This document shows positions 1 through 39,724 of a DNA stretch of 39,724 bases, piece after piece. The stretch lies in assembly GCA_964551925.1 (NCBI GenBank), contig CAZKFA010000004.1:22881-62604 (forward strand), in the 5' to 3' direction. Position numbers and translations under genes: made by a program. A model generated the notes under the pieces. That model saw only the letters and a program-made list of their open reading frames with translations, searched no databases and had not been told where the DNA came from. Each line of letters starts with the position of its first letter. Positions within the stretch are counted from its first letter, which is position 1. This stretch comes from an uncultured Gammaproteobacteria bacterium (GTDB lineage Bacteria > Cyanobacteriota > Vampirovibrionia > LMEP-6097).

Positions 1-1740
1 GAGCAAGTCCCGGCAGCTACGCCAACACCGCTTGAGCCAAGTGCAGCTGATGCTAAGCCTTATGACACAATACCAGTCAAACCAGAAACAACTCCGGCGC
101 CATTAGCAAAACCAAAAATACCAACTTACGATGAGGATGTTCCAAGTGAGATCTCACCGACTAAAATCAAACCAGATGCAACAACGAAGCCTATCAATTC
201 AGGTGAAGATCCTTTTACTGATCCTCTACCTATAACGCCAAACACTACATCAGTATCAAATGACACCATTGATTTACCTAGTTACGCAGACGAATCTATT
301 GATATGCTTGGTAAGCTACTCACTGTCAATATAGGTGGTAGTAAATTTAAACTAGAAATCAATGAAAATAGCTTCCCAGGATCTTTTCATGCAATGCAAG
401 CTCAAGTTCCAGGTGAAGCTGAACCACGAACTTTAATGTTTAATATTTATAACGGCCCACTAGATGAAGAGACGTTAGCAATTCTTGAATCTGCTAGTAA
501 CATCAAAGTACACAAAAACGGCCATAACTATCTAGTAGAAATCGGTTTAGCTGATATTGACGAAGCCCCAAAAGCAGAAGCCACCGAAGCAACATCTGCT
601 CCAATGGCAACGACTCCAGAAGCAGAAAGCAAGTCAACAACAGTCACCGAGCCGATAGCAGCGCCTGAAGCACAAGCAGCTGAATCAGCAATCACAAATC
701 CAAAGGCAGATCCAATCACAGAACCTATTGAAACAACGGCTACAAAACTTGCTGAAACAACGACACCAGTACAAGCAACAATACCAGTAACAAATAAGCC
801 CGCAGTAACTGAACAAACTACTCCTGGCTTCCAGCTTGCCAGTCCAGCATTTCTAGCTACTCATAAAGCAGAATTAGATTACCTAGTAACCAGATTACCA
901 GGTACTAAAGTAGAGACTCTTCTTAAAACCAGGAAGCGTGATCTCTATCAACTCACCAACGCTGATGGCTCTCAGCAATTGGTGTTTATGAATAAACAAA
1001 GAGTTCCCGTAGATTCTTGGGGAAACGAGATAAAAGAGGTTAGTTGGAATCTAAGCTACAAAGATAAATATACAGCATTAACAGTGAGCACAGATTCATT
1101 AACTCCTATACCAGAGCCTCAACAAAAACAAATCATCAATTTTCACAAAAATTTAGATGATTTAGGATACTGGAAGCCAGGTAGTGCGACCGCTAAGCAT
1201 AACCCGATCAACCCAAGTCATTCACAGGATTTGAAGACTGGGACCAATCCTGTCAGCCTAACACCAGAGCAAATTAAAGCTATCAAAGAAGAATATCCTA
1301 CTCTAGAGCATGACGCCACTAAAGGTTACTTCACTAAAAAAAATCCTAAAGATTCAACTATATGCTTGTACTCTGCTCATCCTGACGATACTGACACTAA
1401 GCTCAGGGGCATGTTAATAGCCTACGATAAGCAAGGGCAAGTCTTAAATATTAATTCAGAGATTCGCAATCGAGTAAAAAGAATCGGAGCGAAAGGAGCT
1501 GCTTTATTAAGTACACAGACCGAACAAGCTGAATTAATTAAATTAACAAGAGAGATGTGTGTATTAATTAATAGTGGATTACAAAAAAGTTTCCAAAGTA
1601 ATTACAAACCAATAACTCAAGATCCTTTCACTCAGAAAAAAGACTACGCAAGAATCATTACACTATTAGACAAAGCAGATCCAAGCGGACAATTATCAAA
1701 AGATCTTGAACACGCAGTTGATACTTTCCTGAAATTCTAA
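1..1740 (+). CDS. 5'-partial hypothetical protein with Pro/Thr/Ala/Glu-rich linkers
   Basis: Frame +1 is open from base 1 (EQVPAATPTPLEP...) through the ATG at 304 to TAA at 1738-1740, so the true start probably lies upstream of the window. No family recognised. Confidence 0.75.
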   Translation, partial: EQVPAATPTPLEPSAADAKPYDTIPVKPETTPAPLAKPKIPTYDEDVPSEISPTKIKPDATTKPINSGEDPFTDPLPITPNTTSVSNDTIDLPSYADESIDMLGKLLTVNIGGSKFKLEINENSFPGSFHAMQAQVPGEAEPRTLMFNIYNGPLDEETLAILESASNIKVHKNGHNYLVEIGLADIDEAPKAEATEATSAPMATTPEAESKSTTVTEPIAAPEAQAAESAITNPKADPITEPIETTATKLAETTTPVQATIPVTNKPAVTEQTTPGFQLASPAFLATHKAELDYLVTRLPGTKVETLLKTRKRDLYQLTNADGSQQLVFMNKQRVPVDSWGNEIKEVSWNLSYKDKYTALTVSTDSLTPIPEPQQKQIINFHKNLDDLGYWKPGSATAKHNPINPSHSQDLKTGTNPVSLTPEQIKAIKEEYPTLEHDATKGYFTKKNPKDSTICLYSAHPDDTDTKLRGMLIAYDKQGQVLNINSEIRNRVKRIGAKGAALLSTQTEQAELIKLTREMCVLINSGLQKSFQSNYKPITQDPFTQKKDYARIITLLDKADPSGQLSKDLEHAVDTFLKF

Positions 1741-1744
1741 AGGT

Positions 1745-2419
1745 TTATTTCTTAGCATCAGCAGCTTTCTTCTCAGCAGCTTTCTCAGCAGCTTCAGCTT
1801 TGGCAGCATCAGCGATAGCCGCGTCTTCCGCACTGAGAGCAGCGCCAATAGGCGCATCAAGAGTAGTATCGATACGCTTCTCTTCAACCTTACAAACCAA
1901 ATCTTCGCCAAGATCTGTAATTTCGATCTTAGCTCTATCGATATTAATATCATCAAAAGTAATCTGATCTTCGAATTCTTTAAGAACAGAAACATCTACC
2001 TCAATATGATCAGGAAGATCACGCGGCAAACATCTAATATGAGCTGATTGGTGCAAGACGACGAAATCCGCTCCTAGCTTGATTGCTGGTGCTACACCAA
2101 CAAACTTAAGAGTAACTTTGGTATCAATCTTAGAACCACTTTTTATTTTGTAGAATTCAATATTCAAAACTTCACGCGTCAAGAAATCACGCTGAATATT
2201 TCTAATAAGAGCTTCATGGTCTTTACCAGCTAACTTAAGATGAAAAATATGATTATAATCATCAAAAGCAACTCTTGAGAAATCTTTTGCTGATACCTGA
2301 ATATTAGTTGGCTCAAAATCTGGACCATACATTGTCGCGGGTATGTAACCACTTCTTCTCAAAGCTCTAGGTTTACTAGCTTGTTCACGTGATTCTATGT
2401 TTAATTCAAGTACTGCCAT
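1745..2419 (-). CDS. rplY: 50S ribosomal protein L25/Ctc (long form)
   Basis: ALRRSGYIPATMYG, IQRDFLTREVLNIEFY, CLPRDLPDHIEVDVS, and an Ala/Glu/Lys-rich tail. ATG at 2419 (MAVLEL) preferred over TTG at 2461. Confidence 0.93.
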   Translation of the reverse strand: MAVLELNIESREQASKPRALRRSGYIPATMYGPDFEPTNIQVSAKDFSRVAFDDYNHIFHLKLAGKDHEALIRNIQRDFLTREVLNIEFYKIKSGSKIDTKVTLKFVGVAPAIKLGADFVVLHQSAHIRCLPRDLPDHIEVDVSVLKEFEDQITFDDINIDRAKIEITDLGEDLVCKVEEKRIDTTLDAPIGAALSAEDAAIADAAKAEAAEKAAEKKAADAKK

Positions 2420-2479
2420 GGTTTCAAAGCACTTATAATAGCATAGCGACCAAAAGAGCAAACCTTTAGTAAAGCTGAA

Positions 2480-2523
2480 ATTAATTTTACAGTGCTTAAT
2501 TATTAATTTTACGGCGCTTAATT
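2480..2523. repeat. Tandem 22-bp direct repeat (2 copies, 20/22 identical)
   Basis: ATTAATTTTACAGTGCTTAATT (2480-2501) and ATTAATTTTACGGCGCTTAATT (2502-2523), between truA and rplY. Confidence 0.85.
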
Positions 2524-3229
2524 AATATCCTACCTTCAGCAAACAAAGTCCCTGAGCAGGGGCAGTATAAGAACCATCAGCACTAGCACCCCGCCCAACA
2601 TTAATCATATCGCCAACAATACGCCGAACCATGTGCCGCAGGAAGTGGTCAGCTTGAATATAATACTTAAAACAGATATCAGATTCCTGAATCAACTCTG
2701 AGCGCAACACATTACAAATCATAGACTTCTCGCCTTCCTTATCTTTTGTATAAGCAGAAAAATCATTAACGCCAAGCATAGTCTTAGCAAAGTCAGCCAT
2801 TAAAGCATAATCAAGAGGTTCTTTCACCCAGAGCAAGCTATCCAAGCGCAAAACTGGCCTATAACGACGATTGAAAATTTTATAGACATAAGTACGAGAC
2901 TTCGCGTCATAACGAGCATGAAATTTATCATCAACCTGAGTGATAGCAGTCGCCGCCAAATCCTCTGGTAAAAAGTTATTCAGGGCAATCAACAACTTGC
3001 CTGGATTATCAAGATCAAGCAAGGAATCAACTTGAAAACTAAGCACCTGTCCAACAGCATGCACACCAGCATCAGTACGACTAGAGAAATTAGTCTCTAT
3101 TGTTTCTTGCTTAAGAAACTCCCTCAAGCCCTTATTTAGCTCACCCTGTACAGTTCTTTGAGCCTCTTGGATTTGTGAGCCAAAAAATTTATCACCGTTA
3201 TACTCAATGACAAGTTTATAATTTGCCAT
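2522..3229 (-). CDS. truA: tRNA pseudouridine(38-40) synthase TruA
   Basis: IEYNGDKFFGSQIQ, SRTDAGVHA (catalytic Asp), FHARYDAKSRTYVY, FLRHMVRRIVG, TAPAQGLCL. Confidence 0.96.
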   Translation of the reverse strand: MANYKLVIEYNGDKFFGSQIQEAQRTVQGELNKGLREFLKQETIETNFSSRTDAGVHAVGQVLSFQVDSLLDLDNPGKLLIALNNFLPEDLAATAITQVDDKFHARYDAKSRTYVYKIFNRRYRPVLRLDSLLWVKEPLDYALMADFAKTMLGVNDFSAYTKDKEGEKSMICNVLRSELIQESDICFKYYIQADHFLRHMVRRIVGDMINVGRGASADGSYTAPAQGLCLLKVGY

Positions 3230-3781
3230 CTACGCGCTCTTAGTTACTACAACAGTAGCTGGGCGCAAGATTCTATCTTGAATTCTAAAACCCTTCTTCA
3301 AAACCTCTACTATAGTGCCTTCTGCGTGTTCGGTGCTAACAATAGAACTTACAGCCTCATGCAATTCTGGATTGTAAATAATATTAGTTGCAATCTCCTC
3401 TAAACCAACTGCTTTGAGGCTTTGGAGTAATTGATCCTGCAACATCTCCAAACTCTTGAGTAGCTCTTGATGATTGGTATTCTCATTGATACTTTTTTTG
3501 GCGAAATCAAAATTATCCAAAGCTGGCAGGATCGCATTAAGCGTATTAGTAGCAGCGTATTTAATTAGATCAACACGCTCACGATTAAATCTATTAAGCA
3601 TATTCTGCTGATCCGCCCAAAGCCGCTTGTATTGATCTTCAAGCTCATCATATTTCTTCTTAAGCCCGTCAAGAGCCTCTGCCTCAGGGGTCACCGCTTT
3701 ATCTTGAGCTTGCCAAGCATCAGGCTCTTGCGCCGCTGCTTGGTGCAAATCATCTATATCAGATTTAGCTTCTTTCGTCAT
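3230..3781 (-). CDS. grpE: Nucleotide exchange factor GrpE
   Basis: N-terminal coiled coil, ILPALDNF, YNPELHEAV, KKGFRIQDRILRPATVVV. Confidence 0.95.
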   Translation of the reverse strand: MTKEAKSDIDDLHQAAAQEPDAWQAQDKAVTPEAEALDGLKKKYDELEDQYKRLWADQQNMLNRFNRERVDLIKYAATNTLNAILPALDNFDFAKKSINENTNHQELLKSLEMLQDQLLQSLKAVGLEEIATNIIYNPELHEAVSSIVSTEHAEGTIVEVLKKGFRIQDRILRPATVVVTKSA

Positions 3782-3840
3782 CTCTAAAATATTATAGTAC
3801 AGGATTAGTTAGTTCTGCTCAAACAAGCTAAAATAATAAT

Positions 3841-4935
3841 ATGTTAGAGCCAACTGGGGTAAATCGCGCTGCTACTGTAAGTCCAATTCAAGCAGGCATT
3901 AGTTCAAGTGGGCCGCAAGCAGCTAGCTCAAAGCCTCCTTTTGATGTTACTCCTTTATTTAAAAGAATAGCCTGTTCTTATTTTCCCACTAGCCATGATT
4001 TAAATAATATCGTTCACGAAACTTCCTACAACAATGGTACTAGAAGACAAGGCAAGGTTAGAGATGTCTATGATCTTAATGATGGTCGCTTATTATTGGT
4101 AAGTTCAGATCGGCTCTCTGCCTTTGATAGATTTGTTACTGACATCCCATACAAAGGTCAAGTGCTAAATAAATTAAGTTCTTATTGGCTTGAACAGACT
4201 CGTGATGTCGTTGATAATCATCTTATCGCGCAATTAGCTCCTAACATTAGCTTAGTACGCAAGACTCAGCCAATACCGCTAGAAGTCGTTGTCAGAGGCA
4301 ATTTGGCGGGTTCTCTATGGCAGGAATATAAAACTGGTACTGCTTCTACATGGCAAGCTGCTGGGGATTTCAAATTGCCAAAAGGTCTTACTGAATTTGC
4401 AGCATTGCCAGAACCAATAGTTACCCCAACCACCAAAGAAGCTGCTGGGCATGATCTACCCATTAGCGGACGAGCCATCGTAGAGCAAAATATTCTCAGC
4501 CAAGAACAATGGGATGAACTCTGTACTAAAGCTAAAGCACTATTTCAGCGCGGACAAGAGATTGCAGCGAAGCGTGGCTTGATATTAGCTGATACCAAAT
4601 ACGAATTTGGATTAGATGCTGAAGGTAAAATATTATTGATCGATGAAATCCACACTCCAGATTCGTCACGCTACTGGCAAGCAGATACTTACGCGGAACG
4701 CATCGCTCAAGGACAGTCACCAGAAAGCTTTGATAAGGATGTACTTAGAAATTTCCTCAGGTCTAAACTCACAAACCCAGGTGATGATCCTTTGCCAGAG
4801 ATCCCTGATGAGCTGAGATTAAAAACAGCCTTAACTTATATGCACGCTTACGAACAAATTACTGGTAACAATTTCACTCCGCGCAAAGATGCCGTGACTC
4901 AAGAAGGTCTCACTAAAGCTTTATCGCGTGTATAG
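3841..4935 (+). CDS. purC: SAICAR synthetase (long form) with N-terminal extension
   Basis: GKVRDVY, SDRLSAFD, IPLEVVVRG, TPTTK, LILADTKYEFG, DEIHTPDSSRYW, SFDKDVLR. Confidence 0.95.
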   Translation: MLEPTGVNRAATVSPIQAGISSSGPQAASSKPPFDVTPLFKRIACSYFPTSHDLNNIVHETSYNNGTRRQGKVRDVYDLNDGRLLLVSSDRLSAFDRFVTDIPYKGQVLNKLSSYWLEQTRDVVDNHLIAQLAPNISLVRKTQPIPLEVVVRGNLAGSLWQEYKTGTASTWQAAGDFKLPKGLTEFAALPEPIVTPTTKEAAGHDLPISGRAIVEQNILSQEQWDELCTKAKALFQRGQEIAAKRGLILADTKYEFGLDAEGKILLIDEIHTPDSSRYWQADTYAERIAQGQSPESFDKDVLRNFLRSKLTNPGDDPLPEIPDELRLKTALTYMHAYEQITGNNFTPRKDAVTQEGLTKALSRV

Positions 4936-5662
4936 GAAACACAGGTCCTTCGGTACAAACCCTATTATAAGAAATGTCAGAGGGATCATTAGATTTGCAG
5001 ACACAAGCGAGACAAGCCCCAACACCACAACCCATGCGCTCTTCAAGTGAGATGTAAGCTTGTGCTGATGAGATTTTGCTCTGCAGAGTTTTAAGCATCG
5101 CCGTTGGTCCACATGAATATAACCAATTATAGTTATCAGGCAAAAGATCGGTAACATAACCTTTGTGTCCATCAGTACCGTCGATTGTACTAATCTTAGT
5201 TTCACCAAGTTCCTTGAATTCTTTTTTGTAGAAAACATCTTTAGCTGAATTAAATCCTAATAGCGAAATAATGTGATGTCCACGAGCTTTTAATTGCCGG
5301 CCCAAATAATACAAGGGTGGCACCCCAATACCACCACCCACCAAAAGCACTCTCTGATTAGCTTCAAGCTTATCAACAGGGAAGCCCTGTCCTAAAGGAG
5401 CTAAAACGTCAAGAGTTTCTCCGGCTTGCATCTGCGTCAAACCTGCAGTACCCTTACCCTGACTGCGATACAAGACTGTCATCACAGAACCTTGAATATC
5501 ACAAATACTCATCGGTCTACGCAAGAAGGCTGTATTACAACGAATATGAATAAACTTACCTGGCTCAAATTCATTAAGATCAAAATTACCTAATAACTCT
5601 AGCTTAAATATTTTGTCGGCTATTTCAGTATTAGATTTGATTTCTAGTAAATGTTTTTGCAA
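4913..5662 (-). CDS. pyrK: Dihydroorotate dehydrogenase electron transfer subunit
   Basis: LRRPMSI, GGGIGVPP, SCGP, and the [2Fe-2S] motif EERMGCGVGACLACVC...VCTEGPVF. TTG start. Confidence 0.95.
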   Translation of the reverse strand: MQKHLLEIKSNTEIADKIFKLELLGNFDLNEFEPGKFIHIRCNTAFLRRPMSICDIQGSVMTVLYRSQGKGTAGLTQMQAGETLDVLAPLGQGFPVDKLEANQRVLLVGGGIGVPPLYYLGRQLKARGHHIISLLGFNSAKDVFYKKEFKELGETKISTIDGTDGHKGYVTDLLPDNYNWLYSCGPTAMLKTLQSKISSAQAYISLEERMGCGVGACLACVCKSNDPSDISYNRVCTEGPVFPIHAIKL

Positions 5663-5680
5663 TTGCTATAATTTTACTAT
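5663..5680. promoter_or_regulatory. Putative bidirectional leaderless promoter (overlapping -10 boxes)
   Basis: + strand TGcTATAAT (5664-5672) lies 8 nt before the ATG at 5681. - strand TAAAAT (5676-5671) lies 8 nt before the TTG at 5662. Confidence 0.65.
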
Positions 5681-6442
5681 ATGGGGTTCAAATTACTCAA
5701 ACCTTTGATTTTCTTTGATATCGAAAGCACCGGCACCAATACCCGTAACGATAGGATTATAGAGCTGAGTACCATTAGAATTAATCTTGATCAAAGTCAA
5801 GAAATTATCACCCAAAGATTCAATCCTGAAATAGAAATTCCAGCAGAAGCGACGGCAATACACGGCATCAGTAATCTTGATATTGCTAATGAAGCTAATT
5901 TTCAGAGCAAGGCTAGTCAAATTGCCGAGTATTTTCAAGATTGCGATTTAGCTGGATACAATATTATTAATTTTGATCTCAGGTTACTGACTGCAGAATT
6001 CTTACGTGCCAATGTCAAGCCGCCTTACGATAGCAACACCAAAGTCATTGACGTTATGCGCATCTATCACAAAATGGAGAAGCGAGATCTTGCTGCCGCC
6101 CTGAGATTCTATTGTGACAAAGAGCTAGAAAACGCTCACCAAGCAGAATCTGACACTCTTGCTGCAATGGAAATATTAGAGAAACAAATTGAACGCTATG
6201 GATTAGAAACTGACATCACCGCCCTAGATAAATTTTGCAAATACGAGAAAGACATTAATGCCCTGGATTTTGCTGGTAAATTTATTCGCGATAAAGATGG
6301 TGATATAATTTTCAACTTCGGCAGCAACAAAGGTAAAAAAGTCAAAGACAATCGTGGCATGCTTGAATGGATGTTACCAAGAGACTTTGAACCGCATACT
6401 AAATTAATTGCCGAAGAAATTCTAGCTGGAAAATTACGGTAA
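5681..6442 (+). CDS. DEDDh (DnaQ-like) 3'-5' exonuclease
   Basis: ExoI FFDIESTG, ExoII GYNIINFD, ExoIII AHQAESD, and a C-terminal FNFGSNKG...LEWML module. Confidence 0.9.
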   Translation: MGFKLLKPLIFFDIESTGTNTRNDRIIELSTIRINLDQSQEIITQRFNPEIEIPAEATAIHGISNLDIANEANFQSKASQIAEYFQDCDLAGYNIINFDLRLLTAEFLRANVKPPYDSNTKVIDVMRIYHKMEKRDLAAALRFYCDKELENAHQAESDTLAAMEILEKQIERYGLETDITALDKFCKYEKDINALDFAGKFIRDKDGDIIFNFGSNKGKKVKDNRGMLEWMLPRDFEPHTKLIAEEILAGKLR

Positions 6443-6449
6443 TAACATT

Positions 6450-7409
6450 TCAGGCAGAATAGTCCAAAGCGCGCTCTAAGACTGCCATACGGATAGCTAC
6501 TCCATTAGCGACTTGTTTATAAATCAAAGATCTAGGGCTCTCTACCAGATCACCATCTATCTCAATACCACGATTAAAAGGTGCTGGATGCATAATGACA
6601 GCATTTGGCTTCATACTAGCGTAACGCCCCTTTGTTAAACCAAAAAGCTCTATATAAGGCTGCTCAAGAGCTTCTGTAAAATTACCAACCCTATGTCTTT
6701 CTTTTTGAACCCTTAACATCATCACCACATCAGCAGCACGTATCGCATCATCAACAGTAGTAACTGTGACATGATCTCCAAATAATGCAGAATCCACTTT
6801 TGGCATCCAATCATCAGGTCCTGCTAGCAGTACTTTAGCTCCGAATTTACCCAAACCAATTATATTAGAATTTGCGACACGACTATGCCTTACATCACCA
6901 ATAATCGCAACAGTTAAACCTTCAATAGAACCAAAATGCTGACGCATAGTTAATAAATCTAACAAGCCTTGAGTCGGATGTTCATTAGCTCCAGCACCAG
7001 CATTAATAACAGCAAGATCCAATTGTGGAGCCAGTTCTTGCAAGATACCTTCCTGCTCAGTACGGATAATAGCAACGGCAATACCCATCGCCTCAAAAGT
7101 CTTCAGTGTGTCATAAAGTGATTCGCCCTTCTGAGTACTAGAAGTTTGTGGATCAAAATTAAGCACATGATAACCAAGCTTAGTAGCCGCAACTTCAAAC
7201 GAGAAGCGAGTTCTAGTGCTAGATTCAAAAAACAAATTACAAATTATAGGATTATCAACAGCCTTAGGAGAATTAAAGATACGAGAGTTAGGATTAGCAG
7301 ACCAATAATCTCCTCTGTCAAGGATTTTGTTAATTTCTTCTTTATTCAGTTCGCTGAGCAGGATTAAATCCTTGCGAAACTTGATCTGGGAACTTAAGAT
7401 AGCTGACAT
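6450..7409 (-). CDS. pyrB: Aspartate carbamoyltransferase catalytic subunit
   Basis: FFESSTRTRFSF, KGESLYDT, EHPTQGLLD, GDVRHSRVA, LRVQKER, MHPAPFNRG. Start at 7409 preferred because AAGGAG lies 5 nt upstream. Confidence 0.96.
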   Translation of the reverse strand: MSAILSSQIKFRKDLILLSELNKEEINKILDRGDYWSANPNSRIFNSPKAVDNPIICNLFFESSTRTRFSFEVAATKLGYHVLNFDPQTSSTQKGESLYDTLKTFEAMGIAVAIIRTEQEGILQELAPQLDLAVINAGAGANEHPTQGLLDLLTMRQHFGSIEGLTVAIIGDVRHSRVANSNIIGLGKFGAKVLLAGPDDWMPKVDSALFGDHVTVTTVDDAIRAADVVMMLRVQKERHRVGNFTEALEQPYIELFGLTKGRYASMKPNAVIMHPAPFNRGIEIDGDLVESPRSLIYKQVANGVAIRMAVLERALDYSA

Positions 7410-8596
7410 CTCTGCTCCTTTTGTATCCAAGCACCACCAATAACTTGTTCTGGGATTTCAACCCCATAAAATACCATAGCCTGTCCTGGAGTGATTGCCG
7501 TAACTGGCTCAATAAAATCAACTATCACTTCTTCCTCGTTAACAACACGCACTGTAGCTAAGCTTGGATCCGAGTTGTAACGAATTTTAACATTGGCTTG
7601 AAATTCTTTTTGTTGGAGATATTGCTCAGCAGTGATACGCAAACCATTCGCTAAAGCTTGCTGCTTTAACAACTTCTCTCTAGTACCAACAAAAACTTTA
7701 TTAGCTTTAGAATCAATATCCACTACATACAAAGGCTCTCTATAAGCAATTCCTAAACCTTTACGCTGGCCATAAGTATAATTAAAACTACCTTGATGTT
7801 GTCCAAGTACGGTGCCAGACTCAATCTCAATAATATCGCCAGGCTTCTTGCCAAGTATCTTAGTTAAATATTCTGAGTTAGTCATACCGTTACTAACAAA
7901 ACAAATATCCTGTGATTCTTCCTTGTCGGCGACACAGAGATTAGCTTTACGGGCAATCTCACGAATCTCATCTTTATTAAAATCTGCAAGTGGATAAACC
8001 GTATGTGCTAGCTGCTCTTGATTAAGCCCCCAGAGCATATAGCTTTGGTCCTTATCGTCTTCTTTAGGTTTAAACAACTGAAAACTCATTCCATCAAAAT
8101 AAATCTTAGCGTAATGTCCAGAAGCAAGATGCGTGGCTCCTAGCTTCTCTAATGAGTACCCAAGCAATGAACCCCACTTAATATCATTGTTACAGCTAAT
8201 ACATGGAATAGGAGTCTCGCCTTGAGCATAAGACTCGTGGAAGTCTCGAATAATCCCATCAGCAAATTCTTTGCGCAAGTCTAAAGCATGATGCTCAACA
8301 CCTAATTGATCACAAACCTTAACAGCATCAGCGACTCCATTATCACAACATCTACCAGAGCCTGAAATAATCCAAGCAGTGATACCACAGACATCATAAC
8401 CAGCCTCTTTGAGCAAGAATAGAGCTACAGAACTATCAACTCCACCACTCATGGCCACAGCTATTTTACTGTGCTTAGGATTAGGCAAAAAATTCGTATA
8501 TGGCTTGATTAGCAGTGTCGAAGCTAAATGCGAATTATGCAAATCAGCATGAGCAGCTGCACCTAGATTAGTTAAATTAATTATTCCTGAGGACAT
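7394..8596 (-). CDS. mnmA: tRNA U34 2-thiouridylase MnmA
   Basis: PP-loop AMSGGVDSS, GRCC, PCISCN, SGHYA, KDQSYML, ESQDICF, YTYGQRKGLG, TPGQ. Exact start uncertain. Confidence 0.96.
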   Translation of the reverse strand: MSSGIINLTNLGAAAHADLHNSHLASTLLIKPYTNFLPNPKHSKIAVAMSGGVDSSVALFLLKEAGYDVCGITAWIISGSGRCCDNGVADAVKVCDQLGVEHHALDLRKEFADGIIRDFHESYAQGETPIPCISCNNDIKWGSLLGYSLEKLGATHLASGHYAKIYFDGMSFQLFKPKEDDKDQSYMLWGLNQEQLAHTVYPLADFNKDEIREIARKANLCVADKEESQDICFVSNGMTNSEYLTKILGKKPGDIIEIESGTVLGQHQGSFNYTYGQRKGLGIAYREPLYVVDIDSKANKVFVGTREKLLKQQALANGLRITAEQYLQQKEFQANVKIRYNSDPSLATVRVVNEEEVIVDFIEPVTAITPGQAMVFYGVEIPEQVIGGAWIQKEQRCQLS

Positions 8597-8718
8597 CAAT
8601 TGATTGAAATAAGCCAGAAAAATTCAAAAGAATCATCTACTTAGTTATAATGATAATACAAAATAATACAATAAATCTAGCTCTTTTTGAATATTTTTAG
8701 GGTCTAAAGCCTTTAGAG

Positions 8719-9966
8719 ATGTCTTTTATAGGTAGATTAAGCTCATTGCAACGATTCACTCAGGGTAGAGATCAAATCACCCAGAGCCAAATTTTGTTTG
8801 CAGAGCACAGTACCAGACTCAATACTGGACAACGATTAATTCATAATTATGACTCAGTAGATGCCGGTAAGAACTTAATTCAGACCACTGGCAAACTTAC
8901 TGAATATAACACCATTACAACCAATCAATCTCAAGCAATTACAGAGCTAGAGCTCTCAGAATCTGCATTAAATAATATCAAAGACATTATAGACCAGATC
9001 AAAACCGATGCCTCACAAGCATCTTCTGGGACTAGCTCTAGTAACGATCTAAAAGTTTTTGGAGAACAGCTAAGAAATTTTGGTGAGAATATTTTTCAAT
9101 TAGCCAATAGTAAAGTTGGCAATAAATTTTTATTTGGCGGGATACAATCTGATCTAAAAGTAATTAGTCATTCAGCAGGAGCAACTTTTGCCAATGCCTC
9201 ATACAAAGAAGGTCAAACAGATCTTGGCGAAAGAAAAGTCGGCGCTATCGAATCAAGTGTAAGTTTACAAGCACTATTTGCTAGTCAAAGCCAAAGCGCA
9301 CAATATGCTGGTTCAAGCTTTATCTCTCCTCTCACCAGTAATGCTGACTTCAACCTAATTGTTAATAATGGTAGTGACAATATCAACATTGGCAATATTG
9401 CTCTCAGCGCTGGAGATGATATAACAACTATTGTAAATAAAATAAACTCTGCTTTCAATGCCGCTGGCGGGCAAGGTTCTATCGTCAGCAATGGCGGAGG
9501 GTTTCTATCTTTCGATACAGCATTAGCTACTAATAGCCTTGACAATGGTAGAGCACAAATCATCATCAGTCCCGGTTCGACTTCTTTAAATAGCCTTGGC
9601 TTAACCGCTTCAACCAGCAAAGGCACTAGCGGCAGCTTGTTTAACACACTTACTAATCTTGAAGCAGCTTACAACTCTGGTGACAACAATGCTGTCAGAA
9701 ATTCTCTTATCGAGGTCGAAGATAATCTCAATAGAATCATAAACACTCAATCCAAATTAGGAGATTTAGTAAATCGCTTCAATGTGGCTATTGAACAAAA
9801 CACTGAAAGAAGTAGTGATTACCAATTAAAGCAAGCTGATATAGCAAGAATCCCTGTGGCTGAGGCAATACAAAAAGTTACTTCAGCACAAGCCGCTCTA
9901 GCAGCCAATATCAAAGCATCTGCTGCAATTATGGGGCAAAATATTTTTGACTTTATTACAATATAA
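8719..9966 (+). CDS. flgL: Flagellar hook-associated protein FlgL-like, paralog 1
   Basis: Flagellin-type N-terminal helices, LANSK...FLFGG (FlgL-type motif), C-terminal ...AALAANIKASAAIMGQNIFDFI, adjacent to flgK. Confidence 0.8.
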   Translation: MSFIGRLSSLQRFTQGRDQITQSQILFAEHSTRLNTGQRLIHNYDSVDAGKNLIQTTGKLTEYNTITTNQSQAITELELSESALNNIKDIIDQIKTDASQASSGTSSSNDLKVFGEQLRNFGENIFQLANSKVGNKFLFGGIQSDLKVISHSAGATFANASYKEGQTDLGERKVGAIESSVSLQALFASQSQSAQYAGSSFISPLTSNADFNLIVNNGSDNINIGNIALSAGDDITTIVNKINSAFNAAGGQGSIVSNGGGFLSFDTALATNSLDNGRAQIIISPGSTSLNSLGLTASTSKGTSGSLFNTLTNLEAAYNSGDNNAVRNSLIEVEDNLNRIINTQSKLGDLVNRFNVAIEQNTERSSDYQLKQADIARIPVAEAIQKVTSAQAALAANIKASAAIMGQNIFDFITI

Positions 9967-11210
9967 TGGAAAGACTAAGCACCAATTTACTCTATAGACT
10001 CTTTAGCTCTCAAGTAACTGATAGTCAGTCTGAAATTTATAAACTATCTAAGAACATAAATGCTGGTAAAAGATTCACATCACCTTATGAAGACCCAATT
10101 GGGATGATGAATTCAATTCAAACTCAAGGCAAAATCAAATTTAATGACCAAAGTATTCGTAACAATGAAGCTGCCACTGCAGAACTATCAACTTCAGAAA
10201 TCGCACTCAGGACAATGAAAGATGTCTTAGATAGAATTTCTGAAATTGCAATCAAAGCTGGTAATGATACAGCATCTAATGAAGAACGTCTTATTTATAG
10301 AGACGAACTCAGGAATCATGGTGAATTCTTAATTCAACTCGCGAATTCAAAAAATGGAGACAAATTTGTTTTCTCTGGCGAACAATCAAACATGCAAACA
10401 CTAAGATTAAGTCCTAGTGCAGCTTTCAATACTATCATATACAAAGACAATCTAGATAATGGAAAGAATAGAACGATAGACGGAGCAACTGCTAGTGTCT
10501 CAATCAAAGAGGCTTTTGTCGATAACGCTAGTAGCGCAACTTTATCCAGTCAAATAATTAATCCTATTCTAAGCAGCTCAGGCAACCTAGACTTACAAAT
10601 CAATGATGGCAATGACAATATATTAAATTTCAGTGTCAACTTCAGCTCTGGTGACAATCTCAGCACCAGTATAAGTAAAATCAATAGCGCCTTCAATATA
10701 GCTGGTGGGGTGGGTGCTATAGCACAAGAATCTCCAGCAGGTTATCTCAAGTTAGATAGCAGCTTAATCACAGGCAACAGCAAGAATAGCAAAGCTAAAA
10801 TACAATTAAAGTCAAGTTCATCATCTGCGATTACAAGTCAATTATCGCTCAAAAAAGAAGCTAGCTATGGCAAAGATGCTGGATTAATGAACACCCTAAC
10901 AGAACTGGAGACGGCTCTAACAAGCAATAATGGGGCAGCCATAAGAAACCTTATTCAGCGCATAAGATTCAATTCTGAACAAATCAGTTCTCTACAAAGC
11001 AAGATAGGCTTAATAAGCTCTCAGGTCGAAAGAGCTAACTCTGCAGCAGATGATCTCAATATTAAACTTCAAAGTGATTTATCTTCCATACAAGATATCG
11101 ATCTCATTGATGCTAATTTGAAATTGTCTAACGCCCAAGCCTCCTTGCAAACATCAATACAAACAACATCAAACTTCTTCTCGCAGTCGCTACTTAATTT
11201 CGTCAGATAA
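9966..11210 (+). CDS. flgL: Flagellar hook-associated protein FlgL-like, paralog 2
   Basis: INAGKRFTSPYEDP, LANSKNGDKFVFSG, LSSIQDIDL, SLLNFVR C-terminus. TAATG stop/start overlap with paralog 1. Confidence 0.85.
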   Translation: MERLSTNLLYRLFSSQVTDSQSEIYKLSKNINAGKRFTSPYEDPIGMMNSIQTQGKIKFNDQSIRNNEAATAELSTSEIALRTMKDVLDRISEIAIKAGNDTASNEERLIYRDELRNHGEFLIQLANSKNGDKFVFSGEQSNMQTLRLSPSAAFNTIIYKDNLDNGKNRTIDGATASVSIKEAFVDNASSATLSSQIINPILSSSGNLDLQINDGNDNILNFSVNFSSGDNLSTSISKINSAFNIAGGVGAIAQESPAGYLKLDSSLITGNSKNSKAKIQLKSSSSSAITSQLSLKKEASYGKDAGLMNTLTELETALTSNNGAAIRNLIQRIRFNSEQISSLQSKIGLISSQVERANSAADDLNIKLQSDLSSIQDIDLIDANLKLSNAQASLQTSIQTTSNFFSQSLLNFVR

Positions 11211-11223
11211 AGGATAAAAGCAA

Positions 11224-13413
11224 ATGTCATTCGGTGGTTTAAATATAAGCGTCTCAGGACTACTAGCCTCACAAGCAGGCTTAGATGTTACCAGCAACAA
11301 CATCGCTAACACTAATACAGTTGGCTATTCACGTAAAACTCTAACCTTCTCAGAAGGAGTCATAACTGGCTTCAGAACAAAACAAATCCTCTCTGGTGTT
11401 GTTGTTGATCAAATCACAAGAGTAAGAGATGAGTTTCTCGATCAGCAAATCAGGCAACAGGCTTCTAATGCAGGACGTGACAAAACTATAGCTGATTTAG
11501 CTGTAGCGATGAATGATATACTCGGCGAACCTAGCGACTCTGGCATCACTGCCAAACTAAATAGCTTCTTTCAAGCAGCTAGTGACTTAGCCACTAATCC
11601 AGATTCTAGTGCCGCGAAAGCTGTTTTTATCAACTCTGCTTCAGCATTAGCTGAAAGCTTTAATCAAGTAGATCAGTCAATTGGATTACTACAACAAAAT
11701 CTCAACGACAAACCGATTGGCAAAATTCCCACTGCCATAAATGAACTTAATCAAAAACTAGCTCGACTTTCTGATATTCACAGCCAAATTCTTGCTGCTG
11801 GTGGCAAGGATCAAGATACGTCAAATTTAAAAGATTCTAGAGACTTACTCTTAAATGACATCAGTAATCTTATTGACGTAAACTTAGTTAGATTTAGTGA
11901 TGGCAATTTGAGCAAACTAACTCTCAACGTAAATGCTAGTAGCGCACAAACAACTGGTTCCATCAATTTCCCTAATTTTGATAGCTCGATCAGTGGCATC
12001 AACTCCAGCAATAATACTTTAACCCTAACAGTAAACAATGGCAATGGGACAAGCACCGGTCCTTTCACTGTAAATTTTGAAAGTGGATCTACTATTAGAG
12101 ATGTTGTCAATAAGATCAATAAGTCCTTCAACGCCACTGGTGGACTAGGACAGATTGCTTCATTAGATGAAAGCGGTAAGTTAGTTCTACAAACAGCTTC
12201 AGTAAATGGAGCTGCTAACAACTCTTCTGCTGCTATAACGATAGACTCAGGTAGCACGGCTCTTGCAGTACTTGGATTAACGGCTGGAACCACCTCTGGA
12301 AGTGACTCTGATACTATCACATTATTAGATGGCAAAGGATTACATTATACTTTTGATTCAATTAGTGGCTCAACTGACATTGGTATAAATCCAAGCAAAT
12401 TAATTCTCAAAACGAACGACCCTTTAGAAACAACTATTGGCAGCATAGATTCATTCAAAGGCGTATTGGGTGGACTCTTTCAAATGATCAACAAAGATAT
12501 ACCAGAATTAAAAAAAGAATTATCAGATTTTGCCATGAGTATCAAAAAATCTGTCAATGATATATTGGCTTTGGGCAAGACTGCTAATGGCAATGCTGGA
12601 GCGGCATTGTTCACTGGGAATAGTGCTACTGATTTTGCAGTAAACAGTAACGTCATCAACAATAACTCCTTATTAACTCAAGGCAAGACTGGTGCAGTCA
12701 GTGATGGTAGTATTGCTGCCAGCGTTGCGGAATTATTTTTTGGCACTAATAATATTATTAGCAATGGAGCAAATTCAGAGAAAGTTTATATCGACTCACC
12801 TTCATCAAGCTATGTAACTAGCTCACTACCACTAATTCCAGGCAAAGTGATAACTATTAATGCTGATGGCTTAATTGATGATAATGGCAGTTCCGTTAAT
12901 GCTGGAACCAACGGTTTCGGTGGCGGCAGTTTAGTACAAATTGAATTTATCGACGCTAGTGGCGCCACAATCGGCTCAGCAATTGACTTCCCGACTAATG
13001 CTGGTGCACCGACTACTCGAGTCTCTTACACTGGAACTATTCCAAATGGAGCTGCTTTTGTTAGGTTCAAAATGAACTCAAGTTCTTTTAATGATAATAA
13101 CATTAGTAATAACTCTGGACACTTTGGTTTATCAATAGTTCAAGGTGTCGAGAACAGCTCCAGCAATAACCTTAATAATAAGGTAGCAAATATTGTAGGC
13201 AGCTTTGGTAGCAAAGGCAATGCTGCTATTGCTAAATCCGAGAACTCCACAAACTTACATGATTCACTCGCCAATAGACGCGATAGTATTAGTGGTGTCT
13301 CGATTGAAGAAGAAGCTGCAAATTTGATTAAATTCCAGAACAGCTTCAGCGCGAACGCTAGAGTGCTAAGTATCTGGAATCAAATCTTTGACGATATTAT
13401 TCGTATGATCTAG
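11224..13413 (+). CDS. flgK: Flagellar hook-associated protein FlgK
   Basis: N-terminal GLNISVSGLLASQAGLDVTSNNIANTNTVGYSR, ITRVRDEFLD, C-terminal SISGVSIEEEAANLIKFQNSFSANARV. Confidence 0.95.
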   Translation: MSFGGLNISVSGLLASQAGLDVTSNNIANTNTVGYSRKTLTFSEGVITGFRTKQILSGVVVDQITRVRDEFLDQQIRQQASNAGRDKTIADLAVAMNDILGEPSDSGITAKLNSFFQAASDLATNPDSSAAKAVFINSASALAESFNQVDQSIGLLQQNLNDKPIGKIPTAINELNQKLARLSDIHSQILAAGGKDQDTSNLKDSRDLLLNDISNLIDVNLVRFSDGNLSKLTLNVNASSAQTTGSINFPNFDSSISGINSSNNTLTLTVNNGNGTSTGPFTVNFESGSTIRDVVNKINKSFNATGGLGQIASLDESGKLVLQTASVNGAANNSSAAITIDSGSTALAVLGLTAGTTSGSDSDTITLLDGKGLHYTFDSISGSTDIGINPSKLILKTNDPLETTIGSIDSFKGVLGGLFQMINKDIPELKKELSDFAMSIKKSVNDILALGKTANGNAGAALFTGNSATDFAVNSNVINNNSLLTQGKTGAVSDGSIAASVAELFFGTNNIISNGANSEKVYIDSPSSSYVTSSLPLIPGKVITINADGLIDDNGSSVNAGTNGFGGGSLVQIEFIDASGATIGSAIDFPTNAGAPTTRVSYTGTIPNGAAFVRFKMNSSSFNDNNISNNSGHFGLSIVQGVENSSSNNLNNKVANIVGSFGSKGNAAIAKSENSTNLHDSLANRRDSISGVSIEEEAANLIKFQNSFSANARVLSIWNQIFDDIIRMI

Positions 13414-13428
13414 AATAGACTTGAGATC

Positions 13429-14367
13429 ATGCAAAATCAAATCATAGACGGCAAAGCAACTGCAGCTTCCATACGCAACGAACTGAAAAAGAATGTATCC
13501 TCTGCTACTGGAGTCCGCCAACCCGGTTTAGCTGTAATCTTAGTTGGTGATGATCCCGCTAGTCATTTCTATGTACAACGCAAGCAAGATGCCTGCAAAG
13601 AAGTTGGCATACAATCTTACAAGAGCATATTGCCAGCAACAACCTCAAAAGAATTACTAATCGCAGAGATTCAAAAATACAATACTGATGACAATGTCGA
13701 TGGTATTTTATTACAATTGCCTTTACCAGATAATTTAAGAAATTCAACACAAATAATTATCGACAATATCAGCCCAGATAAAGACGTTGATGGTTTAACG
13801 TCTTATAATCTAGGACAGCTTTTGGTGCGTTCCTCTAAAACCATCTATCCATGCACCCCAAAAGGTTGTATGGAATTACTAAAACGCTATAGCGTAATTC
13901 TCAAAGGCAAAAAAGCCATAGTGATTGGACGCAGCACCTTAGTAGGTATGCCTCTAGCTATTATGCTTAATCAAGCAGACGCCACAGTAACAATGGCTCA
14001 TAGCAAGACTCTTAATCTCAAAAAAGAAATTTCTCAAGCTGACATAGTGATTGCAGCAATCGGCATACCAGAAATGATCAAAGGTTCTTGGCTCAAAGAA
14101 AATGCTATTGTTATTGACGTTGGTATTAACACCGTATATTACAAAGATGGTGAACGTACCGCGGTGAACCCTAACTCCTCAAGTCATGAGAATAAGATCG
14201 ATAGTAATCTTCAACAGGCAAGTAAGCGCTTAGTCGGTGACGTAGAATTTTCAAGCGCTATACATAATTCCAAATTAATTACCCCTGTTCCTGGCGGCGT
14301 TGGGCCAATGACAGTAGCGATGTTACTTAGCAATACTGTTGAATTATGGCAAAGAAGATTATCTTGA
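13429..14367 (+). CDS. folD: Bifunctional methylenetetrahydrofolate dehydrogenase/cyclohydrolase
   Basis: IIDGK, PGLAVILVG, GILLQLPLP, PDKDVDG, PCTPKG, IGRS, ITPVPGGVGPMTVAML. Confidence 0.97.
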   Translation: MQNQIIDGKATAASIRNELKKNVSSATGVRQPGLAVILVGDDPASHFYVQRKQDACKEVGIQSYKSILPATTSKELLIAEIQKYNTDDNVDGILLQLPLPDNLRNSTQIIIDNISPDKDVDGLTSYNLGQLLVRSSKTIYPCTPKGCMELLKRYSVILKGKKAIVIGRSTLVGMPLAIMLNQADATVTMAHSKTLNLKKEISQADIVIAAIGIPEMIKGSWLKENAIVIDVGINTVYYKDGERTAVNPNSSSHENKIDSNLQQASKRLVGDVEFSSAIHNSKLITPVPGGVGPMTVAMLLSNTVELWQRRLS

Positions 14368-14377
14368 CTTGTTGCAA

Positions 14378-14505
14378 TTAAGGATGCCCTGAAAAATGGA
14401 TTATAGTTCCATTTTTCAGAAAGGCATCCGCTCAAAAAGCGAGCAACCACGCGAAGCGTGTGTTGCCCCTGCTAGAAGAATTTGAATTTTTCAGTGGATC
14501 CTTAA
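14378..14505. mobile_element. MITE-like palindromic element (128 bp, 20-bp terminal inverted repeats)
   Basis: TTAAGGATGCCCTGAAAAAT (14378-14397) matches the reverse complement of 14486-14505 at 18/20. Internal hairpins at 14382-14429 and 14443-14466. Confidence 0.7.
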
Positions 14506-14591
14506 AGAAGATTTTCATTCACTAGAAGTAAATAGTTATGTATAATATTATTACAAGTAATTCAACGATGAATTAAGTGGAGGACAAGAGA

Positions 14592-15806
14592 ATGATAGAT
14601 ACAGACTTAGGCCAAAGATTTATGATGGATGGTCGCGTTGATCGGCAAGGTTTTATAGCACCCAATACGACGCCAGAACTTCAAACAACTTCTACGCTAG
14701 TACCTGATGCAGCACTAGCATTTCCAGCAACTTCGACGGCAGCACCGACTACAACTCATAACTTAGTCGCAAGTGCTCCAATTAATATGCAAACCTCTGG
14801 CGAGCATATCGGACAAACTCTAGCACAAACCAGCACTGCAAGAGCAACATCAGAACCAACTGTAACCTTTAGCAATCCAGTTCAAGCTCCAGTTGTCACA
14901 AATGTTACGGCAGCAGGACTTGCTCAACAAGAGATCGTTGCTCCCCAAGACCTTGGCGCTCAAGTAGAAGCAAAACTCACCGCCTTTAGGCAAGCACTGA
15001 CAAAATTCGGTCCGGCTGAAAGACATTTATTAACTCACATGAAAGAAAATAGTCCTAAAGCTTTATTACTAAAAGCACTATTTTTATTACCAGTAGCATG
15101 GATGCTAGTCCTACAATTATTCAACCACAAACCTAGTCCTGAAGCGCAATCTAATATGGCAAGCGCGGCTAAAGCACTTGGTGAATTGAGCGTTGTACTA
15201 AAATCTGATCTAGAGCAGTCTATGAATCCAAACTTCATCAGAACTGTTCTCACAGAAACAACTGCTCCAGTAAATCGTAACGCTACTAAAACAGCTTTGG
15301 CTGCTGAAATCAAAACAGCTTACTCTCAAGTACCTGGAACTGATCTTGAAGCCTTCATCACTAGAGCCAGCACTGGTGACCTAAAGCAACAAATCATTGG
15401 TCATGTTTTTGATACGCTTATTTCTGACAGACTAAGCTCTGAATCTGCTGTCGAAGCCAAAACCAGACCTAATATGGATCTCAAGGAAGCTTTTAGATTA
15501 GTTAGTAGATTTATGAAAGTACAAGAAAAACTAGCTAAAGAAAGTGGAGTATTTGCTAGATTCATGGATCCAATGCGCGGAGTCTATGACAAAGTCGTTA
15601 AAGTATTTAAAGATTCTCAAGATGGCATGCAAGCCCAATTACTCAAAGGCTTACAAGGATTAAGTGGAGATGTTACTACAGCTGTTCAGCAAGTAGCTAA
15701 TGCTGTGGGACAGGCTGCTCCTGGCGTAATTCAACAAGCGGCTGATGCTTTAGGTGCCGCCGCAACTAAACAGCGCGCAAACCAAAAAAGTACTACAGCA
15801 GTTTAG
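14592..15806 (+). CDS. Hypothetical protein (Thr/Ala/Pro-rich N-terminus, one hydrophobic segment, helical C-terminus)
   Basis: Long ORF. GGAGG at 14579-14583 favours ATG 14592 over GTG 14577; TATAAT at 14541-14546; hydrophobic ALLLKALFLLPVAWMLVLQLF. Confidence 0.8.
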   Translation: MIDTDLGQRFMMDGRVDRQGFIAPNTTPELQTTSTLVPDAALAFPATSTAAPTTTHNLVASAPINMQTSGEHIGQTLAQTSTARATSEPTVTFSNPVQAPVVTNVTAAGLAQQEIVAPQDLGAQVEAKLTAFRQALTKFGPAERHLLTHMKENSPKALLLKALFLLPVAWMLVLQLFNHKPSPEAQSNMASAAKALGELSVVLKSDLEQSMNPNFIRTVLTETTAPVNRNATKTALAAEIKTAYSQVPGTDLEAFITRASTGDLKQQIIGHVFDTLISDRLSSESAVEAKTRPNMDLKEAFRLVSRFMKVQEKLAKESGVFARFMDPMRGVYDKVVKVFKDSQDGMQAQLLKGLQGLSGDVTTAVQQVANAVGQAAPGVIQQAADALGAAATKQRANQKSTTAV

Positions 15807-16962
15807 CTAAATTCGCTCTGTCGTAATAATATTGAAGTATCTCTTTATAACTTTTACCAGAGTCGCTCTTAGACTTGCTGCCATATTGTGACATGCCGAT
15901 ACCATGCCCGAAGCCATAGCCGCTAATACTTATGCCCTCAGAGGTATAACTAATAGTGAAATCTGTTGATTTAAGCTTAAGATGATGACGGAATTCCTCA
16001 CCAGTAAGCGTAACTTGGTTATCAGCACTAATCAACACTCTATCAACGCGCCCTGCCATCGAACGATTAATAATATTGATCCCAATAATATTATTATCCA
16101 ATTTCAAATCCATTAGGTTCTTTTTTAAGTCAGCTAAAGTAAAACTTTGTTGCCAATGGTAATTCTGGATCGCCACAGCACCTACGGTGGCTCGCGATGA
16201 CGAAATATATTCTGGCTTAGCTTGCAAAGATGAACTAAAGCTCAATCCCCAAGCAGCTTGAGCCGTATTAGTAAAACGCCCAGCATGGCTAGAATAATAA
16301 GCATCAATTAAATTCCCCTGATTATCAAGCAAGACCTCTCCTTTAGTCTCTAAGATTGCTTGATTTGTTCTCGAATCTTCTTTTTTGTAGCCAAGATACA
16401 TCTGATCAGTAACATCTGCATTCAAATCATAGCCACGATCCTTACGTCGCCCCAAATTCTTAAGCGTATAAGTTCTAGCAGCTACAGCTTGTGCCTTAAG
16501 CGCCTCAAGTCCCCAACTAGAGGGCATCTCACCAGGCACAACTCCTCGCAAATAATCTTCTAGATCAATCTTATTAATTACAGTGAAGTAAGTTTTACTT
16601 GGATTGATATTAATAGAACCACGAAAAATATTATAAATATTACTATCATCAATAGATTGTTTGAGTTTGAATAGACAGAGTCTCTGTGGATCACTGCACT
16701 CAAAACTCAGATTATCACTTGTCGTTAGTAAATTAGGCGGGCTAGCAATTACTAGCTTGTTAGCAGCAGCGGGCGAAGACCTCAACAGAACCCTGTCACC
16801 AGGTTTATTTGCTAACATTACTTGTCCATCAGCCTGCTTAACAACAAAGCTGTGATTAGCAGTAATATAGAGAGTATTAGTATCATATAAGCCAATATTA
16901 ATTGGAGTGGCAGCTTGAGATGACGGCTGTATAATAGTGAAGAGTAGTAACAACCAAATCAC
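15793..16962 (-). CDS. SpoIID/LytB-family lytic transglycosylase, secreted
   Basis: Signal peptide, [50 protein letters not shown]. Confidence 0.93.
16165..16201. repeat. REP/RPE-like palindromic unit in-frame within the spoIID-like gene
   Basis: GC-rich CTGGATCGCCACAGCACCTACGGTGGCTCGCGATGAC with stems ATCGC/GCGAT and CACC-TAC-GGTG; translates as [12 protein letters not shown]. Confidence 0.6.
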
Positions 16963-19007
16963 TTCAATAAATCCTCAAACTCAGCTTCACTAATAACTTT
17001 CACGCCACACTCTTGAGCCTTATCTAATTTAGAGCCGGCGTCAGCACCACAAAGCAAGTAACTAGTTTTCTTACTTACAGAGCTAGAAACCTTACCAGCA
17101 TTAGACTTGATGAGATCTTCATAATAAGATCTTGCTTGACTCAGGGTGCCAGTAATCACAAAGTTTAAACCAGAAAATTTATCACCAAGTTTTTTCTTGA
17201 CCTCTACCGATATATTTAGCAGATTAGGATTATCATCCAAATAGGTCTTAAACTGTTGATAATTATCACTATTAAACCATTCATGCAAAGATTCTACTAT
17301 CTTAGGACCAAGCCCATCAATAGCAATCAAAGCAGCTCCTGAATTGCTTCTCAGTTCCAGTTCTAAGCTTGATAAACCAGGAAAATAATCAGCAATCAAC
17401 TCAGCTACATTAACACCAATATGTTTAATACCAAGAGCATAAAGCAAACGAGCAAAACTACGATTGCGACTTAGTTTAATTGATTCAATTGCGTTAGTAG
17501 CTGATTTCTCTGCCATACGCTCCAAACCAACTAAATCATTAATATCAAGCTTATATAAATCAAGTGGAATGTTAATGAGCTTCTTAGCAAGTAATTCTTT
17601 AATCAATGCTGGTCCAACACCATTAATATCCATCGCAGCCTTAGAGCACCAGTGCTCGATCCGTCGCTGCACTTGTGCTGGACAAGAAGCGATATTAATA
17701 CAATAGTAGCTAACATCACTGCGTTCTACTGGAGACCCACAAACAGGACAAGAACTTGGAGCTACGATAGGAGCCGATTGCTGACTGCGTTTACTAAGAT
17801 TAACAGCAATAATCTCTGGTATAATCTCCCCAGCCTTACGCACTTGCACCCAATCACCAACTCTGACATCTAATTTAGCTATCTGATCAAAATTATGCAG
17901 CGTTGCGCGCTTCACCGTAGTACCAGCAAGTTGTACTGGCGTAAGATTAGCTACTGGAGTGATAGTACCAAGACGACCAACTTCATTCTCTACGGACTCG
18001 ACTTGGGTCTCTGCTATTTCAGCAGCAAACTTCAGAGCAATTGCCCAACGTGGGGTCTTGGCTGTAGAACCAAGAGTACGCTGTAAATTGAACTGATTAA
18101 CTTTAACAACAGCACCATCAATATCATAATCAAGACTATGCTTTTTATCTTGCCATTGATTATATAGTTGAATAACTTGATCAATATTTTTACAAACTAT
18201 ATTATGTGATGAATTCACCTTGAAACCTAATTGCTGTAAGTATTCCAGGCTTTGAGAATGAGTTTCAAAATTAATATCTGATGCTTCTAAAACTTGTCTT
18301 TTATTATCCGACAAAGCATTAGCAGGAAAAAAACTATAGAAAAAAGCATCTAAGTTGCGGCTCGCTGTAACTGCAGGATCTAATTGACGCAAGGAACCAG
18401 CAGCAGTATTGCGTGGATTAGCGTAGAGAGCCTCTGAGTTCAGTGCTTGCTCAGCATTAATCTTGTGAAAATTTTCCTTCCTGATAAAAACCTCACCACG
18501 AATAGAGATAGGTCCTTGATGATTAATTGTTTGCGGTAAAGTTTTAATTGTTCGAATATTAGCTGTTACATCCTCACCATACTTACCATCTCCCCGAGTT
18601 GCAGCACGCAATAACCGCCCTTGATTATAGTCAATAGCAATACTCAGACCATCAATCTTCAACTCAAACACATATTCTCGGTAAGTCTCTTCACCAATAA
18701 TCTTATTAATTCTATCTAGCCAATCTCGTATATCCTGCTCACCAAAAGCATTAGCTAAGCTAATCATAGGTAGCAAATGCTCTAGTTTAGTAAATTTACT
18801 CTGCTTAGGGGCTGCACCAACCCTCTGACTAGGACTATTAGAGGTAACTAACTCGGGATGAGCTTTCTCGATTGCAAGTAACTCTTGCATACAAGCATCA
18901 TAAACAGCATCATCAACAGTCGGAGAGTCTTCTAAGTAATAATTTTGATTCCACGCAAGTAGTTTTGTGACTAATTCTTGATATTCTTTATGGATATCAT
19001 TAGGCAT
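16959..19007 (-). CDS. ligA: NAD-dependent DNA ligase
   Basis: ELKIDG adenylation motif, [18 protein letters not shown], Cys4 Zn finger, HhH, BRCT ([11 protein letters not shown]). Confidence 0.98.
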
Positions 19008-19008
19008 A

Positions 19009-19857
19009 TTATAAATAGTTTATCAATACTCCAAGTAGCGAACTAGTAATTAGAGATATAACAAATAACCAAATACTATGCTTCCAACCAATAATTTGTT
19101 TATAAACAAACAGACTAGTTAAATTAGTACCAGGTGCAGCAAGCATAAAGCTAATGATAGTACCAACACCAACATTCATTCTCAATAGCTCTTGGCTCAA
19201 AGGCACATCAGCACCAGCACAGAAATAAAAAGGAAAACCAATCAAGGAGCCAATAATAGGAAATAATATCTTATGGTTACCTTCTAAAAATAAAGCACTA
19301 AGGTTCGTCTCATGCAATAAACTCGCTATTACTACAGCTAATATTATCCATGGAAAAAAGGTCTTGAGCATAGAAACAATATCTGCCCATATCACTCTAT
19401 ACCAAACCTCATGCTCGCAACAACTGGTATGGGCTGCTATCTTCATCTCATAAGTTTCTTTATTCAATAGAACATAAGCAAGCAATGCAACAGTAACACC
19501 AAAAACTATAGAAGCTAGTAAGCGTAAAATCACAATCTTATAACCTAAAACCGAACTAAGGATTAAAGCTGGAATACTGCTAGCATTACCAGCAATCAAA
19601 AAAGCTAAGAGCAAAACCCAATGTACGCCTTTATTATGTATCTTATGTACCAATGGAATCATTCCACAAGTACACATAGGAATCAGCGCTCCTATAATAC
19701 TCGCAAGTAACAAATTAGGCAAACTCAATCTAGTAGAGCTTTTGAAAAAATCATCTGGCAAAAAATAATCCAATAAAGCTGCTACCAAAATAGCAAGAAT
19801 AAAAATTGGCAATATCTCCTGTACTAGAGTTAAAGCGTGATTAATGGTGTTCTGCAT
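19009..19857 (-). CDS. Predicted permease (DUF318/ArsP-like)
   Basis: Multi-TM protein with duplicated Cys motifs PMCTCGMIP and [11 protein letters not shown], plus FMLAAP. Confidence 0.8.
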
Positions 19858-20620
19858 GAGCCAGATGTTCGGCGTGTTGGACCGCCGTCCCGATATATAC
19901 TGTGGTTAATATCGTGAACAAGAATGATTGTAATAGCCCAACAAAAACTTCAAAACCCAATACCGCAACTGGCAATACTAAAGCAACTAAAGAAATAAAA
20001 GTAGCTAGTAAAGTCTCCCCTGCAACAGTATTTGCAAAAAGTCGCAAAGACAAGGTTAAGGGTCTAACAATTAAATCCATCAATTCAATCAAACACATCA
20101 AATTCAAACTAGGACCTTTAGCACCAAAGTTAATTGGCAAGAAGGTTTGGATATACTGCCATCCAGCGATACTAACTCCAGTCATAAAATAACTAATTAC
20201 AACTAATAGAGCAATGCCAGCAGGTATATTAATATCAGCACAAGGACTAGCTCCATGCCAAGCGTGATGATGAATATGTTCACCCTCATGAACAGCAATC
20301 TGCGGCCACCACTCAAACACAGAGCCCATCTTCCAAGGTAATAAGCCTGCGTAATAATTTACTAGAATAAAAATAAAAATCGAACCAACAAAGAAAACAT
20401 AAGCATCACCACGTTTACCAATTTGGTTACGTGATAAATTACGTATGAAATCAAAAATGCCTTCCGCGATATGCTGTCTTACACCATAAGCAGAGACATT
20501 ATCAGTCAGACCAACTCTAAGCACTAGAGCAACAACAAGAATCACTAGCATACATGCCCAAGTAAAATAAAGGCTGTCGGCATTGACTGTATATCCAAAA
20601 AACTCTTTAGTAATATGCAT
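19841..20620 (-). CDS. atpB: F0 ATP synthase subunit a
   Basis: RPLTLSLRLFANTVAGE (essential Arg), FEVFVGLLQSFLFTILTTVYI. Confidence 0.95.
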   Translation of the reverse strand: MHITKEFFGYTVNADSLYFTWACMLVILVVALVLRVGLTDNVSAYGVRQHIAEGIFDFIRNLSRNQIGKRGDAYVFFVGSIFIFILVNYYAGLLPWKMGSVFEWWPQIAVHEGEHIHHHAWHGASPCADINIPAGIALLVVISYFMTGVSIAGWQYIQTFLPINFGAKGPSLNLMCLIELMDLIVRPLTLSLRLFANTVAGETLLATFISLVALVLPVAVLGFEVFVGLLQSFLFTILTTVYIGTAVQHAEHLAHAEHH

Positions 20621-20622
20621 AA

Positions 20623-20946
20623 TTAGGGTCTACTCCAAGAACCACTATTCAATAATACTACTTTATACACGATAAAAGCCAATAAAATTGCAAATAAATC
20701 ACAGTCATATTTAATAATTAGTATTGCCAGAAAAGCTCCTATCAGAAAAACACGACAAACTGAAATAAGAATTAACAAAGGGCTCTTTGCCTGCTTATTC
20801 AACAAGCTCATAAAATTGAAAGTTAATAATCTTAAATAAATATTGAAAGCAGCTGATGCCAACAAAAAAAACTTAGCAAACTGTGGTTGCCAGAAATAAA
20901 GCAAAGCTGCTAGAACAATAACTACAATAGTATGACGATTAATCAT
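20623..20946 (-). CDS. atpI: ATP synthase protein I-like membrane protein
   Basis: 107 aa, about 4 TM segments, immediately upstream of atpB, C-terminal F..YK motif. Confidence 0.7.
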   Translation of the reverse strand: MINRHTIVVIVLAALLYFWQPQFAKFFLLASAAFNIYLRLLTFNFMSLLNKQAKSPLLILISVCRVFLIGAFLAILIIKYDCDLFAILLAFIVYKVVLLNSGSWSRP

Positions 20947-21674
20947 TAACGCAGATTCCGCGCAATAACAATGCGGCTTTCAAAAGAATTTTTGCTTAAA
21001 GACAAAACTTGCCAATTATTTATTCGCAATAATTCATCTAACTCCTCATCACTATAATTACGCAAAAACATACCATTACGATAAGTATCATGATATTGAT
21101 GAGTACCATCTTCTAATACATCAAACTCACCTCTGGAGCCAGTTGCAACCTTATCAAAAACGGCAAACATAATACCATCAGGTTTAATCAATCGCTTAAT
21201 TTGAGCTAAAAATTGATTGCCACGAGCATAATCCAAATGCTCAAACGCAGCATTAATTAAGATACCATCAAAACTATTCTCTAAAAAAGGCATCATAAAC
21301 ATATCAGCTACAACAAATCCAAGATCGTCAAGATTAATCTTCTCTACACTCAAACTGTCATCGAATAACTTAGCTTCAGGATTAGCTTTTCTTTGCTCTA
21401 AAACACCGCCAGCAAGCTTAATTGCTGATTGTGAGATATCAACCCCAGTAACCTTAAAGCCAAACTCATTAAGATAGAAACTTAACCAACCAGAACCACA
21501 GGCAATATCTAATATATGCTGGCAATCATATTCTGCAAAAACACCAGGTATGTCCTTAATGTAAGCTAGAGTATCAGGAATTTTATGAACTGGGTTCTTG
21601 ACCCGCTGCCAAGCATCCTCCCAAAATTGTAGATTCTTCTGGTAAAGATTGTTGTCAATAAGGTTTGCTTTCAT
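20946..21674 (-). CDS. Class I SAM-dependent methyltransferase
   Basis: ILDIACGSG, VTGVDIS, FDGILINAAFEH, LIKPDG. TAATG overlap with atpI. Confidence 0.9.
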   Translation of the reverse strand: MKANLIDNNLYQKNLQFWEDAWQRVKNPVHKIPDTLAYIKDIPGVFAEYDCQHILDIACGSGWLSFYLNEFGFKVTGVDISQSAIKLAGGVLEQRKANPEAKLFDDSLSVEKINLDDLGFVVADMFMMPFLENSFDGILINAAFEHLDYARGNQFLAQIKRLIKPDGIMFAVFDKVATGSRGEFDVLEDGTHQYHDTYRNGMFLRNYSDEELDELLRINNWQVLSLSKNSFESRIVIARNLR

Positions 21675-21689
21675 TAGGACTATAACTCC

Positions 21690-21699
21690 ATTATATAAT
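21690..21699. promoter_or_regulatory. Palindromic ATTATATAAT giving TATAAT on both strands
   Basis: Lies between the divergent methyltransferase (ATG 21674, GGAG upstream) and rodA (GTG 21709, 9 nt downstream). Confidence 0.6.
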
Positions 21700-21708
21700 A
21701 GAAGCGTC

Positions 21709-22995
21709 GTGAGTTACAAAATCTTCAATTGGCGCATTAATTTAACAGATCCAACTCTGGTTAACGCCATCATTGCTTTGCTTTTTATTAGCATTACTAC
21801 TCTATTAAGCGTTGCTGAACAAGGCTTAGCAATGAAACAATTTGCATTCGTACTAATATCCTTTTTATTAGTTTTTGTAAGCTTTCGAATGATTGATTTC
21901 AGCCTATACCAAATCTATGCTAATTGGATTTATATTTTTAATATCATCTTATTAATTGCTCTAAAATTTTTTGGGGCTACTGTATTGGGCTCACAGCGCT
22001 GGTTACAACTAGGTCCAATTAATATTCAACCAAGCGAAATAGCTAAAGTGTGTCTCATTGTTTATCTAGCAAGCTGGCTAATCCGCAATCCAATAAGAAA
22101 CTTCCTCGATATCATTAAAACATTACTGATAGTTGCCCCTCCAGCATTATTAGTATTGGTACAACCAGATCTAGGAACGACACTTGTCTATATCGCTATT
22201 ACAATCGGCATGCTATTTGCTGCTGGAGCTAAATTGATAGAGCTAGTAATTCTTGTCTCTCCATTAATTAGTGCCATTCTCTCTTTAATGGGCACTCAGT
22301 TAATGACTTACGAACACGAGAATCTTGTGTTTCACCTTACGGCTCCGGGGTTAGCCTTTTTGGTCTTAGTTATAGTCGCGGCTACCGTACATTACAAAGC
22401 ATGGAAACGCCCTTGGGTAAGCTTTGGATTCTTTTGGATTATTGCAGTCAATTTACTTTCTATAGTATTAAGATCTTTTGCTTGGGGCTTTCTTAAAGAT
22501 TATCAACAGAAACGCCTGACGATTTTTCTGGATCCTTACGTGGATCCTCTCGGTGCTGGCTATCACATTATTCAAAGTTTGTACGCGATTGGTAGTGGTG
22601 GCTTCTGGGGTAGAGGCTACCAGAATGGCGAGCTAACTCAAGGAAACTTTGTCCCTGAACAACATACGGACTTCATCTATTCAGCTATTGGTGAAGAATG
22701 GGGCTTCGTTGGTACAGCTTTAGTTTTATTTCTTTACGGACTAGTGCTGGTAAAAATAATTCAAATCGCAAAAAATACTGATGATAAGTTCAGTGAACTA
22801 GTTTCTATTGGGGTATTTGCCAAATTATTTTTTCATATCTTTGTTAATATTGGCATGACATTAAGCGTTATGCCAATCACCGGTGTACCTCTACCATTTA
22901 TGAGTTATGGTGGAAGTGCTCTACTAGTAGATATGTTCTTGATTTCATTAGTTATCAAAAGTGGTGTTGCTAATAGAATTAGCCGCAAATTATAA
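21709..22995 (+). CDS. rodA: Rod shape-determining SEDS protein RodA
   Basis: GSQRW, IQPSEIAK, QPDLGT, GAGYHIIQS, FVPEQHTDFI, PITGVPLPFMSYGGS. GTG 21709 preferred over the overlapping TTG 21649. Confidence 0.93.
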   Translation: MSYKIFNWRINLTDPTLVNAIIALLFISITTLLSVAEQGLAMKQFAFVLISFLLVFVSFRMIDFSLYQIYANWIYIFNIILLIALKFFGATVLGSQRWLQLGPINIQPSEIAKVCLIVYLASWLIRNPIRNFLDIIKTLLIVAPPALLVLVQPDLGTTLVYIAITIGMLFAAGAKLIELVILVSPLISAILSLMGTQLMTYEHENLVFHLTAPGLAFLVLVIVAATVHYKAWKRPWVSFGFFWIIAVNLLSIVLRSFAWGFLKDYQQKRLTIFLDPYVDPLGAGYHIIQSLYAIGSGGFWGRGYQNGELTQGNFVPEQHTDFIYSAIGEEWGFVGTALVLFLYGLVLVKIIQIAKNTDDKFSELVSIGVFAKLFFHIFVNIGMTLSVMPITGVPLPFMSYGGSALLVDMFLISLVIKSGVANRISRKL

Positions 22996-22997
22996 CC

Positions 22998-23033
22998 GAC
23001 CTGTTTTATCGAAACTTTGTTTCGCAACAGATC
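22998..23033. terminator. Hairpin between convergent rodA and M23 genes (possible terminator or MITE remnant)
   Basis: CGAAAC-TTT-GTTTCG (23010-23024) inside GACCTGTT...AACAGATC; no clear U-tract. Confidence 0.4.
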
Positions 23034-23035
23034 AC

Positions 23036-23911
23036 TTAAAATATATCTTTTGAGACAAATAGCTCTGGCTCAACACTGGTCCCTGAGAGGTAGACACCCC
23101 AATGCAAATGTGGTCCCGTTGAGATACCCGTATGACCAACGGCTCCAATTAATTGACCTGCTGTTACATTATCACCCTGCTTAACATCAATACGATTCAA
23201 GTGCATATAGATAGATGTCAATCCCTGACCGTGATCTAGAATAATCGTATTGCCATGCACGACAAATCCATCTTTCTCATAGCCGACAGTGGCAACTCGT
23301 CCTGCTGCTGGAGCATAGACTGGAGAACCTAATGCTCCAGCGAAATCTAAACCTTTGTGATAACTATCAATCGGTCCATTATTATATGAACGCTTCACAC
23401 CAAAAGGACTTGATTTAGCAGCTTTAGATGGATAAATAAATTTACCAACCCATAATTTATCTGCCGATAAAGTCTTAAGTCCAGCACCAACTTCATTAAG
23501 TTCTTTAGCAGTAGCGTCTAATGTTTTCTCAGGACCAAGATGAATATAGGAGACCCCTTTACCATTATCAATAATTTTTACAGGAATCTTCTCTTCCCAA
23601 GTATCACTAATACGTGCAAGCACAGCATAAGAACCTGGCTTAGTCAGATTCTCAACAGGAACTAAACTTCGATAAGTATCTTCCGCAATTAAAAAAGCTG
23701 GATATTCTTTACTATTAAAAAAAACTTTTGGATTTGACTTAGCATTACTGATAGTCACATAAAAGAACTCACCTTGCCTAACAGAAGTCCTATCCAAAGA
23801 TAATTTAGTGATCTTGAGCTCTTGAATCGTATTAACATTAGGCTCAATATCATTAGCACAGGCTGAATTAAGTAATAAAGAACAAGCAACTACTAAGATT
23901 CGATAAAACAT
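23036..23911 (-). CDS. M23 family metallopeptidase
   Basis: Signal peptide, HKGLD (HxxxD), YMHL, STGPHLHW (HxH). Confidence 0.93.
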   Translation of the reverse strand: MFYRILVVACSLLLNSACANDIEPNVNTIQELKITKLSLDRTSVRQGEFFYVTISNAKSNPKVFFNSKEYPAFLIAEDTYRSLVPVENLTKPGSYAVLARISDTWEEKIPVKIIDNGKGVSYIHLGPEKTLDATAKELNEVGAGLKTLSADKLWVGKFIYPSKAAKSSPFGVKRSYNNGPIDSYHKGLDFAGALGSPVYAPAAGRVATVGYEKDGFVVHGNTIILDHGQGLTSIYMHLNRIDVKQGDNVTAGQLIGAVGHTGISTGPHLHWGVYLSGTSVEPELFVSKDIF

Positions 23912-23988
23912 ACTTCTCTAGGATACAACAAGAAGCTTAGCTATGCTAGAATCTCAGCAGAGTCAAGATATCACACAAGGAGAACAAG

Positions 23989-24378
23989 ATGCGAGTACAG
24001 GATTTATCTACAGCAAATATTTGGGCAGGATTGAATGCATTAAGGGGTGAGAATACATCGCTTACTAGACCAGCTTACTATGATAATAGTAAAAGGCGTA
24101 ATAGCGGTGAAGCTACGACTAATCAAAGAGCTTTTTCTACTGATGTCTTGCATAGAGTAGTTGGCTTACTAGCAGCAGATGATTCATCTAGTCATTATTT
24201 GAGCTGCGATCCTAGTTTTCTAGGTAATGTTTTTGCTAAAGCTCTAAAAGATGCAACGAGCTACCTCAAAGGGCATATTACAAAAATACTAGAAGAAGGC
24301 GATCATGGTGAATGGATAAAACGTTGCTTCTTAGATCAATCTAAGAGTCCAGGAGTAGCTCTGGCAGAGGTTGCTTAA
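23989..24378 (+). CDS. Hypothetical protein
   Basis: 129-aa ORF with AGGAG RBS and TGcTAGAAT at 23944-23952. Confidence 0.7.
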   Translation: MRVQDLSTANIWAGLNALRGENTSLTRPAYYDNSKRRNSGEATTNQRAFSTDVLHRVVGLLAADDSSSHYLSCDPSFLGNVFAKALKDATSYLKGHITKILEEGDHGEWIKRCFLDQSKSPGVALAEVA

Positions 24379-26128
24379 TTTCTGCAACCACGCCTTTAGT
24401 AACATTAATAACACGATCACAGCTTTTAGTGGTGCTGAGCCTATGAGCAATGACAATCACGGTGTGACTTTGCATTAATTTCTCAATAGCTTTATAGACA
24501 TAAGTCTGAGAGTCATTGTCAAGTGCGCTAGTAGGTTCATCAAGAATAATAATAGGCGCCTTACTTAAAAATGCTCGTGCAAGAGCTATTCTTTGTCTTT
24601 GACCAATCGATAATTGATTACCCTGCTCACCAATATGAGTATCAAGTCCCTTTGGCAATTGATCAGCAAACTCTAGTACATAAGAATCTCTAGCAGCTTC
24701 ATTAAGCTCAGTTTCAGTAGCTTTAGTAGCTAGAACGATATTATCCCTGATAGTGCCAGTAAACAATAAAGGTTCTTGAGTAACAATTGCAATCTGCGCT
24801 CTCAATTGCTCTAGGCTCAATTCCTGTATATTAATACCATCAAGCAAAATCTTACCACTATCAATTTCGTAGAAACGCGGTATTAAGCTCACCAAGCTCG
24901 TTTTACCACCACCACTAGGCCCTACTAGAGCGACACTAGTATGAGCTTCAATAGTGAGATTCAAGCCATCAAAAAGTTTCTGATCAGCATAGGCAAAATT
25001 CACATCAATGAACTCAAGCTTACCGACAAAGGTTTGATCAATTTTAGCCGTTACTTTATCTTCTTGAATCGGCTCATCAAGAATCATAAACACTCTATCT
25101 AATACACCCAGAGCGGATTGCACTATAGTAGAGACTCTGCCTAAGCGTTTCACTGGATCATAAAGCAAAATACTAGTAACAAAGAAAGAAGAGAATTCAC
25201 CAACACTCAAAGTACCATTCTGTACAAAACTTAAACCAAGAAACAAAATTACCGAAATGCCAATCGCTGCAATAATATTAGTCAGCGGAGACACTGCTGC
25301 CATGAGCCAAACCCAGCGTTTATAAAGCTTATAGAGCACATTAGATTCTTCAATGAACTTAGCCTGTCGCCAATGCTCTAAATTAAAGGCTTTGATGACA
25401 CGTTGATTGTTAAGAGTCTCTTGAATATAACTACCAATAGTACCAACGTAATCTTGACCACTGCGACTATAACTGCGGATCTGCTTACCAAGCTTAATTA
25501 CAGGAATCGCAAAAAGTGGCAAGGTCACCATAGATAATAATGTAAGTTTCCAATTTAAAACTAAAAGCCAAGCAAACAAGAAAAACGCAGTAAAACTTTC
25601 ATTGAATAAATTCATCAAACTCTCTGCTAGCCACGATTGTAAGCTCTGTAAATCACTAGAAACTACTGAGACCAAAGAACCACTCTCATATTTTCTTTGA
25701 CTCTTCAATGACATCATATTGAGATGATTATGAAACTTCTCACGTAAATCTTTTGTTACCAAAAGACCTAACTTGCGCGAATTATACTGATAGAGAAATT
25801 TAAATATTGCTTCTACTACAAAAACCAAAACAATCATTATGGGCAGCGTAATCTGCAAGTGACTCGGATTAAGCTCAAAGCTCTTTGGGTCAATCATCAG
25901 GTGTAATTTATCCTGAATAACGCTAATATTCTCCAAAACCTGCTTCGGCAATATAGAAAAAACCTCCTCGCCATCTTCTAGCGCAGTTAATCCATCTATA
26001 GCAATCTTAATTAACCACGAAGGCAACACCGCAGCTAAGCCACTGACAAACATACTGATCAATGACAAATATGCTAATCCTTGAAAAGGTTTGCCAATTT
26101 TGATCAATTTATCAATGCTAGTGCTCAT
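24341..26128 (-). CDS. ABC exporter, fused TMD-NBD (MsbA-like)
   Basis: N-terminal TM domain, Walker A GPSGGGKT, signature LSIGQRQ, Walker B IILDE, IAHR. Confidence 0.92.
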   Translation of the reverse strand: MSTSIDKLIKIGKPFQGLAYLSLISMFVSGLAAVLPSWLIKIAIDGLTALEDGEEVFSILPKQVLENISVIQDKLHLMIDPKSFELNPSHLQITLPIMIVLVFVVEAIFKFLYQYNSRKLGLLVTKDLREKFHNHLNMMSLKSQRKYESGSLVSVVSSDLQSLQSWLAESLMNLFNESFTAFFLFAWLLVLNWKLTLLSMVTLPLFAIPVIKLGKQIRSYSRSGQDYVGTIGSYIQETLNNQRVIKAFNLEHWRQAKFIEESNVLYKLYKRWVWLMAAVSPLTNIIAAIGISVILFLGLSFVQNGTLSVGEFSSFFVTSILLYDPVKRLGRVSTIVQSALGVLDRVFMILDEPIQEDKVTAKIDQTFVGKLEFIDVNFAYADQKLFDGLNLTIEAHTSVALVGPSGGGKTSLVSLIPRFYEIDSGKILLDGINIQELSLEQLRAQIAIVTQEPLLFTGTIRDNIVLATKATETELNEAARDSYVLEFADQLPKGLDTHIGEQGNQLSIGQRQRIALARAFLSKAPIIILDEPTSALDNDSQTYVYKAIEKLMQSHTVIVIAHRLSTTKSCDRVINVTKGVVAEIKQPLPELLLDS

Positions 26129-26202
26129 TTGTGGGGGGTTTTATTATTTTAGCGCATATCACTTGCTTTTTAGCTTAACTATTCTCTACAATTATAGAAG
26201 AA

Positions 26203-26793
26203 ATGAATGGCTTAACCAAAACATCCAAAGCCCAGCAAACTCAGACTAGGATTCTTAAAGTTGCACGTAATCTCTTTGCAAGTCAAAGTTTCAATACCAC
26301 TACCATTAAAGATATAACCGATGCTGCTGGATTAGGTTATGGCACTTTTTACCTTTATTTCAAAGACAAAAGAGATGTTTTTAATGCTTTAGTTGAACAA
26401 GTTGAAGATGAGTTATACACTGCTTTTCAAGGGGGAGTTGATTTAGACAAAGATTATTCTAAAGGTCGTAATTCATATCGCGCACTCAGAGAGGATCTCA
26501 AGGCAATACTCAGAAGCTTTCAGCGTAATGCTGCAATACTTAAATTCAGCAAAGAACTAAGTTATATCGATCCGGAATTTAATAAACGCTATCAAGCAAT
26601 GCGCGCACGTTTAATTAATCGAACTAAACAAATCTTAGAAAAAAGTGGACTCAAATCACTCAACCCAGATATTGCAGCAGTCGCGCTTGCTGGCATGATA
26701 GAAGCTGCTGCCACTGAGTGGACCGAAAGCGGCTTAGAGATAGATGAGGTTCTACCTACTATCACCAAGTTGTATTTTAAAGCTGTGTCCTAA
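26203..26793 (+). CDS. TetR/AcrR family regulator
   Basis: HTH TTIKDITDAAGLGYGTFYLYFKDK. Candidate promoter TTGCTT-N18-TACAAT (26163-26192). Confidence 0.93.
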   Translation: MNGLTKTSKAQQTQTRILKVARNLFASQSFNTTTIKDITDAAGLGYGTFYLYFKDKRDVFNALVEQVEDELYTAFQGGVDLDKDYSKGRNSYRALREDLKAILRSFQRNAAILKFSKELSYIDPEFNKRYQAMRARLINRTKQILEKSGLKSLNPDIAAVALAGMIEAAATEWTESGLEIDEVLPTITKLYFKAVS

Positions 26794-26831
26794 AGTGAGT
26801 TCTAATAACTTAGAAAATTAATAAGATTGCA

Positions 26832-27995
26832 TTACACAAGCTCAACAGCAGTCGCTATCGCCTGCCCAAAACCAACACACATGGTTATTAGACCGCGTTT
26901 CATTTTACGACGCTCTAACTCATTTACTAGAGTTGTTAGTATTCTTGCACCCGAACAGCCAAGTGGATGTCCTAATGCTATCGCCCCACCATTAACATTA
27001 ACCTTATCAAGCGGAATATTCAAATCTTTTACTACCGCTAAAACAACTGAAGCAAAGGCTTCATTAATCTCTATTAAATCAAAATCCTCAATAGTCATAT
27101 TAGTTAGTTCTAATAATTTTTTGACTGCTGGTATCGGTCCCGTTAATTGATACTCTGGATCAGAGCCACAGACATAGGTTCTAATAATTTTCGCTCGAGG
27201 TTTAAGATTATATTTCTTTAGAGCCGCTTCACTTGCCACCAAGACCGCTGAAGCTCCGTCAGTGATTTGACTTGCGTTACCAGCAGTAACAACGCCCCCA
27301 TCTTTAAATGGAGTTGGCAGAGTTGCCATCTTGGCTGGATCTATAGTTGCTCGGATACCCTCATCTTTATCAACAATGCCAAAGCTTGGTGTTGCCACAG
27401 AAACAATCTCATTATCAAAATAGCCATTTTGCTGAGCATGATAAGCCTTGGCATGAGAATCTATACTAAATTGATCTAGCTCTTCACGAGTGAATTGCCA
27501 TTTCTCGGCGATCATCTCAGCTGATTGTCCCATAGATTTCAGTTGATATTTAGTTAGGTAACTTTCTGGCAAAGTCGTTCCCTGATTTGCTGCCATCGGC
27601 AAAGGCAAACCATCCATCCCCATTGGTACGCGGCCCATGTGCTCCACACCACCAGCGATAATCAAATCATATTCGCCAGATTTAATTGCTTGGCAAGCAA
27701 ATTCAATTGATTGCAAACCAGAACTACACATACGATTAATTTGTACTCCTGGGACGCTTTGATCAAGAGCCACCAAAGAAATCAATCGAGCAATATTCAT
27801 ACCTTGCTCACCAATAGGAGTAACGCAACCATAAATTAAATCATCAATGTTTTTTGGATCAAGATGATTTCTTTCAATCAAAGCTTTAACTGGGATAGCC
27901 CCCAAATCAACAGGATGAATTTCGGAAAGTGAACAACCAGCCTTGCCCCTACCCATAGGACTACGTAACAAATCAACAAGAAAAACTTCCCTCAT
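26832..27995 (-). CDS. Thiolase (acetyl-CoA C-acyltransferase family)
   Basis: INRMCSSG (catalytic Cys), NEAFA, GGAIALGHPLGCSG, TMCVGFGQ. Confidence 0.95.
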   Translation of the reverse strand: MREVFLVDLLRSPMGRGKAGCSLSEIHPVDLGAIPVKALIERNHLDPKNIDDLIYGCVTPIGEQGMNIARLISLVALDQSVPGVQINRMCSSGLQSIEFACQAIKSGEYDLIIAGGVEHMGRVPMGMDGLPLPMAANQGTTLPESYLTKYQLKSMGQSAEMIAEKWQFTREELDQFSIDSHAKAYHAQQNGYFDNEIVSVATPSFGIVDKDEGIRATIDPAKMATLPTPFKDGGVVTAGNASQITDGASAVLVASEAALKKYNLKPRAKIIRTYVCGSDPEYQLTGPIPAVKKLLELTNMTIEDFDLIEINEAFASVVLAVVKDLNIPLDKVNVNGGAIALGHPLGCSGARILTTLVNELERRKMKRGLITMCVGFGQAIATAVELV

Positions 27996-28085
27996 ACTTA
28001 CAATATACCCAAATCTTGCAAAAAATAGCGAAATACTTAGACATACAAGATAACTCCGACTGTGGCTTTGCTATAATTAGAACAT

Positions 28086-28625
28086 ATGTGCCCAGATTAC
28101 GTTGAAGAAGAATTAGAAATAATGAATGAGAATTCAAATGAACAAAGTCGAGAATCTTGTATGGCAACAGGAATAGACATTGAAGATCCTATTCGTATTT
28201 TAAATTTGAGCCCAGTAATTTCAGTCAATTTTGGTACGACTATAAGAGCTGTTCTTAAAATTTTGAATGATAATCATATTGGCTGTGTTACTGTCACGGA
28301 TAATAATGCAAATACTATTGGTATTTTTACTGAAAGAGATATTTTACGCAAAATAGCTGGCAAGGGTTTAGATTTTGATAAGGAAACAATAGATAATTAT
28401 ATGACACAGAATCCTGAAATGCTTTCAGAGAACGATCCTATAGCTTTTGCATTAAACAAGATGTCAGATGGTTCTTATCGTCATATTCCTATCACTCGCA
28501 ACCGCGAAGTTAGATTTATGTTATCAGTCAAAGATATCGTCGATCAAATTGCTTTTACCTACCGCAAGAAAATTCTTAACCTACCACCTGATCTCAAGCA
28601 ACAGATCAGTGAGTATGGTGGCTAA
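28086..28625 (+). CDS. CBS-domain pair protein
   Basis: IGIFTERDILRK, MTQNP, YRHIPI, LSVKDI. TGcTATAAT (28069-28077) lies 8 nt before the ATG. Confidence 0.9.
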   Translation: MCPDYVEEELEIMNENSNEQSRESCMATGIDIEDPIRILNLSPVISVNFGTTIRAVLKILNDNHIGCVTVTDNNANTIGIFTERDILRKIAGKGLDFDKETIDNYMTQNPEMLSENDPIAFALNKMSDGSYRHIPITRNREVRFMLSVKDIVDQIAFTYRKKILNLPPDLKQQISEYGG

Positions 28626-30498
28626 ACTTTAGATTAGAAATTCTCAAAGGATTCTCCTTTGATATCTCTTGCCAAGCATTAGATACTGTCGGAGACCAAG
28701 TTTGAGAAGCTATACTATCCGATTTCTTAAGATTGCAAGCAACACAAGAAGCATATAAATTACGCTCATCTTTATTAAGAGCAGGGAACTGCGAGGCTGG
28801 CAAATGATGATCATAGCTTGCCAAATGCGACTGTAATTTCTCTGGCTCATCAACATCTAAGAGTTTTTGCTTAACTAGGTCAGGATGCAACAAAGGTTTA
28901 GCGCAATAAACACAAGTATAATTGTCTCGCTGCCAAACCTTCTCTAATACTGATCTTGATGGCGAGGAGTTAGGACGAGATCTATTAACAACCTCTTTAG
29001 TCCCTAAAGACAACTTATCTAATTCTCTTACTAAAATTTCTTTGGCTAATTGATCTAGCTCAGATATATATTTATCTTTAAGCCAATTCTCGCCAATGTA
29101 GTCGCCTTTCATCACTACTGAGTAATCTTTATCGCTTGCCACTATGGTAAAAAAAGTCCTATTGCCTTGAGAAGCAATCTGTGACTTAATTTGAGCAGAA
29201 TTCAACAACGACACCTCTACTGATCCTAAGCGAGCTAAGAATTTTTTGGAAACCGGATCAGTCTCAGTAAAGCTAAAATCATCAACATATGATTTACGAA
29301 TAGGCTCATCTTCCAGACTAGCAAAATGAGAGCCTATCATACCCATAGCAGCTTCAGTCTTAATCTGGGTAATACTAGGCGAGTAAGGGCGTTCTTCTAG
29401 CTTAGTATAGTGATTAGCATTATCAAGCAACGCCTGATTAAAATCCGTTTGCTGAGGCTGATTCAGCCTAGCATAATCCTGAATACTAGGTTGGAAACTT
29501 TTATTACTATTATAAAAACTATCAGAGATGGCTTTAGAGACAGCGTCGCCAACTAAAGTATAGATTTGGTTGGTTTGTTGATACTTAACCTCTTGTTTAT
29601 TAGGATGTACATTGACATCCACCAAAGCAGGATCAAGATTAAGATTAATCACAGCAACAGGATACTTACCAGCAGGCAAGAGCTCTTTATAAACCGCTTC
29701 CAGAGCAGATCTCATGATATAACAACGCACTATGCGCTTATTAATAATAGTAAATATGCCACGTTTATCCGATCTGGTTAATTCTGGCAAACTAGTAAAG
29801 CCTATAACAGAGATACCATTGCGCTCTTGCTTAACAGGGATCAATTTCTTATAAATATCATCAGCAAAGATTTCAGCTATTGCTTTAGCCTGATCAGCAG
29901 AACCACTAGTAGCTAATGCAACTCGTCCATCAATCTTCAACTCAAAAGCAATCTCTGAGTTAGCTATAGCTAAGGATCTTACTGTATCAATAACTAAATT
30001 ACGTTCTTTGTTATTAGCTTTGAGAAATTTTAGGCGCGCAGGCGTATTAAAGAATAATTCATCAACTGTAATATTAGTGCCAGTCACAGCACCAGTTTGA
30101 GTTATATTCTCCTTACCACTTTCTATATAGATCTTATGAGCATGAATATCTTCCTTCCGCTTAGAAATACACTCGAGCTTAGAAACAGCAGCAATACTAG
30201 CCAGAGCCTCTCCACGAAAGCCATTAGTAATAAGGCTTTGAAGGTCTTCAATTGTTTGAATCTTGCTTGTAGCATGACGCTTAAAAGCTAAAGATAAATC
30301 TTCCCTGCTCATACCAACACCATTGTCAATGACTTGGATTTTGAGTAATTGCTTACTTAGTTCAATATAAATCTTAGTTGCTTGAGCATCAATACTATTC
30401 TCTACTAATTCTTTGATAATAGAATTAGGACCCTCAACTACCTCACCAGCAGCGATTTGGTTAGCTATATGTTCCGGCAATATGGATATCTTAGGCAC
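28606..30498 (-). CDS. mutL: MutL-family GHKL ATPase with a C-terminal HNH endonuclease domain
   Basis: NQIAAGEVV, KELVENSIDA, DNGVGM, HATSKI, GFRGEALASI, LFFNTPAR, VDVNVHPNK. C-terminal RDNYTCVYC...DHHLP...NLYASCVACNLKK. No DQHA motif. GTG start. Confidence 0.92.
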   Translation of the reverse strand: MPKISILPEHIANQIAAGEVVEGPNSIIKELVENSIDAQATKIYIELSKQLLKIQVIDNGVGMSREDLSLAFKRHATSKIQTIEDLQSLITNGFRGEALASIAAVSKLECISKRKEDIHAHKIYIESGKENITQTGAVTGTNITVDELFFNTPARLKFLKANNKERNLVIDTVRSLAIANSEIAFELKIDGRVALATSGSADQAKAIAEIFADDIYKKLIPVKQERNGISVIGFTSLPELTRSDKRGIFTIINKRIVRCYIMRSALEAVYKELLPAGKYPVAVINLNLDPALVDVNVHPNKQEVKYQQTNQIYTLVGDAVSKAISDSFYNSNKSFQPSIQDYARLNQPQQTDFNQALLDNANHYTKLEERPYSPSITQIKTEAAMGMIGSHFASLEDEPIRKSYVDDFSFTETDPVSKKFLARLGSVEVSLLNSAQIKSQIASQGNRTFFTIVASDKDYSVVMKGDYIGENWLKDKYISELDQLAKEILVRELDKLSLGTKEVVNRSRPNSSPSRSVLEKVWQRDNYTCVYCAKPLLHPDLVKQKLLDVDEPEKLQSHLASYDHHLPASQFPALNKDERNLYASCVACNLKKSDSIASQTWSPTVSNAWQEISKENPLRISNLKFSHHTH

Positions 30499-33170
30499 TA
30501 AATCTTTTGTGTTTCTTTTTGCTGGACGGCAAACTTAAACTCCTCGCTAAAGTCAATAGCAACGGTAGAGTTATCTTTTAGTGTACCAGCTAGAATAAGG
30601 TTTGCAAGTTGATTTTCGATTTTTTGCTGAATAACGCGCTTCACGGGTCTAGCTCCATAACTTGGATCAAAACCAATAATACCAAGCTGTTCAAGGGCAT
30701 AATCAGTAATTTCTAGATCAATCTTCCTGTCTTTCAGACGCTCACGCAAGCTTTGTAATTGAATCTCAACTATCTGCTTCATCTGACCCATTTGTAGTGG
30801 TGAGAATATAACGATGTCATCAATTCGATTCAAAAATTCTGGTCTAAAATGCTCCTTCATTAAAGCCATAATCTCATCTTTGATTCTTTCTTTAGCTGAT
30901 ACTCTCTCAAAGCCATCATCTTCTTCGGCAGAATCCTTGAAACCTTCTTGCAACTGTTGTTCAATAATATACTGACTGCCAAAATTTGACGTCATAATAA
31001 TTATGGTATTTTTGAAATCAACTTTCTTACCACGCCCATCAGTAAGGCGTCCATCATCAAGTATCTGCAAAAGAATATTACTGATGTCAGGATGCGCTTT
31101 CTCAAACTCATCAAGCAAAACTATTGAGTAAGGCTTGCGACGAACGGCTTCTGTTAACTGTCCACCCTCTTCATAACCAACATAACCTGGTGGAGCTCCA
31201 ATCAAACGCGCAATACTATGCTCTTCTTGATACTCAGACATATCTAAACGCACTATAGCGTTCTCATCATCAAACAAAGATTGAGCCAATGCTTTAGCTA
31301 ATTCTGTTTTACCAACACCAGTTGGACCCAAGAACATAAAAGAAGCAATAGGGCGATTAGGATTAGAAAGCCCAGCTCGAGAACGTTTGACCGCATCAGC
31401 AACCGCAGTTACAGCTTCATCTTGACCAACGACTCGCTTATGCAATTCATCAGCTAAGTTTAATAGTTTATCTGATTCTTCAGCTAATAATTTCGTTACT
31501 GGTATGCCAGTCCATTTAGCAACAATATCTGCAATTTCACTTTCATCAATTTCTTCTTTTAATAAATTCTTGCGCTTGCTCTTATTAGAAGACGCTTCTT
31601 CAACGGCTTTTAGCTGCTTTTCTAATTCAAGCAATGTGCCGAACTTAAGTTCAGCAGCTCGCTGTAAATCAGCCTTACGCTCAGCATTCTCAATTAAAGC
31701 TTTGGTCTCTTCAATTTTTTGCTTGATTTCCTTAACTCCAACAATAGAAGATTTCTCAGCCTGCCATTGGCTACGTAATTTATCAGCCTTACCAGTTAAA
31801 TCATTTAGCTCTTCTTCAATTTTCTCCAATCTATCTTTATTACTATCATTATCAGCTTCAGCCCTAATCGCTTCTCTTTCAATCTTAAGTTGCATAATTC
31901 TTCGATCGAGATGATCGAGCTCCTGAGGCGATGAATCGATCTCTACACGTAACTTTGCTGTCGCTTCGTCAATCAAATCAATAGCCTTATCAGGCAAGAA
32001 TCTCTCTGTAATATATCTATGACTAAGCTTGGCTGCTGCAACAATCGCATTATCCTTGATACGCACACCATGATGTGCCTCATACTTGCCTTTCAAACCA
32101 CGCAAAATAGAAATAGTCTCCTCTACACTCGGTTCATCAACCAAGACCATCTGGAATCTACGTTCAAGCGCTGAATCTTTCTCTATATATTTGCGATACT
32201 CATCAAGTGTAGTAGCACCAATACAATGCAATTCACCACGCGCCAAAGCTGGCTTAAGTAGGTTACTAGCATCCATAGAACCCTCTGTAGAACCAGCTCC
32301 TACGACCGTATGCAATTCATCAATAAACAAAACTATCTGACCTTCAGCGCTTTGTACTTCTTTAAGTACGGCTTTTAATCGTTCTTCAAATTCACCGCGG
32401 AATTTAGCTCCTGCAATTAAAGCACCCATGTCAAGCTCAATGACTTTTTTGTCGCGCAGACTTTCGGGAACATCTTTATTAATTATCCTCAAAGCCAATC
32501 CCTCAGCAATAGCCGTCTTACCAACACCAGGTGCGCCAACTAAAACCGGATTGTTCTTACGGCGACGCGAAAGTACTTGAATAACTCTACGAATTTCTTC
32601 ATCGCGTCCAATTACTGGATCTAATTTACCTTGGGCGGCAAGCTCAGTAAGATCCTTACCAAATTTATTGAGTGCATCTGTCGTTGATTCTGGATTATCA
32701 TTGGTTACACGCTGCCCCTTGCGCAGATCAGCAATAGCCTTCAAAACCTTATCCTTACTGAGTCCTAGATCTTTAAGAATTAAAGGCAATCTACCTTTAT
32801 CATCAAAACTGGCTAACAACAAATGCTCTAATGAAACATAATCATCACGCATCTTAGTAGCTTCTTTCAAAGCAGCTTCAAAAAAATCTTGAGTTGTAGC
32901 AGAGATAGCTAATTGATCTTGAGCAACCATAGTTGGGCTAGCTTTAGGTTTGGACTTAAGGTACTCGCGCACTTTATCGCTCAAGTCCAAAACATCAACG
33001 TTACTCTTCTCTAGAATTTGATAAAAAAGCGAGTTTTTTATATCATCTAACAAACAAACAGAAGCTAGTATATGCTCCGGTTCGATAACGGCATGATCTA
33101 AACTCTTTAAGAGTTCGCGACAATTCAAAATAGCCGCTTGGGTATTTTTAGTGAATTTACTGAAGTCCAT
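30498..33170 (-). CDS. clpB: ATP-dependent chaperone ClpB
   Basis: Two AAA+ modules ([16 protein letters not shown]), long middle coiled coil, [15 protein letters not shown]. Confidence 0.97.
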
Positions 33171-33226
33171 ATATTATCAATTGTAACAAAGGCTCATACC
33201 GACTATATACCCAAAAAAATCAAAGA

Positions 33227-34069
33227 TTAGCGATTCTTATTTAGAGCGAAGTGCAGCAACGTAGAGAAGCCATAACTAACTACTATACACTGTATAGTAC
33301 CAACAATCACACCATAACGAGGAAAAGCTAAACTCGCAATCAAAGCATAAACCAGCAAAGAAATGGATCCTAATGGCACACGATTGAAAATATGCAGCAA
33401 TCTATCGTATTCATAATAATAATGAAAGATAACTACATTAGACATAAAGGCCGCTGGAAACATAGAAAATAACGTAGCCCAAAAAGCTCCCGCCATCTTA
33501 CCTAAATAAACAGTTAATGCCACCATGATACCAGCAAATATAGCTCGTCCAATTTGTTGCCATAAAGAATAGTGAAATATTACTGGGGCCGTTTGTGGTT
33601 TCTCTAATTTACGGAAAGCATAAGAGGTGAAGATGACAGCAAGTACAAAAGCTATCAACGATAAGCTTAGATCGTTAAATTGATAAATCGCAAGCGGCAA
33701 ACTTAATAGCAACCATAATGCAATTGCAACAATAAAACTTATAAGGATTAAAATTTTCTTGCGCTGTTTATTTGTTTTATCACCAGGCAGAACGCTCTGA
33801 CAGAGCCATTTAGCAAGGATAATATAAAACACAATGATTACAAAAGTCACAGCTAAGGTTATCGGAACCAAAGCAAGACTACGATTAAACTCAACTGAGT
33901 CTGTAACTAAGCCTAAGAAAAAAAAATTTACAATAATTGTTGAGGGTAAAGCTACAATTATTCCAGCCATCTTGCTAGAGACTCTCTCTGCAATATAAGT
34001 CTGTAATGCAATAACCAAACCGCCTAGAACAAAAGAACTGATTAGTTGTATCGCGAATAATTTATTCAT
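33227..34069 (-). CDS. Integral membrane protein with internal duplication (possibly DUF3147-like)
   Basis: About 8-9 TM segments; two related halves, GGLVIAL...AGIIVALP and AGIMVAL...ATLFSMFP. Confidence 0.75.
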   Translation of the reverse strand: MNKLFAIQLISSFVLGGLVIALQTYIAERVSSKMAGIIVALPSTIIVNFFFLGLVTDSVEFNRSLALVPITLAVTFVIIVFYIILAKWLCQSVLPGDKTNKQRKKILILISFIVAIALWLLLSLPLAIYQFNDLSLSLIAFVLAVIFTSYAFRKLEKPQTAPVIFHYSLWQQIGRAIFAGIMVALTVYLGKMAGAFWATLFSMFPAAFMSNVVIFHYYYEYDRLLHIFNRVPLGSISLLVYALIASLAFPRYGVIVGTIQCIVVSYGFSTLLHFALNKNR

Positions 34070-34076
34070 ACATTTC

Positions 34077-34285
34077 TACAGGACACCCACAGTTGGCTTT
34101 ATCCGCGAATAATTGCTTTGCAATTATTCTTGATGCTACGAGGGCTTAATTACAACATTGTAACTTGTAGTAAGATTGCCCCTCGTAAGGCACGTTTGAG
34201 GCGAAAAATCCGAGTTGACTACTCGTCAATGATGATTTTGAGCCGAAAACTAACGCAGAAATAAGCCAACTGTGTAAGTCCTGTA
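34077..34285. mobile_element. MITE-like palindromic element (209 bp, 23-bp terminal inverted repeats, TA ends)
   Basis: TACAGGACACCCACAGTTGGCTT (34077-34099) matches the reverse complement of 34263-34285 at 20/23; several internal hairpins. Confidence 0.78.
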
Positions 34286-34297
34286 TATAATTGAAGC

Positions 34298-34981
34298 ATG
34301 AAGAAAGCAATTCTAGTAATACTCGCAGGCTGCGGAGCTAAAGATGGAGCTGAGATTCACGAGTCAGTGCTGACGCTGCTCGCAATTGATAAAGCTGGAG
34401 CCCAGTACCAATGTGCCGCTCCTAACAAAAACCAACATCACGTTTTAAATTTTATTAACAATTCTGAATTACCAGAGACGCGCAATGTACTAATAGAGTC
34501 AGCTCGCATCGCTCGCGGTAATATTCTTGACCTAAGTCAAGTGTCTATGAATGATTATGCTGCTGTGATTCTCCCTGGTGGCTTTGGAGTGGCGAAGAAC
34601 CTTTGTAGCTTTGCCTTCGATGGCGCTAAAGCAAGTATTGATCCAGAAGTCAGTCGTATTATCAATGAAGCCTATGATCAAGGCAAACCAATCGGAGCAA
34701 TTTGCATTGCTCCAGCTCTAGTTGCTCTAGCTCTAGCAGGAAAAAATCCTGATATTCTACTTACTTTAGGAACAGATAGCAGCTCTAATCATAGTTTAGA
34801 AGAGATTGGCGTACAAGCTAAGACTTGCTTGACAACAGCCTTTGTTAGAGATGATGCCAATAAAATCTATTCTAGCCCAGCTTACATGCATGGCGATTCT
34901 CGCATCTCTGAATTAGAACAGGGTATAAATCAATGTGTCAATGCAGTAGTAGAGATGGCTTATGCCAAAAGTAAAGTGTGA
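34298..34981 (+). CDS. elbB: ElbB/ES1-family glyoxalase (DJ-1/PfpI superfamily)
   Basis: LAGCGAKDGAEIHESV, RNVLIESARIARG, PGGFGVAKNL, ICIAP, SSPAYM. Confidence 0.93.
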   Translation: MKKAILVILAGCGAKDGAEIHESVLTLLAIDKAGAQYQCAAPNKNQHHVLNFINNSELPETRNVLIESARIARGNILDLSQVSMNDYAAVILPGGFGVAKNLCSFAFDGAKASIDPEVSRIINEAYDQGKPIGAICIAPALVALALAGKNPDILLTLGTDSSSNHSLEEIGVQAKTCLTTAFVRDDANKIYSSPAYMHGDSRISELEQGINQCVNAVVEMAYAKSKV

Positions 34982-35377
34982 TCATTCAAAAATACTTTTT
35001 GAATTCTGCTGCAAATAATTTACAAGATCTTTTTTTGTTTTTGTCTTGGATAATAATCCAAGAATCATATCAGCAAGTTCAGTATCGTAACTTTCATTCA
35101 GTTCATAGCCATTGAGAAAAAGAAATGTTAGACCTGATAGCGCTGCGCTTCTTTTATTACCATCAACAAAAGGATGATTAACTGCAATAGAATGGATATA
35201 AGTAGCAGCCATTTCAAAAAAAGTCATTAAGTACTTTCCTTCAAAACTAGCTTTGGGAGCCTCAATGGCAGAGTCTAATAAATTCAAATCACGAATTTGA
35301 GAAAGATGAGAAGCAAATAAAACCTCTTGTTTATGGAGAAACAAGACATCTTCTAATGTAAGGAAATTTGGCTCCAT
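34982..35377 (-). CDS. doc: Doc-type (Fic family) toxin
   Basis: IRDLNLLDSA...P and the Doc-type motif HPFVDGNKR. Confidence 0.9.
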   Translation of the reverse strand: MEPNFLTLEDVLFLHKQEVLFASHLSQIRDLNLLDSAIEAPKASFEGKYLMTFFEMAATYIHSIAVNHPFVDGNKRSAALSGLTFLFLNGYELNESYDTELADMILGLLSKTKTKKDLVNYLQQNSKSIFE

Positions 35378-35584
35378 TTATTGACCAAGTTTATCAAGAG
35401 ATTTGCGGTGTTTTTTTGCAAGTCTTTTGTAAATTTGCTTAACATTAATTGGTTTAAGGAATAGTCCGCCATCTTGTATTTGAACTTCAAAAGAACCAGA
35501 CTCATCAAGTTCAAGCATTTCAAGAATAGCCTTAGGGATCACAATTCCTTTACTATTACCTATTTTTTGTAGTGATCTAATCAT
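35378..35584 (-). CDS. AbrB/MazE-family antitoxin
   Basis: LQKIGNSKGIVIPK swapped-hairpin motif; directly upstream of doc; C-terminal KHRKSLDKLG helix. Confidence 0.88.
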   Translation of the reverse strand: MIRSLQKIGNSKGIVIPKAILEMLELDESGSFEVQIQDGGLFLKPINVKQIYKRLAKKHRKSLDKLGQ

Positions 35585-35598
35585 AATAAGCCTCGCCT

Positions 35599-35624
35599 AA
35601 TGTTCTTACAATGTTATTATACCA
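35599..35624 (-). promoter_or_regulatory. Putative TA promoter (TGgTATAAT) with downstream AACATT direct repeats
   Basis: - strand TGGTATAAT (35624-35616) inside the ispG 3' end; AACATT at 35615-35610 and 35604-35599. Confidence 0.55.
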
Positions 35625-36871
35625 CGGGAATCCAATTTCGTAACACAAAACCTCTCCTGAATATATTTATCTAAGAGTAATTTAAACTCATTACTAATAT
35701 TATCTCCGCGCAAAGTCGTATGTAGAATGCCATTGATAAATACTGGTGCTACTGGATCTTCATTATCACCAGGCAAGCTTATACCAATATCAGCATATTT
35801 AGACTCGCCAGGTCCATTCACTATGCAGCCCATGACAGCGATCTTGAGTTTCTCAACACCAGGATACTCTAACTTCCATTGGTTGATCTTAAATAAAATA
35901 TGTTCGTTAATTTCCTCTGCTAATTGTTGAAAATAATTACTAGAAGTTCTGCCACAACCTGGACAACTAGTAACAGATGGTTTGAAATAACTCAAACCTA
36001 ATGCCTGTAAGAGCTCCTGGCAAGCTTGCACCTCTAGCGTTCTATCAGCAAGCACTGTATCACCAACAGCTGGAGTTAATGACATGCGTATAGTGTTACC
36101 AATACCTTCGTTTAATAATATACCAAGAGCGGCAGCACTTGCTATCATGCCCTTGATAGGAGTCCCAGCTTCTGTCAAACCTAGATGCAGAGGGGCTTTG
36201 GTCAATGGTGCAATCATACGATAGACATTTATCAGATCTTCTACTTCAGACATCTTAACACTGAGAATAATTTTGTTTTCGCTCAGTCCAGCTTCAATCG
36301 CCTGATCTATAGAACGTAGCGCACTCTCTATCATCGCCTTATAAACAACTTCCTTAAAAGCCAATGGCTGACTGGAGTTAGCGTTAGCCATCATAAACTC
36401 TGTGAGCAACTCTTGATCAAGTGAACCCCAATTCACTCCAATACGAACAGCTTTATCATTAGCTCGCGCTATTTGAATAATAGTCTTAAAATTATAATCA
36501 TGCTTATCACCATAACCAACATTACCTGGGTTAATACGATACTTCGCTAGAACACTGGCACAGAGTGGATACTTAGCAAGTAACAAGTGTCCGTTATAAT
36601 GAAAATCCCCAACTAGAGGTATGTCCAAACCTTCAGCACGCAATGCTGAGACTATCTCAGGGACGAGCTTAGCGGAGTCCTCATCTTTAATAGTAAGCCT
36701 AACTAAAGCTGAGCCAGCATTATACAATTTCTTAATCTGCGCTACCGTGCTCAAAACATCTGTAGTAGCGGTATTGGTCATAGACTGCACTACTATTGGG
36801 TATTCTGACCCAATCCAAAGCCTGTCAGTGATTTGTACTTGGTGGGTATCCCTAGTTTTTAATATTGCCAT
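35606..36871 (-). CDS. ispG: HMBPP synthase IspG/GcpE
   Basis: IVVQSMTNT, DFHYNGH, RINPGN, HLGLTEAG, SCPGCGRT, MGCIVNGPGE. Confidence 0.97.
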   Translation of the reverse strand: MAILKTRDTHQVQITDRLWIGSEYPIVVQSMTNTATTDVLSTVAQIKKLYNAGSALVRLTIKDEDSAKLVPEIVSALRAEGLDIPLVGDFHYNGHLLLAKYPLCASVLAKYRINPGNVGYGDKHDYNFKTIIQIARANDKAVRIGVNWGSLDQELLTEFMMANANSSQPLAFKEVVYKAMIESALRSIDQAIEAGLSENKIILSVKMSEVEDLINVYRMIAPLTKAPLHLGLTEAGTPIKGMIASAAALGILLNEGIGNTIRMSLTPAVGDTVLADRTLEVQACQELLQALGLSYFKPSVTSCPGCGRTSSNYFQQLAEEINEHILFKINQWKLEYPGVEKLKIAVMGCIVNGPGESKYADIGISLPGDNEDPVAPVFINGILHTTLRGDNISNEFKLLLDKYIQERFCVTKLDSRGIITL

Positions 36872-36941
36872 AAGCTTTCAAAGTCAATCCTAATCATATT
36901 TTAGCAAATCAAAGCGTTACGTATTGTTAAGATAGTAAGCA

Positions 36942-37199
36942 ATGAGATTAGATGGGACTACACCAAAAGCACAAGCTTATAATGGCGACCAAGCTAATTT
37001 TGCTAGCTATAGACCCAATCCTCAAATTGACCACAAGTGGATGGCTAGTCACGAAGATCGTCACTTAGAGAATGGTTTGTTTGATATCAAAGGTCTAGGT
37101 TTTGATCAAGTACCACCTTCACTACAAAAAGCAATATTAGAGAAAGCAAAAGTGGAACCATTAACTGTTGCTGAACATGCAAGGCAATTTCAGCGATTA

Positions 37200-37217
<18 letters not shown>
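36942..37217 (+). CDS. Small hypothetical protein
   Basis: 91-aa ORF filling the ispG-pyrF gap; TGtTAAGAT (36925-36933) lies 8 nt before the ATG. Confidence 0.65.
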
Positions 37218-38827
<1,610 letters not shown>

Positions 38828-38838
38828 TTAGAGTTATT

Positions 38839-39594
38839 TTAGCAGGTGGGAGGAGGTACTAAATGCCTTGACAAAGGCCCAGTGGGTATAAGTGCATCGG
38901 GTATTTGTTTAAGCCTAGGGTCAAAAGGAGCTTGCATATCTGGAATCTTCAGGAAACCTGTTGTTGGTATCTCTTCAGGAGTGGACGGAAAGTGCGGCAC
39001 TGGTTCTGTTGGTCCAGGGAGAGGTGTTGGTATTAAAGCTGGTCTATAAGGAGGAGTCAAATAGGGCATTCCAGGATAAATTGGATAAGCAGGGTTGCAA
39101 ATGTTTGAAGGCATTGGCATATATGGTACTACTGGTGGGAACATTGATAGACTGTGGATTTGATAATTAATTGCTAGATCAGACAAACTTTGACTCACTC
39201 CCCTTAAATTAGCTTTAAGTAAAGGCGTCAAAGCTGGTAAAGGTAAAGTAACTATTTTATTAATATCAGTAATAACTTGCTGTACAATACTCATGCTGCT
39301 ATGAATTAATCCTCTAACATGTGCTAAATCATCATGTAACCATTTTGGATAATCACTAGAACCCGCTCCCTTAACCAAAAAAGAACTTGGCTCACGACAT
39401 AGAGCCTGAGCCATCTCTCTATAATCACAAAGAGTTTGACCATTATCTACAGAGACTGGAACAGCTTTGCTTAAATTATCAACAGCACTGATTAAATTTT
39501 GCGGATCAGTCTTCTCGTGAGAAGCCGACATCAAGCGGTCAGATGCCTTGCGTAAATTATCAACAAACAAACCATCTATATAGAAGTTGACCAT
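38839..39594 (-). CDS. Hypothetical protein with Pro-rich C-terminus
   Basis: 251-aa ORF; TGtTATAAT (39610-39602) lies 7 nt before the ATG; roughly the last 100 aa are Pro-rich. Confidence 0.75.
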   Translation of the reverse strand: MVNFYIDGLFVDNLRKASDRLMSASHEKTDPQNLISAVDNLSKAVPVSVDNGQTLCDYREMAQALCREPSSFLVKGAGSSDYPKWLHDDLAHVRGLIHSSMSIVQQVITDINKIVTLPLPALTPLLKANLRGVSQSLSDLAINYQIHSLSMFPPVVPYMPMPSNICNPAYPIYPGMPYLTPPYRPALIPTPLPGPTEPVPHFPSTPEEIPTTGFLKIPDMQAPFDPRLKQIPDALIPTGPLSRHLVPPPTC

Positions 39595-39724
39595 GAGAAA
39601 AATTATAACAGTTCCTACTGATTTGAGGATTCTTGCAATTACTCAGTTCATCAAAAAAAGTTAATTAACTAATAAGCTAAATATCTAAGAGATATCTAAC
39701 TAAGCCCTTAACTCCAAAACCCGT

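Follow-up and report, generated by a model that had tools for sequence, protein, structure and literature searches.

Incision in mismatch repair is known in two designs: either MutH is activated by a nuclease-less MutL, or the strand is cut by a metal site in the C-terminal domain of MutL itself (MutL_C), which is marked by the motifs DQHA(X)2E(X)4E, ACR/SCK and CPHGRP. MutH has a PD-(D/E)XK fold, and NucS/EndoMS constitutes a separate pathway. On the MutS side, MutS7 (octocoral mtMutS) is a MutS with a C-terminal HNH domain, which is proposed to nick the error-bearing strand and to make MutL dispensable (PMC3166940). Outside these proteins, GHKL ATPases joined to a nuclease, sometimes an HNH, occur in MORC, paraMORC and Tiamat-like proteins, and in the Tiamat-like ones the HNH fold is typically without its catalytic residues (PMC2292703; Tiamat preprint).

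The window analyzed here is the whole 39,724-nt stretch at positions 22,881-62,604 of the forward strand of contig CAZKFA010000004.1 (assembly GCA_964551925.1). Its host is labeled in GenBank as an uncultured Gammaproteobacteria bacterium and is placed by GTDB in the lineage Bacteria; Cyanobacteriota; Vampirovibrionia; LMEP-6097. The window carries a gene, hereafter mutL-HNH, whose product and surroundings have the following features, in window coordinates:

28606..30498, (-) strand: mutL-HNH gene, uninterrupted open reading frame of 630 codons and a stop, starting with GTG
29494..30498, (-) strand: residues 1-335, canonical MutL GHKL ATPase and transducer with E30, N34, GFRGEAL and DVNVHP
29254..29493, (-) strand: residues 336-415, variable linker, differing in length and sequence among genera in the alignments
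29008..29253, (-) strand: residues 416-497, small domain, four antiparallel strands with a single long helix, predicted dimerization module (AlphaFold)
28966..29007, (-) strand: residues 498-511, low-confidence hinge with a conserved S-R-P motif, R508 invariant
28609..28965, (-) strand: residues 512-630, Zn-ribbon HNH (His-Me finger) domain ending in a beta-hairpin (model residues 104-214)
28717..28929, (-) strand: residues 524-594, HNH core motif, C529xxC532, D563-H564, N580 and C585xxC588-N589
30498..33170, (-) strand: clpB, directly upstream of mutL-HNH (Pfam AAA_2, ClpB_D2-small, Clp_N), context only
28086..28625, (+) strand: CBS-domain gene, convergent, overlapping the mutL-HNH 3' end by 20 bases, context only

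When the open reading frame was re-read, the initial annotation of a single unbroken 630-aa frame of normal MutL length held good, as did its residue numbering (E30/N34, GFRGEAL at 93-99, DVNVHP at 294-299, C529/C532, D563/H564, N580 and C585/C588/N589) and its mapping of R524-D594 to about 28929-28717. The GTG start overlaps the clpB stop codon by one base, and the N-terminus is consistent with those of aligned homologs. The annotation had also placed the gene behind clpB among core genes with no mobile or defence neighbors. Indeed, the surrounding genes encode ClpB, a CBS protein, a thiolase and IspG, all of housekeeping type, and the order clpB-mutL-CBS-thiolase is conserved, with clpB adjoining mutL in 9 and the CBS gene adjoining it in 10 of 22 related loci. 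Neither in the window locus nor in the related loci was a methylase, helicase or mobile gene found beside mutL-HNH.

The ATPase and transducer module at its N-terminus marks the protein as a true MutL. Pfam HATPase_c_3 matched residues 25-126 (E 4e-15), and DNA_mis_repair (PF01119) matched residues 207-324 over the whole length of the profile (E 1.1e-33). The NCBIfam model TIGR00585 'mutl' scored 410 bits against a cut-off of 180 but covered residues 4-363 only, and full-length NCBIfam MutL models remained below their cut-offs, with match positions reaching only to about residue 369. E30, N34 and G93-L99 are invariant among the 18 full-length homologs aligned. Beyond this module, no match to MutL_C (PF08676) was found in the protein, even at E<=10 over the C-terminal 264 aa, and none anywhere in the window's own genome by profile search. 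The motifs DQHA(X)2E(X)4E, ACR/SCK and C(P/N)HGRP are absent from the translation and from all 23 HNH-type sequences; MutL proteins of sister families do carry them, as DQHIAxER, ACK and CPHGR. These results agree with what had been read from the letters, namely a canonical MutL N-terminus at residues ~1-330 followed by a C-terminus devoid of MutL_C motifs, and with the domain scan that had been expected (HATPase_c and DNA_mis_repair present, MutL_C missing), except that the Pfam HNH hit was sub-threshold.

That hit, to PF01844 at residues 561-594, reached 15.4 bits (E 0.021), under the 21.4-bit gathering cut-off, and C-terminal pieces of the protein scored 18.4-19.1 bits, still under it. Among its relatives, 17 of 18 members matched Pfam HNH at E<=0.1 (best 7.7e-5), and one (P0039) bears a precomputed PF01844 match. 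The complete HNH motif with two CxxC pairs claimed in the initial annotation is present: the D563-H564 pair of the general base, the structural N580 and the metal-binding N589 are all in place, and the pairs C529/C532 and C585/C588 form a putative structural zinc site of the Zn-ribbon HNH subgroup. The motif residues are invariant in 18/18 full-length homologs and in 18/18 C-terminal regions with distant families included; across four families, the eight residues C529, C532, D563, H564, N580, C585, C588 and N589 are invariant in 23/23 sequences, while identity over this region is as low as 28%. A profile of this region reached stand-alone proteins, of which all ten scanned were bona fide Pfam HNH/HNH_5 proteins, and matched the phage GVE2 HNH endonuclease and a Cas9 HNH domain among PDB sequences (E 0.004-0.005), with the window residues falling on the DH...N...CN positions of both in the HMMER alignment.

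In the AlphaFold model of the C-terminal region (pLDDT 87.8), a four-strand/one-helix domain is joined by a flexible hinge (pLDDT <50 at model residues 88-95) to an HNH fold. The HNH part superposed on Cap5 (7rwk_B) and McrA (6ghc_B) at 3.0 A over 83 residues with Z 7.0, a middling value since Z under 8 can reflect a common arrangement. The top Foldseek matches were all HNH domains (Cas9 HNH, Gme HNH nickase and PtuB), with E values of 0.01-0.2 and none <=0.001. Taken together, the invariance, the Pfam HNH matches of relatives, the bona fide HNH proteins reached by the profile, the PDB-sequence matches and the fold matches indicate that the HNH motif is more than chance. McrA, CBASS Cap5, Cas9/IscB HNH, the Gme HNH nickase and the GVE2 HNH, among which lie the best structural and PDB-sequence matches, have in common with the window domain the beta-beta-alpha-metal core, the D-H...N...N set and the two CxxC pairs. 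However, no MutL ATPase is joined to any of these, and sequence identity is only 16-24%. A conserved C-terminal stretch, P-L-x-I-x-G-x-x-F, forms, in the model, a beta-hairpin that packs against the HNH domain (pLDDT ~95).

The domain might not cut at all, serving instead as a Zn-stabilized DNA- or protein-binding module in a system that repairs through pre-existing breaks or another nuclease, as E. coli MutL uses MutH. The weak Pfam HNH scores and the failure to find a strand-discrimination motif fit such a role, and inactive HNH-like folds do occur in GHL ATPases (Type IV-A; Tiamat preprint). Nevertheless, we consider this quite unlikely, because the full catalytic set (D-H, N580 and N589) is invariant in 23/23 sequences, unlike in the inactive forms, because a purely structural module should need just the four cysteines, and because no MutH or NucS was found in the 89.6% complete genome. 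A catalytic HNH domain remains our preferred reading of residues 512-630.

The small domain at residues 416-497 was modeled with pLDDT ~90-97. Its homodimer prediction gave an ipSAE of 0.75 against 0.01 for the best control; among proteins of solved structure, 20 of 30 pairs and 1 of 23 single chains reached the mark applied here. The runs shared at least 49% of contacts, with partner pLDDT of at least 73. The predicted interface comprises residues 416-434 and 472-492. These predictions support a role of the four-strand/one-helix domain in holding two subunits together. It had been proposed that the HNH nuclease replaces the endonuclease domain of MutL. The HNH part of this proposal stands, but the replacement is wider: the entire canonical C-terminal domain, dimerization portion and DQHA/CPHGRP metal site alike, appears to have given way to the small domain plus HNH.

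Whether any of MutL_C survives in the small domain concerns its origin only, and either answer is compatible with this displacement. Residues 416-497 might be a very diverged MutL_C dimerization subdomain, with HNH in place of the rest, so that the C-terminus was partly remodeled rather than fully displaced. By eye, the strand-strand-strand-helix order and a G-D-x-I-G-E-N-W stretch recall the strand-DQHAxxE-helix start of MutL_C, and in a search with language-model features, the clusters closest to residues 412-505 were Mlh1_C and MutL_C, although at 0.83-0.84 they fell short of the 0.9 from which the tool counts a match as more than a lead. On the other hand, no likeness of the small domain to MutL_C was detectable by hhalign or structure searches. 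An hhalign comparison of the HNH-type C-terminal alignment with just four canonical C-terminal domains from this class yielded a single match, at a probability of 0.65%; it aligns W-x-RDNYTCVYC-KPL with W...YTCPHGRPI and was taken as chance. Folded alone, residues 412-505 had no Foldseek match in the PDB at E<=0.001; VIA returned generic two-layer alpha/beta matches only (LptE-like, roadblock/longin, GAF and beta-lactamase parts; best Z 6.0), with no MutL C-terminal domain among the best 50 or among the Foldseek matches listed. We therefore regard a diverged remnant as doubtful and prefer full displacement.

The architecture is not confined to one strain. In a sample of 121 genomes of the class, divided into families f1-f11, four families carry the HNH-type C-terminus in 44 of their 45 genomes (f1 23/23, f2 1/1, f7 9/9 and f8 11/12), as does the window's own genome; in f3-f6 and f9-f11 it was found in 0/75. 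Pfam MutL_C was found in 0/45 genomes of f1, f2, f7 and f8 and in 67/75 of the remaining families, so that the two distributions are mutually exclusive across the class sample. The 297 genomes from outside the class in a phylum-wide sample of 301 yielded nothing at E<=1e-10. Among species representatives, 49 loci matched; 33 species-level records have the MutL-HNH architecture, and at the other 16 loci, from other phyla, the HNH part alone matched (E 7e-7 to 1e-4). Only 22 clusters with this C-terminus (E<=1e-30) were found among 1.84 billion representative proteins, 14 of them full-length (591-727 aa) and 8 presumably fragments (166-407 aa), separated by a gap from short stand-alone HNH proteins, which begin at 6.7e-14. 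The survey of related genomes suggested in the initial annotation thus bears out its architecture. A false fusion of a MutL N-terminus with an unrelated HNH gene through chimeric assembly or faulty annotation, which the fragmentation of the assembly into 58 contigs might suggest, is refuted by the recurrence of the same unbroken architecture in these genomes, species-level records and full-length clusters, and by synteny conserved on both sides of the gene; we give it practically no weight.

A tree of N-terminal domains was built from 36 rows, leaving out L001 and L003, which duplicate the window gene, and loci fetched later. It needs one change between HNH-type and canonical rows, and the branch separating them has an SH-aLRT of 84. 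With this moderate support, and lacking an outgroup, the tree suggests a single origin rather than proving it; as its midpoint root lies within the HNH-type rows, it fixes neither how many events took place nor their direction.

The window's own genome is 89.6% complete, so missing genes are to be read as not found rather than absent. It contains a single MutL, with only one DNA_mis_repair match, and one MutS1 with domains I-V within one 883-aa frame. MutH, NucS and a Dam-type methylase were not found, in line with the gene complement that the initial annotation had asked about (mutS present; mutH, dam, nucS and a second mutL not found). No HNH was found on MutS in the last 730 residues of this frame, the first 153 being covered by the MutS_I search only. 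Across the class, MutS_I (MutS domain I) was found in 120/121 genomes, and MutS1 is kept in 44/45 genomes of the HNH-type families (f1 23/23, f2 1/1, f7 8/9 and f8 12/12) besides the window's own. The link between MutL-HNH and MutS1 is thus one of co-occurrence in genomes.

These data bear on whether the protein works in mismatch repair at all. An active HNH could also belong to an ATP-gated nuclease outside classical mismatch repair, acting in anti-recombination, in defence or on other lesions, like MORC, paraMORC or Tiamat. Pairings of a GHKL ATPase with a nuclease, HNH included, are known from defence systems (PMC2292703; Tiamat preprint), and the HNH region is most like the HNH of PADLOC candidate defence systems (PDC-M01B, E 4e-8; PtuB). 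Yet the PADLOC matches listed, 25 of 26 families, all fall within residues 514-627, and among the matches listed none to residues 1-513 has E<=0.01. Moreover, the N-terminal module scores as a MutL equivalog, no other MutL was found in the genome, HNH-type and canonical MutL complement each other across the 121 genomes, MutS1 is retained, and the neighborhood is conserved and of housekeeping type. A function outside classical mismatch repair therefore seems unlikely. Nor does the protein belong with the GHKL defence ATPases, since its best N-terminal family is the MutL equivalog and its neighbors are housekeeping genes; MORC, paraMORC and Tiamat-like proteins are separate GHKL families in defence islands, whereas the window protein is a single MutL with core-genome inheritance.

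We conclude, with a probability of roughly 0.66, that the sole MutL of this Caenarcaniphilales-type member of the Vampirovibrionia (Melainabacteria) has had its canonical C-terminal domain displaced by a small dimerization domain and an HNH nickase. This reading builds on the architecture and its conservation, on a distribution exclusive of MutL_C, on the retained MutS1 and on the predicted fold and dimer; that the domain is an active nuclease, that it is coupled to MutS and ATP, and that it nicks one strand instead of cutting both, we infer. In the proposed mechanism, MutS1 would recognize the mismatch and recruit MutL; the N-terminal domains would then close on ATP and license the tethered HNH domains; and each HNH, able to cut one strand, would place a nick in the strand to be repaired, the role of the MutL_C nuclease or of MutH.

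Like the endonuclease-type MutL of B. subtilis and Thermus, the window protein combines a GHKL ATPase and transducer with a long linker, a similar overall length, a C-terminal region with a (here predicted) dimer and a (here putative) metal-dependent nuclease site, and a genomic setting of MutS1 without MutH. Unlike it, the window protein lacks MutL_C and its motifs and has an HNH/His-Me finger fold, an unrelated dimer module and no recognized clamp motif. With E. coli MutL and MutH it would have in common a nuclease fold foreign to MutL_C that is gated by the MutL ATPase; here, however, the nuclease is an HNH and is covalently fused, and no Dam-type methylase or MutH was found. MutS7 is likewise a core mismatch-repair ATPase with a C-terminal HNH, but there the fusion is on MutS (PMC3166940), whereas here it is on MutL and a five-domain MutS1 is kept. 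Assignment to the MutS7 type, which is defined by MutS domains I, III and V plus HNH, does not apply, as the HNH sits on MutL and the MutS has domains I-V, and the two fusions look like independent inventions.

The clade-wide loss of MutL_C with gain of HNH, in a branch of the non-photosynthetic cyanobacterial relatives, suggests a different way to cut the faulty strand. The initial annotation had read the protein as a third architecture, a MutL clamp carrying an unrelated HNH nuclease; the architecture is supported: the proposed checks that were run agreed with it, and none of the observations named as refuting it turned up. On balance, we also favor the view that it represents a third, independently evolved incision solution for MutS/MutL repair. 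MutL_C would have been displaced clade-wide, in four families of the sample, by a new minimal dimerization domain plus an HNH nickase, so that the ATP-gated MutL clamp would drive a nuclease of a different fold, and strand discrimination would possibly proceed without a MutL_C-clamp contact. Hemimethylation is an unlikely strand signal, given that no Dam-type methylase or MutH was found. By eye, no clamp-binding motif common to all four families was seen in the 23-sequence alignment, leaving no visible equivalent of the canonical way in which the strands are told apart. A SFQPS(L/I) motif following the N-terminal domain, inside the linker (residues 336-415), is conserved only in part of family f1.

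A full-text literature search, with subscription journals and domain-architecture databases outside its reach, found no description of a MutL-HNH fusion. If our reading is correct, the MutL ATPase and linker would be a general licensing device able to drive unrelated nucleases, in parallel to the MutS-HNH fusion of MutS7. The protein would also offer a compact, separable system, with a dimerization domain of ~80 aa and an HNH domain of ~115 aa, for studying how ATP-driven N-terminal closure is passed to the nuclease and how the strand is chosen. The annotation of these proteins can be corrected as well: they are deposited as 'DNA mismatch repair endonuclease MutL', yet they are without the domain that this name implies.

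The mutL-HNH gene of the window has a GTG start that overlaps the stop codon of clpB by one base (window 30498), and this overlap suggests that clpB and mutL are translationally coupled.

28606-30498, minus strand: mutL-HNH gene, one open frame of 630 codons with a GTG start

Pfam scanning of the window protein, the 630-aa product to which residue numbers refer, detected HATPase_c_3 at residues 25-126 (E 4e-15) and DNA_mis_repair at residues 207-324 (E 1e-33), with no match to MutL_C. The NCBIfam MutL equivalog TIGR00585 (cut-off 180 bits) covers residues 4-363 with a score of 410 bits, and matches to the full-length NCBIfam MutL models end at about position 365, with scores under their cut-offs. 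Judged from sequence, the protein is a MutL family member by its N-terminal two-thirds, and neither MutL_C nor the endonuclease motifs of the family were found in it. The ORF, Pfam and TIGR00585 thus confirm the single uninterrupted MutL frame with a canonical N-terminus and without MutL_C described in the initial annotation, whose residue numbers and coordinates proved correct on re-reading of the translation.

In the whole protein, Pfam HNH was matched at residues 561-594 with E 0.021 and 15.4 bits, under the cut-off of 21.4; when the C-terminal 264 residues were scanned alone, HNH was the sole Pfam match (E 0.0025). Homologues were aligned as 18 full-length sequences (A1), as 18 C-terminal regions including the most distant families (A2, also used as a search profile) and, later, as a set of 23. 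C529, C532, D563, H564, N580, C585, C588 and N589 are invariant in all three alignments, even though the C-terminal region of the aligned homologues can be as little as 28% identical to that of the window protein. Pfam HNH was found at E<=0.1 in 17 of 18 members (best 7.7e-5), and HNH_5 in 9 of 18. Set beside both the sub-threshold Pfam score and the invariant residues, an HNH-like module that is non-catalytic appears quite improbable. Searched against 1.84 billion representative proteins, the A2 profile gave 1811 matches at E<=0.001, those from E 6.7e-14 down the list being short stand-alone proteins, and all of these that were scanned (10/10) are Pfam HNH or HNH_5. Among PDB sequences, the profile matched the HNH endonuclease of phage GVE2 (E 0.0044) and a Cas9 HNH domain (4ogc, E 0.0054), and in both alignments the D-H, N and C-x-x-C-N of the window protein fall on corresponding positions.

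An AlphaFold2 model of residues 412-630, built on A2, has a mean pLDDT of 87.8 and consists of three parts:

residues 422-497: small domain, four antiparallel strands and one long helix
residues 499-506: hinge of low confidence around an invariant S-R-P
residues 515-625: alpha/beta domain

The best VIA matches of the alpha/beta domain are CBASS Cap5 (7rwk_B) and McrA (6ghc_B), each with Z 7.0 (83 residues aligned at 3.0 A), followed by GVE2 HNH, IscB and Cas9 HNH, the Gme HNH nickase and ZRANB3 HNH. Foldseek ranks Cas9 HNH, Cap5, Gme HNH, retron PtuB and McrA first (E 0.01-0.2), with no match at E<=0.001. Because these middling fold matches agree with each other and with the sequence evidence, the HNH assignment of the C-terminal domain, as read from sequence and model, is firm. 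Motif, predicted fold and transitive profile matches place the window protein in the HNH superfamily, though its Pfam score is below the cut-off; the HNH motif with two CxxC pairs noted initially is thereby borne out by invariant residues, profile matches and fold.

A dimer model, a check proposed in the initial annotation, predicted the C-terminal region (residues 412-630) to be a homodimer with an ipSAE of 0.75 (0.74-0.76 in three runs) versus 0.01 for the best control; at least 49% of contacts agree between runs, with a partner pLDDT of 73 or more. In a benchmark of solved structures, 20 of 30 paired proteins attained the ipSAE mark, as did 1 of 23 single-chain proteins. The predicted interface is formed by the first strand (416-434), antiparallel across the two-fold axis, and by the helix 472-492; therefore the small domain is likely a dimerisation module with two HNH domains hanging from it. 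As to its origin only, a remnant of MutL_C is doubtful: language-model features lead to Mlh1_C and MutL_C at 0.83-0.84, below the tool's trust level, whereas profile comparison with the C-terminal domains of canonical MutLs from sister families revealed no similarity (probability 0.65%), and the matches listed for the domain folded alone (pLDDT 88.4) are generic only (Z 6.0 or less).

The A2 profile (E<=1e-10), MutL_C and MutS_I were searched in the same 121-genome sample of class Vampirovibrionia, a sample with families f1 to f11.

Genomes with an HNH-type C-terminus or MutL_C, by family
f1: HNH-type 23/23, MutL_C 0/23
f2: HNH-type 1/1, MutL_C 0/1
f3: HNH-type 0/2, MutL_C 1/2
f4: HNH-type 0/23, MutL_C 16/23
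f5: HNH-type 0/14, MutL_C 14/14
f6: HNH-type 0/24, MutL_C 24/24
f7: HNH-type 9/9, MutL_C 0/9
f8: HNH-type 11/12, MutL_C 0/12
f9: HNH-type 0/2, MutL_C 2/2
f10: HNH-type 0/9, MutL_C 9/9
f11: HNH-type 0/1, MutL_C 1/1
MutS_I, whole sample: 120/121

The two types are complementary across the class sample, no genome of these samples has both, and the canonical MutLs of sister families contain DQHIAxER, ACK and CPHGR. Of 301 genomes sampled from the phylum, 297 lie outside the class, and none of these has the HNH-type C-terminus. Among 185,579 species representatives, the full C-terminus was found at 33 loci, with record titles of Melainabacteria/Caenarcanales/Vampirovibrionia/Cyanobacteria type (26), (Gamma)proteobacteria (4) or only 'bacterium' (3); at 16 further loci in other phyla, the HNH part alone matched. 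In the 1.84-billion-protein library, only 22 clusters were recovered at E<=1e-30 with the A2 profile. The source name of one homologue, together with the record titles, assigns the family to Caenarcaniphilales/Melainabacteria/Vampirovibrionia. The architecture is widespread in f1, f2, f7 and f8 rather than restricted to one strain, and that it is an artefact is extremely improbable. In a quick IQ-TREE of the N-terminal domain (23 HNH-type and 13 canonical rows, 343 columns), one change separates the two types, with an SH-aLRT of only 84 and no outgroup.

Several further features were observed in these samples. Neither C-terminal type was found in eight genomes (7/23 of f4, 1/2 of f3), all with MutS_I, which could reflect incompleteness, a diverged C-terminal domain or MutL loss. 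Melainabacteria-type MutL-HNH C-termini occur at L040, L044, L051 and L056 in public MAG records whose title is 'uncultured Gammaproteobacteria bacterium' or 'Proteobacteria bacterium', and at L072 in one named 'Synechococcales cyanobacterium'; the taxonomy given by the submitters of these records may be wrong. Directly C-terminal of the N-terminal domain, most f1 genera share a strongly conserved S-F-Q-P-S-(L/I) motif (residues 340-345, window 29464-29481), which is missing in f7, in f8 and in some of the f1 genera; this peptide may bind a partner. Many homologues (f2, f7, f8, some f1) carry an insert in the HNH domain that is absent from the window protein and its closest relatives; at L022, L015-L021, L023 and L024 it is about 17-25 residues long, lies between the first CxxC and D-H, and has the form 'F..Y.N...'. 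A P-L-x-I-x-G-x-x-F stretch (residues 617-630, window 28609-28650), conserved in all four HNH-type families, is modelled as a beta-hairpin packed onto the HNH domain.

The window's genome (1.6 Mb, 58 contigs, 89.6% complete) was checked for mismatch-repair genes, as initially advised. Its one DNA_mis_repair match is the mutL-HNH gene, and one MutS is present, whose 883-aa frame contains domains I-V. No second mutL, no MutL_C and no match to MutH, NucS or a Dam-type methylase was found at this completeness.

Together, our data show that a MutL ATPase and transducer are fused clade-wide to a new C-terminus with a small, predicted dimerising domain and an intact HNH site, that this HNH-type MutL stands in place of canonical MutL and not beside it, and that MutS1 is kept alongside. 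We propose, with a probability of about two in three, that HNH-type MutL is a MutS1-recruited, ATP-licensed mismatch-repair nickase. At a mismatch, MutS1 would bring in HNH-type MutL, whose N-terminal domains would close with ATP and license the tethered HNH domains; one strand would then be cut by an HNH domain, and excision would begin from the nick. Single HNH domains cut one strand in Cas9 or the Gme nickase. No clamp-binding motif common to all four families was found by eye in the 23-sequence alignment. Next to the retained MutS1 and the displaced canonical MutL, an active HNH that serves some process other than mismatch repair seems improbable.

Conceptually, HNH-type MutL comes closest to MutS7 or octocoral mtMutS, in which HNH is fused to MutS (PMC3166940), whereas here it is fused to MutL. 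GHKL-nuclease defence proteins show a similar module combination but belong to different families and contexts. No description of a MutL-HNH fusion was found in searches of the open full-text literature. A core-repair enzyme whose catalytic and dimerising domain is displaced non-orthologously across a clade would surprise a specialist.

The neighbours of the mutL-HNH gene are housekeeping genes, and its reported place beside clpB among core genes holds, the clpB-mutL-CBS-thiolase order recurring in related loci (clpB 9/22, CBS 10/22, thiolase 10/22, counts limited by short flanks) and the clpB-mutL adjacency in f1, f2 and f8. Among the housekeeping genes lies one for a Fic/DOC-family protein, which adjoins a DJ-1/PfpI-like gene.

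34982-35377, minus strand: Fic/DOC-family protein, 131 aa, E 1.5e-14
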